Source of the DNA: an uncultured Flavobacteriales bacterium
Lineage (GTDB): Bacteria; Bacteroidota; Bacteroidia; Flavobacteriales; Schleiferiaceae
Direction: 5' to 3'
Assembly (NCBI GenBank): GCA_943846715.1
Contig: OX044356.1
Span: 394,029-458,028 of the forward strand
DNA: 64,000 nt
The translations under genes were made by a program, and so were the position numbers. Under the pieces are notes generated by a model. That model was not told the DNA's origin and did not search any database. It saw only the letters and a list, made by a program, of their open reading frames with translations. The first letter of the stretch is position 1, and each line of letters starts with the position of its first letter. This document shows, one piece after another, positions 1-64,000 of the stretch.

Positions 1-1171
1 GCCTCCATACCTCAAAGCCATCGTAAGCATTGGCTTGTGTCTCAATGGTTCGCTTGAGCAATTGGCAATAGTAGTTGTTGCAGCTCAAGGAAATGGACTC
101 CCTGAGATTGAAGGTTCCACCACCACAGTGACAGGCCACATGCAAGGCGCCGTGATGAAAGCCATCATCACAAGTCATGGTGGTTTGCGGGGTTGCTGCG
201 CCAACTTGCAATGCAATCAAGGCATTGATCACTTTGAACGGTGATCCAGGCGGGTATTCAGCCAGTAAGGCGCGATTGTACAATGGTTTGTTCAGGCTGT
301 CAAAGGCCAGTCGGTTGTAATTGGCATTGCGATGCCTGCCAACCAAAGCGTTGGGGTCAAAGGTTGGCGCAGAAAGCATGGTTAAAATCTCACCGCTCTT
401 TGGGTCGATTGCGACGACACTGCCACGTTTTCCAACCATCATTTGTTCTGCCAAGGCTTGCAAGCCAGCATCCAAGCCTAGGGTCAATGTTTGCCCTGGC
501 TGGGCGGGCGTATCATAGGCCCCGTCCATGAATGAGCCTTTGTCTCGATTCAGGTTATCAACCGTGATGTATGCGTTGCCGACCAGACCTTTTAGTTTGG
601 ATTCATATTGGCCCTCAATGCCAGAAATACCAATGTTGTCGCCCAACCTGTAGTTTGGTTTTTTCTGCAGCCAATAGTCATTCACTTCATTGACATAGCC
701 AATAACATTGGCACCTAACTTGCTCGGGTAGTCCCTGAGAAGACGTTTTTTCACACTAAAGCCTGGGTGCAGGTGAAGGCTTTCTTGAATTTGAGCCATT
801 TGGCGCTCAGTGACCCCTCGCAGGACTGTGCTGGGTTTTATGGATGAGTATGATATCGCCTTGCCAAGTGCCTTGCTCAATTGACTGAGGGGGATTGTCA
901 ACCATTGTGCAGTTGATGCGCTGTCCATGGCTTTGAGCAAATTGGGTGTGGCCATGATGTCATAAGCTACTTGGTTTGAAGCCAGTAACAGGCCATGGCG
1001 ATCATGGATCAACCCCCTTGGAGCGTCCACCCGAACAACGCGATGTGCGTTGTGCTGAGCATCTTGTTGGTAGCGGTCATCCCACACTTGAATGTTGAAT
1101 AGTCGGAGGCAAAAAACCAGGGTAGATCCCAGTAAAATCAAAAGGGGTAAGGCAATGCGTGAATGCTTCAC
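1..1171 (-). CDS. mrdA: penicillin-binding protein 2 / peptidoglycan D,D-transpeptidase (first ~390 codons; 3' end lies beyond window start)
   Basis: Hand translation of the minus strand from GTG 1171..1169 stays open to nt 1. It is absent from the ORF track because it has no stop in the window. Sequence: VKHSRIALPLLILLGSTLVF (TM anchor) ... DPKSGEILTMLSAPTFDPN ... YPPGSPFKV (SxxK motif, about nt 228-260). It lies immediately downstream of mreBCD, the canonical position. Confidence 0.85.
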   Translation of the reverse strand, partial: MKHSRIALPLLILLGSTLVFCLRLFNIQVWDDRYQQDAQHNAHRVVRVDAPRGLIHDRHGLLLASNQVAYDIMATPNLLKAMDSASTAQWLTIPLSQLSKALGKAISYSSIKPSTVLRGVTERQMAQIQESLHLHPGFSVKKRLLRDYPSKLGANVIGYVNEVNDYWLQKKPNYRLGDNIGISGIEGQYESKLKGLVGNAYITVDNLNRDKGSFMDGAYDTPAQPGQTLTLGLDAGLQALAEQMMVGKRGSVVAIDPKSGEILTMLSAPTFDPNALVGRHRNANYNRLAFDSLNKPLYNRALLAEYPPGSPFKVINALIALQVGAATPQTTMTCDDGFHHGALHVACHCGGGTFNLRESISLSCNNYYCQLLKRTIETQANAYDGFEVWR

Positions 1172-1172
1172 A

Positions 1173-1676
1173 TCAATCTTGTGAAGGGATGAATGCAGCC
1201 AATGAAGTGAGGGCTAGCCCGGTTGCAAGGCTGGAAAGCAGCGCGCGGTAAAGCCAGTCCATCATTAAATTCAAACTGATACTGCCCCAGAAAAAGAGCC
1301 AAATGTGATGCACTGCAATGGTAGCCAGTGCATAGGTGAGCCATTTACCCAACCCGATGTCTGCTATCCCAAATGCAAGGTCTTCTTCCTCTGCACGAGG
1401 AAGAACCAAACCCAATAAACGTGGTCTCATAGCTGCCATCAATGTACAGGCCATCAAATGCAAGCCGCCACTGAGGTAATGGAAATCCATGAAGGCACCA
1501 AGCACAGTGGCCACAGCCACATGAGCCCATACGGGCCATCTAGCAGGGGCTGAAATGATGATGCCTACATAGATGTATGGGTTCAAGTAGCCATAGACCT
1601 GCAAGTGGTCCAGCACAAGGAACTGGAATGCAAGCATGGCAATGGACCAGGCAAACCATTGATCCCAGCGCTTCAT
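1173..1676 (-). CDS. mreD: rod shape-determining protein MreD
   Basis: 167-aa polytopic membrane protein. It overlaps mreC by 4 nt and sits between mreC and mrdA. Confidence 0.75.
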   Translation of the reverse strand: MKRWDQWFAWSIAMLAFQFLVLDHLQVYGYLNPYIYVGIIISAPARWPVWAHVAVATVLGAFMDFHYLSGGLHLMACTLMAAMRPRLLGLVLPRAEEEDLAFGIADIGLGKWLTYALATIAVHHIWLFFWGSISLNLMMDWLYRALLSSLATGLALTSLAAFIPSQD

Positions 1677-2455
1677 GGTTGAGAAAGGTTTTGTCGTTCA
1701 TCTTGCTGCGGCATATTCACAACATAAGCTGGCTGCAGGCGGCTGAAGTCATGGAGCAGGGCGATGTATGCATACTGTGTCATTTGGCTGGAGTCAACCA
1801 TCACCTTATCAATGATGCCAATAGGCCAGTTGTTTGGGAAAATGGCAGAGCGCCCGTCACTAACAACGGTGTCACCCATTTGTAATGGTGCTTGAATGCC
1901 AACATGTTCCCAGGTGGCTCTCTGTGCGTTGCGGCCAACCCATCGAACGGTCCCAAAGTGGCCGCTAGCCATGGAGGCAGCTGAAATGCGTGAATCTGCA
2001 TCAATGATTGGCATGATACGAGCATAGTGATCAGATACCCTGGTGACCACGCCAACAACTCCTTGGGTAGAGATGACCCCTTGTCCTGCCTTGACGCCGT
2101 CCAAGCTGCCTTTGTTGAAAAGCATGTGATTGTGAGGCAAATGGGTTTGACCAAACACCAGGCGCCCAGAGATCCACTCAGTGGGCTCTTCATGGGTTTG
2201 GTTGCTGTCAGCTGCATGGGATTTGAGTTCGGCATTTTCTAGCGCAAGCAGCTCCATGTCGTCAGCCAGATTGAAGTACCATTTCCAACCATTGACATTG
2301 GCTATCCAAGCAGCCTGTGCTGACAGTCGAGTTGACCAAAATTTGCTGTGATGCCATTGCGATTGTGCCGCAGTCATCCCTATGCCTACCAGCTGTAGAA
2401 TCACCAAGGCAATGCCCATGCGATATCGGTAAAAAAACCGCAGGATATTCTGCAT
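1673..2455 (-). CDS. mreC: rod shape-determining protein MreC
   Basis: 260 aa with an N-terminal TM segment, a short coiled segment (LALENAELK) and a beta-rich C-terminal domain. It starts 3 nt after the mreB stop. Confidence 0.85.
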   Translation of the reverse strand: MQNILRFFYRYRMGIALVILQLVGIGMTAAQSQWHHSKFWSTRLSAQAAWIANVNGWKWYFNLADDMELLALENAELKSHAADSNQTHEEPTEWISGRLVFGQTHLPHNHMLFNKGSLDGVKAGQGVISTQGVVGVVTRVSDHYARIMPIIDADSRISAASMASGHFGTVRWVGRNAQRATWEHVGIQAPLQMGDTVVSDGRSAIFPNNWPIGIIDKVMVDSSQMTQYAYIALLHDFSRLQPAYVVNMPQQDERQNLSQP

Positions 2456-2458
2456 GGC

Positions 2459-3487
2459 TTAGCGCATCAATAACGTGCGGTACTTGTCCAGATTTTTCAA
2501 TGCAATGCCTGTTCCTCGAACCACGGCTCGCAAAGGGTCTTCTGCAACATAAACCGGTAATTCGGTTTTCTGAGAAATTCTATGGTCCAATCCGCGCAAC
2601 ATGGAACCGCCACCAGCCATGTAAATTCCTGAGTTGTAGATGTCTGCAGAAAGTTCAGGGGGCGTCATGGCAAGGGCCTCCATCACGGCGTCTTCAACGC
2701 GCATCAAGGATTTATCCATGGCAATGGCCAATTCTTTGTAATGGATGGTAACCTGCTTAGGCTTGCCTGTGATTAGATCACGGCCTTGCACAGCCATGTC
2801 ATCTGGCGGGTTGCTCAATTCGGTGACTGCGGACCCCACTTGAATTTTGATTTGCTCTGCTGTGCGCTCACCCACATAGAGGTTGTGTGTATTGCGCATG
2901 TGATAGATGATGTCATTGGTGAAAACGTCGCCAGCTACCTTGATGCTTTTGTCGCTAACGATACCACCAAGAGCTAGAACAGCTATTTCTGTTGTGCCGC
3001 CACCGATATCAATGATCATGTTGCCCTTAGGCTCTAGTACATCGACCCCGATGCCAATCGCGGCAGCCATGGGTTCGTGAATCAAGTGCACTTCTTTGGC
3101 GTTGGCATGATCAGCTGAATCGCGAACCGCTCGCTTTTCCACTTCTGTGATACCGGATGGAATGCAGATGACCATGCGCATGGAAGGAGCAATCCAACGT
3201 TTTTTGAAAGAAGGCACGCTTTTGATCATCTCTCGAATCATGTGCTCAGAGGCCTTAAAGTCGGCGATCACACCATCTTTCAATGGGCGAACAGTTCGAA
3301 TGTTGTCATGGGTTTTCCCATGCATTTGCATGGCCTCATGGCCAATGGCTAAAATGTCGCCAGTCACCCGATCCATGGCAACAATTGAAGGTGCATCAAC
3401 CACCACTTTGTCATTGTGAATGATCAAGGTGTTGGCAGTGCCAAGATCAATGGCGATGTCTTCCGTTAAAAAATCAAATAATCCCAT
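2459..3487 (-). CDS. mreB: rod shape-determining actin-like ATPase MreB
   Basis: 342 aa: MGLFDFL..IAIDLGTANTLI, DIGGGTTEIAV, typical MreB length and motifs. Confidence 0.97.
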   Translation of the reverse strand: MGLFDFLTEDIAIDLGTANTLIIHNDKVVVDAPSIVAMDRVTGDILAIGHEAMQMHGKTHDNIRTVRPLKDGVIADFKASEHMIREMIKSVPSFKKRWIAPSMRMVICIPSGITEVEKRAVRDSADHANAKEVHLIHEPMAAAIGIGVDVLEPKGNMIIDIGGGTTEIAVLALGGIVSDKSIKVAGDVFTNDIIYHMRNTHNLYVGERTAEQIKIQVGSAVTELSNPPDDMAVQGRDLITGKPKQVTIHYKELAIAMDKSLMRVEDAVMEALAMTPPELSADIYNSGIYMAGGGSMLRGLDHRISQKTELPVYVAEDPLRAVVRGTGIALKNLDKYRTLLMR

Positions 3488-3501
3488 GCTATTTCGCAGT
3501 A

Positions 3502-5013
3502 TCAGTGTTTAAAATGTCGTATGCCTGTCATGACCATGGAAACGCCATGAGCATTGCAATAATCGATGCTCAGTTGGTCCTTGATGGATCCCCCCGGCTG
3601 AATCACCGATTGAATCCCTGCCTCATGGGCAATTTCAACACAATCAGGGAAGGGGAAGAAGGCATCAGAGGCCATGACAGCACCCTCCAAGTTAAGGCCA
3701 AATACCTTGGCTTTTTCGATGGCTTGACGCAATGCATCAACCCTTGAAGTTTGCCCTGTTCCAGCTGCAATCAATCGCTGATCTTTCACTAAAACGATGG
3801 TGTTGCTTTTGGTATGACGGCAAATAGCGGAGGCGAATAACAAGTCAGCAATGTCGGACTCAGAGGCTGATTGTTGGGTGACAGTCTTCAAGTCAGTTAG
3901 GTTGTCGCTGTGATCATCCACAGCTTGCATCAAGAAACCATTGAGGTTGGTTCGCACCTGATGCTTAGCGCGCTTGACCTCCTTGCGTTGAAGAATGATT
4001 CGTTGTTTTTTGCTGCACAAAAGGTCCAAGGCATCCTTGTCAAAGCCCGGCGCAATCAACACCTCATAAAACAAGCTGTGCATTTTCTCTGCAGTGGCTA
4101 AGTCCACCGTTTGGTTGCAGGCGATGACGCCGCCAAAGGCAGATTGTGGGTCAGCTTCCAATGCGCGATCCCAAGACTTACTGAGGCTGTCCGTACAGGC
4201 CATGCCACAAGCGTTGTTGTGCTTAACAATCACCACAGTCGCACCATGGCCTTCATCGCAAAATGCCAATGTGGCATCTAGGTCAAGCAAGTTGTTGTAG
4301 GAGAGGGCCTTGCCATTGAGTTGGTCAAAGAGGGCTGCCATGTCACCAATAAACCATGCTGCTTGATGGGGATTCTCTCCGTAGCGAAGGGCTGTTCGCT
4401 GGCCAGCTAAGGTGGGGAAAGGTGCACTGTTTCCTAGGGTCCAAGCAGCGATGGCTGCATCGTAGGACTGGCTTGTTTGGTAGGCTTCTCCAGCAAAGCG
4501 TCGGCGTTGTTCCAGCGAAGTGGAAGCACCTTGCTCATCCAGAATGTTGAGCACATCTGCGTATTGTCCTCGGGAAGAGACCATCCAAACATGCTGATGG
4601 TTTTTTGCCCCTGCACGAATCAGCGCAATGCCACCGATGTCAATTTTTTCAATGATGTTATTTTCACTGGCACCTGAGGCAACGGTATCCTCAAAGGGGT
4701 AGAGGTCCACAATGACCATGTCAATGCTTGGAATGCCATACTTCTCCAAGGTGGCTGCGTCATCATTTCGATCTCTGCGCCAAAGGATGCCACCAAAAAT
4801 ATGGGGATGCAAAGTTTTAACACGGCCATCTAAAATGCTAGGGAATTCCGTTACATCCTCAACTGGAATACAAGAAAGCCCTTCAGATTCAATGAATTTT
4901 TGTGTGCCACCAGTTGAATAGAGGGTAACCCCATCCGCATGAAGTTGATGCAAAATTGGGGCAAGGCCATCTTTGTGGAAGACGGAAATGAGAGCGGATT
5001 TGATGGCTTGCAT
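3502..5013 (-). CDS. purH: bifunctional AICAR formyltransferase / IMP cyclohydrolase
   Basis: MQAIKSALISVFHKDGL..., ..VIQPGGSIKD..., ends MTGIRHFKH. The track start at 5049 is a TTG; the ATG at 5013 gives the canonical N-terminus. Confidence 0.95.
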   Translation of the reverse strand: MQAIKSALISVFHKDGLAPILHQLHADGVTLYSTGGTQKFIESEGLSCIPVEDVTEFPSILDGRVKTLHPHIFGGILWRRDRNDDAATLEKYGIPSIDMVIVDLYPFEDTVASGASENNIIEKIDIGGIALIRAGAKNHQHVWMVSSRGQYADVLNILDEQGASTSLEQRRRFAGEAYQTSQSYDAAIAAWTLGNSAPFPTLAGQRTALRYGENPHQAAWFIGDMAALFDQLNGKALSYNNLLDLDATLAFCDEGHGATVVIVKHNNACGMACTDSLSKSWDRALEADPQSAFGGVIACNQTVDLATAEKMHSLFYEVLIAPGFDKDALDLLCSKKQRIILQRKEVKRAKHQVRTNLNGFLMQAVDDHSDNLTDLKTVTQQSASESDIADLLFASAICRHTKSNTIVLVKDQRLIAAGTGQTSRVDALRQAIEKAKVFGLNLEGAVMASDAFFPFPDCVEIAHEAGIQSVIQPGGSIKDQLSIDYCNAHGVSMVMTGIRHFKH

Positions 5014-5091
5014 GGCAGCTTGATTGAGTGGTGAAAAGCGCAACGCCAAAGTTAGTCAATAGATGGCACGAACTTTGACTAATTTGCGCCC

Positions 5092-6342
5092 ATGACCCGT
5101 CTTTTTACCCAGTCCTTTGAAGCCCTTCGATTTGCATGGATAGCCCTTGTAGGCAATCGCCTTCGAACCTTTCTGAGCCTGCTTGGAATCACCATTGGCA
5201 TCTTAGCTATCATCTCAGTCTATGCCATTGTAGATAGCCTGGAAAAGAGCATCAGGAATTCAGTCGAAGGACTTGGTAGCGATGTGGTCTACGTGCAGAA
5301 GTGGCCATGGGGAGGTGGAGGCGAGGAATACGCCTGGTGGAAATATTTTCAGCGGAAAGATGTGGACTATGATGACTTTATGCAACTGACTGCCCGCGGT
5401 GTTGCTTCTGCTTCTGACATCGTCTTACTCAATGGCAGCAATGGCACCATCACTCATGACAATTCCAATGTAGAGAATGCTCAGATTCGTGGGGTGAGTC
5501 ATGGCTACGCAAGGTTGAATGCTTTAGACATCTCAGCAGGTCGGTATTTCTCAACTCTGGAGTCTCGCAATGGGCGATCCATTTGCTTGCTTGGTGCAGA
5601 CATCGCAGATGCCTTATTTCTTAACGAAGACCCTGTAGGGAAAAAGGTGAAAGCTTTTGGTAGGGAGTACCTTGTTTTAGGTGTAATAAAGCGACAAGGA
5701 GCCAGTTTGGTTGGGGAGAATTCAGATGAAATGATGATGGTTCCTGCCGTAAATCTGATTCGCATCATTGGCAAGAGGTCTGAAGGCTCTGCGATACAGA
5801 TTAAGGTAAAGAAAGGCCTGGAACTGGCAGCTTTGAAGGAAGATATTCGCATGCAGATGCGAGCCATACGTCGATTGAGGCCACGCGCGGATGATGACTT
5901 TTCCCTGAACGACTCATCGACATTGAGCTCTGGTCTGGACAGCATGTTTTCTGTGATTGGTGCCTTAGGTACAGTGATTGGCGGTTTTTCTATCCTGGTT
6001 GGCGGCTTTGGTATTGCCAATATCATGTTCGTTTCTGTGCGTGAGCGGACAGGACAAATTGGCATCCAGAAGGCGCTGGGAGCAACCAAGTACTTCGTTC
6101 TCAGTCAATTCCTTTTTGAGAGCATCATGCTTAGCCTGGTTGGCGGCGTGGCAGGCATTCTCTTGGTTGCCTTGTTGATGTGGTTAGGGTCCATGGCCAC
6201 GGGGTTTGCCTTGGTGCTGTCGACGGCCAATGTCATCACAGGCTTGTTAATTTCTGTAGCTATTGGAATAATCGCAGGCATTGCGCCAGCAATAGTGGCT
6301 GCCAATATGGAGCCTGTTGATGCCATCCGCTTCAATCAGTAA
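5092..6342 (+). CDS. ABC transporter permease, MacB/FtsX family
   Basis: 416 aa: N-terminal TM, a large periplasmic MacB-like domain, and a C-terminal FtsX-type 3-TM module (..GIQKALGATK..). Confidence 0.85.
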   Translation: MTRLFTQSFEALRFAWIALVGNRLRTFLSLLGITIGILAIISVYAIVDSLEKSIRNSVEGLGSDVVYVQKWPWGGGGEEYAWWKYFQRKDVDYDDFMQLTARGVASASDIVLLNGSNGTITHDNSNVENAQIRGVSHGYARLNALDISAGRYFSTLESRNGRSICLLGADIADALFLNEDPVGKKVKAFGREYLVLGVIKRQGASLVGENSDEMMMVPAVNLIRIIGKRSEGSAIQIKVKKGLELAALKEDIRMQMRAIRRLRPRADDDFSLNDSSTLSSGLDSMFSVIGALGTVIGGFSILVGGFGIANIMFVSVRERTGQIGIQKALGATKYFVLSQFLFESIMLSLVGGVAGILLVALLMWLGSMATGFALVLSTANVITGLLISVAIGIIAGIAPAIVAANMEPVDAIRFNQ

Positions 6343-6377
6343 CTAAACCACTTGCAAATCAGTCCCGTTCAAGCAAC

Positions 6378-6752
6378 TCAACCCAAACAATCGCAGAGGT
6401 AGGGTAGAAAGATAATGAGGCCAATGGCAGCTGCAGCAAGGGATGCCATCAGAACACCACCAGCAGCCATGTCTTTGGTTGCACCAATTTCAAGGTGTTG
6501 CTCAGGGTGGAGGTGGTCGGCAAAGGCTTCGATTGCGCTATTGATTAATTCGGTAGCCCATATCAGGCCAATGGCTAAGATTGCCATGGTCCATTCCATG
6601 CTTGTGATATGAAACCACCATCCAGCGGCAATAACAGCTAGAGTGACTAAGCTGTGTGTACGCAAGCTTCTTTCGCGTTGAATGCCTTTGACGATGCCCC
6701 TAAAAGCATTGATGAATGCCTGGACATGGGCAGAAAGGAATGGTATTTGCAT
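6378..6752 (-). CDS. dgkA: diacylglycerol kinase family protein
   Basis: About 124 aa from the internal ATG (track start 6794 looks over-extended). Three TMs with the DgkA-like motif ELINSAIEAFADH...KDMAAGGVL. Confidence 0.85.
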   Translation of the reverse strand: MQIPFLSAHVQAFINAFRGIVKGIQRERSLRTHSLVTLAVIAAGWWFHITSMEWTMAILAIGLIWATELINSAIEAFADHLHPEQHLEIGATKDMAAGGVLMASLAAAAIGLIIFLPYLCDCLG

Positions 6753-6863
6753 GCTTGAATTTTTAATTAAACCTTTTGATGGCTCGCCTGTCAAAGGTAA
6801 AACGCAAACTCATTCATACTCGCCGTTTAATCGCTATGACCTTATTTAAGCATAATCTTAATA

Positions 6864-6890
6864 TTGGTGAACTTTCATCATGTATTTTTG
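6864..6890 (+). promoter_or_regulatory. putative Bacteroidota sigma-A type promoter (TTG ... TATTTTTG) for the T9SS cassette
   Basis: TATTTTTG (6883..6890) matches the -7 consensus TAnnTTTG. TTG at 6864..6866 is 16 nt upstream, a sub-optimal spacing. The motif lies 18 nt before the ATG at 6909. Confidence 0.4.
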
Positions 6891-6908
6891 TGTCACAATA
6901 CCATTCCT

Positions 6909-8987
6909 ATGAATAAAACATTGACTCTAGCTCGCAAAGGTTTCCTTGCAATTTTCATGTTGCTCGGCACGTTGCTTCAGGCGCAGACACTTGACCTGGT
7001 TCAGCCCCCTAACCTGTCGGTATGTACCGGTGACTCCTTGAAAATCACCATGACCATTGGCAGCAATAATTTCAATGCGGGCAACCAATTCATCGTTTTG
7101 TTTGATGATGGGTTAACGACATCTTTTGATGTGACTGCCGCTGACACCCTAGCTATCGAGCGCTGGCAGAGCATCACCCCCAGTCCTGTAGGCACATCTG
7201 CAGATACCCTGAATGCCGGAGTGAAGTTTTTCTGGATCATTGTCCCCGCTGACATCACAAGCAACAATTTTTACTCATTGGCCGTGAGAAGCACCAACCC
7301 GAGTGGTATTTGGTCTGACACCATTCAAATGACAGTGAATGTTTCCCCGGAGTCATCCATTGATTCCATTCATGGAGGCTACAATAATTTGTACACGCCT
7401 TCCAATGATTGGGGCTTCTGTGAGGATGACACCATCACCCTTTATGCTGTCGCAGGCATGCAGACCTACCAATGGTACGCTGGTGGCGCACCCATTGCAG
7501 GTGAAGTCAATGACTCATTGAAGGTGTTTGCTACTGGCGATTACGCTGTTGAAGTCGGTTCAGGCAATTGCTCAACAATTTCTTCAGATACCACCATCAA
7601 TGCCTTTTCGCCATTCACCGACCTGACGCATAGCACGGTTGCAACCTTAACCGTTTTGGACAATGATCCCCAAATTGACAGTTTGCAGTTTTGTGACACA
7701 GATAGCATCACCTTAACAGGCCCGCCAGCTTTTACCCCTGGAACAGGTGTGAACTACCAGTGGTTGATGGATTCAGTGGACCTGTTTGGTCAAACCATTG
7801 TGGTGGCCATTGCAGGTGAAAAGAGCATGAGTTACTCCACCAATGTAGCGGGACGCTACAGCTTGGAGACCACCTGGTTACCTGGTGGTTGCGCGGACAC
7901 CTCATACACCGTAGAGCTTTTCATTGACACCGTTCCTGATGCAACCATTGAGAATGTGCCATGGCCTGGATTTGCTATTGCCTCGTTGAGTATCTGCCCA
8001 TCGGATTCGACCTTGTTGCAATCTGCAACCACTTCGGTCATGAATGATTGGGAATACCAGTGGCAAGTGCTTTACCCAGTATCCAGTGGTGTGTGGAAGG
8101 ATCTACCTGGTGAGGACGCTTACCAATTGACAGCTGACACCACCACAGCGCCTGGAACGGCACAATACCGGCTCTACATAACCAATGCGGCTTGTGAACA
8201 CTACACTGCTGCCATGCAAGTTGAATTGGTTCCTTTGCCGACTGTGCAAGTAGCTCCTTCAGATTCCCTGGCTGTATGTGCGGGAGACTCTTTATTGATT
8301 GGCGCGACAGGCAACGGCCTGACCTATTCATGGACATGGCCTGGCGGGAGCTATGCCGGAACGTCATTTTATGCAAAGGATGCAGGCATCTATGTGGTGG
8401 AAGCTATTGGCCTGAATGATTGTGTGAGCTATGACACTTTGGAATTGAGCCATGTCACCGTAACACCTGATGCGGGCCCTGACCAAACGGTCTTGCCTGG
8501 CGAGGTTGTTCAACTTGCTGGCAGTGGCGGCGAAAGCTTCTATTGGTATGCTGACAGGCCTGTGTATTTCAGTGATCCTTACAACCCCAATGCACAAACC
8601 AAACCCACCCAGGATACCACCATGTACATCCTTGAGGTGATGACGGACTTCGGTTGCTTTGGCACAGACACCATGATGGTGATTGTCTTTGACCCTTCCA
8701 TCTATGATGTGAACATTTCCCATGTCATGAACTTGATTTCCCCCAATGGCGATGGCATGAATGATGTCTTTGATTTATCAGAGGTTGTTCAGGCAGACTC
8801 ATGCGACTTGATTGTCTTTGATCGATGGGGATCCATTGTCTTTGAACAAGCACAGTACATCACCGGCTGGGATGGCATCAACCAAGGCGGTGCAGATTTA
8901 CCCAACGGCACGTACTACTACGTATTGATGTGTAATGATGTGGCCCGATTCCGAGGCGCAATCACCGTTGTAAGAAATATCCAGTAA
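6909..8987 (+). CDS. T9SS type-B sorting domain (gliding motility-associated C-terminal domain / CHU_C) surface protein, cargo A
   Basis: Signal peptide MNKTLTLARKGFLAIFMLLGTLLQAQ. Repeated Ig-like modules carry a 'C.GDS..L' motif (LSVCTGDSL, LQFCDTDSI, LSICPSDST, LAVCAGDSL). C-terminus: ISPNGDGMNDVFDL..FDRWGSIVFEQ..WDG..NGTYYYVL. Confidence 0.88.
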   Translation: MNKTLTLARKGFLAIFMLLGTLLQAQTLDLVQPPNLSVCTGDSLKITMTIGSNNFNAGNQFIVLFDDGLTTSFDVTAADTLAIERWQSITPSPVGTSADTLNAGVKFFWIIVPADITSNNFYSLAVRSTNPSGIWSDTIQMTVNVSPESSIDSIHGGYNNLYTPSNDWGFCEDDTITLYAVAGMQTYQWYAGGAPIAGEVNDSLKVFATGDYAVEVGSGNCSTISSDTTINAFSPFTDLTHSTVATLTVLDNDPQIDSLQFCDTDSITLTGPPAFTPGTGVNYQWLMDSVDLFGQTIVVAIAGEKSMSYSTNVAGRYSLETTWLPGGCADTSYTVELFIDTVPDATIENVPWPGFAIASLSICPSDSTLLQSATTSVMNDWEYQWQVLYPVSSGVWKDLPGEDAYQLTADTTTAPGTAQYRLYITNAACEHYTAAMQVELVPLPTVQVAPSDSLAVCAGDSLLIGATGNGLTYSWTWPGGSYAGTSFYAKDAGIYVVEAIGLNDCVSYDTLELSHVTVTPDAGPDQTVLPGEVVQLAGSGGESFYWYADRPVYFSDPYNPNAQTKPTQDTTMYILEVMTDFGCFGTDTMMVIVFDPSIYDVNISHVMNLISPNGDGMNDVFDLSEVVQADSCDLIVFDRWGSIVFEQAQYITGWDGINQGGADLPNGTYYYVLMCNDVARFRGAITVVRNIQ

Positions 8988-9006
8988 CAGCATACCTAAA
9001 GAAACC

Positions 9007-10479
9007 ATGAAAAAATCCTTACTCATCTCGGCTTGTTTGCTTTCGTTTACCACATTGGGTCAACAGCTGCCGATCTATAGCTCCTTTTTCTTTGCCCCTC
9101 AAATCAGCAACCCTGCACGCTCTGGCGCTTCGGGTTTCAGTGAGATGGTCACCATGCATCGTCAGCAATGGCAAGGCATGGAAGGCGCTCCCGAAACTTC
9201 AGCTTTGCTCTTCAATGGTGCATTAAACAAAGAACGTGTAGGTTACTCAGTGTATGCTTTCAACGATGTGACTGATATTGTTCACCGTGCAGGTATTTAT
9301 GGCAATTATGCCTACCATGTGCAGTTGGCTGAAAAGAGCTCATTGAGCTTTGGCCTTGGTTTTGGTTATGTGAGCAATTCCTTTGACATGGCTTCTGTTC
9401 GTGTGAAGGATGAAGGGGATCCCTTCTTGATCCCCGCCAACCAAAATGGCACCTTGGATCTGTCTTCAGGTGTGAATTTCAAAGCAGGTGATTTCCAAAT
9501 TGGTATCGCTATTCCGCAAATGTTGGCACCAACGATTGTTTACTCCAACAACTATGACACCGTGGTTGGTTACAAGCTGTTGCGTCATTACACGGCCAGA
9601 ACGCAGTACGATGTGCATATCCAGCGCGATCGGTTGATCCTTTCTCCTATTGTGGCCTTGCGTGCCACTGCAGGCATCAAGCCTCAGGTCGATGCGGGTC
9701 TGTTGTTCAACATGATTGAAATAGGCTACATAGGCGCTACCTATCGCTCAAACTTTGCAGCAACCGTCCAGGTCGGCATGCACTTGTCGCCAACATTGAC
9801 CGTTGGCTATGCACATGACTTCAGCACCAGTGACTATGCCTCCAGCCTTGGGATGTCTAATGAATTCATGCTGGGATACAGGTTTGGTGATGACAAAGGC
9901 AACAAGCGCCTGGAATCTGAAATCAAACGAATCAAGGACAAGCAACGCCGTGCGGAAGTAGAAGGTGAGAAATTCTTGAATGAAAAATTTGAAGAATTCA
10001 AGTCGGAAATGGAAAGCGGCCAGAAGGCTGAACTTGAAAAGCAAACGGAGGCGTTGAAGGAAGCCAGCATGCAATTGCAGCAGGCTGGTTCGCAAGGCGG
10101 TGGTGTTCAACAGAACAACAATGGCAACCAAGGAGGTTTCAATCAATTGACTGACATGAATCAGTCAGCGGCTGATCCCGTTGTCAACAATGGAAGCATC
10201 ACTGGCTACAGCCAATCCAATTATGCCAATAATGTGGTGGCTGGTTCACGCGGTTATTACGTCACAGTCGGGGTGTATGGTCAGATGGCCAACGCTGAGC
10301 GCATGGCAACCAATTTGAGCAAGCGAGGCATTGCATCACGCATTTTCCAGGACCGCAACAACAATATGTACTATGTGTTCTTGATGAAGTTCGCCAATTA
10401 CGATGCTGCTGATCAAGCGAAGTCTACAGGGCTTAATGGCCAGTACAATGGCCGTCTGTGGATTAAAATTGTCAAATAA
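9007..10479 (+). CDS. PorP/SprF family T9SS outer-membrane protein fused to a coiled-coil, a Q/N/G linker and a C-terminal SPOR-like domain
   Basis: Signal peptide, then QQLPIYSSFFF..NPA and HRQQWQGMEGAPETS, which are PorP/SprF hallmarks (aa 1 to ~295). Charged coiled segment at nt ~9886-10090, Q/N/G-rich linker at 10090-10250. The last 75 aa read GYYVTVGVYGQMANAERMATNLSKRGI..MYYVFLMKF.., which is SPOR-like. Confidence 0.85.
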   Translation: MKKSLLISACLLSFTTLGQQLPIYSSFFFAPQISNPARSGASGFSEMVTMHRQQWQGMEGAPETSALLFNGALNKERVGYSVYAFNDVTDIVHRAGIYGNYAYHVQLAEKSSLSFGLGFGYVSNSFDMASVRVKDEGDPFLIPANQNGTLDLSSGVNFKAGDFQIGIAIPQMLAPTIVYSNNYDTVVGYKLLRHYTARTQYDVHIQRDRLILSPIVALRATAGIKPQVDAGLLFNMIEIGYIGATYRSNFAATVQVGMHLSPTLTVGYAHDFSTSDYASSLGMSNEFMLGYRFGDDKGNKRLESEIKRIKDKQRRAEVEGEKFLNEKFEEFKSEMESGQKAELEKQTEALKEASMQLQQAGSQGGGVQQNNNGNQGGFNQLTDMNQSAADPVVNNGSITGYSQSNYANNVVAGSRGYYVTVGVYGQMANAERMATNLSKRGIASRIFQDRNNNMYYVFLMKFANYDAADQAKSTGLNGQYNGRLWIKIVK

Positions 10480-10481
10480 GC

Positions 10482-12389
10482 ATGCGTCAATTCCTGCAAA
10501 GACTGATCATTACCGCAAGTCTACTGCTTACTGGTCAGACGATGGATGCTGCCCACTTGGTTGGGGGGGAGATCACCTATACATGCCTTGGGAGCAACAG
10601 CTACCAAATCACGTTGAGAATCTACAGAGATTGCAATTCAGGTGGCGCAGGCTTTGATAATTCAGTCAATTTTTCTGTCTATGATATTTCAGGCAATTTG
10701 CTGTTCAACCCATCTGTAACAAAGGGGCCAACGATTACCGTGCCGACGGGTACAGGCAATCCATGCCTAACAATTCCACCAAATATCTGCACAGAGTATG
10801 CGGAGTATGTGCACACCATGACCTTGCCAGCAAGGCTTGGAGGGTATAACATCTCCTACCAGCGCTGTTGCCGGAATTCAACCATCACTAACATATCGGC
10901 CTCAGGCAAGGGCAACACTTATACGGTTCAGGTGCCAACCATGGATAACTGCAACAGCACACCACAGTTCACGACCATTCCGCCCATCGTGATTTGTCAA
11001 GGTGATCAGCTATCGATTGATGCGTCTGCTACAGACGCCAATGGTGATTCCTTGCATTATGCTTTTTGCGATATCCTCAATGGAGGATCAAGCTTTAACG
11101 CAAGTCCTAACCCTGCTGATCCGCCACCGTACAGCATTATTCCATTCATTGCGCCCAACACCTCAGCAGTCCCAATTCCCGGCAACCCTGCCTTAAGCAT
11201 TGATCCCATTACGGGCATGATAACGGGTGTTGCAACCCAGACTGGACAGTTTGTGGTCGGTATTTGTGTGAGTGAATATGACAATGGGGTGTTGAAAAGT
11301 ACCGTCCGACGAGACTACCAATTCAACGTCACCAACTGCATCGTCAATGTCGTGGCAGACATGTTGACACAGGTGGAAAATTCAACCATGCTTTGTAGCG
11401 GTACAACAGTGCAGTTTCAGGCACAAACTGCAGGTGCTTTAGGCTACATGTGGGATTTTGGTGATACAACGTCAGTGTCAGACACCAGCTCAAGTCCGAC
11501 ACCACTATTCACTTTCCCTGACACGGGTCGATTTGATGTGATGCTCATCATCAACCCAGGTTTGGTATGCACGGATACCGTGATAGAAACTTTCGTTATT
11601 TACGATTCACCTGACTACCAAATAGGATGGTCTGGCGTGGCATGTTTTGAGGCACAAGACTTCACATTCAAGGCCATTGGCACCACCCCCGTTGATGCCA
11701 CGTTCTCATGGGACTTTGGCACACAATCTAACACCTTTGGCGCGACGGGTGACTCCATTGAGCATGTCACGTGGAATCAGCCGGGCAAGCATTGGGTTAA
11801 GATGACGGTGCATTCCGTATCCTGTCCGGACACCTTGTACGATACCGTTGAGGTCTTCGCGTGGACGTTGGATGTGAGTGCAGGATCAGACACTGCCATT
11901 GTTTATGGAGATACAGCTTACTTGGCAGTTGACACTGGTGCTGCATGGTACTGGTATGCTGATCAGCCTGTGTACTGGAACAATTACCGTCAGCAGGATC
12001 CGCAGATGTGGATGCTTGAAGACAGCACGACTGTCTACGTCATTGTTACGGACATTTTGGGATGCCGCGGTGCAGATACCTTGATGGTGTACTGGCTACC
12101 TCGACAAACGCGACCTGAATTGGGTCACATACAAAATCTAATGACCCCTAATGGAGATGGTCTCAATGATATTTTAGACTTGTCAGAAGTCACCTTTGGT
12201 GATGATTGTACTTTGAGGGTCTTTGACCGATGGGGTGGTCAAGTCTATGAACAGACTGCCTATGATGATAGCTGGACAGGTGTCAATGCCAATGGCAGAA
12301 AGCTGGGGGATGGCACGTATTACATTATGTTGCAATGCGGTCTAAAGGAAATCCGCTATGCAGGCCCACTAACCCTTGTTAGGCCTTGA
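10482..12389 (+). CDS. T9SS type-B sorting domain surface protein with PKD-like module, cargo B
   Basis: Signal peptide, then AHLVGGEITYTC..YRDC N-terminal domain and a PKD-like WDFGDTT module. C-terminus: MTPNGDGLNDILDL..FDRWGGQVYEQ..WTG..DGTYYIML. It starts 2 nt after the PorP/SprF stop. Confidence 0.88.
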   Translation: MRQFLQRLIITASLLLTGQTMDAAHLVGGEITYTCLGSNSYQITLRIYRDCNSGGAGFDNSVNFSVYDISGNLLFNPSVTKGPTITVPTGTGNPCLTIPPNICTEYAEYVHTMTLPARLGGYNISYQRCCRNSTITNISASGKGNTYTVQVPTMDNCNSTPQFTTIPPIVICQGDQLSIDASATDANGDSLHYAFCDILNGGSSFNASPNPADPPPYSIIPFIAPNTSAVPIPGNPALSIDPITGMITGVATQTGQFVVGICVSEYDNGVLKSTVRRDYQFNVTNCIVNVVADMLTQVENSTMLCSGTTVQFQAQTAGALGYMWDFGDTTSVSDTSSSPTPLFTFPDTGRFDVMLIINPGLVCTDTVIETFVIYDSPDYQIGWSGVACFEAQDFTFKAIGTTPVDATFSWDFGTQSNTFGATGDSIEHVTWNQPGKHWVKMTVHSVSCPDTLYDTVEVFAWTLDVSAGSDTAIVYGDTAYLAVDTGAAWYWYADQPVYWNNYRQQDPQMWMLEDSTTVYVIVTDILGCRGADTLMVYWLPRQTRPELGHIQNLMTPNGDGLNDILDLSEVTFGDDCTLRVFDRWGGQVYEQTAYDDSWTGVNANGRKLGDGTYYIMLQCGLKEIRYAGPLTLVRP

Positions 12390-12416
12390 TTTAAGCCAAA
12401 GGTAATTGCTATTGAA

Positions 12417-12450
12417 AACAAAAAAGGCAGCCATTTGGCTGCCTTTTTTT
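12417..12450. terminator. bidirectional rho-independent terminator
   Basis: A-run, GGCAGCC, ATTT, GGCTGCC, T-run. It lies between convergent genes (cargo B and dnaJ). Confidence 0.8.
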
Positions 12451-12480
12451 GTGATGATGCAAAGCTTCAATTGCGGGGTA

Positions 12481-13587
12481 TCAAGAGAACATCTCTCGAA
12501 TCCGGCTGAATAGACCTTTGTCTTTTTTGCTAGGGTTTGGCTTGAAGCTTTCAGATTTCCTCAGAGCTTCCATGGCTTTTTTGTCAGAGGCTGTTAAGGT
12601 CTGTGGTGTCCATACGGCAACATGAATGAGCAGGTCACCCGTGCCGTAACCTTCAAGGTTTGGTAAGCCTTTGCCTTTGAGTCGCAAGATTTTGCCGCTC
12701 TGCGTGCCAGCTGCTATGCCAACTTTCACATTGCCAGATACTGTAGGTACTTCAACAGAGATACCTAGTGTGACATCGGGCATGCTCAAGAAGAGCTCAT
12801 AGTGTAGATGCTTGCCATCGCGTTGCAAGTCCTCATGGGGCAATTCCTCAATAGAGACAATTAAGTCGCCTGCAGGGCCGCCATTTGCTGCGTGGTTGCC
12901 CTTGCCGCTGACCCGAAGCTGCATGCCGTCTTGCACGCCTCCAGGTATCTTGATGGCAACGACCTCATCTTTGCGCTCAAGGCCATCAGCGCTAACCCCT
13001 GCTGGGAGAGAATCAATCATCTGGCCGCTTCCCTGACAGTCATTGCAGGTGGCTGCCGTTTGCATTTGACCCAAGATGGTATTCTGGACCCTTGTTATTT
13101 GCCCACTGCCATGGCAGGTTGTGCATGTTTTGAAGGTCAAACCATCAGCAGGCATGGCCCGCTTGATTTTGATTTCCTTTTCTACGCCATTGGCGATATC
13201 CTCGAGGGTTAACTTGACACGGACACGAAGGTTGCCTCCGCGTGGAGCTCGTCGTTGACCGCCACCACCAAATCCACCAAATCCACCACCACCAAAAATG
13301 TCACCAAAGTGGCTGAAGATGTCATCCATGTTCATGCCTTGGCCACCGCCAAAACCGCCTGAACCAGAGGCCTGGTGGCCAAATCGATCGTATTTCTGTT
13401 TCTTTTCAGTGCTTGATAGCACTTCGTAGGCCTCAGCTGCCTCCTTGAATTTTTCCTCTGCTTCCTTGTTGTCCGGATTTTTATCTGGATGGAATTGGAT
13501 GGCTTTTTTTCGGTACGCTTTTTTGATGCTGTTGGCATCTGCGGACTTGTCAACCCCAAGGACCTCGTAGTAGTCTCTTTTTGCCAT
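12481..13587 (-). CDS. dnaJ: molecular chaperone DnaJ
   Basis: J domain ([17 protein letters not shown]), G/F-rich region, and CxxCxGxG zinc-finger repeats ([16 protein letters not shown]). Confidence 0.97.
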
Positions 13588-13590
13588 GGC

Positions 13591-14145
13591 TTAAGATTTA
13601 GCGGATTGTGCCACGATCACCTTGGCATAACGGATGATGAGATCGCCGAGTTCGTAACCAGCTTCAACCTCGTCAAGCACCTTGCCAGCGTCAGCAGCTT
13701 TTGGTGCGGGGATCTGTGTGATGGCCTCCATAGACTCCACGTCAAAGGTTTTGCCAATGCTGCTTTCCATGCGTTTAAGACCTTGGGATTCCATGGTGTT
13801 AAGCATTTTTTGCTGAATCAGAGTCAGACCTTTAGCTTCTTCACTGCCAGCTTGAAGGTTTTTCAATGCACGCTCAAAATCGTCCAGGATGGGCAACATG
13901 TTAGTGATGATTTTCTCCCCAGCAGTCATCATCAAGCTCAAGCGTTCTTTAGCTGTGCGGCGGCGAAAGTTTTCAAACTCTGCATAAAGGCGCAAGTTCT
14001 GGTCCTTGGCCTCTTGAAGCTCAGCCTCAAGGTCAGGGTTAAGTTCTTCAGTGGGTTCAGCTGAATGGGTTTGATCAATCGGGGCGTCATCCGTTTTGGA
14101 TTTGCCGTGATTGTCTTGCTTCTTGGATGGTTTGGATGCTGCCAT
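13591..14145 (-). CDS. grpE: nucleotide exchange factor GrpE
   Basis: 184 aa: LRLYAEFENFRRRT...ILPILDDFERA motif. It lies 3 nt upstream of dnaJ. Confidence 0.95.
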   Translation of the reverse strand: MAASKPSKKQDNHGKSKTDDAPIDQTHSAEPTEELNPDLEAELQEAKDQNLRLYAEFENFRRRTAKERLSLMMTAGEKIITNMLPILDDFERALKNLQAGSEEAKGLTLIQQKMLNTMESQGLKRMESSIGKTFDVESMEAITQIPAPKAADAGKVLDEVEAGYELGDLIIRYAKVIVAQSAKS

Positions 14146-14194
14146 GGTCTGTGATTATGGGTTCAATCGCTGGTTCCTAGCATATCAAATGCTT

Positions 14195-14224
14195 TGCCAT
14201 AGCGACATCTGTGCCATAATGGCA
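14195..14224. promoter_or_regulatory. candidate operator: TGCCAT-N11-TGCCATaATGGCA upstream of grpE-dnaJ
   Basis: Perfect 6-1-6 palindrome at 14212..14224, plus an extra TGCCAT half-site at 14195..14200. The site is 50-79 nt upstream of the grpE ATG. Confidence 0.25.
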
Positions 14225-14280
14225 GATATTGGGCTTGATCACCCTGTCAAGAGCAATCAGGCTTGCCAATTTGTCCCAAA

Positions 14281-14820
14281 TTATTCCTGAAGCGCTTTCA
14301 ACGCATTGGCAATTTGCTGCCCCCTAAGGTTCATGCCAATGATTTTCCCCTTGCCATCAATGAGGAAGGTTCTTGGGATGCTGTTGACGCCATAAATGGC
14401 AGCTCCCTGGGAACTCCATCCACGCAAGTCACTGACATGGTTGTCCCATCCCAATTTATCTTGCTCAATGGCTTTGATCCATCGGTCTTTGCTTTGGTCC
14501 AACGACACAGAGAAAATTTCAAATCCTTTGCCTGACTTGAAATTGGCATCTTTGAATTGATGGTAGGTTTTCACCACAGAGGGATTTTCTTGCCGACAGG
14601 GACCACACCACGAGGCCCAAAAATCCAACATGACAATTTTCCCACGCAAGTCACTCAAGTTTCTCATGTTGCCTTCAGGGTCCTTGAAGGACAATTCAGG
14701 TGCCATGGATCCGACGCGAACGCTGGCCATTTGGCTTGAATCAAAAGGGGAGTGACTGATGTCGCTGGCATTGAAGCTCAGTAAAAGGGTGGCAATGATC
14801 CAAAGGGATACCTGTTTCAT
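14281..14820 (-). CDS. TlpA/ResA-like thiol-disulfide oxidoreductase (thioredoxin fold)
   Basis: Signal peptide, and FWASWCGPC containing the CxxC active site; 179 aa. Confidence 0.88.
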   Translation of the reverse strand: MKQVSLWIIATLLLSFNASDISHSPFDSSQMASVRVGSMAPELSFKDPEGNMRNLSDLRGKIVMLDFWASWCGPCRQENPSVVKTYHQFKDANFKSGKGFEIFSVSLDQSKDRWIKAIEQDKLGWDNHVSDLRGWSSQGAAIYGVNSIPRTFLIDGKGKIIGMNLRGQQIANALKALQE

Positions 14821-14838
14821 GGTAAGGCTATTTTGATG

Positions 14839-16155
14839 TTATGATGGAATACGTTCAATTATCGCGCCAAGTGCTCTAAGTCGCTCATCGATGCGTTCAT
14901 AGCCACGATCGATTTGTTGAATGTTATGAATTGTGCTCACGCCTTCTGCACTGAGTGCGGCAATCAATAAGGAAATACCTGCCCGAATGTCGGGAGAAGT
15001 CATGGTTGTTGCCCGCAACGGTGATGACCGATCCAGTCCGATGACGTTTGCGCGATGGGGGTCACAGAGAATGATTTGCGCACCCATGTCAATGAGTTTG
15101 TCAACAAAGAACAATCGGCTTTCAAACATTTTTTGGTGGATGAGCACGGAGCCTTTGGCTTGTGTTGCTGTGACCAAGATGATGCTCAATAGGTCTGGGG
15201 TGAAGCCTGGCCATGGTGCATCACTGATGGTGACCATGGATCCATCAAGGTAGGATCCAATGGTGTAATGCGATTGCGCAGGCACATGGATGTCATCACC
15301 TTGAATCTCCAATTGAATGCCAAGCTTTCTGAAAACCTGCGGGATTTGCCCCAGGTGCTCAACGCCAGCATTTTTGATGGTGATGCTGCTCTGTGTCATG
15401 GCGGCAAGGCCAATCCATGAGCCAATTTCAATCATGTCAGGCAAGCATCGATGCTCGGTTGATCCCAAACTTTTGACCCCGTGAATGTGCAAGAGGTTGC
15501 TGCCGATACCATCAATTTTTGCACCCATCCGGACCAGCATGTTGCAGAGCTGCTGCAGGTAAGGTTCGCAAGCTGCATTGTATATGCTTGTGGTTCCGGG
15601 GGTAAATACAGCAGCCATCACAATGTTCGCTGTACCTGTCACAGAAGCCTCGTCAAGAAGGATGTAGCTGCCTTTGAGTCCCGATTTTGGTGCCTCTACG
15701 CCGTAAAATTCGGTACCCTCCTTGTGTTTGTATTCTGCGCCCAATTTCATGAATCCCAAGAAATGGGTATCCAGTCGTCGCCGTCCGATTTTATCACCGC
15801 CTGGCTTGGGAATGTACCCTTTGCCAAACCGCGCAAGCATAGGCCCTACAAGCATGACTGATCCTCTCAAGGAGGCTCCTTTGACTCGGTAGGTTTCGCT
15901 AAATAGGAAATCTGAGTTGACGTTCTTAGCGCAAAAGCTGTAGTCGCCATGGCCATGCTTGGTCACAACAACCCCAAAGTCTTTCAGGATATCAATCAAT
16001 TGATTGACATCAACAATATCAGGAATGTTTGATACCCTGACAGTTTCTTCCGTGAGCAGGGTGGCACAGAGGATTTGCAAAACTTCATTTTTCGCTCCTT
16101 GTGGTTGAATGCTGCCGTGCAGTTTTTGACCACCTGTGATTTTGAAACTTGCCAT
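14839..16155 (-). CDS. murA: UDP-N-acetylglucosamine 1-carboxyvinyltransferase
   Basis: 438 aa: MASFKITGGQKLHGSIQPQGAKNE.., ..KPGGDKIGRRRLDTH.. Confidence 0.96.
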   Translation of the reverse strand: MASFKITGGQKLHGSIQPQGAKNEVLQILCATLLTEETVRVSNIPDIVDVNQLIDILKDFGVVVTKHGHGDYSFCAKNVNSDFLFSETYRVKGASLRGSVMLVGPMLARFGKGYIPKPGGDKIGRRRLDTHFLGFMKLGAEYKHKEGTEFYGVEAPKSGLKGSYILLDEASVTGTANIVMAAVFTPGTTSIYNAACEPYLQQLCNMLVRMGAKIDGIGSNLLHIHGVKSLGSTEHRCLPDMIEIGSWIGLAAMTQSSITIKNAGVEHLGQIPQVFRKLGIQLEIQGDDIHVPAQSHYTIGSYLDGSMVTISDAPWPGFTPDLLSIILVTATQAKGSVLIHQKMFESRLFFVDKLIDMGAQIILCDPHRANVIGLDRSSPLRATTMTSPDIRAGISLLIAALSAEGVSTIHNIQQIDRGYERIDERLRALGAIIERIPS

Positions 16156-16158
16156 GGG

Positions 16159-16851
16159 TTATTTGCGTTTTTGAAATCCCCGTCGATTGCTGCCCCGGTT
16201 GGGGCTTTTGTTGCTGCGTTTGCTGTACAGAGGTTGCTTTTTCTTTTTGCGCACGCGAATTGGCGCGGTGGGTGAGATGGCTCCTTTCGTGACGGAAAGT
16301 CGCTCTTGATTATCTCCCAAGACGCCGTCTGACATGGCTTTCAGGTCTGACCAGATGATGTCATCGGCTACGTGGTCCTTGTTCCAGCTCAGGTAGGCTC
16401 GCTTCATTTGATTTGCAAGGTCGTAGGCCATGGCATCCCGATCCTCACTTTCATCCATGGCTGAAACTGTTTCAATGGCACGCTTGATGATGACGCCATA
16501 GTAACGTTTCCCCATGTTCGTTACCGGGTAGGGGACTTGCTCTGGGGTGGTTGCTAACCCATTCCTGGTGGGTCGCTCAAAGGGAGACTCCACATCCAGC
16601 ATGAAGTCCGACATCACATGCAGATGGTCCCATAGTTTGTGATGGTAATCTGGATTGTCCCTGAGTTCGGGGTTGAGGTTGCCAATCACGTCAATGATGC
16701 TTTGCGCCACCTTGCTTCGGTGTTGCTTGTCATCAATGGTGAGGCAGTAGGCGATCATGGACTGTACGTGCCGCCCATACTCGGGCATGCGCAGTTCGTC
16801 TTTGTCGGTATTGTACGCCAAATTAAGGGCGGCGGAGTCTGTTGGAGTCAT
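16159..16851 (-). CDS. DUF4290 domain-containing protein
   Basis: ..YNTDKDELRMPEYGRHVQSMI.. matches my recollection of DUF4290, which typically sits just upstream of murA in Bacteroidota. It has a basic C-terminal tail. Confidence 0.7.
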   Translation of the reverse strand: MTPTDSAALNLAYNTDKDELRMPEYGRHVQSMIAYCLTIDDKQHRSKVAQSIIDVIGNLNPELRDNPDYHHKLWDHLHVMSDFMLDVESPFERPTRNGLATTPEQVPYPVTNMGKRYYGVIIKRAIETVSAMDESEDRDAMAYDLANQMKRAYLSWNKDHVADDIIWSDLKAMSDGVLGDNQERLSVTKGAISPTAPIRVRKKKKQPLYSKRSNKSPNRGSNRRGFQKRK

Positions 16852-19280
16852 TTCGATAATAGGCGCAATTTAGCAAACTTCAGGAGCAGTTTTTTCTCAC
16901 CGGCATGTTCAAAGGCGATGACGGCCTTTGCATCCATGCCCTCGCCTTCAATAGCGGTCACTGCTCCGACGCCAAATCTGCCGTGAATAACGCGGCTTTT
17001 GATCTGGAGATTTAGGTCCATTGCTGATGTGTGAATGTCTGATTTACTGTTTGTTACGTCCTCAATACGCTTCATGGCATGAGGTCGTTTGAAGTGTATG
17101 TCACGAGGCTTGGCTTCAGGTTTTTTCCCCTGGAGTTTTGCTTTGTTTGATTCCATTTTTTTTCTTTGCCCCATGGATTCAGCGGCCTTCCCATAGAAGG
17201 TATTTCGGGCTTTTGGTGCTCGTTCAGGTGCGCCAAAAGCGTCCTTGAGGCTCTCGGGCACCTGATAAGTGTTGTTGACTTCGGATTCGTGGACATCCAG
17301 GTGCTTTTCATCGAGTTCATCCAAAAAACGGCTAGGGACACAGTCAATCAGCTTGCCCCATCGGTAACGCACATGGGAGTGGGTGAGGTAAGCCTGTTTT
17401 TCTGCCCGCGTCAATGCCACATAAAAGAGGCGTCGTTCTTCCTCAATTTCTTGTCGTGACCCCATGGACATCATTGAAGGGAAGAGGTTCTCCTCTAGTC
17501 CGACAACGAAAACATGGCGGAATTCCAAGCCTTTTGCTAGGTGTACTGTCATGAGACTGACCTTGGGTCCGGGGTCTTCATCTTGCCGGTCTATGTCTGT
17601 GATCAGTGCCACATCTTGAATGAATGCTGCCAAGCTTGGGTCTCCATCTTCAATGGGCTCTTGCTGTTCAACAAAATCTTTGATGCCATTCAGCAATTCT
17701 TGGATGTTTTCATACCTACTAACGCCTTCAGGTGTGTTGTCATCAGCAAACAGTTTGATCAACCCACTGGTTTTTGCAATGTGTGACGTCACGTCAAAGG
17801 CAGTGCCGGATTCGCTTAAAATCTGGTAGGATTTGATCATGTCTGCAAAGGCTAGGATGCGTTCTGCGGTGGGGCGGTTGATGGTTGGGACCAATGCAGT
17901 TGCCTTGCAAGCGATGTCCCATAACGTGCTGTTTTGTTCATTGGCAGCAATAATCAACCGGGCCATGGTGGTGTCGCCAATGCCTCTGCTAGGCAGGTTG
18001 ATGGCCCGCTTGAAGGCTTCTTCGTCGTTTGGGTTGACGCAGAGTCTGACATAGGCCAGCAAATCCTTCACCTCTTTTCGCTGGTAGAAGGACAAGCCCC
18101 CATAAATTCTGTAGGCAATGCCCCGCCTTCTCAGACTGTCTTCAAAGGCACGTGACTGCGCATTGGTTCGGTAAAGGATGGCAAATTGGTCAGGCAGCTG
18201 TTGTTTGCGGTTGATGCCATTCCAGATGGTGTGTGCCACAAATTGTGCTTCGTCGGAATCGCTCACGGCTTGATGAACCACGATGGGTTCGCCGGCAGGG
18301 TTTTCCGTCCAGATGTCCTTAGGTAATTGATCCTCGTTAACCTTGATTAATGCATTGGCTGCACCCACAATATGGCCTGAAGAGCGATAGTTCTGCTCAA
18401 GCTTGTACATGCCAGCATCAGGGTAATCCTTGTTGAAATTAAGGATGTTTTCAATGTTGGCTCCTCGGAATGCGTATATGCTTTGCGCATCATCGCCCAC
18501 AGTGAACAGGTTCTCAAAGCGGCTAGCTAATGCTTTGATGATGAGGTATTGGCTGTGGTTGGTGTCTTGGTACTCGTCGACAAGAATGTAACGGAAACGA
18601 TCCTGGTAGGTTGCAAGGGCTTCGGGAAATCGGGCAAAGAGCTCATTGGTCCTAAGCAGTAGGTCATCAAAGTCCATGGCGCCTGCTCTGAAACATCGCT
18701 CGGTGTATGCTTTGTAAAGTTCACCCATCTTTGACATCCTTGCAGCTGAGTCAGCAGCTTGCAAGTCACCTCGCTTGGCATAAGACTTAACGGTAATCAA
18801 GTTGTTCTTGTAAGAGCTGATGCGATTGCTAACTGCCTTTACTTTATAAAGGTCTTTGTCCAGTTGCATTTCCTTGATCAAGGAAGCAATCACTTTGTTG
18901 CTGTCTTCAGTGTCATAAATGGTGAAGTTGGATGGGTAGCCCATGCGATGACCTTCGCTTCTTAAGATGCGTGCAAAGACCGAATGGAAGGTTCCCATCC
19001 ACAAACCTTTGACCTGGTCTTTGCTGGTGATGCTTGCAATCCGATCACGCATTTCCCGTGCAGCCTTGTTGGTGAACGTCAGTGCCAAGATGTTGAAGGC
19101 ATCGACCCCTTGAGCCATGATGTGAGCGATGCGGTAGGTGAGGACACGGGTTTTACCTGAGCCTGCTCCAGCAATCACCATGGCAGGGCCTTTGATGTGC
19201 TCAGCAGCTTTGCGCTGTGCGGGATTCAATTGAGATAAAAATGCTGACATGGGTTGGTTGACAAAGGTAGGTGAGTCCAT
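16848..19280 (-). CDS. ATP-dependent DNA helicase, UvrD/PcrA/Rep family
   Basis: Walker A AGAGSGKT, DEYQDTN, and other SF1 motifs. C-terminal Tudor-like tail (VIHGRFGVGAV...). The start could instead be Met11 (19250). Confidence 0.93.
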   Translation of the reverse strand: MDSPTFVNQPMSAFLSQLNPAQRKAAEHIKGPAMVIAGAGSGKTRVLTYRIAHIMAQGVDAFNILALTFTNKAAREMRDRIASITSKDQVKGLWMGTFHSVFARILRSEGHRMGYPSNFTIYDTEDSNKVIASLIKEMQLDKDLYKVKAVSNRISSYKNNLITVKSYAKRGDLQAADSAARMSKMGELYKAYTERCFRAGAMDFDDLLLRTNELFARFPEALATYQDRFRYILVDEYQDTNHSQYLIIKALASRFENLFTVGDDAQSIYAFRGANIENILNFNKDYPDAGMYKLEQNYRSSGHIVGAANALIKVNEDQLPKDIWTENPAGEPIVVHQAVSDSDEAQFVAHTIWNGINRKQQLPDQFAILYRTNAQSRAFEDSLRRRGIAYRIYGGLSFYQRKEVKDLLAYVRLCVNPNDEEAFKRAINLPSRGIGDTTMARLIIAANEQNSTLWDIACKATALVPTINRPTAERILAFADMIKSYQILSESGTAFDVTSHIAKTSGLIKLFADDNTPEGVSRYENIQELLNGIKDFVEQQEPIEDGDPSLAAFIQDVALITDIDRQDEDPGPKVSLMTVHLAKGLEFRHVFVVGLEENLFPSMMSMGSRQEIEEERRLFYVALTRAEKQAYLTHSHVRYRWGKLIDCVPSRFLDELDEKHLDVHESEVNNTYQVPESLKDAFGAPERAPKARNTFYGKAAESMGQRKKMESNKAKLQGKKPEAKPRDIHFKRPHAMKRIEDVTNSKSDIHTSAMDLNLQIKSRVIHGRFGVGAVTAIEGEGMDAKAVIAFEHAGEKKLLLKFAKLRLLSK

Positions 19281-19341
19281 GAATCATGGAAAGCCGAGTC
19301 AACAGTTTTTAAAAAGTTACTAATTGGGCTTTTAAGCGTGG

Positions 19342-19371
19342 TTGTATATGCAGGAAAATACTCTACATTTG
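19342..19371 (+). promoter_or_regulatory. putative Bacteroidota-type promoter of the str/S10/spc/alpha ribosomal supercluster
   Basis: TTG (19342..19344), 19 nt spacer, then TACATTTG (19364..19371), a perfect TAnnTTTG. It lies 58 nt before the rpsL ATG. Confidence 0.5.
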
Positions 19372-19429
19372 CAGTCCCCAAAAAAATGGGTGTTAACAAC
19401 GCATTGAGAACGAAACTAAATCAGATCGA

Positions 19430-19810
19430 ATGCCAACAATACAGCAACTGGTTCGTAAAGGCCGGGTGAAAATGACAAAAAAGAGCAAGTCCGTTGCTCT
19501 AGATTCTTGCCCACAAAGGCGCGGGGTATGCACACGTGTATACACTACTACGCCAAAGAAACCCAACTCTGCCATGCGGAAAGTCGCCCGTGTGCGATTG
19601 ACCAATGGCAATGAAGTGAATGCCTACATCGGCGGTGAAGGACACAACCTCCAAGAGCACAGCATTGTGCTTGTTCGCGGTGGTCGAGTGAAAGATCTTC
19701 CCGGTGTTCGCTATCACATCGTACGTGGCGCACTAGATACTTCAGGTGTTGCAGATCGAACTCAGCGTCGATCCAAGTACGGAACCAAACGTCCAAAAGC
19801 CAAGAAATAA
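19430..19810 (+). CDS. rpsL: 30S ribosomal protein S12
   Basis: [12 protein letters not shown]...PKKPNSA.RK; conserved sequence and first position in the str operon. Confidence 0.98.
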
Positions 19811-19813
19811 GCC

Positions 19814-20284
19814 ATGAGAAAGACACGTGCAAAAAAGCGCCCTCTGCTTCCAGATCCCCGATTCAACGATGAATTGGTGACACGTTTTGTAAACAACATG
19901 ATGCTGGATGGCAAGAAATCTCTTGCATTCACCATTTTTTATGACGCCATTGATCTAGTCTCAGAGAAGACTGGAGAAGGTGATGGTCTTGAGCAGTGGA
20001 AAACAGCTTTGACCAATGTCATGCCACACGTTGAGGTTCGTAGCCGACGTGTAGGTGGTTCAACTTTCCAGATCCCTCACCCGATTCGTCCTGACCGAAA
20101 GGTAACCATGGCGATGAAGTGGTTGATCGAATTTTCTCGCAAGCGCAATGAGAAGACCATGGCAAACAAATTAGCCAATGAGATCATTGCAGCAGCGAAG
20201 GAAGAAGGTGCAGCTGTGAAGCGTCGTCAAGACACACACAAGATGGCTGAAGCCAACAAGGCATTTTCTCATTTCCGTTTCTAA
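19814..20284 (+). CDS. rpsG: 30S ribosomal protein S7
   Basis: 156 aa: [23 protein letters not shown]. Confidence 0.98.
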
Positions 20285-20294
20285 ATCATTCACC

Positions 20295-22421
20295 ATGTCA
20301 ACACGGGATCTTAAATTTACACGCAACATCGGCATCATGGCTCACATTGATGCAGGTAAGACGACAACGACTGAGCGCGTTCTTTACTACACAGGTGTGA
20401 GTCACAAAATTGGTGAAGTGCACGATGGTGCGGCAACCATGGACTGGATGGAGCAAGAGCAAGAGCGTGGTATCACCATCACATCTGCCGCTACCACGTG
20501 TTTTTGGAACTTCCCAACCAATCAAGGCCAGGCCATTCCAGAATCTGAAGAGTACAAGGTCAATATCATTGACACCCCTGGGCACGTTGATTTCACTGTT
20601 GAGGTAGAGCGTTCATTGCGCGTATTGGATGGTGCTGTTGCATTGCTTTGTGCCGTCGGTGGTGTTCAGCCTCAAACGGAAACTGTTTGGCGTCAGGCAA
20701 CAAAATACGCCGTGCCACGCATGGTGTTTGTCAACAAGATGGACCGTACCGGTGCAGATTTCTTTGAGGTAGTCAGCCAAATTGGCGACCGTTTGAAAGG
20801 CAATCCCTTGGTGATGCAAGTGCCAATCGGTAATGAGGGAGAATTTAAAGGCATCGTTGACTTGTTGGATAAGCGTGCCATTATTTGGAACGATGACACC
20901 CAAGGCATGACTTACAAGGAAGTAGAAATTCCTGCTGAATTGGTTGAGACTGTCGATGAGTACCGAGAGAAATTGGTTGAAGCTATTGCTGAATTTGATG
21001 ACAACCTGTTGGAAAAGTTCTTTGAGGATCCCGATAGCATCACTCGAGAGGAAATGGTTGCTGCTATTCGTAAAGGCACCATTGAAATGAAAATTACGCC
21101 TGTCTTCTGTGGCTCCGCCTTCAAGAATAAAGGTGTGCAAACTATGTTGGATGCGGTGATGTCTTATTTGCCATCCCCTTTGGATGTGGAAGCTATCACT
21201 GGTGAGAACCCTGATACAGGTGAGGAAGAGTCTCGCAAGCCATCCGTAGATGAGCCATTCTCAGCCCTTGCTTTCAAGATTGCGACGGACCCATTTGTTG
21301 GCCGGTTGTGCTTTTTCCGTGTATACTCTGGATCAACCGATGCAGGTTCTTACGTGAAAAACATGCGAACCATGAAGAAGGAGCGTATTTCTCGCATCTT
21401 CCAAATGCACTCCAACAAGCAGAATGCCATTCCTACAATTGAGGCTGGTGATATTGGTGCAGGTGTTGGTTTCAAGGACATTCGCACAGGCGATACCCTT
21501 GCAGCTGAAAAACATCCCATCGTATTGGAATCTATGACATTCCCTGAGCCAGTGATTGGCATAGCTGTTGAACCTAAGTCACAGGCTGACATGGACAAGA
21601 TGGGTATGGCATTGGCTAAATTGGCAGAAGAAGATCCAACTTTCCGTGTTGTCACGGATGAGGAAACCGGTCAGACTGTGATCAGTGGTATGGGCGAATT
21701 GCATTTGGACATCCTTGTTGACCGCATGCGACGTGAATTCAAGGTTGAATGCAACCAAGGTGCACCTCAGGTTCAGTACAAGGAGGCATTGAACGAGACC
21801 GTCAGCCACCGTGAAACATACAAGAAGCAGACAGGTGGCCGCGGTAAATTTGCAGACATCGTCTTCACGATTGGACCCGTTGATGAAGACTTCGAAGGTG
21901 ACTTGCAGTTTGTGAATGAAGTCAAAGGTGGCAATGTGCCTCGTGAATTTATTCCATCTGTTGAGAAAGGATTCAAGAATGCCATGGTCAATGGCCCGTT
22001 GGCTGGCTATGGAATTGACACCATGAAGGTGACATTGAAGGATGGTTCATTCCACCCTGTTGACTCTGATCAGTTGTCCTTTGAGCAAGCTGGAAAGCTT
22101 GGTTTCCGTTCTTCGGCTAAAAAGGCATCTCCGGTCATCTTGGAACCAATCATGAAGATGGAAGTTGTCATGCCAGAAAACGCCATGGGAGATGTTGTGG
22201 GAGACCTCAACAAACGCCGTGGCGTGGTTCAAGGTATGGACACCAAGGAAGGTGATTCCGTTGTGAAAGCTGAAGTGCCATTGAGCGAAATGTTTGGTTA
22301 CGTTACCAGCTTACGCACCATCACATCTGGTCGTGGCAGTTCTACCATGGAATTCAGCCATTACGCCGCAACGCCTAACAATATTTCTGAAGCAGTCATT
22401 GAGGCTGTAAAGGGAGCCTAA
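20295..22421 (+). CDS. fusA: elongation factor G
   Basis: 708 aa: [31 protein letters not shown]. Confidence 0.98.
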
Positions 22422-22436
22422 TAACCGAAGCGAATC

Positions 22437-22742
22437 ATGAGTCAAAAAATCCGCATCAAACTGAAATCCTACGACCACAACTTGGTCGATCGGAGTGCAG
22501 AGCAAATCGTTAAAACAGTCAAGAGCACGGGTGCTGTTGTCAATGGGCCTATTCCATTGCCAACAAACAAGCGTATCTACACGGTATTGCGATCTCCGCA
22601 CGTTAACAAAAAATCTCGCGAGCAATTTGAGTTATCCAACTACAAGCGTCTGTTAGATATCTATAGCTCTTCCAGCAAAACCATTGATGCGTTGATGAAG
22701 TTGGAGTTGCCTAGTGGGGTTGAAGTAGAAATTAAAGTTTAA
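22437..22742 (+). CDS. rpsJ: 30S ribosomal protein S10
   Basis: [16 protein letters not shown]; follows fusA directly with no tuf between, as in Bacteroidota. Confidence 0.98.
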
Positions 22743-22754
22743 TATCATAGTATT

Positions 22755-23366
22755 ATGCCTGGACTAATTGGCAAAAAAATCGGAATGACCAGCATCTTCG
22801 GTGCAGATGGGAAAAATTTCCCGTGCACTGTGATTGAGTTGGGTCCCTGTACGGTGACTCAGCTTAAATCGGACGATGTCGATGGTTACAACGCCGTGCA
22901 GATCGGTTTCAAGGACGCTAAGCGTCCTAACCAAGCTGCCTCCGGCCACGCTGCCAAAGCGAAAACCTCTGCAAAAACTAAGTACGTAGAATTTGACAGC
23001 TTCTCTGAAGATGTGAAACTGGGCGATGAGCTCACCGTTTCCATATTCGCTGAAGGTGACTTTGTTGACGTAGTAGGCACAAGCAAGGGTAAAGGCTTTC
23101 AAGGCGTTGTAAAGCGTCACAACTTTGCCGGTGTGGGTCAAGCCACACACGGTCAACACAATCGTTTGCGCGCACCGGGTTCTATTGGAGCCGGTTCCTC
23201 ACCATCTCGTGTCTTCAAGGGCATGCGCATGGGAGGCCGTATGGGCAACGATCGCATCAAGGTGACAAACCTTGAGGTGTTGAAAGTAGATGTTGAACAC
23301 AGCATGATTGTGGTTAAAGGATCAATTCCTGGAGCCAAGCAGTCAATGGTAATCGTTGAGAAATAA
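22755..23366 (+). CDS. rplC: 50S ribosomal protein L3
   Basis: [15 protein letters not shown]..; S10 operon order. Confidence 0.97.
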
Positions 23367-23998
23367 TGAAAGTGAATATTGTCACTCAAGAGGGTAAAGA
23401 TTCAGGTCGCAAGGCGACATTGAGCAAGGAGGTCTATGGCATTACACCCAGTGATCACGCCATGTATTTGGACGTGAAACAATACCTCGCCAACCAACGC
23501 CAGGGTACGTCCAAGGCAAAGGAGCGTGGTGAAATTGCTCGAACTACAAAGAAACTCCACAAGCAAAAGGGTACTGGTGGCGCACGTCATGGCAGCATGC
23601 GTTCCCCATTGTTCCGCGGTGGTGGCACCATCTTTGGTCCTCGTCCCCGCAGCTACAGTTTTAAATTGAATAAAAAGCTGAAGATGTTGGCTCGTCGCTC
23701 TGCATTGAGCACCATGGCAGCCGACTCTCACATCATTGTGATGGATAAGTTCAGCATGGATGCCCCCAACACCCAGGGCTACGGTCAGGTAATCAGCGCC
23801 TTAGGCCTTAAGGGGAAGAAATCCATGGTTGTCTTGGCAGACCAGGATAAAGCAGTATATTTGTCATCCCGCAATTTTGAGGGATCTAAAGTGGTAACTG
23901 TGTCAGAATTAAGTACTTATGCGATTTTGAATGCTGGAACGCTTATCCTAACAGAAGGGGCAATAGACAAAATTGAAAACTCATTAATCACAAAGTAA
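23366..23998 (+). CDS. rplD: 50S ribosomal protein L4
   Basis: 210 aa: ..QKGTGGARHGS.RSP.FRGGG..FGP. Confidence 0.97.
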   Translation: MKVNIVTQEGKDSGRKATLSKEVYGITPSDHAMYLDVKQYLANQRQGTSKAKERGEIARTTKKLHKQKGTGGARHGSMRSPLFRGGGTIFGPRPRSYSFKLNKKLKMLARRSALSTMAADSHIIVMDKFSMDAPNTQGYGQVISALGLKGKKSMVVLADQDKAVYLSSRNFEGSKVVTVSELSTYAILNAGTLILTEGAIDKIENSLITK

Positions 23999-24291
23999 TG
24001 GAGGACATCATCATTCGACCCCTCATTTCGGAGAAAGCTTCAGCAGATGTTGAAGATCGCAACCGTTATGCTTTTGTGGTTAAAAAGAAAGCCAACAAGA
24101 TTCAGATCAAAAAGGCTGTTGAATTAGTATATGGCGTGAGCGTTGCAAGTGTTCGCACATGCATCATGCCGGCTAAGCGCGTTGTGCGCCACACCAAAGC
24201 AGGTGTTCTTGCTGGGCGTAACAGCTCCTACAAGAAGGCCATCATTGATCTCCAAAGTGGAGAGACTATTGACATTTACGGCAATATCTAA
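23998..24291 (+). CDS. rplW: 50S ribosomal protein L23
   Basis: 97 aa: ..[10 protein letters not shown]... Its start overlaps the rplD stop (TAATG). Confidence 0.96.
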
Positions 24292-24296
24292 GCATC

Positions 24297-25121
24297 ATGG
24301 CGATACGTAAACTCAAAGCAATTACTCCTGGACAGCGTTTTCGCACAGTCAATGACTATGCAGACCTGACAGAGAGCAAGCCAGAAAAGTCTTTAACTGT
24401 AGCTAAGCGCCGTTCAGGTGGTCGGAATAACAGTGGTAAGATGACTATGCGTTACATTGGCGGAGGTGCCAAGCAACGCTACCGCATCATCGATTTCAAA
24501 CGTGACAAGGCAGCTGTTCCAGCTACGGTCAAGTCCATCGAGTATGATCCAAACCGTTCAGCATTCATCGCATTGTTGTTTTATGCAGACGGAGAGAAGC
24601 GCTACATCATTGCCCCAAGTGGCCTTGAGGTTGGCGCAGTGATTCAATCAGGTGAAGGTTCAGCCCCTAAGGTTGGCAATGCCATGAAAATCTCTGAGAT
24701 TCCGTTGGGTACCATCATTCACAACATTGAATTGCACCCTGGTCAAGGTGGTGTCATTGCGCGTAGCGCTGGTGCATTTGCACAGTTGGCAGCCCGTGAC
24801 GGCAAGTATGCTACCATCAAAATGCCTTCAGGTGAATTGCGCATGATCCTTGTAGAAGGCATGGCAACCATAGGCGTTGTCTCCAATTCTGATCACGCGC
24901 AGATTGTTTCCGGTAAGGCTGGTCGCAGCCGCTGGTTGGGTCGTCGTCCACGCACACGTGGTGTGGCAATGAACCCAGTGGATCACCCAATGGGTGGTGG
25001 TGAAGGCCGTGCATCTGGTGGACATCCACGTTCACGCAACGGCATTCCTGCAAAAGGATTTAAAACTCGCTCAAAGAAAAAGCCGAGTAATCGTTACATC
25101 ATTGAAAAACGTAAGAAGTAA
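24297..25121 (+). CDS. rplB: 50S ribosomal protein L2
   Basis: 274 aa: [15 protein letters not shown].., ..[14 protein letters not shown]. Confidence 0.98.
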
Positions 25122-25123
25122 TC

Positions 25124-25393
25124 ATGGCACGTTCTCTTAAAAAAGGCCCATTCATTCACTACAAGCTTGAAAAGCGAGTGGTGGCCAATGTAGAAGCTAA
25201 TAAAAAGACCGTCATCAAGACTTGGTCTCGCGCTTCTATGATCAGTCCAGATTTTGTTGGTCAAACCATTGCTGTTCATAACGGCAAGACTTTCATTCCT
25301 GTTTATGTCACTGAAAACATGGTAGGTCACAAGTTGGGAGAATTTTCTCCAACGCGTACTTTCCGTGGTCATGGTGGAAACAAAAAGAAATAA
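25124..25393 (+). CDS. rpsS: 30S ribosomal protein S19
   Basis: [10 protein letters not shown]..., ..[16 protein letters not shown]. Confidence 0.98.
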
Positions 25394-25399
25394 GCTGTC

Positions 25400-25837
25400 A
25401 TGGGATCAAGAAAGAAAAATCGTTCAGAAGCCATCAAGGCTGCTAAGAAAAAAGTTGCCATGGTACACCTTCGCAACTGTCCTACATCGCCTCGAAAGAT
25501 GCGCTTGATGGCAGATCTGATTCGCGGCATGGAAGTCACGAAGGCGTTGTATGTATTGAAGCACAGTTCTAAAGAGGCTTCTGGTCGCTTAGAAACACTT
25601 TTGTTGTCTGCACTGAATGTGTGGGAAACCAAGAATGAAGAATCAACAGTTGAGGGAACAACCTTGGTTGTTTCAAAGATTGAAGTGGCTTCTGCCCGCA
25701 TGCTCAAGCGTATTCGCCCTGCACCACAGGGTCGCGCTCACCGTATCCGCAAGCGTTCCAATCATGTAACCATGATTGTATCAGCTGATCAATCTGTAGA
25801 CATCACATCGTCCAACGAAGTAAATGACGCCAAATAA
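25400..25837 (+). CDS. rplV: 50S ribosomal protein L22
   Basis: ..[14 protein letters not shown]..; operon position. Confidence 0.95.
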
Positions 25838-26583
25838 TGGGACAAAAAACGAATCCAATTGGTAACCGCTTAGGTTATATCCGTGGTTGGGAATCCAACT
25901 GGTTTGGAGGCAAAAATTTTGGCGAGAAACTCGCTGAAGATTTCGCCATCCGCAAATACATCAACACGCGCTTGTCTCGTGCCAATGTGTCTCGCATCGT
26001 TATTGAGCGTACACTCAAGGTGGTGACTGTGACCATTGCAACAGCTCGTCCTGGCGTCATCATTGGCAAAGGCGGAACTGAAGTCGACAAGCTCAGAGAA
26101 GAATTGAAGAAGTTGACCAAAAAGGACGTTCAGTTGAACATCCATGAGATCAAGCGCCCAGAATTGGACGCTATCTTGGTTGCTGATTCCATTGCCCGCC
26201 AATTGGAAGGCCGTGTGTCTTTCCGTCGCGCAGTGAAAATGGCTATGGGTAGTACCATGCGCATGGGCGCTGAAGGCATCAAGGTGCAGATCAGCGGCCG
26301 ATTGAATGGTGCTGAGATTGCTCGCTCCATGAAATTCAAAGAAGGACGTACCCCATTGCATACTTTCCGTGCAGATATTGACTACCATCTTGCTGAGGCA
26401 CATACAACTTACGGCCGTTTGGGCGTCAAAGTATGGATCATGAAAGGTGAAGTCTATGGCAAGAAGGACCTATCCAACATCCTTGGACCTGCAAAGCGTT
26501 CTGGTAGTGGTGGTGCTGGTGGTGGTGCTAGTAAGAATCGTGGCAGCGGCGCAAGTCGCAACCGCCCAAACCGTAATGCTTAA
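25837..26583 (+). CDS. rpsC: 30S ribosomal protein S3
   Basis: [13 protein letters not shown]..., KH domain, and a G/S/R-rich C-terminal tail. Confidence 0.97.
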
Positions 26584-26594
26584 TCTATTAGGTC

Positions 26595-27017
26595 ATGTTA
26601 CAGCCAAAGCGTACAAAACACCGTAAGATGTTCAAAGGCCGAATGAAAGGCAATGCCCAGCGTGGCACAGAGCTTTCATTTGGATCCTACGGCATCAAAT
26701 CCCTGGAAGATGTCTGGATGACATCTCGCCAAATTGAGTCAGCTCGTATTGCAGCTACTCGCTACATGCAGCGTCAGGGTCAGTTGTGGATTCGCATCTT
26801 CCCAGACAAACCTATCACCAAGAAACCGCTTGAGGTTCGTATGGGTAAGGGTAAGGGTAATGTCGAATACTGGGCAGCTGTTGTCAAGCCAGGCCGCATG
26901 CTCTTTGAGCTAGATGGCGTCCCTGAAGATGTTGCAAAAGAAGCCCTTCGCTTAGCTGCGCAGAAGCTTCCTGTTAAAACCAAATTAGTCACACGTCGCG
27001 ATTTGCAGGCGCTATAA
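26595..27017 (+). CDS. rplP: 50S ribosomal protein L16
   Basis: [15 protein letters not shown]. Confidence 0.98.
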
Positions 27018-27025
27018 TCTGAGCT

Positions 27026-27214
27026 ATGAATAACGAAGAAATTCGAAATCTCTCTGACCAAGATCTTCAAGCCAAGTTGGCTGAAGTGAAAAGTGAACTT
27101 GCTGATATGAGGCGAGTGAATCGGATCAGTCCACTGGAAAATCCCATGCGGATTAGCGCTATCCGCAAGGACGTTGCTCGCATGGCTACTGAAATAAGCA
27201 CACGTAAAGCATAA
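27026..27214 (+). CDS. rpmC: 50S ribosomal protein L29
   Basis: 62 aa: ..[18 protein letters not shown]; operon position. Confidence 0.93.
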
Positions 27215-27222
27215 TCTATACC

Positions 27223-27483
27223 ATGGAAAATCAACGTAATCTTCGCAAAGAGCGTATTGGCACAATCACCAGTTCCGCCATGGACAAGACGGTGACTGTC
27301 AATGTTTCTCGTCGTGTCAAGCATGCCAAGTATGGCAAGTTCCTCACGTTCAGTAAAAAGTTTCATGCGCATGATGAGGCTAATGACTGTGGTGTTGGCG
27401 ATACCGTTCGCATCATGGAAAGCCGACCAATAAGCCGCACCAAGTGCTGGCGCGTTGTTGAAATAATCGAAAGAGCTAAGTAA
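27223..27483 (+). CDS. rpsQ: 30S ribosomal protein S17
   Basis: 86 aa: ..[18 protein letters not shown]... Confidence 0.95.
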
Positions 27484-27485
27484 GC

Positions 27486-27854
27486 ATGTTACAGACAGAA
27501 TCTCGTCTCCGCGTTGCGGACAATACTGGCGCCAAGGAAGTCTTGGTGATTCGTGTACTAGGTGGCACCAAGCGTCGCTACGCTCGTTTGGGTGACAAAA
27601 TTGTCGTCACTGTCAAGGATGCCACACCAGGTGGCAATACAAAAAAAGGCACCGTTACTCGTGCAGTGGTCGTTCGCACCAAGAAAGAAGTGCGTCGCCC
27701 TGATGGATCCTACATTCGCTTTGATGACAATGCATGTGTGTTGTTGGATGAGGCGGGTCAAATGAAGGGTACTCGTGTATTTGGTCCTGTCGCTCGTGAA
27801 TTGCGTGACAAGCAGTTCATGAAGATTGTCTCTTTAGCACCTGAAGTGCTGTAA
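27486..27854 (+). CDS. rplN: 50S ribosomal protein L14
   Basis: [18 protein letters not shown]... Confidence 0.98.
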
Positions 27855-27866
27855 TTATTTATTAAG

Positions 27867-28178
27867 ATGGCAAAATTCCACATCAAAACAGGAGACACCG
27901 TCATGGTCATCGCAGGTACTGCGAAGGGCCAGAGTGGCCGTGTGATCCGCATGATCCCTAAGCAGCATCGCGCTGTCATTGAAGGTTTGAACTTGGTTAC
28001 CAAGCATCAAAAACCTTCAGCAACTAGCCCTCAAGGTGGCATTGTGAAAATGGAAGCTCCCATTCACTTGTCTAACTTGATGCTCATGATCGGTGACCAA
28101 GCCACACGTGTGGGTCGCCGGATTGAGGATGGTAAGGTTGTTCGTTACGCTAAGAAAACCGGTGATATCATTAAGTAA
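27867..28178 (+). CDS. rplX: 50S ribosomal protein L24
   Basis: 103 aa: [17 protein letters not shown] (KOW motif). Confidence 0.96.
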
Positions 28179-28717
28179 TGGAACCTACACTCAAGAAAAA
28201 CTACAAAGAGAAAGTCGTTCCTGCATTGATGGAGGAATTTGGCTACACCAATAAGATGCAAGTTCCTCGTCTAGAGAAAATTGTTCTAAGTCAAGGTGTC
28301 GGTGCTGCAGTTTCTGACAAGAAACTCGTTCAGTATGCCGTTGAGGAAATGACAATAATTGCTGGCCAAATGGCTGTCATGACCAAGTCTAAGAAAGACG
28401 TGTCCAATTTCAAATTGCGTAAAGGCATGCCAATCGGCGCCCGTGTCACCTTGCGTGGTGAGCGCATGTATGAATTCATGGAGCGACTGTTTGTTTCTGC
28501 CTTGCCACGTGTTCGTGACTTCCAAGGTGTCAAGCAAGGTTTTGATGGACGAGGTAACTTGACCATGGGCATCAAAGAGCAAATCATTTTCCCTGAGATT
28601 GAAATCGACAAGGTGAACCGCATTGCTGGTATGGATATCACATTTGTGACCAATGCCAATACAGATAAAGAAAGCAAGGCGCTTTTGAAAGCATTTGGAA
28701 TGCCCCTTAAAAAGTAA
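28178..28717 (+). CDS. rplE: 50S ribosomal protein L5
   Basis: 179 aa: ..[24 protein letters not shown]. Confidence 0.97.
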
Positions 28718-28720
28718 GAC

Positions 28721-28990
28721 ATGGCAAAAGAATCAATGAAAGCGCGCGAGCGCAAACGCGAGGCAACTGTTGCCAAGTATGCTGAAAAGCGCAAGGCACT
28801 TAAAGAAGCTGGCGATTTTGCTGGCTTGCAGAGACTCCCAAAAAACGCATCTCCTGTTCGTTTACACAACCGTTGCAAACTCACTGGTCGCCCTCGTGGC
28901 TATATGCGCCAATTTGGCCTTTCCCGTGTCACCTTCCGTGAGATGGCCCTCAAGGGCTTGATCCCAGGGGTGAAAAAGAGCAGCTTCTAA
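28721..28990 (+). CDS. rpsN: 30S ribosomal protein S14 (long, non-zinc form)
   Basis: 89 aa: [13 protein letters not shown]...[20 protein letters not shown]. Confidence 0.96.
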
Positions 28991-29013
28991 AAAAGCTATA
29001 ACAAGAAGAAATT

Positions 29014-29412
29014 ATGCATTCAGATCCAATCTCCGATTTTCTTACCCGCTTGCGCAATGGTGCACAAGCTCGTCACACCGTTGTTGAACTTCCGTCCAGT
29101 AACATCAAAGTTGAAATTGCTAAAATCCTTGAAGAGCAAGGATTCATCCGCGGTTATAAAGTTGATGCTACAGGCCCTCAGGGCACCTTGAAAGTTGCTC
29201 TTAAGTATGACAGCATGACCAAGCAGCCCGTGATTCGTGGCTTGAAGCGCATTTCGCGCCCAGGTCTACGAACCTACAAAAACCACAATGACCTTCCCCG
29301 CGTGAAAAACGGATTAGGCGTTGCGATTGTAACTACATCTCAGGGTGTGATGACAGATAAAGCTGCCCGTGCACTTAGCATTGGTGGTGAAATTCTTTGT
29401 TTCGTTTATTAA
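29014..29412 (+). CDS. rpsH: 30S ribosomal protein S8
   Basis: 132 aa: ..DPISDFLTRLRNG. Confidence 0.97.
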   Translation: MHSDPISDFLTRLRNGAQARHTVVELPSSNIKVEIAKILEEQGFIRGYKVDATGPQGTLKVALKYDSMTKQPVIRGLKRISRPGLRTYKNHNDLPRVKNGLGVAIVTTSQGVMTDKAARALSIGGEILCFVY

Positions 29413-29423
29413 GTTATTGAAAG

Positions 29424-29981
29424 ATGTCAAGAATAGGAAAAGCTCCCATCACTGTGCCTCCCGGCGTAGAAGTAAACATCGCCAATGGCATGGTTACAAT
29501 TAGTGGAAAATTGGGCACTTTGACCCAAGCCATTGTAGGCGGTATCACCGTTTCACAAGAAGAGAATGTCATTTTGGTCAACCGGCCATCTGACAGTCGA
29601 ACGGACCGTGCCATGCACGGTCTGACGCGCGCTTTGTTAGCCAACATGGTTATCGGGGTCACTGAAGGTTACACCAAAACATTGGAATTGATTGGTGTGG
29701 GTTTCCGCGCAAGCAATCAAGGCCAAGTATTGGACCTTTCATTGGGATACTCTCACAACATCATGGTACGTGTGCCAGAAGATTGTAAGGTTAGCACAGA
29801 AATGGTTAAGGGTAATGCACCCAGAATCATTTTAACGTCTCATGACAAGCATTTGGTTGGCATGGTTGCATCAAAAATTCGCAGTTTCCGTAAGCCTGAA
29901 CCATACAAAGGAAAAGGTGTTCGCTACATGGGCGAGATCGTTCGCAAGAAAGCTGGTAAATCTGCAAGTGGTAAAGCATAA
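29424..29981 (+). CDS. rplF: 50S ribosomal protein L6
   Basis: MSRIGKAPI.VP.GV.V. Confidence 0.97.
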   Translation: MSRIGKAPITVPPGVEVNIANGMVTISGKLGTLTQAIVGGITVSQEENVILVNRPSDSRTDRAMHGLTRALLANMVIGVTEGYTKTLELIGVGFRASNQGQVLDLSLGYSHNIMVRVPEDCKVSTEMVKGNAPRIILTSHDKHLVGMVASKIRSFRKPEPYKGKGVRYMGEIVRKKAGKSASGKA

Positions 29982-29993
29982 TTCATAGAAAGC

Positions 29994-30338
29994 ATGAAAA
30001 AAGCAATAACAAAACGTCAACGTATACACCTGCGTGTTCGCAAGGTGGTCAATGGCACAGCGGATCGCCCTCGTCTTGCGGTATTCCGAAGTAACAAGGA
30101 AATCTATGCACAAATCATTGATGATGTCAATGGCAAAACACTGGCCACTGCTGCTTCATTGAAGTTGGGATTTGAAGGCAATAAGACGGATGTTGCAAAG
30201 CAAGTTGGCATGAAGCTGGCTGAAGTTGCAAAAGGCAAAGGCATTGAAACAGTATCATTTGATCGCGGTGGTTTTCTCTACCATGGTCGCGTCAAAGCAC
30301 TAGCTGAAGGCGCTCGTGAAGGCGGTTTGAAATTTTAA
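29994..30338 (+). CDS. rplR: 50S ribosomal protein L18
   Basis: 114 aa: ..[20 protein letters not shown]..; ends ..AREGGLKF. Confidence 0.96.
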
Positions 30339-30345
30339 TTGAGTT

Positions 30346-30864
30346 ATGAAAGGTATTACTACACGTAAAATTAAGCCAAGTGGCTTGGAGTTGGTCGACA
30401 AATTGGTCGGTATTCAACGCGTCACAAAAGCAACCAAAGGTGGTCGTTCATTCGGTTTCACAGCTATTGTAGTTGTTGGAGACGAGAATGGCATTGGTGG
30501 CTATGGATTGGGGAAAAGCAAGGAAGTTTCTGAAGCTATAACCAAAGGCATTGATGATGCAAAGAAGAATTTGTTCCGCTTTCCTATCATCAAAAGCACC
30601 TTGCCACATGAGCAAGACGGTAAATTTGGTGGAGCTCGTGTATTCTTGCGCCCTGCATCTTCCGGTACCGGAGTGATTGCTGGTGGCGCTATGCGCGCAG
30701 TGCTTGAGTGTGTTGGTGTGCATGATGTCTTGGCGAAATCCAAGGGTTCATCCAATCCACACAACCTAGTTAAAGCAACATTCGATGCCTTGCACAAGAT
30801 GCGCGATGCGCACCAAGTTGCTCGCTCGCGTGGCATCTCTATCAGTAAAGTATTCAACGGTTAA
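30346..30864 (+). CDS. rpsE: 30S ribosomal protein S5
   Basis: 172 aa: ..[23 protein letters not shown]. Confidence 0.97.
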
Positions 30865-30873
30865 TCCAAGGAC

Positions 30874-31056
30874 ATGACACGTTATCGCATCAAACAAACC
30901 CGCAGCATTATTGGCCGACCAGAAAGCCAACGCGCTACGTTAAGGGCCCTAGGCCTACGCAGAATCAATCAAGAGGTCGAGCATGATGGCTCTCCTCAGA
31001 TCATTGGTATGATCCGCAAGATCAGCCACCTCGTTATTGTTGAAGAAATCAAATAA
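30874..31056 (+). CDS. rpmD: 50S ribosomal protein L30
   Basis: 60 aa: ..[25 protein letters not shown]. Confidence 0.95.
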
Positions 31057-31064
31057 ATCAGAAG

Positions 31065-31511
31065 ATGTCTTTGAATCAACTTAAACCCGCAAAGGGTTCC
31101 ATTCAAACCTCCAAACGACTCGGTCGTGGTGAAGGTTCTGGTTCTGGTGGTACGGCAAGCCGTGGCCACAAAGGAGCCAAGTCACGTTCAGGTTACTCAC
31201 GAAAAGTGGGCTTTGAAGGTGGTCAAATGCCATTGCAACGTCGAGTGCCAAAGTTTGGCTTCACTAACCCCAACCGTGTAGAGTACCAAGGTATCAACTT
31301 GGACGTGCTACAAATGTTGGCTGATGAGAAGAAAGCTACAGCAATCACCCAAGAGGTGTTGATGAGCAATGGTTTATGCCAGAAGAAGGACTTGATCAAG
31401 ATTCTTGGTCGTGGAGAGCTGAAGGCAAAATTGACTGTGACTGCGCATAAATTCAGTGCAACGGCAAAGGCAGCCATCGAGGCAGCCGGTGGAACAGCTG
31501 AAACTATTTAA
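31065..31511 (+). CDS. rplO: 50S ribosomal protein L15
   Basis: 148 aa: [12 protein letters not shown]...GRG.GSG.G.T..RGHKG. Confidence 0.96.
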
Positions 31512-31514
31512 GCC

Positions 31515-32837
31515 ATGAATCGCTTCTTCCAAACGATCAAAAACATCTGGGGCATCCAGGAACTCCGCGACAAGATCATCTTGACGGCAGGACTTCTATT
31601 GGTGTACCGCATCGGCGCAAACGTCGTGTTACCAGGTATTGATCCCACTAGTTTGGCTCAGTTGCAAAACCAGTCCAGTGAAGGTTTGCTTGGTTTGATC
31701 AACGCCTTTTCAGGCGGGGCATTCTCCAACGCCTCCATTTTAGCCCTGGGTATCATGCCTTACATCTCTGCATCCATTGTGATTCAGTTGGCTGGATTGG
31801 CTGTGCCAAGCATCCAGAAAATGCAAAAGGAGGGCGAAAGTGGACGCCGAAAACTCAATCAAATCACACGTTACCTAACGATTCTAATTGTTGGAGCGCA
31901 AGCGCCTGGTTACATAACCAATTTGATGTATCAAGGTGTTGAAATCACCATTCCGATGGGCACCTTCTGGTTCCTGGCTTGGACTGTGATCATTGCAGGC
32001 ACTGTGTTTGCCATGTGGTTGGGTGAGAAAATCACTGACAAGGGCATTGGAAACGGCATTTCTTTGCTGATCATGATTGGTATCATTGCTACGTTGCCAC
32101 AGGCCTTCTTCCAAGAATTGGCCACACAGCTTGGTGTGACAGGTGGTGGTTGGATCGTCTTCCTTTTGGAAATGGTCAGTCTTTATTTGGTCTTCCTTTT
32201 TGCCATTGCATTGACGCAAGCCGTTAGACAGATTCCTTTGGAATACGCTAAACGTGTTGCAGGTGGAGCAACCAAAAGCCTTGGACGCTCATACTTGCCA
32301 TTGAAAGTGAACGCATCCGGTGTAATGCCCATCATCTTTGCTCAAGCCTTGATGTTTATTCCTATGACCGTGGTTCAGTACACAGGTATTGAAGCCAGCT
32401 GGATGATTGACATATTTGGAAATATTCAAGGTTTCTGGTACAATTTTGTCTTTGCCATCATGATTTTGATCTTCACGTACTTTTACACAGCTGTACAGAT
32501 CAACACAGATCAAATGGCTGATGACTTGAAGCGTAACGGTGGATTCATCCCCGGCCTCAAGCCAGGCCATTCTACCAGCATGTTCATTGATGACACCTTG
32601 GCAAAAATTACTTTGCCGGGCGCCATCCTTCTTGCCTTCATCGCAATCCTTCCTGGGATTGTAATGAACCTTGGTTTGAATATGCAATGGGCTCAGTTCT
32701 ACGGAGGTACATCCCTTCTGATTATTGTGGGCGTTGTCCTTGACACACTCATGCAGGTTGAGAGCTATTTGTTGAATCGCCACTACGACGGATTGATGGA
32801 CGGAAGTCGTCTCCGAGGTCGAAGTAATATGATGTAG
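31515..32837 (+). CDS. secY: preprotein translocase subunit SecY
   Basis: 440 aa, 10-TM profile, ..[14 protein letters not shown]..; sits after rplO. Confidence 0.97.
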
Positions 32838-32839
32838 CT

Positions 32840-33055
32840 GTGAGCAAGCAAGACGCCATATCACAAGATGGAACCATCACAAGTAACCTGTCTAACGCCA
32901 TGTTCACTGTGGAGTTGGAGAATGGTCACGTTGTCACAGCGCATATCTCAGGTAAAATGAGAATGCACTACATTAAATTGTTGCCAGGTGACCGGGTCAA
33001 ATTGGAGATGTCTCCTTATGATCTCACGAAAGCACGCATTGTATACCGCTACTAA
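32840..33055 (+). CDS. infA: translation initiation factor IF-1
   Basis: 71 aa with a GTG start: ..[16 protein letters not shown]+.LPGD.V..E.SPYDL.K.RI.YR. Confidence 0.96.
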
Positions 33056-33078
33056 TCCATTGAATTGAAGTATCCATC

Positions 33079-33195
33079 ATGAAAGTAAGAGCATCACTAA
33101 AAAAGCGCAGTGCGGATTGCCAAATTGTCCGCAGAAAAGGGCGGCTTTATATCATTAACAAAAAGAACCCCAAGCTCAAGCAGCGCCAGGGATAA
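33079..33195 (+). CDS. rpmJ: 50S ribosomal protein L36 (single-Cys, non-zinc form)
   Basis: Not in the ORF track (38 codons). Hand translation: [38 protein letters not shown]. It occupies the canonical infA-rpmJ-rpsM position. Confidence 0.93.
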
Positions 33196-33212
33196 TTGAT
33201 CATTGAATAGAC

Positions 33213-33590
33213 ATGGCACGTATAGCAGGCATTGACCTACCAAAAAACAAGCGCGGAGAAATCGGCTTGACGTATATCTACGGCATTGGCCGTTCCAAAT
33301 CTCGTGAGATTTTGGAATCAGCTAAGATTGATGTAAACATCAAAGTCCAAGATTGGACTGATGAGCAAGTTCAATCGATCCGTAACTTTATTTCTGAAGA
33401 CATGACTGTCGAAGGTGAATTGCGTTCAGAAACTCAAATGAACATCAAGCGATTGATGGATATTGGTTGCCAACGTGGCATCCGTCACCGTAATGGTTTG
33501 CCACTTCGTGGTCAGCGTACCAAGAACAATTCTCGCACGAGAAAGGGTAAGCGTAAAACGGTTGCGAACAAGAAAAAGGTCACCAAATAA
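33213..33590 (+). CDS. rpsM: 30S ribosomal protein S13
   Basis: [23 protein letters not shown]. Confidence 0.98.
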
Positions 33591-33603
33591 AAACTGATTG
33601 ACG

Positions 33604-33984
33604 ATGGCAAAATCGACCAAAAAACGCCGTGTGAAAGTTGAAGCTGTGGGTGAAGCGCACATTAGCTCAACATTCAACAACATCATAATTGCCCTGACCA
33701 ACACACAAGGTCAAGTGATCTCATGGTCATCTGCAGGCAAAATGGGATTCCGCGGTTCCAAGAAAAACACCCCTTACGCTGCACAAGTTGCTGCTGAAGA
33801 TGCTGCTGGAGTAGCAATGGAAGCTGGACTACGTAAAGTAAAGGTTTATGTGAAAGGTCCAGGTAATGGTCGCGAAAGCGCCATCCGAAGCCTCCACAAT
33901 ACGGGCATTGAAGTCACTGAAATCATTGACATCACGCCAATTCCCCACAACGGATGTCGTCCATCCAAGCGCCGTCGCGTTTAA
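33604..33984 (+). CDS. rpsK: 30S ribosomal protein S11
   Basis: [22 protein letters not shown]..., ends ..PHNGCRP.KRRRV. The track start at 33598 is a TTG; the ATG at 33604 is preferred. Confidence 0.97.
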
Positions 33985-34005
33985 CTGATTAATTGAATAA
34001 CTGAT

Positions 34006-34611
34006 ATGGCACGTTACCGTGGTCCCCTAACTAAGATTGCTCGCCGATATGGAGAGCCGATTTTTGGCGCAGATAAGTCACTTGACAAGCGCAATTACCC
34101 TCCTGGTCAGCATGGCTTCCGTCGCAAGCGCGGCAAGAAGTCAGAATACTCTATGCAGCTTGCTGAAAAGCAAAAGGCAAAGTACACTTACGGCATCCTT
34201 GAGAAGCAGTTCCGCATCTTGTTTGACAAGGCGCAGCGATCAAAAGGTGTTACCGGTGAAGTTTTGCTTCAACTGTGTGAAAGCCGTTTGGACAACGTGG
34301 TTTACAAGCTGTCGATTTCGCCCACACGTCGTGGTGCTAGACAGTTGGTATCTCACCGTCACATCACGATCAATGGTGAGGTGTTGAATATTCCTTCATA
34401 CCAAGTAAAGCCAGGTGATGTCATTGCTGTACGTGAGCGTTCTAAGTCCATGTCTGCAATCACTGAGTCCTTGACTAATCTTGAGTCACCTCAACCTTGG
34501 TTGGAGTGGAATTCAGCTACTATGGCAGGAACAATGCTCTCCATTCCTCAGCGTGACATGATCACCGAAAACATCAAGGAGCAGCTAATCGTCGAACTTT
34601 ATTCCAAGTAA
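34006..34611 (+). CDS. rpsD: 30S ribosomal protein S4
   Basis: MARYRGP..K..RR.G, S4 RNA-binding domain. Confidence 0.97.
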
Positions 34612-34613
34612 AA

Positions 34614-35606
34614 ATGGCAATTCTTCAATTTCAAAAACCTGACAAGGTCATTCTGAACAGCACAACTGACACAGAAGGCCAATTTGAATTCCGACCACTC
34701 GAGCCGGGTTATGGTCTAACTGTAGGCAATGCGCTTCGCCGTGTTTTGTTGAACTCACTTGAAGGCCATGCTTTCACCTCACTTCGCATCAGCGGCGTTG
34801 AGCATGAGTTCTCTACTATTACTGGTGTCGTGGAAGATGTCACAGAAATCATTCTTAACCTCAAGCAAGTTTGCTTGAAGCGCCAGATTGAGGAAAGTGA
34901 CAATGAAACAGTCAAAGTATCCATCACAGGTCAAGAAACCTTGACTGCTGGTGATTTGGGTTCTTTCATGTCTGCATTCCAAGTGCTCAACCCTGAGTTC
35001 GTGATTTGCCAGATGGACAAGTCTGTGACTTTGGAGATTGAATTGACCATCGAAAAGGGTCGTGGCTATGTGCCTTCTGAGGAAAACAAGAAAGCAGATG
35101 CTCCTTTAGGAACGATAGCTATTGATTCCATCTATACCCCAATCAAGAACGTCAAGTACAACGTTGAGAACTTCCGCGTAGAGCAGAAGACTGACTTTGA
35201 AAAGTTGATTTTTGACATTGTGACTGATGGCAGCGTATCCCCAAAGGAAGCTTTGACGGATGCAGCAAGCATTTTGATTCAGCATTTTTACCTGTTCACT
35301 GATGAGCGCATGATTCCAGAGGATCAACCAACAGCTGAAACAGAGACCTATGACGAGGAAGTTTTGGAGATGCGCAAGCTCTTGAAGAAGACCTTGGTTG
35401 AGTTGGAGTTGAGTGTTCGCGCACTGAACTGCCTCAAGGCTGCAGAAGTTGAAACCGTAGCTGACTTGGTTTCATACTCTAAGGCTGATTTGATGAAATT
35501 CCGCAACTTCGGCAAGAAGTCACTCACTGAGTTGGAGGATGTGGTAGTAAAACTTGGTCTAGCCTTTGGCATGGACACAAGCAAGTATAAACTAGATAAG
35601 GACTAA
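34614..35606 (+). CDS. rpoA: DNA-directed RNA polymerase subunit alpha
   Basis: 330 aa: ..[20 protein letters not shown].., and a C-terminal domain ..[15 protein letters not shown]. Confidence 0.97.
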
Positions 35607-35613
35607 TTGAATC

Positions 35614-36114
35614 ATGCGTCACGGTAAAAAATTCAACCATTTAGGCCGCACACCATCTCACCGAAAGGCGATGTTGAGCAACATGGCAGTATCTCTGATC
35701 ATGCATAAGCGGATCAATACCACCTTGGCCAAAGCCAAAGAACTCCGCAAATATGTTGAGCCTTTGGTGACTCGCTGCAAAGTTGACAGCACCCACAATC
35801 GCCGAACTGTCTTCTCCTATTTGAAGGATAAGCATGCAGTAACTGAACTGTTCCGCGAGGTGTCAGTTAAGATTGCTGATCGCCCAGGCGGTTACACACG
35901 CATCATCAAGACGGGTAATCGACTTGGTGACAATGCCTCCATGGCTATGATCGAGCTCGTTGACTACAACGACTTGTATGGCAATGAGCCTAAGAAAAGT
36001 AAATCCACCCGCCGCAGTAAGAAAGCTGTAGCTGTTGAAGCAGAACCAGCTGCTGAAGTAGCCACAGAGTCACCTGCTGATGCAAAGGAAACCACTGAGG
36101 AGAACGCTGAGTAA
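35614..36114 (+). CDS. rplQ: 50S ribosomal protein L17
   Basis: [12 protein letters not shown]...HRKAML.NM, with an acidic A/E-rich C-terminal tail. Confidence 0.97.
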
Positions 36115-36140
36115 TTAACGTGAATCTCGTGCTAACTTGC

Positions 36141-36172
36141 AAAGGATGAGGGTCGCCCCTTGTCCTTTTTTT
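36141..36172 (+). terminator. putative rho-independent terminator after rplQ
   Basis: AAAGGAtgaGGGtcgCCCcttgTCCTTT followed by a T-run. The stem is imperfect. Confidence 0.5.
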
Positions 36173-36197
36173 ATGCCTGTGAAATAGGTTTAACGCC

Positions 36198-38575
<2,378 letters not shown>

Positions 38576-38584
38576 CACTGAACC

Positions 38585-39889
38585 ATGGAACGAATACAAG
38601 AAAAATTCGCTGATAGATTACCAAAAAAGCAAAAGGAAATCAAGGATTTCTTGAAGGCCCACGGTGAGGAAGTGGTTGGTGAAATCAAGGTGCGTCAATT
38701 GTACCAAGGTCAGCGAGGCATGCCCGCATTGATCTGCGAGACCTCTAAGCTGGATCCTGAAGAGGGCATCCGATTCCGTGGTTACAGCATCCCAGAGTTG
38801 CAAGAAAAACTACCAACATACCCAGGTGGTGAAGAGCCCCTTCCTGAAGGCTTGTTTTCCCTGTTATTGATGGATGAAATGCCAACCGATGATGATGTTC
38901 GTCGCATGAGTAACAATTGGGCAAGACGTGCCATTGTTCCTCGCCATGTTTTTGAGGCGATTGATGCCTTGCCATCGTTCTCACACCCCATGACCCAATT
39001 CAACGTGGGCATCATGGCACTGAGAACAGAATCTGTATTTGCTAAGCGCTATGCGGAAGGCATGCCAAAGAGTGAATACTGGGAGGCGACCTATGAAGAT
39101 GCCATGAACCTGATAGCTCGTTTGCCTCGAGTTGCGGCTTACATCTACCGACGCATGTACCATGATGGTGAGCATATTGAGCCAGATCCCAAGTTAGATT
39201 GGGCAGGAAACTTTGCACACATGCTTGGATTTGACGACCCTGAATTTCGTGAATTGATGCGTCTGTACATGACCATTCACTCTGATCATGAGGGAGGCAA
39301 TGTCTCTGCACATGCGGTCCACCTAGTTGGCTCTGCTTTGGGTGATGCCTACCAGTCATTTTCTGCCGGCATGAATGGCCTTGCAGGTCCACTGCATGGA
39401 TTAGCCAACCAGGAGGTGATCAAATGGACGCTTGAAATGCTGGAAAGCATCGATTCGGACATGCCAACCAAAGAGGACATTGCGACTTACTGTCAAAACA
39501 CCCTTGACAGTGGCAAGGTGATTCCTGGTTTTGGTCATGCCGTCTTGCGCAAAACAGATCCCCGCTATATGGCTCAACGTGAATTTGCCATGAAGCACAT
39601 GCCAGAAGACCCCTTGTTTAAGGTCATTGCTGCTGTCTATGAAGTGGTTCCCGCCATCCTTCAAGCAACAGGCAAAGTGAAGAATCCATGGCCTAATGTG
39701 GACGCACACTCTGGCCAGCTCTTGATGCACTATGGCTTGACCCAATACGATTTCTACACGGTATTGTTTGGCGTTTCTCGCTCTCTAGGTACCATGGCGA
39801 ACTTGATTTGGGATCGTTCCATGGGTATGGTCATTGAGCGCCCAGGTTCAACCACAACTGACTTGTTGAAAAAGCGATTCAATGCATAG
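38585..39889 (+). CDS. gltA: citrate synthase
   Basis: 434 aa: ..HSDHEGGNVSAH.., ..PGFGHAVLRKTDPR. Confidence 0.95.
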   Translation: MERIQEKFADRLPKKQKEIKDFLKAHGEEVVGEIKVRQLYQGQRGMPALICETSKLDPEEGIRFRGYSIPELQEKLPTYPGGEEPLPEGLFSLLLMDEMPTDDDVRRMSNNWARRAIVPRHVFEAIDALPSFSHPMTQFNVGIMALRTESVFAKRYAEGMPKSEYWEATYEDAMNLIARLPRVAAYIYRRMYHDGEHIEPDPKLDWAGNFAHMLGFDDPEFRELMRLYMTIHSDHEGGNVSAHAVHLVGSALGDAYQSFSAGMNGLAGPLHGLANQEVIKWTLEMLESIDSDMPTKEDIATYCQNTLDSGKVIPGFGHAVLRKTDPRYMAQREFAMKHMPEDPLFKVIAAVYEVVPAILQATGKVKNPWPNVDAHSGQLLMHYGLTQYDFYTVLFGVSRSLGTMANLIWDRSMGMVIERPGSTTTDLLKKRFNA

Positions 39890-39905
39890 TTGAGTCTACC
39901 GAATC

Positions 39906-39933
39906 AAAGGGTTGCGTGAGCAACCCTTTTTTT
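39906..39933 (+). terminator. rho-independent terminator after gltA
   Basis: AAAGGGTTGC, GTGA, GCAACCCTTT, then a T-run. Confidence 0.8.
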
Positions 39934-39949
39934 ATGCCCAAGTGTCTGA

Positions 39950-39976
39950 TTGCTTGGAGCTAAATGAGTATCTTTG
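39950..39976 (+). promoter_or_regulatory. possible promoter for rpsA
   Basis: TATCTTTG (39969..39976) fits TAnnTTTG. The nearest upstream TTG (39950..39952) is only 16 nt away. The leader to the ATG would be about 100 nt. Confidence 0.3.
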
Positions 39977-40079
39977 CGCTCCCATTGGAAGCATATTCGC
40001 AGGCCATTTCAAGGGATCATAATAACAACCTTCAGTGATGAGCTGCCTGCAGTGTCATTGAATACAAAACCCGAAGCTC

Positions 40080-42266
40080 ATGTCTAAAGAGCAAGAAGTT
40101 AACCAAGAGGTTGACAACAAGGACGTTAAAGCCACTGAATCAGCGGCAAAGTCCACCACCAAAACCACAAAGGAAGCCAAGTCAGAGGATAAGCCCGCTG
40201 AAAAAAAGGCCCCTGCTAAAAAGGCAACTGCTAAAAAGGCCCCTGCTAAAAAGGCAGCTGTAAAAAAAGCACCTGCAAAGAAAGCAGCACCAAAAAAATC
40301 AGAGCCAAAGCCAAAAATAGCACCAGTTGTTGAAGAAGCTCCAACTGTCGTTGAAGCGGCAGCACCTGTTGCTGAAGAAGCTCCAGCTGTTGTTGAAGAA
40401 GCTCCAGCTGTTGTTGAAGAAGCAAAAAGCGACACAGTCAAGACGGTTTCAGCTATTGAGGATCACGGTGACAACGCTGATGAAGCCGTTGAGCAAGTCA
40501 TCGTTGTTGAAGCGCCATTTGATTGGGCAGCTCATGAGTCAGGCGTGACAACAAAATCTAGTGACCACGAGTCCATGGAGAAAATGTACGCTGATACATT
40601 GATGGAAACTCTTGAGAATCAGATGATTGAAGGTCTTGTTATGAAAATGACAGATCGCGATGTCATCATTGACATCGGTTCCAAAAGTGAGGGCATTATT
40701 TCCCTTAACGAGTTCCGCTACAATCCTGATTTGAAAGTCGGTGACAAGGTGGAAGTGTACGTTGACAAACAAGAGGATAAGTTAGGCCAATTGGTTCTTT
40801 CTCATCGCAAGGCTCGCTCCATCAAAGCATGGGACCGTGTGAATGAAGCATTTGCTGCAGAAGAGATTGTCAATGGCTTGGTTAAGTGCCGCACCAAAGG
40901 TGGCATGATTGTCGACATCTTTGGTCTGGAGGCATTCTTACCTGGTTCACAAATTGATGTGAAGGCCATTCGTGATTACGATGTCTATGTAGGCAAGGCT
41001 ATGGAGTTCAAGATTGTAAAAATCAATCATGAATTCAAGAATGTTGTTGTGTCTCACAAGGCCCTCATTGAGGCTGACCTTGAAGATCAAAAGCGCGAAA
41101 TCATTGGCCAATTGGAAAAAGGTCAAGTTCTCGAAGGCATTGTCAAGAACATCACCAGCTACGGTGTGTTTGTTGATCTAGGTGGCGTGGACGGTTTGGT
41201 TCACATCACTGATCTGTCTTGGAGCCGTGTAGGTCACCCATCAGAAATTGTTGAGTTGGACGCAAAAATCAATGTAGTTATTCTTGACTTTGATGAGGCT
41301 AAGACGCGTATACAGCTTGGTGTGAAGCAGTTATCTGCTCACCCATGGGACGCTTTGAGTGCTGAAATGAAGGAAGGCGATAAGATCAAGGGCAAGGTGA
41401 TTGTTCTTGCTGATTACGGTGCATTCGTTGAAGTGGCACCTGGTGTTGAAGGCTTGGTTCACGTAAGTGAGATGAGCTGGGGTTCACATTTGCGCTCAGC
41501 GCAAGACTTCTTCAAAGTTGGTGACATGATTGACGCTGTCATTCTTGGAATCGATCGTGAGGATCGCAAAATGTCACTGGGTGTTAAGCAATTGACGCCA
41601 GATCCATGGAGCCTAATTGTTGAGAAGTTCCCAACGGGTTCTTTGCACAAAGGCAAGGTTCGCAACTTCACCAACTTTGGCGTCTTCCTTGAATTGGAAG
41701 AGGGCATCGATGGTTTGGTTCACATCTCTGATTTGTCATGGACCAAGAAGATCAAGCACCCATCTGAGTTCACCACTGTTGGTGCAGAGATTGAGATCAA
41801 GGTCTTGGACATTGACTTGGAAAACCGTCGCTTAAGCCTTGGCCACAAGCAAGCTCAGGTTAATCCATGGGACAACTACGAAAACGAATTCCCTGCAGGA
41901 AGTATCCATGAAGGCATGGTGACAGAAGCAGTAGAGAAGGGTTACGTTGTGATTTTTGAAGAGGCAGGCCTTGAGGCTTATTGCCCACCACGTCATGCAA
42001 GTAAAGAAGTCGGTGGCAACATTGTTGTCGGTGAAAAGCTTCCATTCCGCATCATTGAAGTGAACCGCGACGCCCGCCGGGTTGTTGTGTCTCACACGCA
42101 AACCCACACAGAGATGAAGGTTGAGTCGGGTGAAGGCAGTCCTGGTAACAAGTCTGCTGGTAAAGGCCGTTCGACTAAGCAGGTAAACCAAGCAATTGAG
42201 AAGACCACCTTGGGTGATCTTGGGACATTGGCGAAACTCAAGAAAGAAATGGAGAAGAAGGGCTAA
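40080..42266 (+). CDS. rpsA: 30S ribosomal protein S1 with ~145-aa charged low-complexity N-terminal extension
   Basis: 728 aa. From aa ~147 (FDWAAHE..) it has six S1/OB repeats typical of Bacteroidota S1. There is no in-frame ATG between codon 1 and the conserved core. Confidence 0.93.
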   Translation: MSKEQEVNQEVDNKDVKATESAAKSTTKTTKEAKSEDKPAEKKAPAKKATAKKAPAKKAAVKKAPAKKAAPKKSEPKPKIAPVVEEAPTVVEAAAPVAEEAPAVVEEAPAVVEEAKSDTVKTVSAIEDHGDNADEAVEQVIVVEAPFDWAAHESGVTTKSSDHESMEKMYADTLMETLENQMIEGLVMKMTDRDVIIDIGSKSEGIISLNEFRYNPDLKVGDKVEVYVDKQEDKLGQLVLSHRKARSIKAWDRVNEAFAAEEIVNGLVKCRTKGGMIVDIFGLEAFLPGSQIDVKAIRDYDVYVGKAMEFKIVKINHEFKNVVVSHKALIEADLEDQKREIIGQLEKGQVLEGIVKNITSYGVFVDLGGVDGLVHITDLSWSRVGHPSEIVELDAKINVVILDFDEAKTRIQLGVKQLSAHPWDALSAEMKEGDKIKGKVIVLADYGAFVEVAPGVEGLVHVSEMSWGSHLRSAQDFFKVGDMIDAVILGIDREDRKMSLGVKQLTPDPWSLIVEKFPTGSLHKGKVRNFTNFGVFLELEEGIDGLVHISDLSWTKKIKHPSEFTTVGAEIEIKVLDIDLENRRLSLGHKQAQVNPWDNYENEFPAGSIHEGMVTEAVEKGYVVIFEEAGLEAYCPPRHASKEVGGNIVVGEKLPFRIIEVNRDARRVVVSHTQTHTEMKVESGEGSPGNKSAGKGRSTKQVNQAIEKTTLGDLGTLAKLKKEMEKKG
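40191..40424 (+). repeat. in-frame coding repeats: (A/P)AKKA basic block followed by APxVVEEA acidic block
   Basis: Basic block: KPAEKKAPAKKATAKKAPAKKAAVKKAPAKKAAPKKSEPKPK (nt 40191-40316). Acidic block: IAPVVEEAPTVVEAAAPVAEEAPAVVEEAPAVVEEA (40317-40424). A perfect 21-nt duplication is at 40374-40394 and 40395-40415. Confidence 0.9.
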
Positions 42267-42291
42267 GCTTCGGATTCTTTCAGATATCTTT

Positions 42292-42324
42292 AAGGCCGTC
42301 TCTTTGGGGCGGCCTTTTTATTTT
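42292..42324 (+). terminator. rho-independent terminator after rpsA
   Basis: AAGGCCG..(loop)..CGGCCTT followed by TTTTATTTT. Confidence 0.65.
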
Positions 42325-42331
42325 CAACTGT

Positions 42332-43426
42332 ATGCGACTCAAACAACTCATCAAGACCCTGGAACAATGGGCGCCATTAAGCCTGCAGGCGGACTATGAC
42401 AACAGCGGATTGGCTGTTGGCGATCCTGAGATGGAGCTATCCGGAGCTGTGGTGGCTTTGGATGTGACAGAGTCGGTGATAGATCAAGCCATTGAATCGG
42501 GAGCCAATCTCGTCCTGACACATCATCCCATTGTATTCAAGCCCCTGCGTATCCTTTCTGGCAGTGATTTGGCTCAACGCTGCCTCAGAAAGGCAATCAA
42601 GCATGACATTGCCTTGTATTCCTTGCATACCAACCTGGATAGTATACCGGGTGGCGTAAGCCATGAGATGGCAGCAAGGATGCAGGTCACTGACCTTCAG
42701 ATTTTACAAAAAAGGTCTGGGGAGCTTTTCCAGCTATCAGTCATGGTGCCTAACGCATCCATGAGCAAGGTCATGGAGGCCTTGTTTGCTGCTGGTGCAG
42801 GGCACATTGGTCATTACCAAGATTGTGCCTTTGTCACCGACGGAGAGGGTTGTTTCATGCCAACTCAAGGTGCAAACCCCCATGTAGGTGAGGTGGGCAA
42901 GCGCCATGTAGACAAAGAGCAAAAGGTGGAGGTAATGGTGTCAGCAGGTGACCGTTCCAGGGTCATGGCAGCCATGAAGGATGCACACCCCTTTGAGACC
43001 ATTTCACACCAATGGCTGGCTTTGGATCAGCCGCATCCAGAGGTTGGTTATGGTGTGGTAGGGACCTTATCTGAGTCAATGACTCCTGAGGCCTTCATCA
43101 ACCATGTCAAACAGTGTTTTGGGCTGAAGGTCATTCGACACAGTGCATTTGCAACGGATCGAATTCAGACGGTAGCCATGTGTGGGGGCTCAGGATCCGA
43201 TTTACTGCCCCTGGCCATCCAGGCAAATGCAGATGTCTATATCACCGGAGATGTAAGCTATCACAGGTTTTTTGAACCCGATGGCAACATCTGCATGATG
43301 GATATTGGGCACTGGGAAAGCGAACAATACACAAAGGACTTAATCATGCGAAAAGTTCAAGCGGAATTCCCTAATTTTGCAGTCCTTCAATCGGATCAAC
43401 CGACCAACCCCGTCTTAATTTCTTGA
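42332..43426 (+). CDS. Nif3-like dinuclear metal centre protein (YqfO/YbgI family, long form)
   Basis: 364 aa: ..P..LQ..YDNSGL.VGD.., ..THHP..F.., C-terminal ..D.GH..SE. Confidence 0.88.
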   Translation: MRLKQLIKTLEQWAPLSLQADYDNSGLAVGDPEMELSGAVVALDVTESVIDQAIESGANLVLTHHPIVFKPLRILSGSDLAQRCLRKAIKHDIALYSLHTNLDSIPGGVSHEMAARMQVTDLQILQKRSGELFQLSVMVPNASMSKVMEALFAAGAGHIGHYQDCAFVTDGEGCFMPTQGANPHVGEVGKRHVDKEQKVEVMVSAGDRSRVMAAMKDAHPFETISHQWLALDQPHPEVGYGVVGTLSESMTPEAFINHVKQCFGLKVIRHSAFATDRIQTVAMCGGSGSDLLPLAIQANADVYITGDVSYHRFFEPDGNICMMDIGHWESEQYTKDLIMRKVQAEFPNFAVLQSDQPTNPVLIS

Positions 43427-43427
43427 C

Positions 43428-44210
43428 ATGGCAAAAAAGACCCTAACCACGATGAGCGTGGAAGACAAGCTGAAAGCATTGTACGATTTACAAATTGTAG
43501 ATCGTCGCATCGATGAAATCCGCAACCTACGAGGTGAGCTCCCTCTTGAAGTGAAAGATTTAGAGGATGAGATCGCTGGACTGTCCAACCGTGTTAAGAA
43601 AATCACTGAGGACATCAAGGTGTCCAAGCAGGAGATCAAAGGCCACAAGCTATTGATCACTACCTGTGAAGAGAAAATGACCAAGTACACTGATCAGCAG
43701 AAAAATGTTCGCAACAACCGAGAGTTTGATGCCATTGCAAAGGAAGTTGAATACCAGGAGTTAGAGATTGAATTGGCGAAGAAACACATCGGTGAGTTTG
43801 AAGAGAACGTGACAGCAAAATCATTGATCCTTGAGGCAGCTGAAGAGAAGATGACTGAGCGAAAAAGCCACTTGGAATTCAAACAAGGTGAGCTTGAGGG
43901 TATCATCAAGGAAACTGAGAAGGAAGAAAAAGATTTGATGGAAAAGACCGATGCTTTGGGTCTTGCTATTGGTGATGAGCGATTGCTTAAGCGCTACAAT
44001 CAGATTCGCAACAAGGTATTGAACCGACTTGCCGTTGTTAGCATCGCACGCGATGCCTCAACCGGTTCGTTCTTCACCATTCCCCCCCAGCGTCAGTTGG
44101 AAATTGCTTTACGCAAGAAAATCATGTTTGATGAGCATTCAGGACGTATCCTCGTTGATGCAGAGTTAGCTCAAGAGCGCGAAGAGGCCATGGCTTCTTC
44201 AATTGCCTAA
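43428..44210 (+). CDS. COG1579/DUF164-like coiled-coil protein with Cys-less 'zinc-ribbon' tail
   Basis: 260 aa with a long coiled coil and the tail ..DASTGSFFTIPPQRQLEIALRKKIMFDEHSGRILV. This is the conserved partner found downstream of Nif3. Confidence 0.75.
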   Translation: MAKKTLTTMSVEDKLKALYDLQIVDRRIDEIRNLRGELPLEVKDLEDEIAGLSNRVKKITEDIKVSKQEIKGHKLLITTCEEKMTKYTDQQKNVRNNREFDAIAKEVEYQELEIELAKKHIGEFEENVTAKSLILEAAEEKMTERKSHLEFKQGELEGIIKETEKEEKDLMEKTDALGLAIGDERLLKRYNQIRNKVLNRLAVVSIARDASTGSFFTIPPQRQLEIALRKKIMFDEHSGRILVDAELAQEREEAMASSIA

Positions 44211-44234
44211 CGGTCCAACCGTTTTAATCCATTC

Positions 44235-44262
44235 AATGCAACCTTCGGGTTGCATTTTTTTT
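44235..44262. terminator. bidirectional rho-independent terminator
   Basis: AATGCAACC, TTCG, GGTTGCATT, then T7. It lies between convergent genes. Confidence 0.8.
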
Positions 44263-44267
44263 ATGGC

Positions 44268-45035
44268 TTAGTTGCTTTTTCTGCAGATCATCAATGGCTC
44301 CCCAGCAGGCATGCGGTAACGTTGCATCAAGCCTGAGTCAATGTGATCTGATAGCTGAAAGACTTCAACGTCAAAGCCAGCTAAACGCAAACGGTCAGCG
44401 TAGTCCTTGCCGTAGACGCGGACATGGTCGTATTGGCCAAACCTGCGTTCCCTTTCCCTGGGGTCGATAACGCTTGGGTCCTCATCAGTTAGGACCTGTT
44501 GAGGAAGGTAGGGCACCTGAAAGATGCCCCAGCCGCCGGGTTTCATGACTCGGTACAGCTCTCGCAGGCATTGTTTGTCATCGGTGACATGTTCAAGCAC
44601 ATGGTTGCAGAAGATCACATCGAAGCGATCAGCTTCCAAAGGGATGTCATGCAAGTCAAAGTGCATATCTGCAAGGGGAGATTCGATGTCACCGGTGAGG
44701 ACATCGAGGTTGCTTTGTTGCTTGAATCGCTGGTGAAAGCATTGCTCTGGGGCGATGTGTAGCATGGCCAGTTTACTTGCCGTGAAGAAGTCACTGAAAT
44801 CCCTGAGGTACAACCACATCAAGCGGTGACGCTCGAGGGAGTGGCTGCCAGGAGCCAGGGCATTGTCGCGGATTGCACCACCATAGCCATAGGGTAGGAA
44901 CTTTCGGTAAGACTTGCCATCAATGGGGTCTTCAAAACGGTCGCCAGCAAACAGCAGTGGGGCCATCCAACGCATGATGGCACTCATGCGGATCAACCAA
45001 GGTCTAGGGATCCAGCGAAGAGCGAATTTAATCAT
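44268..45035 (-). CDS. class I SAM-dependent methyltransferase
   Basis: 255 aa: ..FDVIFCNHVLEHV.D....L.E.YRV.KPGG. Confidence 0.8.
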   Translation of the reverse strand: MIKFALRWIPRPWLIRMSAIMRWMAPLLFAGDRFEDPIDGKSYRKFLPYGYGGAIRDNALAPGSHSLERHRLMWLYLRDFSDFFTASKLAMLHIAPEQCFHQRFKQQSNLDVLTGDIESPLADMHFDLHDIPLEADRFDVIFCNHVLEHVTDDKQCLRELYRVMKPGGWGIFQVPYLPQQVLTDEDPSVIDPRERERRFGQYDHVRVYGKDYADRLRLAGFDVEVFQLSDHIDSGLMQRYRMPAGEPLMICRKSN

Positions 45036-45829
45036 GCGAAAAGGGGATCTTCCTTGGGTAGTCCAAGGGCATCATAGATGTAATCAAAGGTTGACAGCAT
45101 CACGGGGCGACCCTCTACAAGGGCCACGTCATGTTCAAAGTGGGCAGATCGCTGCTTGTCTGCAGTGATGATACTCCATCCATCCTTGAGCTGCCTCACG
45201 CGATGGGTACCCATATTGATCATGGGCTCAATGGCGAGAACCATGCCGTCTTGCAGCAATTTACCTGAGCCACGTTTGCCGTAGTTAGGCACTTGTGGGT
45301 CTTCGTGCAATTTGCGGCCCAGTCCATGACCGACCAATTCACGAACCACACCATAGCCTTCATCTTCACAATGCTTTTGAATGACGTAGCCAATGTCACC
45401 TACGCGATTCCCCTTTCGCATCGCATCAATGCCAAGGTATAGCGAGGCTTTGGTAACGTCCAGCAATCGCTGACTTTCCGCATCAATCTCGCCAACAGGA
45501 AAGGTGTAGGCATGATCCCCATAGAAATCATTCATGAGCACACCACAATCAATGGAGATAATTTCACCTTCTTGCAAGGGTGCACCTGTTGGAATGCCAT
45601 GCACGACTTGCTCATTCAAGGACATGCAAAGGCTGTTGGGGAAGCCATACATTCCAAGGAATCCAGGCACCCCGCCATGGTCGCGAATGAAGGCCTCGGC
45701 CAATGTGTCAAGGTGCAGGGTTGTCACACCAGGGGCAATTTCACCAGCAAGCATGCCAAGCGTTTTTGAGACCAGCTGTGCAGACTCTCGCATCAACGCG
45801 ATCTCATCGGTGTTTTTGAGGATAACCAT
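45032..45829 (-). CDS. map: type I methionine aminopeptidase
   Basis: 265 aa: ..ISIDCG....G..GD.A.TF.VG.., ..GHG.G...HE.P. Confidence 0.95.
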   Translation of the reverse strand: MVILKNTDEIALMRESAQLVSKTLGMLAGEIAPGVTTLHLDTLAEAFIRDHGGVPGFLGMYGFPNSLCMSLNEQVVHGIPTGAPLQEGEIISIDCGVLMNDFYGDHAYTFPVGEIDAESQRLLDVTKASLYLGIDAMRKGNRVGDIGYVIQKHCEDEGYGVVRELVGHGLGRKLHEDPQVPNYGKRGSGKLLQDGMVLAIEPMINMGTHRVRQLKDGWSIITADKQRSAHFEHDVALVEGRPVMLSTFDYIYDALGLPKEDPLFA

Positions 45830-45830
45830 G

Positions 45831-47348
45831 TCAAAAATGCTGGATCAATGATTGACCTGTCATCTGCTCAGGTTGAGTCACGCCCATCCATTCAAGGATG
45901 GTTGGAGCGACATCAGACAAAGCACCATCGCCCATATTGATGGATGAACAATCCAGGGCGCTGACAAGATGGAAGGGAACAGGCTGGGTGCTGTGTGCTG
46001 TATTAGGGCTTCCGTCGGGATTGATCATGCAATCGCAATTGCCATGATCAGCCAGAATGAAGAAGGTGTAGCCGTTGCTTAAACCAGCTTGAACAACAGC
46101 TTCTGCGCAGGCATCCACGGTCTCAACGGCCTGCACGGCAGCATCCATATTGCCAGTGTGACCCACCATGTCAGGGTTGGCGAAATTCAGGCAAATAAAG
46201 TCAGGGCCATCGTCGGTCAACAGGGGGATGATGGCATCTCGAATCTCGTAGGCAGACATTTCAGGCTGCAAGTCATAGGTGGCCACCTTGGGTGAAGGAA
46301 TAAGGATGCGCTGCTCCCCTTCAAATTCAGCCTCATGGCCTCCATTGAAAAAATAGGTGACATGCGGGTATTTCTCTGTTTCTGCAATGCGGATTTGTCT
46401 CAACCCGGCATCAGCAAGGACTTGGCCCATGCAGTCTTGAACCTTGTCCTTGTCAAAAAGGACTGTCAGTCCTTCGAAACTGTCGTCATAACGGGTCATG
46501 GTGTAAAAATCCAAATCCAATGGCTTGAGTTCAGCTTCAGCAGATTGGGAAAGAACCTTGGTCAGTTGACGGGCCCTGTCTGAGCGGAAATTGACAAAAA
46601 GGAGTGCATCACCAGGTTGAATTAATCCTTGCGGGTTGAGCACCATGGGCTCAATGAATTCATCGCTTTGACCCTTGGCGTAGGCTTCGCGAAGCGCTGA
46701 GGACGCAGAGGTTGCCTGACTGACCACATCACCCTTGCCATGGATCATGGCATCGTAGGCTTTACCTATGCGCTCCCATCGGTGATCTCTATCCATGGCG
46801 TGGTAGCGCCCCATCACCGTGGCAAGCTGACCAACGTGTTTGTCCATGTGTGATTGAAGGTCTGCAAGGAAAGCAGCCCCTGAATGCGGATCACAATCAC
46901 GACCATCCATGAAGGCATGCACCTGGACGTCTGTCAAGCCTTCCTGTCTGCAATGACTGAGGATTCCTTTGAAGTGATTGATGTGGCTGTGCACGCCGCC
47001 ATCACTGACCAGGCCAATTAAGTGCAATCGCTTGCCTTGCTTGACAGAGGTGATGAGTTGCTGCATGGCAGGTAGGCTTTTCAAGCCGCCCTCATCCACT
47101 AGGAGGCTGATTCGGGCCAAATCTTGCTGGATCACTCGACCAGCACCCAGGTTCATGTGGCCCACTTCAGAGTTGCCCATTTGCCCATCAGGTAGACCGA
47201 CATGGATGCCAGAGGCTTCCAGCTGACTGTTGGGAAAAGCCCCCAAAAGGCTATCCATGAAAGGGGTTTCAGCCCTTTCAATGGCAGAGACTGAAGGGTT
47301 CTTCGCAAGACCCCAGCCATCCAAAATGATCAACGCCGATTTATTCAC
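45831..47348 (-). CDS. gpmI: 2,3-bisphosphoglycerate-independent phosphoglycerate mutase
   Basis: 505 aa: ..LIILDGWG.., ..GNSEVGH.N.GAGR.., ..ADHGN. Confidence 0.96.
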   Translation of the reverse strand: MNKSALIILDGWGLAKNPSVSAIERAETPFMDSLLGAFPNSQLEASGIHVGLPDGQMGNSEVGHMNLGAGRVIQQDLARISLLVDEGGLKSLPAMQQLITSVKQGKRLHLIGLVSDGGVHSHINHFKGILSHCRQEGLTDVQVHAFMDGRDCDPHSGAAFLADLQSHMDKHVGQLATVMGRYHAMDRDHRWERIGKAYDAMIHGKGDVVSQATSASSALREAYAKGQSDEFIEPMVLNPQGLIQPGDALLFVNFRSDRARQLTKVLSQSAEAELKPLDLDFYTMTRYDDSFEGLTVLFDKDKVQDCMGQVLADAGLRQIRIAETEKYPHVTYFFNGGHEAEFEGEQRILIPSPKVATYDLQPEMSAYEIRDAIIPLLTDDGPDFICLNFANPDMVGHTGNMDAAVQAVETVDACAEAVVQAGLSNGYTFFILADHGNCDCMINPDGSPNTAHSTQPVPFHLVSALDCSSINMGDGALSDVAPTILEWMGVTQPEQMTGQSLIQHF

Positions 47349-48069
47349 GGGGTAAAGTTAATCGATCATTAAGCTGTAATGGGCCTGGGGCCTGCTCGTA
47401 AGCTGCTTTTCCAGAATGGAATACCCTGGCAGAATGGGGCCCTAAAAGCGAGATTTCGCCTGCTTCAACCTTCAGCCATGATCCCTCACGAAGGCCAATG
47501 ACTGCTTGGTTGTTGTGCTGATGAAATTCAGCAATGCGTGTGGCCCGACTTTCGCCCATGTGCGTGGAATGGTCCTCTGGATCCAGGTAATGTGGGTTCA
47601 GATTGCAAGGTATCCAGCTAAAGGTGTCAAAGCTTGGTGGGTAGATGATAGGCATGTCATTGGTGGTTCCCAAGGTCATGCCGGCCATGTTGCTTCCCGC
47701 GCTGCTTCCCATGTATGGCAAGCCAGACCTGACTGCAGCATCAATCGCAGCAAAGGCACCAGAGTCATACAAGGTTTTCAGCAGCAAGAAAGTGTTTCCG
47801 CCACCAATGAAAACACCCCCAGCATCTGCCATGGCAGCGTCAATGGAAGGGTAGCTGTGGATACCTCGCATGGCGATGCCTTGTTCAGCAAAGGCCTTGG
47901 TAGCTATAGCACTGTAATCATCGAAGGACATGCCGCCAGGGCGTGCATAGGGCACAAAAATCACTGGCTTGCCTTGCGTATTGGCAAAATGGGCAGACCA
48001 TGCTTCTTTGAAATAGCTCAAATAAGGCTGACCGTGAACCGTGGATGTGGAAGCAAGCAATAGGTTCAT
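47341..48069 (-). CDS. pepE: dipeptidase E / peptidase S51 family
   Basis: 242 aa: ..FIGGGNTF.LL..L.., PepE-like. Confidence 0.8.
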   Translation of the reverse strand: MNLLLASTSTVHGQPYLSYFKEAWSAHFANTQGKPVIFVPYARPGGMSFDDYSAIATKAFAEQGIAMRGIHSYPSIDAAMADAGGVFIGGGNTFLLLKTLYDSGAFAAIDAAVRSGLPYMGSSAGSNMAGMTLGTTNDMPIIYPPSFDTFSWIPCNLNPHYLDPEDHSTHMGESRATRIAEFHQHNNQAVIGLREGSWLKVEAGEISLLGPHSARVFHSGKAAYEQAPGPLQLNDRLTLPRE

Positions 48070-49370
48070 GGCTGAAGGCTATTGACAGATTCAGTCTGCT
48101 CAAGCGGCATGGAGCGACCATACCAAAGGGTGTTTTTGCTGTCGACTTGCTCTGTCCACAGCATGTGAACTTGGCCATGATTGGCAACAATACCACTGTA
48201 GTCACCAAAGAAATGGTCAGGGTCGGGCTGAAAGACTGTGCCAATAGCCTGGTTTGTCCAAGTCTTCCCGCCATCGCTAGACTGACTCCAAAAGGCTTGA
48301 CTGGCTGTGCTACCACTGTCTTGGCTGTAAGCAATGACGTGCAAGGAGCCGTTGCTTGGGTCAATAGCCATCCATGGCATGAAGTGGTGCTTGACAGACT
48401 CAGGTTGAGGCAGCTGCGTGACTTTAGACCAGTGCCTGCCACCATCAGCTGAACTGATATGGCTCACCCAGCTTGAACCATTATGTTGCTCACCATACGT
48501 TACATGCAAGATGCCGTCAGGAGAAAAGGCGGTGACGGGCATGCCATTGGATCGGCCAAATCCGGAAAAATTATGGGTCCATCCCCCAGATTGCACAGCG
48601 ACAAATTGTTCTTGAGGCAACCATGTCAACCCGCCATCGTCAGACCGATTGATCCAGAGGGAATCGTTGAAGCTCCACAGGCAAACAACCCCTCCATTTG
48701 GGTTCACTGCGGGAATGGCGCCTTCGGTGCTCTGGTCATTGTCCAAGCAGTTGCCTTCAAATGACGAAAGTGTTACCGCATCAGACCAGCTGACACCACG
48801 GTCCTCAGATTGTGCATAGCGAATGCGCGAATGGTCCTTCAATTTTTTGCTGCCATAGCGGTCAAATTCGGTCCAACTCACATGCAAAACACCTGTCAAG
48901 GGATCAATGGCAATGCCTTCCTTGTCTTGATCCTTGGGCGGGTTGTGGCCAATGCCAGAACCATCAGACCAGGTTGCGCCATGGTCATCACTCCATTGAA
49001 TCACGATGCGATCTAACCACTTGCCTTTGCGATGTGCCTTGGAAGAAGGATTGCTTAAATGCAGGTAATAGGCTCGCCCTTGTGGGCCGTAGGCGACGAT
49101 GGGGTCGCCATAAACGCCATGACTGGATGTCAATTTCCCCTGAGTCCATGAGCTGCTGTCGCGTCCTCCAGAAAAGTTGTTTCGGTGGATGGCTGCCAAC
49201 ACGGATCCCCCAATGAGCTCTGTGCCATTGGGGTTCATGGCGATGCTTGGCTCACATGCCCAATAAGCACCTCCGGTTTCAGTGGAAATGATAAAATCTG
49301 TCCATGTTGTTCCTTGTGCATAGACCAACCCTGACACGCTAAACAAAAGGGCAATCAGCGGCTGTTTCAT
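48066..49370 (-). CDS. BNR/Asp-box repeat (sialidase-fold) exported protein
   Basis: Signal peptide MKQPLIALLFSVSGLVYAQG. Five Asp-boxes: SDDHGATW, SEDRGVSW, SDDGGLTW, SADGGRHW, SSDGGKTW. The ATG at 49370 gives an ATGA overlap with the upstream gene. Confidence 0.8.
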   Translation of the reverse strand: MKQPLIALLFSVSGLVYAQGTTWTDFIISTETGGAYWACEPSIAMNPNGTELIGGSVLAAIHRNNFSGGRDSSSWTQGKLTSSHGVYGDPIVAYGPQGRAYYLHLSNPSSKAHRKGKWLDRIVIQWSDDHGATWSDGSGIGHNPPKDQDKEGIAIDPLTGVLHVSWTEFDRYGSKKLKDHSRIRYAQSEDRGVSWSDAVTLSSFEGNCLDNDQSTEGAIPAVNPNGGVVCLWSFNDSLWINRSDDGGLTWLPQEQFVAVQSGGWTHNFSGFGRSNGMPVTAFSPDGILHVTYGEQHNGSSWVSHISSADGGRHWSKVTQLPQPESVKHHFMPWMAIDPSNGSLHVIAYSQDSGSTASQAFWSQSSDGGKTWTNQAIGTVFQPDPDHFFGDYSGIVANHGQVHMLWTEQVDSKNTLWYGRSMPLEQTESVNSLQP

Positions 49371-49891
49371 AAGCGTTCCCATGACCATAAGTTACCAATT
49401 TCAATCCCGAGATTGGCACAGGTGCCACCGGGTAGTTCCAGAATTTTGTTTGCAGGTCCAGTAGACGGCAAGGATTGCGCACTCAATGGCACGGCATCTG
49501 CTTGAATGCTCACCACCCGGTTGTCTACACTCAGGAAAATGATATCCAAAGACACATAGGTGTTCTTCATCCAAAAACTTTGCATTTGGTTTGATGGCAT
49601 CAAAAATAACATGCCCATGTCAGCGGCCATGGATTTCCTGTACATCATGCCAACCTGTACATCTTGAGCGCTTTCTGCCAATTCTACACGAAAATTGGCA
49701 ATCACATCGCCATTGCTGTCAAGAAACTGGCCATCTGCCTCATGCGTGAATGGGGGCTCATAGGCTTTGGTTGTTTGCCGCTTTGCAGACGAAGGACCTT
49801 GTGTGAGTAAGGGTGAAATTTGCGTGAGCAGAAATGCTGCCATGGCAAGAATTAACAGGACGAGTCCAAAGGTTCGTTTAGTCCGATTCAT
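49367..49891 (-). CDS. DUF192 domain-containing protein
   Basis: 174 aa with an N-terminal TM: ..GMMYR......GMLF......FWMKNT...LDIIF......V.. Confidence 0.75.
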   Translation of the reverse strand: MNRTKRTFGLVLLILAMAAFLLTQISPLLTQGPSSAKRQTTKAYEPPFTHEADGQFLDSNGDVIANFRVELAESAQDVQVGMMYRKSMAADMGMLFLMPSNQMQSFWMKNTYVSLDIIFLSVDNRVVSIQADAVPLSAQSLPSTGPANKILELPGGTCANLGIEIGNLWSWERL

Positions 49892-50988
49892 GATTTGCTG
49901 TGATTGAAGGATCGAAAAATCAAGCCAACACCAATCACGACGAGTGGAATGCTAAGCCACTGACCCATGTTTAATTCCATGTTTGCTTCAAAGGCTTTTT
50001 GGTTGGCCTTGATGAATTCAATGGCAATTCGAAGTCCGAAAATCCCGACCAAAAACAAGCCAAACAACAAGCCCTCGCGTTTTGCCTGCCCTCGACGGTA
50101 GAAGAGGAGCAGTAAAAGGAAGACCACCAGATAGCCAGCTGCTTCAAAGAGCTGAGAAGGAAAGCGCGGTATGCCAAAGGTGGCTACTTCATAGCGTGAA
50201 ATTCCTCCATCCCCCGGAACGGCCATCACCTGAACCCCTTCAGGGATGATGAGGTTTTGGTTGTCCTCTCGCATGTTGTTCAAAAGGGGTGCCAATTTGG
50301 CATCGATCAAATGCTGCATGGATGACTGCAGGCTGGCTTCGTCAAGTTGAAGTAATCGATCTGATGGCGTCAATGAAAGGGTGTAGCCGGGCAGGGTTAA
50401 GCCATCTTTAACGAGGCTTTGCCCATTGCTTGCAAACTGTGCATCTGCAATGCTTGCCTCAAAGAAATTGTCAAAGTAGGTGAGTACGGGACGCAAGAAC
50501 ACGGTTTCCACTGAGCTGTTGCCGGGTTGGCCATAGATTTCTGAATTGGTGAAATTTCCGACCCGGATCAAGCAAGCAGCCAATGCCACAGTGATGACCA
50601 CCCGGTCAATCAACCAGAAAAATGACTTGTTTAGGGGGCGCAAATACTTTTTTGTGAACCACAACAGGGCTACAACGATGGCGATGGCCGCACCATGAGA
50701 GGCTAAACCACCTTTCCAGGGCATGAAAATTTCAGCAATGTGATGCTGGTAGTACTGCCAGTCATAAAAAAACACATGGCCCAGTCTTGCGCCAACAATG
50801 GTAGCACCCACCATGGTCATTAACAAGCTATCCAACAGTTTCTCAGGGATGTTCTCCTTCTGGAAAATGCGTTGAATCAACCAATGGCCAATAATGAAAC
50901 TGGCTAAAAAGAGCAATTGATAAAATCGAATGAATAAGGGGCCAACATCTAGCCCAATCGGGGCGGCCCATGTGATGCTTGCAATCAT
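49888..50988 (-). CDS. lgt: prolipoprotein diacylglyceryl transferase (long form)
   Basis: ..GGLASHGAA.., ..RVGNFTNSEIYG.., ..PRFPSQLFEA... It is 366 aa because of a roughly 70-115-aa non-TM insertion. Confidence 0.88.
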   Translation of the reverse strand: MIASITWAAPIGLDVGPLFIRFYQLLFLASFIIGHWLIQRIFQKENIPEKLLDSLLMTMVGATIVGARLGHVFFYDWQYYQHHIAEIFMPWKGGLASHGAAIAIVVALLWFTKKYLRPLNKSFFWLIDRVVITVALAACLIRVGNFTNSEIYGQPGNSSVETVFLRPVLTYFDNFFEASIADAQFASNGQSLVKDGLTLPGYTLSLTPSDRLLQLDEASLQSSMQHLIDAKLAPLLNNMREDNQNLIIPEGVQVMAVPGDGGISRYEVATFGIPRFPSQLFEAAGYLVVFLLLLLFYRRGQAKREGLLFGLFLVGIFGLRIAIEFIKANQKAFEANMELNMGQWLSIPLVVIGVGLIFRSFNHSKS

Positions 50989-51036
50989 AGCACCGAAGGT
51001 AACAATTGTCCATACAGATGCCTCAAGGACAAGGGA

Positions 51037-51291
51037 TTATTTTTTCTCATTCTTGCGGGGCACGGGGTCATAGCCCCAGCTTCCCCATGGATGACATCGG
51101 CCTATGCGTTTGACTGCCATCCAGCTCCCTTGCAAGGGCCCCCAGACGCTCACAGCTTCGCTGGCATAGCTTGAACAGCTAGGTTCATGCCTGCAGCTAG
51201 GCGGAGTAAAGGGGGAGATCAGGTATTTGTAAATCCCTACGATCAATAGCAGGGGCAGGCCAAGTAATAGATGCAGGATGTGCTTGATCAT
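51037..51291 (-). CDS. yidD: membrane protein insertion efficiency factor YidD
   Basis: 84 aa: ..[25 protein letters not shown]. Confidence 0.92.
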
Positions 51292-52769
51292 TTCAATTCA
51301 TAACTCGACCCCTCTGAACCATCTTTGATGATGATACCAGCGGCATCCAGTTGATCACGGATAGCATCACTTGTTGCCCAATCCTTGGTCTCTCTGGCTG
51401 TTTGGCGCAATGAGATCACAAGTTTCATGCTGCCATCCAAGGCCTTCTTCATTCGGTCATTGACCTGTTGTGGAGGCATCAACCCTAGCACGTGAAAAAG
51501 CCAATCAGACATCTGAGTCATCAAGGATTGTGCGCCATCAGTTCCTAGCACTGATGGGTCCTTGCGATCAGCTGCAATGGCTTTAACTGCTTCAAAAAGT
51601 TCAGCAATCAGCAAAGGGCTGTTGAAGTCTTTTGCCATGACAGCATGTGCTTTGTTAGACCATGCATCGGTATCAAAACTGCCAACTTTTGGACCAGTGG
51701 TAGGTCTTTTGCTTAATGATTCAAAGGCAGTCATTAATCGGTCGTGACCTTTTTTTGCTGCATTCAATGCCTCATCACTGAAGTCTAATACAGACCTGTA
51801 ATGTGCCTGATGGATGAAAAATCGCGTGACACTAGGGCTGTAAGGTTGTGTCAGATGGGCTGACTTGCCTGATAATAACTCCTCAGGCAGCAACGTGTTG
51901 CCTGTGGATTTAGACATGCGTTGACCATTCAATGTAAGCATGTTGGCATGCATCCAAAACTGAGCGCCTGCATGGCCATGACTGCCTTTGTTTTGTGCAA
52001 TCTCACATTCGTGATGCGGAAATTTCAGGTCCATCCCCCCTCCGTGGATGTCAAAGGTTTCACCGAGGTACTTGGTGCTCATGACAGAACATTCCAAATG
52101 CCAGCCAGGGAATCCTTCGCCCCAAGGGCTTTGCCAGCGCATGATGTGTTCTTTGCCAGCGCGTTTCCACAGAGCAAAATCTCTAGGGTTTCGCTTGTCA
52201 GATTGACCGGCCAGGTTGCGGCTGCCTTCAAGCATGTCTTCTGCCTTTCTGCCACTCAACTCACCATAATTATGGATCTTCTCATAGGCTGTCACATCAA
52301 AGTAGACTGAGCCGTCAACCTCATAGGCAAAACCATTGGATATGAGTTGTTTAGTTAAAGCTATTTGCTCAATGACATGACCAGTAGCTGTTGGTTCAAT
52401 GGAAGGAGGGAGGGCATTGAACGACTTCATTACCTCGTGAAAACCCACTGTGTAACGCTGCACAATTTCCATGGGTTCCAGGGATTCCAATCGCGCTTTT
52501 TTTGCAATTTTGTCCTCGCCATGATCCACATCATCCACTAGGTGGCCAGCATCAGTGATGTTTCTGACATAGCGAACTTTGTAGCCAATGAATGACAAGT
52601 ACCGGAATACCATGTCAAAGCTTAAAAAGGTTCGAACATTGCCAAGGTGGACATCGCTGTAAACGGTTGGACCACAGACGTACATGCCAACATGCCCCTC
52701 TACAAGGGGCTGGAAAGGCTTGAGCGATTGACTCAAGCTTTCATAGATGCGTAATTCAGGTGTCGCCAT
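51288..52769 (-). CDS. cysS: cysteine--tRNA ligase
   Basis: [12 protein letters not shown]...[16 protein letters not shown], and a KMSKS-like element (RMSKSTGN). Met24 of the track ORF is preferred as the start. Confidence 0.95.
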
Positions 52770-53430
52770 GGTCTGTTTCCATTTCAATGTAGCGAAGAAA
52801 TTCTTGACGGAGGCTTTCGTTTTCTTTGAAGCGTCCATTGTATTCAGCAGTTACGGTGCTGGAGTCGGTGTCACGGATGCCACGAGCATTCACGCAGAGG
52901 TGCTTGGCGCTAATGATGACTGCAATGTCATTGGTTCCTAGCGCCTCGATTAGGGCGCTGGCAACTTGCCGTGTAAGGCGTTCCTGTACTTGAGGTCGCT
53001 TTGCGTAATAATCGACGATGCGATTCATTTTACTGAGACCAATCACCCTATCATTGCTCATGTAGGCAATGTGTGCCCGGCCAATGATTGGCATGAAATG
53101 GTGCTCGCAGGTTGAGTAAATCACGATGTCCTTTTCCACCAACATCTCACTGTATTGGTAGCTATTGTCAAAGGTGTTCAGTGCCGGTTTCCGGTCGGGG
53201 TGCAGGCCAGCAAAGGTTTCAGTGACATACATTTTCGCCACCCGGTGGGCAGTGCCTTTCAAGCTGTCATCTTCAAGGTCTAGGCCCAATGTCTCCATGA
53301 TGCCTTGAAAATGTCCTTCAATCAAAGCAATTTTTTCTTCATCACTTTTCACAAAAGCATCAGCAGTCAAGGGGGTTTTCAAAGAGGCAGAATGGTGGTT
53401 GATGTCGTCGTCGTGCATGTGGTCGTTCAT
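52756..53430 (-). CDS. folE: GTP cyclohydrolase I FolE
   Basis: ..STCEHHFMPI.G.AHIAY.., ..QERLT.Q.A... The ATG at 53430 is preferred. The TTG at 53493 would overlap the divergent gene. Confidence 0.93.
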   Translation of the reverse strand: MNDHMHDDDINHHSASLKTPLTADAFVKSDEEKIALIEGHFQGIMETLGLDLEDDSLKGTAHRVAKMYVTETFAGLHPDRKPALNTFDNSYQYSEMLVEKDIVIYSTCEHHFMPIIGRAHIAYMSNDRVIGLSKMNRIVDYYAKRPQVQERLTRQVASALIEALGTNDIAVIISAKHLCVNARGIRDTDSSTVTAEYNGRFKENESLRQEFLRYIEMETDHGDT

Positions 53431-53480
53431 AAGAGACAAAAGTAAGTGCTGTTTGATGGATATCAAGTACTTTTGGGGGC

Positions 53481-54554
53481 ATGAATGAAGCAACGCGAAT
53501 TGTCGGTACAGGATCTGTTATTCCTGAGCAGGTTGTACCTAACGATGCCTTTCTTAGCAAGGATTTTCTTGATGAAAACGGCCAGCCCTATGCGCATCCC
53601 AATGACGTCATCATTGAGAAGTTTCAAAAAATCACTGACATAGCCTCAAGAAGGTACCTCAAGGAAGACCAAGTTTCCTCTGACATTGGTGCTGTGGCAG
53701 CGCAGAGAGCCATTGAAGATGCTGGATGGGATCCGGAGACCATTGATTTATTGATTGTAGGACAAAATTTTGGTGACATTGTATTTGGCACCCGCCACAT
53801 GGACCAGATGCCAAGCATTGCAAGCCGTGTAAAGGAAATGCTGGGCATAAGCAACCCCAACACTGTGGCTTTTGATGTCCTTGCCGGATGCCCAGGGTGG
53901 ATTCAGGGAGTTCAGATCGCTCATGCCTATTTTTCTGCTGGCCTGGCTAAGCGTGCTGTCGTGGTTGGCTGCGATGCCTTATCCCGCACGGTGGATAAGC
54001 ATGACAGGGATCAAATGATATTTGCTGATGGGGCAGGGGCAGCTTGCTTTGAGCGCCAACAAAGCGATCAAGGCAATGGCATTATAGGCATGTCCTCACA
54101 GACCTTCACCAAAGAAGAGGCTTATTACCTCAAATCCAATCCGTCTTTCAATCCTGAATTGGATCAAACAGAGCGACTAATCAAGATGAGGGGGAGGAAA
54201 ATCTATGAATTTGCCATCCGACATGTGCCGTCTGCGATGAAAGCTGCTTTGGATAATGCCGGTGTTGACTTGAAGGATGTGAAGAAGATTTTTATGCACC
54301 AGGCCAACGCTAAGTTGGACCATGCGGTAGGTGATCGTTTGTACGCCCTCTATGGCATGAATGCTGACCTGGACGACGTGATGCCTATGAGTATTCATTG
54401 GTTAGGTAACGCATCTGTTGCCACAGTTCCCACTTTGTTAGACATGGTGATCAAGGAAAACTATGAAGGCCACAGCATCGCAAAAGGTGACATCCTTTTG
54501 TTTGCTTCTGTGGGTGCAGGCATGAACATCAATGCCTTTGTTTACGAGGTTTAA
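53481..54554 (+). CDS. 3-oxoacyl-ACP synthase III (FabH-like KAS III) family protein
   Basis: 357 aa with the catalytic triad context: ..LAGCPGW.., ..MHQANAK.., ..GNASVATVP. Confidence 0.85.
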   Translation: MNEATRIVGTGSVIPEQVVPNDAFLSKDFLDENGQPYAHPNDVIIEKFQKITDIASRRYLKEDQVSSDIGAVAAQRAIEDAGWDPETIDLLIVGQNFGDIVFGTRHMDQMPSIASRVKEMLGISNPNTVAFDVLAGCPGWIQGVQIAHAYFSAGLAKRAVVVGCDALSRTVDKHDRDQMIFADGAGAACFERQQSDQGNGIIGMSSQTFTKEEAYYLKSNPSFNPELDQTERLIKMRGRKIYEFAIRHVPSAMKAALDNAGVDLKDVKKIFMHQANAKLDHAVGDRLYALYGMNADLDDVMPMSIHWLGNASVATVPTLLDMVIKENYEGHSIAKGDILLFASVGAGMNINAFVYEV

Positions 54555-54598
54555 GCAACCCTATGCATAGCAAACTGCAGCTAAGCAAGTACAGAGGA

Positions 54599-54632
54599 AA
54601 CAACAAAGGCGCCCTAGGGCGCCTTTGTTGTT
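54599..54632. terminator. bidirectional terminator, perfect 16-bp stem
   Basis: AACAACAAAGGCGCCC, TA, GGGCGCCTTTGTTGTT. It lies between convergent genes and overlaps the TAA stop of the 54631..57813 gene. Confidence 0.8.
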
Positions 54633-57600
54633 ATTGCAAATTCAAGGACTGGCTCAGGCCAGACTCCAGGTAGGGACCGCCGGCATCCACATTGGCGCGC
54701 ATCAATGCGTCAATGCCTTGGACAATCTCAAGGAGTTCTTTCTCAATGGATGGCAACCGAGCTGTGACAATGTCCAATTGTTTGACCATGGTTCCTGTCG
54801 GATTGCTTCGCATGCCGTAACTGCCCCATGTCGCCATGGAAAGGCGATCACTTAAGCTTGTTGCTGCTTCAGTTTCACGCTTAGTAAGTGTTTCGTTCCC
54901 ATACAATTCAATGGCCATGTTGAGTAAGTCAGTCTCTAGCCCTTCTAGCTTGAGTGCATCACTTAGGCTGGCAGAAGGGCCATGGGTCAAGGCGGCTTGC
55001 AACTGCTTGACACGATCCTTTTGTGAAGCAAAGGTTTTGGTCAATCGATTGAAGCGGCGGTTGGTGGCATTGGCCCGATCTTGGAATGCATGGATAATGG
55101 TTGGGTCTCCACTGCCATTGAGGTTGTTTAAATGACGCACAGCAAATGATACAGGTTCTGTCAATGTGTCAAATTGCCCGGAAGCATAGGCCACAAGCTG
55201 AACGCGGTAGCCTCCCTCATTGACAAAGTAGGCTCCGTGTTTGGGGTTGCCTTGTCGACTGACCTTGCCATCCCATGTGATGCGATGCATGCCTTTGCTG
55301 TAGCTGGTTTTAAGTCGGCGAAGAGGCTTTCCATTGTTGTTGCTGATCGCCAACAAAAGGTAATGATCCTTGTCGCGGTCTTCTGACAGCAAATCATCAT
55401 AGCTTGGGAAGGTGATGTTGTCCCCTTGGTCTTTTTCAGCAGATTGTCTGAGAGCTTTCAATGACTCTGGGGCTTCTTTGATGTGGTAAGTGAAGGTCAC
55501 GCCAACAGGTGGGTTGTCCGCCATGTAGTAGCTGGCACCCATGAATCCGGGAGGTCCATAGCCAATAGGGTGAGCTTCATGGTAGAGGAGACCGTCTTTG
55601 ATGTCAAAGACATGCGCTGATTTCTCCATGACACCTTGGGAGACTTCCCTTAGGGCTGAGTAGTCATCCAAGACATAAAAACCTCTGCCAAATGTTGCCA
55701 GAATCAAGTCATTTTCACGCCGTTGGATGTCGATGTCACGGACGGCAACAGTGGGAAGACCCTTATCCAAGGCTTTCCAGTTTTTGCCACCATCAGTGCT
55801 GACGTGCAAGCCAAACTCCGTGCCCGCAAAAAGTAAATTTGGATCTACATGGTCCTCTGCAAGGCTGTAAACGGACCCTCTTTCAGGTAAGCCTTCAACG
55901 ATAGGTTTCCAGGATTTACCTTGGTTGTTGCTGACCAAGATGTAGGGAGCGAAGTCGCCCTGCTTGTGGTTGTTGAATACCGCATAGACCCGATTGGCAT
56001 CGTGCAATGATGTTTTGATGTCATTGACATAGGTGTTGGCAGGGATGCCAGGGAAGGACTTCAGGGTTTTCCAGTTGCCGCCATCGTTATGGCTGACATG
56101 AATCAAACCATCGTCTGTGCCGGCATAAAGCAAGCCTGCGCTCACCGATGATTCGTTCAAGGCAACGATGTTGCCATAGATGGATGTGCTGCGATGCTTG
56201 GCTACTGCGTCGACGCTCCAGAGCTTGCCCATAACTGGCAGGGTGTTTCGGTCAATCTGCTGACTTAGATCGTCAGATATCACGGCCCAGTTGTTCCCCC
56301 TGTCAGTGCTCTTGAAGACGACATTGGCAGCAAAGTAAAGGGTCTTGTGATCATGTGGGCTGATGAGTAAGGGTGCATCCCAATTGAAGCGGTAGGGTTT
56401 TTCATCCACACCTTCTACTGGTTTGATGGCCACACCTTCGCCGCTGAGTCGATCGTAGCGTTGAAGCCAACCATACTGTGCTTGTGCGTAGATGGTGTTG
56501 GGGTCTTCTGGGTCTATTTGCGACTCAAACCCATCACCGGTCTGTGTCACAAACCAATCGGAATTGATGATGCCTCGGTCATTGATTGTCCTGCTAGGTC
56601 CGCCCAAGGAGAAGTTGTCTTGCGTCCCACCGTAAATATTGTAAAACGGCAAGGCGTTGTCGACGGTGACGCGGTAAAATTGTGTGATGGGTAAATTGGG
56701 CTTGTAATGCCAGTTGACACCATGGTCCCATGTTTCATACAAACCACCATCACTGCCAACAATCAAATGCAAAGGCTGCAAGGGGTCAATCCAGCATACA
56801 TGGTTGTCGACATGCTTGCCTTTTTCTCCCAATCGTTTGAATGTTGATCCACCATCGTTGCTCCAATGCATGTAGGTGTCCATGCTGTATACGACATCCG
56901 CATCATGGGGAGACACAACGAGCTCCACATAGTAATTGCCGCTGGTGTTGTGATCATTGCGCTTGCTAAAGGTCAATCCCCGGTTGTTGCTCCGGTAGGT
57001 TCCATGGCCTTCGATCATCAAGTAGAGAACGTCAGGGTTGCTGGGCGCAATGGCTAATGCCAATCGACCTTTGTCATCCGACGGGAGGCCTCCATTCAGT
57101 TCTTCCCAATTCTCACCGCCATCTTTTGACAGGTAAAGGCCAGATTCAGGCCCGCCTGACAGATAGGTGAAGACATGCCGTCTGCGTTGATGGGCTGTTG
57201 CATACAGGATGTTTGGGTTGCGTGGGTCCAGGTGAACTTCATTGAACCCTGTGTGCTCTGACACATGCAAGACCCGTTTCCAGGATTCGCCCCCATCGGT
57301 GGTTTTGTAGATGCCGCGGTCTCCGCCGGATGACCACAGAGGGCCATAGGCTGCTGCCCATACAATGTCTGAGTTGTCAGGGTGCACGGCAATCATGCCA
57401 ATGTGTTCAGAGGAACCCAGGCCCATGTTTTTGAATGACGCACCGCCATCAACAGATTTGTAGATGCCATCACCATAGGCCACGGACCGTTGGTTGTTGT
57501 TTTCGCCAGTGCCGACCCAGATGGTGTTGCTGTTGGACGGGTCAATGGTGACGCAGCCAATGCTGTAGGATCCTTCATTATCAAATAGTGAGGAAAAGGT

Positions 57601-57813
57601 CAAGCCATGGTTGACGGTCTTCCACACGCCGCCAGAGGCGGTTGCCACAAACCAAACATCATGGTTGTTGGGGTCCACGGCCATGTCAGCCACCCGACCA
57701 GAGGTAGTTGCTGGCCCCAAGGAGCGAAAACTGAGTGCAGAATAATCTTGTGCATTGATGCCTGGAACGATAAGCAGGATCAGTAGAGAGGATAACAGGT
57801 TTTTCATAGCCAC
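54631..57813 (-). CDS. large exported sortilin/VPS10-like BNR (Asp-box) repeat protein
   Basis: 1060 aa with a signal peptide. Eight Asp-boxes: SVDGGASF, TTDGGESW, SKDGGENW, SNDGGSTF, STDRGNNW, HNDGGNW, SNNQGKSW, STDGGKNW. The architecture suggests tandem beta-propellers. Confidence 0.8.
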   Translation of the reverse strand: MAMKNLLSSLLILLIVPGINAQDYSALSFRSLGPATTSGRVADMAVDPNNHDVWFVATASGGVWKTVNHGLTFSSLFDNEGSYSIGCVTIDPSNSNTIWVGTGENNNQRSVAYGDGIYKSVDGGASFKNMGLGSSEHIGMIAVHPDNSDIVWAAAYGPLWSSGGDRGIYKTTDGGESWKRVLHVSEHTGFNEVHLDPRNPNILYATAHQRRRHVFTYLSGGPESGLYLSKDGGENWEELNGGLPSDDKGRLALAIAPSNPDVLYLMIEGHGTYRSNNRGLTFSKRNDHNTSGNYYVELVVSPHDADVVYSMDTYMHWSNDGGSTFKRLGEKGKHVDNHVCWIDPLQPLHLIVGSDGGLYETWDHGVNWHYKPNLPITQFYRVTVDNALPFYNIYGGTQDNFSLGGPSRTINDRGIINSDWFVTQTGDGFESQIDPEDPNTIYAQAQYGWLQRYDRLSGEGVAIKPVEGVDEKPYRFNWDAPLLISPHDHKTLYFAANVVFKSTDRGNNWAVISDDLSQQIDRNTLPVMGKLWSVDAVAKHRSTSIYGNIVALNESSVSAGLLYAGTDDGLIHVSHNDGGNWKTLKSFPGIPANTYVNDIKTSLHDANRVYAVFNNHKQGDFAPYILVSNNQGKSWKPIVEGLPERGSVYSLAEDHVDPNLLFAGTEFGLHVSTDGGKNWKALDKGLPTVAVRDIDIQRRENDLILATFGRGFYVLDDYSALREVSQGVMEKSAHVFDIKDGLLYHEAHPIGYGPPGFMGASYYMADNPPVGVTFTYHIKEAPESLKALRQSAEKDQGDNITFPSYDDLLSEDRDKDHYLLLAISNNNGKPLRRLKTSYSKGMHRITWDGKVSRQGNPKHGAYFVNEGGYRVQLVAYASGQFDTLTEPVSFAVRHLNNLNGSGDPTIIHAFQDRANATNRRFNRLTKTFASQKDRVKQLQAALTHGPSASLSDALKLEGLETDLLNMAIELYGNETLTKRETEAATSLSDRLSMATWGSYGMRSNPTGTMVKQLDIVTARLPSIEKELLEIVQGIDALMRANVDAGGPYLESGLSQSLNLQ

Positions 57814-57956
57814 CTAAGTTAGTGACAGAATGTTACTTGGCTTTCAACTTCACTATAGCTTCCCAACTGGGGCATTAAAACGGTGCAGCATGGGCGTAAA
57901 CCCAGAGCCAGTCAAGCGTGATTGCCTCACTTATTCATCCAGAATCAGCCCCATCA

Positions 57957-59396
57957 TCATTCCGAATCAACGATTTCCATTTTATCTTCTGATAGCCCAA
58001 TAATGACACTGACTGATGCGTCGCCAGTTAGGTTGAGCATGGTGCGCACCATGTCGATGATTCGATCTACAGGGAAAATTATAGCGATCCAAGCAGGGTT
58101 AAGACCTACACTTTCTAAAACAACAATCAACATAATTAATCCTGCACTTGGGACAGAGGCTGCACCAATGCTGGCAAGAGTTGCAGTGAATATGATTGTT
58201 ACTTGCTGAATGATTGTCAGGTCAATCAAATGAAATTGCGCCATGAAAATCACAGCAACACTCTGGTACAGAGCAGTGCCATCCATGTTTACCGTTGCAC
58301 CTACGGGTAGTACAAATGATCCAACTTCTTCGTCAACACCTAAATTATCTCTAACACAATCCATGGTTACGGGCAAAGTAGCAGCCGTTGATGAGGTTGA
58401 AAATGCTAGTATTTGAGCTGGTCTTATTCCTTTAGAAAAGTATTTCCAAGCTTTGATGAAACCGATTTTTGTTTTTCTGTGAATGAGTGCAGCTACAATT
58501 GCAGGATAAAAAACAAAAATCATTAGAAGCAATGCAAAAATGGTGACCATCGTGTAAGCGCCTAAGGCTTTGAATATCTCAATAAGCCTGCTGGGTTCAT
58601 CACCAGCCATTTCAGCCAATTTCCCAGCGAGAAGGGCAAAGACAAAGACGGGTGCTCCTTTCATGATTATATCAACCATTTTTATAAAAACGTGAGTACC
58701 GCCATCAATGAACCCGACCATGTAAGTGGTTCTTTCTTTTGGTAACGCTACTAAGGTTACCCCGAAAAAAAGAGAGAAAAAGATAATTTGTAGCATCAAG
58801 CTGCCATTGAATGATACAAATATGTTTGACGGAACCATGTCAACAAAAAACTGAAGTGGCCCCGTTTTTTTGGATGAGGATGCTGCAGCAGCAATTTTCT
58901 TATTTAGCTCTTCATTGCTGCGCTGCTCATCTAAGTTTTGCCTGGCATCGCTGAGGTATGAGCTGAATTGAGAGTCATCAGTAAGTCGGATGTCGTCAAA
59001 GAATTCAACACCATCTGTTTCATTGACCCAAATTTCATAGGATAGCCTGTTTACATTGAGCTGCTCAGTAGCAGCTTGATGTCCTGGCTTAAATGTATTG
59101 GCAAAAAACAACCCAACACAACAAGCAATAACCGTCGACGCAATGTAAAGCCCAAGCGTTTTAATCCCCATTCTACCTAGGGTTGCAGTGTCATTCAATC
59201 CACTGATTCCAGAAATGATACTGAATAAGACAAGGGGAATAGCAATGAGTTTCAATAGGCGGATAAATATCTCACCAATAGGAGCAATCCAGTCTATGGT
59301 AAAGCTGCTCCATCCCATTGATGAACTAATGAGGGCCCATAAAATGCCCAATATTAATCCGATTATGATTTGAATGGCTAAAGGAGGCTTCTTCAT
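57957..59396 (-). CDS. dicarboxylate/amino acid:cation symporter (DAACS/GltP family)
   Basis: 479 aa: ..FSTSSTAATLP.., ..GATVNMDGTALY.., ..VDR..DM.RT..N..GD... It has an extended loop after TM3. Confidence 0.88.
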   Translation of the reverse strand: MKKPPLAIQIIIGLILGILWALISSSMGWSSFTIDWIAPIGEIFIRLLKLIAIPLVLFSIISGISGLNDTATLGRMGIKTLGLYIASTVIACCVGLFFANTFKPGHQAATEQLNVNRLSYEIWVNETDGVEFFDDIRLTDDSQFSSYLSDARQNLDEQRSNEELNKKIAAAASSSKKTGPLQFFVDMVPSNIFVSFNGSLMLQIIFFSLFFGVTLVALPKERTTYMVGFIDGGTHVFIKMVDIIMKGAPVFVFALLAGKLAEMAGDEPSRLIEIFKALGAYTMVTIFALLLMIFVFYPAIVAALIHRKTKIGFIKAWKYFSKGIRPAQILAFSTSSTAATLPVTMDCVRDNLGVDEEVGSFVLPVGATVNMDGTALYQSVAVIFMAQFHLIDLTIIQQVTIIFTATLASIGAASVPSAGLIMLIVVLESVGLNPAWIAIIFPVDRIIDMVRTMLNLTGDASVSVIIGLSEDKMEIVDSE

Positions 59397-59613
59397 CAGA
59401 GGTATTTTTTAGATTATTTTACCTGTTTTGGTCTTCGTCTTAAAGAGGATTCAAATATTCACTTTTTTTCTCGCAGTTCAGAGAATTATTATTTGTTTAC
59501 CATCCAGACGCCTTAGCCCAGAGTAATAATCCCCAAAAAAATTCAAAATCAGATGTTTGCCAAACATGATTGGTTGATTTCGCTGGTCCTTTGAACAGTG
59601 CCCTGCCATACTC

Positions 59614-60393
59614 CTAAATGACCCGTGGCTTGAATAGTAATTTTCTCATTCCAACAAAGAGCACAATGAAAACGGAATAAATCATGAAAAAAGGAATTAC
59701 AAAGGCTTGTAGTTCACAAGCCAACATAACTGCCATGATTAGTAATTGAAAACCCAAACCGTATATAGAAATCAGCGTCATAAACCATTTTGGAAATGGC
59801 ATACTGTCACTAGCGTTCTTGTCCATGTGGTACATGATTTTATCAAATGATATATATAACACATCATAAATCTTGTAAAAGATATTCACCATCTGCTGGC
59901 TCTCCCCTTTGAGAGCCTTCGGTGCAGAATCCTCGAAAATTCTACTGGTAGAATCTCCATTCACAGAATTTCGTAAAATGACATAATAGTAGTTGTATAC
60001 GGTTCCTTGAAGTTGAATTGCAAAGAAAGCAATCAACATATGGGCTAAAGGACCTCCAGTGATATGATTAAAAGCTAGTAAAAAACAAAAGTTCAATAGG
60101 ATGTCTGCTATCGAATCGTAGAAACGTCCAACATATGAGGGTGTTTTTCTCAAACGAGATAACTCTCCATCAGCGGCATCTATAATGGATTTCAATAGGA
60201 TAAATATGGCTGCTGTGATGTGATATCCATTGAGCATGAGTACAATGGCAATGAGTCCAGCTATAATAAACATGGTTGTAACATGAATTGGAGTAAAACA
60301 CGTATGTTGAAGTTGTTTAGCGATCCAATGACCAGAAGAGCGCCCATAGTCAGATAGGTCTAAAAACTGATATTCTTTGGGAAGTTTTGCCAT
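59614..60393 (-). CDS. CDP-alcohol phosphatidyltransferase family protein
   Basis: DAADGELSRLRKTPSYVGRFYDSIAD fits D-x2-D-G-x2-(A/S)-R-x8-G-x3-D-x3-D. Polytopic, 259 aa, very AT-rich. Confidence 0.82.
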   Translation of the reverse strand: MAKLPKEYQFLDLSDYGRSSGHWIAKQLQHTCFTPIHVTTMFIIAGLIAIVLMLNGYHITAAIFILLKSIIDAADGELSRLRKTPSYVGRFYDSIADILLNFCFLLAFNHITGGPLAHMLIAFFAIQLQGTVYNYYYVILRNSVNGDSTSRIFEDSAPKALKGESQQMVNIFYKIYDVLYISFDKIMYHMDKNASDSMPFPKWFMTLISIYGLGFQLLIMAVMLACELQAFVIPFFMIYSVFIVLFVGMRKLLFKPRVI

Positions 60394-60841
60394 TCAGATG
60401 TTGCGTGATCAAATTAATTATAAACACCCAAAAGTAGTTTAGATGGTGGAGTTTTATTTCGTTCAGTTCTTCTCAAGAAAAGCTACCCTTAAAACGTCAA
60501 AGGTTATAATTAAGCATTAGAGTAGATACGTTGGAGGTTGAGGGCTCGCCAGATTTGGGATGGTACATATAATTTACCGATGAGCCAAAAAAATAAGTAA
60601 GCTATTTGTTTCGTGAAAGTGTTATTACTAAGGATTCTCTCGATCAAAACAAAAAGTGTCTTGTTTTTTCAATTACTTGAAATGAGACAACCCAGCCTTC
60701 GTGACCATACTTGTTCATTACAGTTTCCATTTTTTTATTGGAAGGTTACTCAACCCCAACCCATCCAATGGCTGCAATGTGCCGTTAAGAAATAAGGTTA
60801 AATCCTGAGATTCATCTCCATATAGTCTAGTCCGATAAGGT

Positions 60842-61741
60842 TTATATCAAATCATCCAAGGCATGATTCAGCGTTTGGTATTGGTATTCAAACCCTTCGT
60901 TTTTCCATAAAAGGGACGAACAGCGCGTGCTCATCAATGCTAGTTCAGCCATAGGCCCCAGAACAGAATACAGTACAAAGGCGGGAATTGAGGGAAGGAA
61001 GTAGGGGCGATTTATTTTGCTTGCTAAGACTTGGCTAAATTCTCTGTTTGTAACACTCTCACTTCCAACCCCTAGAAAAATACCTTGGTATTTGCTGTTC
61101 TCTGCTAAGCATAGGAATTGACGTGCTAAATCGGAAATATGAATCCATGGCATCCATTGTTTTCCGTTACCTAGAGGGCTCCCAAGTCCTAATTTAAAAA
61201 ATGGAAGCAATGTGTCTAAAACGCCTCCGCCTTTGCCAAGTACGATTCCAATTCGTAGGCAGCAAACTCTCATGCCTAGATTTTCTGATTTAAATATTTC
61301 TTGCTCCCATTGGTTTATGACTGTCGCTAAGAACCCATCACCGCCAGGGTCATCTTCGCTGTAAACTTTGTTTTGATCATTAGGGTATAGACCCACTGCA
61401 GAAGCGCATATAAGACTTTTTGGTCGTTGATCTACAGGGAGGGAGGAGATGGCCTCACGCAACACTCTGGTGCTCTGTATTCGGCTTTCTAGGATCTCTT
61501 TTTTATAACGCTTAGTCCATCGTTTAGCAATCGTAGCTCCGGCTAAATGTATGATTGTGTCAACATCTTTTAAAGCATTCATATCTAGCTCATTTTTCTT
61601 TGGATTCCAAAGAAATGTTTGAGGGTTAGAAGACGGTTTAGTGCTCAAGTTGTTGACCTTGTATCCACGTAATGATAAGTGCCTCATTATTTCTGAACCG
61701 ATCATTCCGCTACCGCCTGTCAATAAAAATTGTTTTGTCAT
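60842..61741 (-). CDS. NAD-dependent epimerase family protein (YfcH/TIGR01777-like, with DUF1731-type C-terminus)
   Basis: 299 aa: ..LLTGGSGMIGS.. Rossmann motif, with the overall YfcH-like length and C-terminus. Confidence 0.8.
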   Translation of the reverse strand: MTKQFLLTGGSGMIGSEIMRHLSLRGYKVNNLSTKPSSNPQTFLWNPKKNELDMNALKDVDTIIHLAGATIAKRWTKRYKKEILESRIQSTRVLREAISSLPVDQRPKSLICASAVGLYPNDQNKVYSEDDPGGDGFLATVINQWEQEIFKSENLGMRVCCLRIGIVLGKGGGVLDTLLPFFKLGLGSPLGNGKQWMPWIHISDLARQFLCLAENSKYQGIFLGVGSESVTNREFSQVLASKINRPYFLPSIPAFVLYSVLGPMAELALMSTRCSSLLWKNEGFEYQYQTLNHALDDLI

Positions 61742-61782
61742 TGGGATAATGGCATGAATTCCTCAGAGAAGGACTTTGAAAG

Positions 61783-63153
61783 TTAAACCCTAAAATTTAT
61801 CCCAATTACCAGTTGGTGCTGCAAGGCATTCACTGTCCAAAGGTCACTGTTTATTGGGTTGTAGATGCGTGCCTGCCGGTAGTTGCTCACCAAGGCTAGA
61901 TGAATGCTAGCTTGATCGCTTCGGTACCCCAACCCAACACTTCCTCTTTGAAACCCTGAGTGGTCTTTGAACTGTGTGCCGGCATTGCTTTGTTGATAGC
62001 CAAAGCGGTAGGCTAGGGGCCCTTTTCGCCATTCCATGCCAACACGAACCCCTTCCACGACGACCAAGTCATCCAGCAAGTCTTGCCCGATGCCAATAGC
62101 TGAAATAGGTGAAATGATGGTTTGCTCAGGCAAAGATTTTCGATGGTACTCCACTGCAATGAACCCCTTTGATTGGAACTTTTTTGCCAGAGAAAATGCC
62201 GCAGAAACACCAGGAAGGTTCTCCCATGTTTGTTTGTCAGTCAGTTCAAATGGGGGGTCATTGTTTGTTGTTCTAGCCGTCATGCGGTACCTGCTATACC
62301 AGTCAAGTGAAGCAACGTTGGGCATGGAAATTCGCATCCCTGCTTGCAAGTCTAGCGGCAGTCGAAGAATCACACCTAAGCTGCTTGAAGCGCCAGTTAT
62401 GCTCATGGAATCACTCTGGCTGTAGGTGTATCCAGAAGTGTAGCCACTGAAGCCATCTTCGTCGACGACAAGGGCTTCAAAGGCAGATGCATGCGAATAA
62501 CTCCGACTAAGCCCTAGAGATAGTTGTGGCGTTCTCAGGCTCGCCCCTGCAATCAGATGGTTGCTTTGAAAACCCTGCTTAATGAGTGTCACGTGTTGAG
62601 AAGGGAGACCTTGAGATAAATCAAAGAACTCATTATTGTCCTCATCGTACTCCAGTACGTAGCCCTGGTAAGCTGTATAGGCGCCAAGCAGTCCAGCTGC
62701 AAGCAATTCATCTGGTCCATTGATGCCTTGAGATGCGTCGAGCCACTGGTCCACCATGCGTTCATTTGGATTGCTTTCAATGGATTGCCATTGATTGCCG
62801 GACCATGAGTCATTTTGAAAAGCAAAGAAACCATTGAGTTGGTACCCCTTAGCTACAGGCATTACATGCACGTAGGAAATATTGGGAATTTGAATCCCAG
62901 TTGGATCCTGACGCGTCATCAATCCACCTTGCCAATCAATTTGCAGCTCACTTGAACGGTAAGTACCAATACCTGCGGGGTTGTCAGATGCTGCGCTGGC
63001 ATCGTTACCGAGGGCTCCCATGGCTCCACCAAGGGCCATGTAACGCGCACTGCCCATTCCGCCATCGCTTGAAAGCATGTTGAACACCACAGAAGACTGG
63101 GCCTGAGCTGCGACACTAAAAGCTAGAGCTCCAATAAACAAGATCTTTTTCAT
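61783..63153 (-). CDS. putative outer-membrane beta-barrel protein (FadL/PorV-like N-terminal 'NPAG' motif), function unknown
   Basis: Signal peptide MKKILFIGALAFSVAAQAQ, then ..ALGGAMGALGNDASAASDNPAGIG... It shows alternating beta-strand patterns and an aromatic-rich C-terminal strand (..LVIGINFRV). Confidence 0.5.
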   Translation of the reverse strand: MKKILFIGALAFSVAAQAQSSVVFNMLSSDGGMGSARYMALGGAMGALGNDASAASDNPAGIGTYRSSELQIDWQGGLMTRQDPTGIQIPNISYVHVMPVAKGYQLNGFFAFQNDSWSGNQWQSIESNPNERMVDQWLDASQGINGPDELLAAGLLGAYTAYQGYVLEYDEDNNEFFDLSQGLPSQHVTLIKQGFQSNHLIAGASLRTPQLSLGLSRSYSHASAFEALVVDEDGFSGYTSGYTYSQSDSMSITGASSSLGVILRLPLDLQAGMRISMPNVASLDWYSRYRMTARTTNNDPPFELTDKQTWENLPGVSAAFSLAKKFQSKGFIAVEYHRKSLPEQTIISPISAIGIGQDLLDDLVVVEGVRVGMEWRKGPLAYRFGYQQSNAGTQFKDHSGFQRGSVGLGYRSDQASIHLALVSNYRQARIYNPINSDLWTVNALQHQLVIGINFRV

Positions 63154-64000
63154 CGTCTGCTGTTGGATGAAGACCTGCTGTTGCTGCTGGATGAAGACCT
63201 GCTGTTGCTGCTGGATGAAGACCTGCTGTTGCTGCTCGATGATGACCGGCTGTTGCTGCTGGATGAAGACCGGCTGTAGCTACTCGATGGACGACTGGTA
63301 GATTGTGAACTGCGATTGTTCGATGATCGCTTAGTAGACTGTGAGCTCGGTTTACTGGAACGCGTTTGAGTGGATCTGGTTTTCGCACTTGATTGCTTTG
63401 GAGAAGCTACCCGTGTAGGTTTTGATGATTGACGTTGATAGCTACTTGTTGCCTGACTCCGATTAGATTGAGGCCTGGTAGATTGAGCTTCTTGGCTACT
63501 TTGTTGGCTTCGAGGCCTTCTGGCTTGAATTTCCGCATCGCTGGATCTGCGAGAGCTGTTGATCACAGGTGCCCTTGATTCAGAAACAACCTGTTTCCTT
63601 CCGCCGTTAGGACGGGTCACAGCAGGAGCCCTTCGGTTCGTTGTAGGGCCTTGTAAACTTTGTCTCCGAACCCTGCTTGCGGGGCTATCTAAGCTTGTTG
63701 AATTTGAGCCAGACCAGCCCGAGTTGTTGTAGCCGTAGTTGTTGTATCCGTTGTAGCCGTAGTTGTTGTATCCGTTGTAGCCGTAGTTGTTGTATCCGTT
63801 GTAGCCGTAGTTGTTGTATCCGTTGTAGCCGTAGTTGTTGCATCCGTTGTAACCGAAGTTGTTACCATAGTTGTAGCCGTAACCGAAATGGTATCCATAG
63901 TTCGAGTGTCCGTTGTTGTATGGGTAATAAGGCCAAGACATATAGCTGTTTTGGTGGTTGAACCCTCTGCTGTAGCCCCATGGGCTCCAAATGTTTTGAC
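63150..64000 (-). CDS. extreme low-complexity protein: Tyr/Asn/Gly-repeat N-region plus Ser/Arg/Gln/Lys-rich C-region (5' end may lie beyond the window)
   Basis: The first in-window ATG is at 63941, but the frame stays open to nt 64000 (QNIWSPWGYSRGFNHQNSY-MSWPYYPY..). This is the only frame open across the non-repeat centre (63290-63720). Its stop overlaps the barrel gene start (ATGA at 63150-63153). Confidence 0.6.
   Translation of the reverse strand, partial: QNIWSPWGYSRGFNHQNSYMSWPYYPYNNGHSNYGYHFGYGYNYGNNFGYNGCNNYGYNGYNNYGYNGYNNYGYNGYNNYGYNGYNNYGYNNSGWSGSNSTSLDSPASRVRRQSLQGPTTNRRAPAVTRPNGGRKQVVSESRAPVINSSRRSSDAEIQARRPRSQQSSQEAQSTRPQSNRSQATSSYQRQSSKPTRVASPKQSSAKTRSTQTRSSKPSSQSTKRSSNNRSSQSTSRPSSSYSRSSSSSNSRSSSSSNSRSSSSSNSRSSSSSNSRSSSNSRR
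63153..63290 (-). repeat. 24-nt in-frame tandem repeat encoding (SSSSSNSR)n
   Basis: Three identical plus-strand units GGATGAAGACCTGCTGTTGCTGCT at 63165-63188, 63189-63212 and 63213-63236. Degenerate copies extend to about 63284. Confidence 0.95.
63726..63869 (-). repeat. 24-nt in-frame tandem repeat encoding (YNGYNNYG)n
   Basis: Four identical plus-strand units GTTGTAGCCGTAGTTGTTGTATCC at 63726, 63750, 63774 and 63798. A fifth unit has one mismatch (63822-63845) and a sixth is degenerate. Confidence 0.95.

Follow-up and report, generated by a model that had tools for sequence, protein, structure and literature searches.

At one end of the window (the whole stretch of DNA analysed, 64,000 nucleotides from an uncultured Flavobacteriales bacterium of the Schleiferiaceae), a minus-strand open reading frame made almost entirely of low-complexity sequence overlaps the gene for an outer-membrane beta-barrel, which raises the questions of whether so repetitive a frame is a gene at all and, if so, what its product does beside a barrel. 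The features of the locus are collected in Table 1. As stated in a preliminary description of this DNA, the low-complexity frame, here called gene X, is still open at nt 64000 with its N-terminus outside; an ORF scan and translation placed its stop at 63150 and found it open as far as 63998, at the end of the window. The full gene was recovered from the source contig (L001, identical to the window), where it lies at 8856-10004 and encodes 382 aa from a start at approximately window coordinate 64298, 298 nt past the window end. The first ~99 codons, at ~64001-64298, encode a lipoprotein-type signal, MKRYILLITTLILASSC, with Cys17, and most of an acidic head that carries the motif YDEGIYNW at residues 28-35 (YDEGIYNWDS). 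The lipobox, MKRYILLITTLILASS-C17, was identified by pattern inspection, and X is therefore probably lipid-anchored at Cys17 in this organism.

Table 1. Features of the X-barrel locus and its neighbourhood, in window coordinates
Feature	Position	Strand	Description and basis
Secreted ~1060-aa protein, BNR/Sortilin-VPS10 repeats	54631..57813	-	Domain matches, neighbourhood comparison
Divergent FadL/OmpP1/TodX-family outer-membrane beta-barrel	61783..63153	-	456-aa ORF, type-I signal peptide
Long barrel insertion, predicted strands 3-4	62611..62808	-	Residues ~116-181, three short helices; AF2 secondary structure
NPA motif (N58-P59-A60) of FadL-type N-terminal hatch	62974..62982	-	Alignments
Overlap of X stop codon and barrel ATG (ATGA)	63150..63153	-	Compatible with translational coupling
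Gene X, in-window part	63150..64000	-	Residues ~100-382 of 382; ORF and translation
Basic Ser/Arg/Gln/Pro/Thr tail of X	63153..63683	-	Residues 206-382
24-nt tandem repeat encoding (SSSSSNSR)n	63158..63289	-	TRF: 5.5 copies, 91% match
Aromatic/Asn/Gly low-complexity core of X	63684..64000, on to ~64076 outside the window	-	Residues ~75-205
24-nt tandem repeat encoding (YNGYNNYG)n	63726..63863	-	TRF: 5.8 copies, 97% match

The preliminary description's statements on the sequence of X, namely that it has almost no globular sequence and consists of a Y/N/G run and a Ser/Arg tail, all check out. Within the window the protein reads ...SWPYYPYNNGHSNYGYHFGYGYNYGNNFGYNGCNNYG(YNGYNNYG)x4..., then ~177 aa rich in S/R/Q/P/T that end in (SSSSSNSR)x4-SSSNSRR. 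The core is 24% Y, 21% N and 16% G, with 3% aliphatic residues, and a similar core is present in all family members compared (35-60% aromatic per 40-aa block). The tail, with S at 37% and R at 16%, has a pI of 12.0 and a net charge of +31 and terminates in ...SSSNSRR-COOH, so that the reading of the composition as an aromatic/polar core joined to a basic Ser/Arg tail holds. Neither the window X nor its relatives matched any Pfam or NCBIfam model, and a T9SS C-terminal domain was found on none of the X proteins with these two libraries, the C-terminus being the Ser/Gly/Arg tail that ends in RR.

A frame of this kind might be no gene, but an open stretch produced by the tandem repeats that precede the barrel. 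Several further frames across the repeats are likewise open (40-94 codons), a frameshifted product (P0010) is called in one public assembly, and contig breaks are frequent in the repeats. Against this, comparison with the orthologue in a 95% relative (L003) gave a dN/dS of 0.21 overall (head, 0.18; Y/N/G part, 0.18; tail, 0.24), indicating purifying selection on the X frame in all three regions, and 7/7 indels were multiples of 3. Repeat number differs among six gene X alleles with the frame kept: the Y/N/G run spans 44-70 aa among strains and the (SSSSSNSR)n run 3-7 units among close relatives, and indels and copy-number changes are exclusively in frame. Across the phylum X keeps its signal peptide, its head motif and its C-terminus, and the Flavobacterium johnsoniae counterpart has been seen by mass spectrometry (below). 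The reading frame, whose conservation the preliminary description had left to be checked, is thus conserved; on these sequence comparisons the low-complexity ORF is a genuine gene, and its origin as a repeat artefact is effectively refuted.

The X stop codon was confirmed to overlap the barrel ATG. Of 62 distinct related pairs of full length, 11 have an identical 4-nt overlap, and the spacing of the two genes runs from -8 to +177 nt. Among the 76 loci with enough upstream DNA, a script found the barrel immediately preceded by an X-like ORF in 72, and 3 of the 4 exceptions proved X-like on inspection (75/76), so that both the synteny of the two genes in related Bacteroidota and the functional-looking pairing suggested earlier are borne out. 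The pair occurs in Chryseobacterium, a Bacteroidales MAG, Thermophagus and Schleiferiaceae, as well as on human-gut metagenome contigs (L078, L083 and L092), and it usually lies next to proS, with which it forms a divergent arrangement in 36 of the 62 full-length pairs, or between prmA and prfC. X and the barrel represent, with good support, an ancient two-gene module of the Bacteroidota core genome, of which this locus holds one copy, and the pair's sole mention in the literature searched was a passing remark. In the 15 related loci outside the window clade, the gene for the BNR/Sortilin protein closely follows that of the barrel (from an overlap to ~0.7 kb away), and in the window genome three inserted genes separate the two; this protein is a possible clade-specific third component.

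Motifs were defined in this analysis from 67 distinct X homologues, which share a plan of signal peptide, DD(G/I/L)YY head motif, aromatic/Gly core and a basic Ser/Thr/Arg tail with RR at its end. The DD(G/I/L)YY-type motif stands within ~5-20 residues of the signal peptide and is often followed by a Y..RIRRFH-type motif, while the C-terminus follows ...[S/G][S/G][G/S/R]RR family-wide, the last residue being R in 62/67 and the penultimate in 55/67. Six of six members compared have the acidic head, aromatic core and basic tail, and the window X conforms with YDEGIYNW, its Y/N/G core, a pI 12 tail ending in SRR and the 4-nt overlap with the barrel. Tails of literal RGG/FRGG sequence occur in some homologues (Chryseobacterium), and His/Tyr-rich cores in some members. 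Canonical L-[AGV]-S-C lipoboxes are present in relatives of X, and 19 of 62 full-length homologues are without one by pattern, most of these having a type-I signal on inspection; with about a third of the members not lipoproteins, lipid anchoring is dispensable for function. That X is an exported, essentially unstructured (intrinsically disordered) protein whose parts come in a set order is well supported.

The barrel, which carries a type I signal peptide (residues 1-18, MKKILFIGALAFSVAAQA/Q), had been described as of unknown function; profile, phmmer and Foldseek searches show that it does have a family. The window barrel itself gave no match to Pfam PF03349 (Toluene_X) at E<=1, and homologues of it at E 1e-13 to 5e-4 carry this domain. 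A phmmer search gave 1411 hits. A profile of the barrel group matched TbuX (E 9e-12) and the P. aeruginosa FadL homologue (2e-9) in the PDB, as well as CymD and TodX. Foldseek with an AF2 model of only moderate confidence (pLDDT 61.5, pTM 0.59) found CymD best (9e-11), together with FadL, TodX and the P. aeruginosa FadL homologue (TM 0.45-0.64); with BamG chains, and leaving aside the P. aeruginosa protein, the TM range is 0.5-0.64. The structure prediction and profile searches suggested in the preliminary description thus point to a FadL-type fold with an N-terminal hatch, and the barrel is a divergent member of the FadL/OmpP1/TodX family. The earlier view that this architecture belongs to no described bacterial family is supported for the low-complexity protein, which has no curated family. 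Within the hatch, N58 and P59 of the NPA motif are invariant in 4/4 alignments and A60 is invariant or nearly so; no part of the barrel is better conserved than the segment around this motif (GSARYMALGGA..ALGND.SA..DNPAG). What NPA does in the FadL hatch is established, and PDB entries of NPA mutants (2r4l, 2r4n and 2r4o) are among the Foldseek matches. The long insertion is conserved within the subfamily (..VD.WL..S.G..P..LL..GL...Y.AYQ.Y.LEYD, with conserved columns W137, G154 and A161). By FadL topology it would be extracellular, a placement that is tentative because pLDDT is low there, and it is a candidate partner- or ligand-binding site.

Two assignments within the superfamily were rejected. 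The PorV/PorQ model (NCBIfam NF033709) scored 20 bits with the window barrel, over N-terminal residues 35-71 only, and 30-38 bits with relatives of the barrel, against a cut-off of 90 bits. Orthology to BamG was dismissed, as the BamG chains of known structure (from F. johnsoniae, B. thetaiotaomicron and P. gingivalis) were unmatched, being absent from the PDB matches of the barrel-family profile at E<=1 and from single-sequence searches with Bacteroidales and Chryseobacterium members at E<=0.01; the likeness is at fold level only.

A counterpart of the pair lies in F. johnsoniae, where proS (Fjoh_4939), an SPII lipoprotein (Fjoh_4940) and a FadL homologue (Fjoh_4941) show the same synteny (PMC12045153 and preprint). 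Fjoh_4940 is assigned to the X family by synteny only. Both Fjoh_4940 and Fjoh_4941 were detected by mass spectrometry, and Fjoh_4940 was classed as periplasm-facing (PMC12045153 and preprint). On depletion of TamL the two proteins rose 2.6-fold and 5.6-fold in membranes, and in vesicles the Fjoh_4941 barrel fell to 0.4-fold, Fjoh_4940 being unreported there; since most integral outer-membrane proteins fell in vesicles in that study, the drop is not specific to the pair (PMC12045153 and preprint).

Given these properties, we favour, at a probability of roughly 0.45, a module in which X and the barrel form an outer-membrane complex, the barrel docking X and the basic tail binding anionic envelope material, with a role in envelope cohesion or homeostasis. 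The two genes are co-transcribed, and their products would form a stoichiometric complex, for which the conserved head motif adjoining the signal peptide or lipid anchor may be the docking element. From there the sticky aromatic core and polycationic tail would reach out from the outer membrane, most likely into the periplasm, because a surface-export signal is missing in most members, and would self-associate and bind peptidoglycan, phospholipid head groups or LPS. Such a module would serve envelope cohesion or homeostasis rather than nutrient-specific uptake. Bacteroidota FadL-type barrels are described as protein docks in BamG-BamH, PorQ-PorZ and PorV with T9SS cargo (PMC12611786 and PMC12578637). 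As these papers describe it, BamG resembles the window barrel as a FadL-family barrel (14-stranded) that docks a lipoprotein and is no transporter, the bound element being the N-terminal tail of BamH; BamG-BamH is also conserved across the phylum, and the paralogous BamG2/BamH2 pair is encoded by adjacent genes. X differs from BamH, which is folded and carbohydrate-binding-like, in being disordered and of low complexity and in sometimes not being a lipoprotein. PorV and PorQ are likewise protein-binding FadL-like barrels of Bacteroidota with weak N-terminal similarity to the window barrel, the differences being the NF033709 scores far below cut-off and an X without a T9SS C-terminal domain.

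The likeness to BamG could be taken further, with the pair as a BamG/BamH paralogue (like BamG2/BamH2) acting at the beta-barrel assembly machinery. The barrel model fits BamG chains about as well as FadL (TMt 0.58-0.64), adjacency of the two genes has its parallel in BamG2 and BamH2, and the X core appears rich in aromatic-x-aromatic patterns, as unfolded outer-membrane proteins are. The barrel family, however, has no sequence-level match to solved BamG at the thresholds given above (profile, and two single members), BamH is a folded, two-domain protein where X is disordered, and in F. johnsoniae BamG and BamH are encoded by other genes (Fjoh_1412 and Fjoh_0823, respectively) than this pair (Fjoh_4941 and Fjoh_4940). 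As far as the available portions of PMC12611786 and PMC12578637 go, pull-downs named BamA, D, G, H, M and P (with BamP4) in F. johnsoniae and BamA, D and G-K in B. thetaiotaomicron and P. gingivalis, with no further subunits. We regard a role at this machinery as very unlikely.

The barrel retains the hatch, with its NPA motif, that characterises genuine FadL transporters. A transport role may therefore remain, in which X would be an accessory whose aromatic-rich core captures or hands over hydrophobic cargo at one side of the outer membrane. The window barrel shares with the FadL, TodX, TbuX and CymD channels its fold, its hatch with NPA and its size (~440 residues mature), with an identity of only ~10-14% in structural alignments. 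The invariance of NPA, a sequence profile that places the barrel closer to TbuX, TodX and CymD than it does to BamG or PorV, the top structural matches (CymD, FadL and TodX), the His/Tyr-rich cores of some members and the rise of both proteins on depletion of TamL, an outer-membrane lipid homeostasis factor, all fit such a role. The 180-250-residue polycationic tail, on the other hand, has no obvious part in passing hydrophobic cargo, and the labels 'hemin receptor' and 'fatty acid transport protein' that homologues carry are automatic annotations. Unlike classical FadL genes, the window barrel has an obligate upstream partner gene and lacks linkage to catabolic genes; fad, aromatic-degradation and haem-uptake genes were not linked to the pair in any locus examined. 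To our knowledge, characterised FadL transporters operate without a partner protein. On balance, we find a transporter with X as its accessory rather unlikely.

Which side of the membrane X occupies bears on the idea of the preliminary description that the barrel is an exporter. On this model it would be a dedicated conduit or assembly site through which X, as an unfolded substrate, would be threaded to the surface as CsgA is by CsgG and FapC by FapF. The core would then self-assemble into an amyloid- or coacervate-like coat and the tail would stick to LPS, capsule, eDNA or external surfaces, making X a matrix protein or adhesin. X is fully disordered and so would not have to be unfolded, a targeting signal could be provided by its conserved N-terminal motif, and its gene is strictly linked one-to-one with that of the barrel. 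Its Y/G/N/R/W composition recalls adhesive and condensate-forming proteins. The curli (CsgA/CsgB, CsgG/CsgF) and Fap (FapC, FapF) systems likewise set an Asn/Gly/aromatic-rich, low-complexity, self-associating protein with an N-terminal targeting segment beside a dedicated outer-membrane channel gene. They differ in that there is no homology, the barrel here is FadL-type and plugged, and X has a long polycationic tail, is usually lipid-anchored and has only a hypothetical surface location.

By the sorting rule given in PMC12578637, a Bacteroidota lipoprotein is surface-exposed if at least two of the six residues after the lipid Cys are acidic. The window clade, alone in the family, conforms to it, its C-AMTQDE having two acidic residues, and X could therefore be surface-exposed there, a surface-export-like signal that suits an exporter. 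Most other members have 0-1 acidic residue (e.g., C-SSSNNL, C-GAQMGG, C-SSGLYV and C-STGNEI) and the rule disfavours export for them. An exporter would also suit the fact that the partners known for such barrels in Bacteroidota (BamH, PorZ and T9SS cargo) are surface-located. FadL-type barrels, however, are plugged by their own hatch, with none known to pass polypeptides, and the top structural matches are FadL-family barrels and porins, CsgG and FapF being absent from the 50 best. The F. johnsoniae counterpart is in membrane fractions and classed as periplasm-facing, and the core-genome setting and phylum-wide conservation, from gut anaerobes to marine plankton, fit housekeeping better than a niche adhesin. 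Export of X through the barrel thus seems improbable, to about the same degree as a transporter role.

A bolder form of the docking reading, which we consider a speculative minority view, makes X a new class of envelope component, a conserved, phylum-wide, FUS-like or mussel-adhesive-like low-complexity protein held by the barrel in a condensate, gel or amyloid-like meshwork in the periplasm or on the surface. FUS, hnRNPA1 and mussel foot protein 3 resemble X in composition, joining a Tyr/Gly/Asn/Ser-rich aromatic segment to an Arg-rich one; they differ from it in that there is no homology and X is an exported bacterial envelope protein. In the periplasm, the meshwork could be an outer-membrane-to-cell-wall tether and spacer that replaces the missing Braun lipoprotein, and on the surface it could be a cohesive coat, while variation in repeat number would tune the length or stickiness of X. 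With Braun's lipoprotein (Lpp) the analogy is functional only, as both would be outer-membrane-anchored with a conserved basic C-terminus in contact with the cell wall, and the X-barrel pair appears retained with the cell because it is depleted or absent in F. johnsoniae vesicles. Lpp is a short helical trimer covalently linked through its C-terminal Lys, whereas X, which is paired with a barrel, is a long disordered chain with Arg-Arg at its C-terminus.

Recent work indicates that the outer membrane of Bacteroidota, which live in gut, oral, soil and marine habitats, is built differently from that of E. coli. Beside the FadL-type barrels already recruited as protein docks (BamG, PorV and PorQ), the pair described here points to a further module, as widely conserved, set among core translation genes and provided with an extreme, fully disordered partner that no database family describes. 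The question can be tested directly in the genetically tractable F. johnsoniae (Fjoh_4940/4941). If an envelope tether, periplasmic gel or surface coat is its true role, the module would fill a gap in how the Bacteroidota envelope holds together, a gap that exists because Braun's lipoprotein is missing there, and X would be a natural bacterial case of aromatic-plus-arginine low-complexity material working outside the cytoplasm.

The minus-strand gene X ends at 63150 and its frame is open through the end of the window. Within the window its product reads ...SWPYYPYNNGHSNYGYHFGYGYNYGNNFGYNGCNNYG(YNGYNNYG)x4YNNSGW..., followed by ~177 residues in which S, R, Q, P and T predominate and which end in (SSSSSNSR)x4-SSSNSRR. 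The preliminary description of the ORF, its repeats, its tail and its overlap with the barrel gene directly downstream was accurate, since the ORF ends, peptide repeats and ATGA overlap were all as stated when examined by ORF calling and translation, and Tandem Repeats Finder detected the two 24-nt arrays that encode the peptide repeats. It also correctly placed the start of X outside the window. The source contig L001, a 1.66-Mb metagenome contig found by an exact match to the barrel protein, is identical to window positions 61783-64000 from its position 9154, and on it the gene extends to L001 position 8856, which corresponds to window position ~64298. Full-length X has 382 residues with the N-terminus MKRYILLITTLILASSC, including a lipoprotein-type signal peptide with the lipid-bearing cysteine at position 17. 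The mature protein consists of an acidic head (residues 18-74, pI 4.1, net charge -14), an aromatic core (residues 75-205; Y 24%, N 21%, G 16%, aliphatic residues just 3%) and a polycationic tail (residues 206-382; pI 12.0, net charge +31, S 37%, R 16%). X is an exported protein essentially without ordinary globular sequence.

Features of the window and of related loci discussed in the text
Feature	Contig or locus	Coordinates	Strand	Basis
24-nt tandem array, Y/N/G peptide repeat	window	63726-63863	-	Tandem Repeats Finder: 5.8 copies, 97% match
24-nt tandem array, Ser/Arg peptide repeat	window	63158-63289	-	Tandem Repeats Finder: 5.5 copies, 91% match
ATGA, X stop / barrel ATG overlap	window	63150-63153	-	ORF translation
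Alternative open frame over array	window	63116-63388	-	
Alternative open frame over array	window	63677-63961	+	
Alternative open frame over array	window	63689-63898	-	
Barrel, 456 aa	window	61783-63153	-	
Three-gene block	window	57957-61741	-	
yfcH-type NAD epimerase	window	60842-61741	-	
Intergenic stretch, ~448 nt	window	60394-60841		
CDP-alcohol phosphatidyltransferase	window	59614-60393	-	
Dicarboxylate/amino-acid:cation symporter	window	57957-59396	-	
Secreted ~1060-aa protein, BNR/Sortilin-VPS10 repeats, type-I signal peptide	window	54631-57813	-	
TPR/PD40/OmpA protein	L009/L010	33-1928	-	
DUF937-OmpA protein	L008	1866-3176	-	
X subgroup 2 loci	L041, L043, L051, L054, L056, L058, L066, L067, L074, L077			
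X subgroup 2 loci with other neighbours	L068, L078, L081, L083, L092			

Neither Pfam nor NCBIfam produced a match to the 12 full-length X proteins (that of the window and 11 homologues) or to the window fragment, in agreement with the earlier remark that no bacterial family described so far is known to pair this architecture with a dedicated barrel, and for the same lack of domains its identification as a T9SS cargo was rejected. A homologue search with the head of X (residues 1-151) returned three near-identical partial proteins only, a low number because the word index offered only 5 candidates, and exact look-up found no X proteins in the cluster tables. Close public copies, from Schleiferiaceae or Flavobacteriales MAGs, carry only the name 'hypothetical protein'. 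A promoter and terminator scan gave no signal above shuffled expectation.

Selection on X was measured against the orthologue in L003, a species-level relative whose barrel is 95% identical. By the Nei-Gojobori method, dN/dS was 0.21 for the whole gene (0.18 for the head, 0.18 for the Y/N/G part and 0.24 for the tail) compared to 0.13 for the barrel, and all seven indels in X were multiples of three (3, 3, 9, 6, 21, 21 and 48 nt). Among six full-length and four contig-truncated copies of X from different samples, the Y/N/G run is 44 to 70 residues long in the six full-length alleles and the S..NSR units number 3-7 across all ten, with the frame kept in every one despite these differences in repeat number. 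Both peptide repeats vary in copy number even between near-identical strains (L014, L015, L018, L028 and L003 against the window). Since the changes in repeat number are always in frame, they constitute a length polymorphism of an envelope protein in natural populations. The possibility that a low-complexity ORF of this kind is spurious, an artefact of repetitive DNA, is excluded by the purifying dN/dS, the exclusively in-frame indels and the intact frame of all repeat alleles. Open frames of 40-94 codons do occur in other frames or on the opposite strand over both arrays, those in the table among others, with products such as ...ATAGLHPAATAG... and ...CSRSCCIRCSRSCC...; these are by-products of repeat DNA and not genes. 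Metagenome contigs often break off inside the repeats of X, and the public assembly protein P0010 is a frameshifted hybrid of two frames, both of which we read as assembly problems.

At its N-terminus the barrel has a typical type-I signal peptide. The preliminary description had left its function and family unassigned, and profile and model searches now place it in the FadL family. Against Pfam and NCBIfam it gave sub-threshold N-terminal matches only (UPF0164; PorV/PorQ at 20 bits), and PorV/PorQ membership was rejected because this score is far under the cut-off of 90. A word-indexed homologue search linked the barrel to PF03349 (OmpP1/FadL/TodX) proteins (best E 1e-13), and a profile of its homologues matched the solved structures of TbuX (9e-12), a P. 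aeruginosa FadL homologue, CymD and TodX. Exhaustive phmmer searching collected 1411 relatives. Within them, a tight subfamily with 29-34% identity comes entirely from Bacteroidota, Schleiferiaceae or Cryomorphaceae MAGs. Public names in the barrel group are inconsistent and untested, ranging over 'hemin receptor', 'long-subunit fatty acid transport protein', 'conjugal transfer protein TraF' and 'hypothetical protein' (P0018, P0169, P0173-P0175, P0232, P0017). AlphaFold models were of moderate quality, with a pLDDT of 54 from 9 sequences, too poor for use, and 61.5 from 19; P0012, P0015 and P0017, the closest members of the subfamily, were missing from the results of a third homologue search, which made for a shallower alignment. 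For the better model, structural matches at TM 0.45-0.64 were CymD, FadL, TodX and, from the three solved Bacteroidota BAM complexes, the BamG chains. Conservation is highest in the N-terminal hatch, including N58-P59-A60, the FadL NPA motif. A helical insertion of 65 residues that separates predicted strands 3 and 4 is likewise conserved within the subfamily and, by FadL topology, should be extracellular. On the strength of the PF03349 homologues, the profile and model matches and the NPA hatch, the barrel is therefore a divergent member of the FadL family. Orthology to BamG was rejected, as solved BamG gave no match at the sequence level, and a role of the pair as a BAM accessory is unlikely. 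Because the hatch and the NPA motif are kept, it is possible that the barrel is a genuine transporter of hydrophobic substrates with X as its accessory; against this, there is no linkage to catabolic genes and the long basic tail of X would have no obvious role.

The pairing of a low-complexity ORF with this barrel, whose synteny in related genomes the preliminary description had raised as a question, extends well beyond the window's own clade. A genome scan with the barrel found one locus only, that of a 95% relative. At distant barrel homologues (24-31% identity), proS on the opposite strand is followed by a 340-524-aa ORF without a Pfam match and then by the barrel, an order seen in uncultured marine relatives (L005-L006), Chryseobacterium oranimense (L008/L012), a Bacteroidales MAG (L009/L010) and Thermophagus (L011). 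The exception is the marine relative L004, where the contig end cuts the locus and just the X tail is left before the barrel. These distant upstream proteins have almost nothing alignable with the X of the window and share its plan: among the members compared, a lipoprotein signal and an acidic head precede an aromatic/Gly core (for example GWGWGMNLSWGWGGSFGWG..., YYDPWYTNTYWYDYNPYNWGY... and MYDPFYDPFYDPF...) and a basic Ser/Thr/Arg/Gly tail, which in Chryseobacterium is literally RGG/FRGG.

A metagenome scan with a five-sequence barrel alignment yielded 505 confirmed relatives, from which 80 loci were kept, and a script located in each the barrel ORF and the ORF directly upstream. An upstream ORF was scored as X-like if S, G, N, Y, R, T, Q, K, P and W made up more than 60% of it, its last 120 residues were basic and its C-terminus was Arg-rich. 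Under these strict rules an X-like ORF preceded the barrel at 72 of the 76 loci that had 700 nt or more upstream, and three of the other four were X-like by inspection (KRGGK end or tail charge of +5). X carries conserved short motifs at both ends. Among 67 distinct X proteins, the C-terminal residue is R in 62 and the penultimate one is R in 55, preceded by G or S, while most have a DD(G/I/L/V)Y(Y/F) motif 5-20 residues past the signal peptide; a Y..R(I/L).RF(H/Y) motif recurs ~80-155 residues into the proteins. The gap between X and barrel ranges from -8 to +177 nt, with the 4-nt overlap in 11 of 62 pairs. X is a conserved, co-transcribed gene, and the overlap is in places compatible with translational coupling.

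Two subgroups of X were distinguished. The first carries a lipobox (by our own pattern, 43 of 62 full-length proteins) and usually adjoins proS. The second, which includes human-gut contigs, carries an additional conserved segment, EYAERIRRFHNP...DWNVYVDGSYAYVTPTWTNPYW, and in place of the lipobox an ordinary signal peptide; its position is between prmA and prfC or by an EF-G-like gene. In L056, prmA is the divergent 279-aa upstream gene and prfC the 525-aa downstream gene, and ORFs of the same size fill those positions in most of the ten loci L041-L077; in L078 the upstream neighbour is an EF-G-like gene instead of prmA. Given neighbours such as proS or prmA, prfC and the EF-G-like gene, the module belongs to the core genome and is neither a polysaccharide-utilisation locus nor a mobile island; the pairing of X with the barrel is ancient. 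Just beyond proS lie OmpA-domain genes, one resembling PorE-type proteins in the Bacteroidales MAG and one in Chryseobacterium, an arrangement that may be coincidental and does not occur on the window's contig.

Further downstream, a BNR/Sortilin-VPS10 gene follows the barrel in the same orientation in 21 of the 65 loci with enough downstream DNA, all of the Flavobacteriales-type branch. It adjoins the barrel in the 15 loci outside the window's own clade, is separated from it by three genes in the window genome and is absent from that position in Chryseobacterium, Bacteroidales and Thermophagus; its product may be a clade-specific third component. The three-gene block is a lineage-specific insertion, as it is absent at that position in the distant relatives L004 and L005, and its placement of a lipid-synthesis gene beside a FadL-type barrel may or may not be meaningful. 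The stretch between the phosphatidyltransferase and epimerase genes has no ORF of at least 60 aa on the gene strand and no Rfam match; across the 64-kb window as a whole, neither tRNA or tmRNA genes nor Rfam families at the gathering threshold were present.

A counterpart by synteny was found in F. johnsoniae, in a study of TamL (PMC12045153 and preprint) that lists Fjoh_4939 as proline-tRNA ligase, Fjoh_4940 as an SPII 'periplasm-facing lipoprotein, function unknown' and Fjoh_4941 as an OmpP1/FadL/TodX barrel. On the basis of this order, which matches the module exactly, Fjoh_4940 and Fjoh_4941 are taken to be its F. johnsoniae members. Both were detected by mass spectrometry and rose 2.6-fold and 5.6-fold, respectively, in membranes on TamL depletion; in the vesicles the barrel fell to 0.4-fold and the lipoprotein was not reported (PMC12045153 and preprint). 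On the proximity of the genes, those authors wrote only that it 'might indicate a functional link' (PMC12045153), and the literature searched held nothing on the X protein family beyond this passing remark. Three other leads were set aside: the tandem pep25/lbp26 genes of F. collinsii are orthologues of Fjoh_0352/0353 and unrelated to the pair, a Riemerella biofilm screen matched on author name only, and no link to the pair was found for the BSAP-1 receptor, a FadL-family protein of B. fragilis.

A precedent for such a pair is described in two 2025 papers (PMC12611786, PMC12578637), in which the Bacteroidota BAM complex includes BamG, a FadL-family barrel without a transport role that holds the surface lipoprotein BamH, with BamH's lipid-bearing N-terminal tail lying in a groove of BamG. 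The two papers also report the paralogues BamG2 and BamH2 as adjacent genes and cite PorV as a further protein-binding FadL homologue (PMC12611786, PMC12578637). By analogy with BamG-BamH, PorQ-PorZ and PorV-cargo, we infer that X and its FadL-fold partner would form a complex with the barrel as the dock. The conserved head motif beside the anchor would be the docking element, the aromatic core would self-associate and the polycationic tail may bind anionic envelope material.

A published rule of thumb for surface export, at least two acidic residues among the six that follow the lipid-bearing cysteine, holds for X of the window's clade (C-AMTQDE) and fails in most members. For this reason, and because the protein of F. 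johnsoniae is listed as facing the periplasm, a periplasmic location is favoured for the X family as a whole; a surface location is possible, notably in the window's clade. The first proposal for the pair, that the barrel carries X to the cell surface as a matrix, is possible and disfavoured, as the FadL architecture is plugged and the sorting signals of the X family speak against it. For the pair, the core-genome setting, the response to a defect in outer-membrane lipid and protein homeostasis and the retention in cells over vesicles point weakly to a general envelope role.

Systems in which a FadL-type barrel has its own partner protein are already known in Bacteroidota. The module itself, above all the X family, is undescribed in Pfam, NCBIfam and the literature searched, the one passing remark excepted. 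Its existence and conservation are solid, and its mechanism is put forward as a hypothesis. A conserved, phylum-wide aromatic-plus-arginine low-complexity envelope protein is unusual for bacteria.
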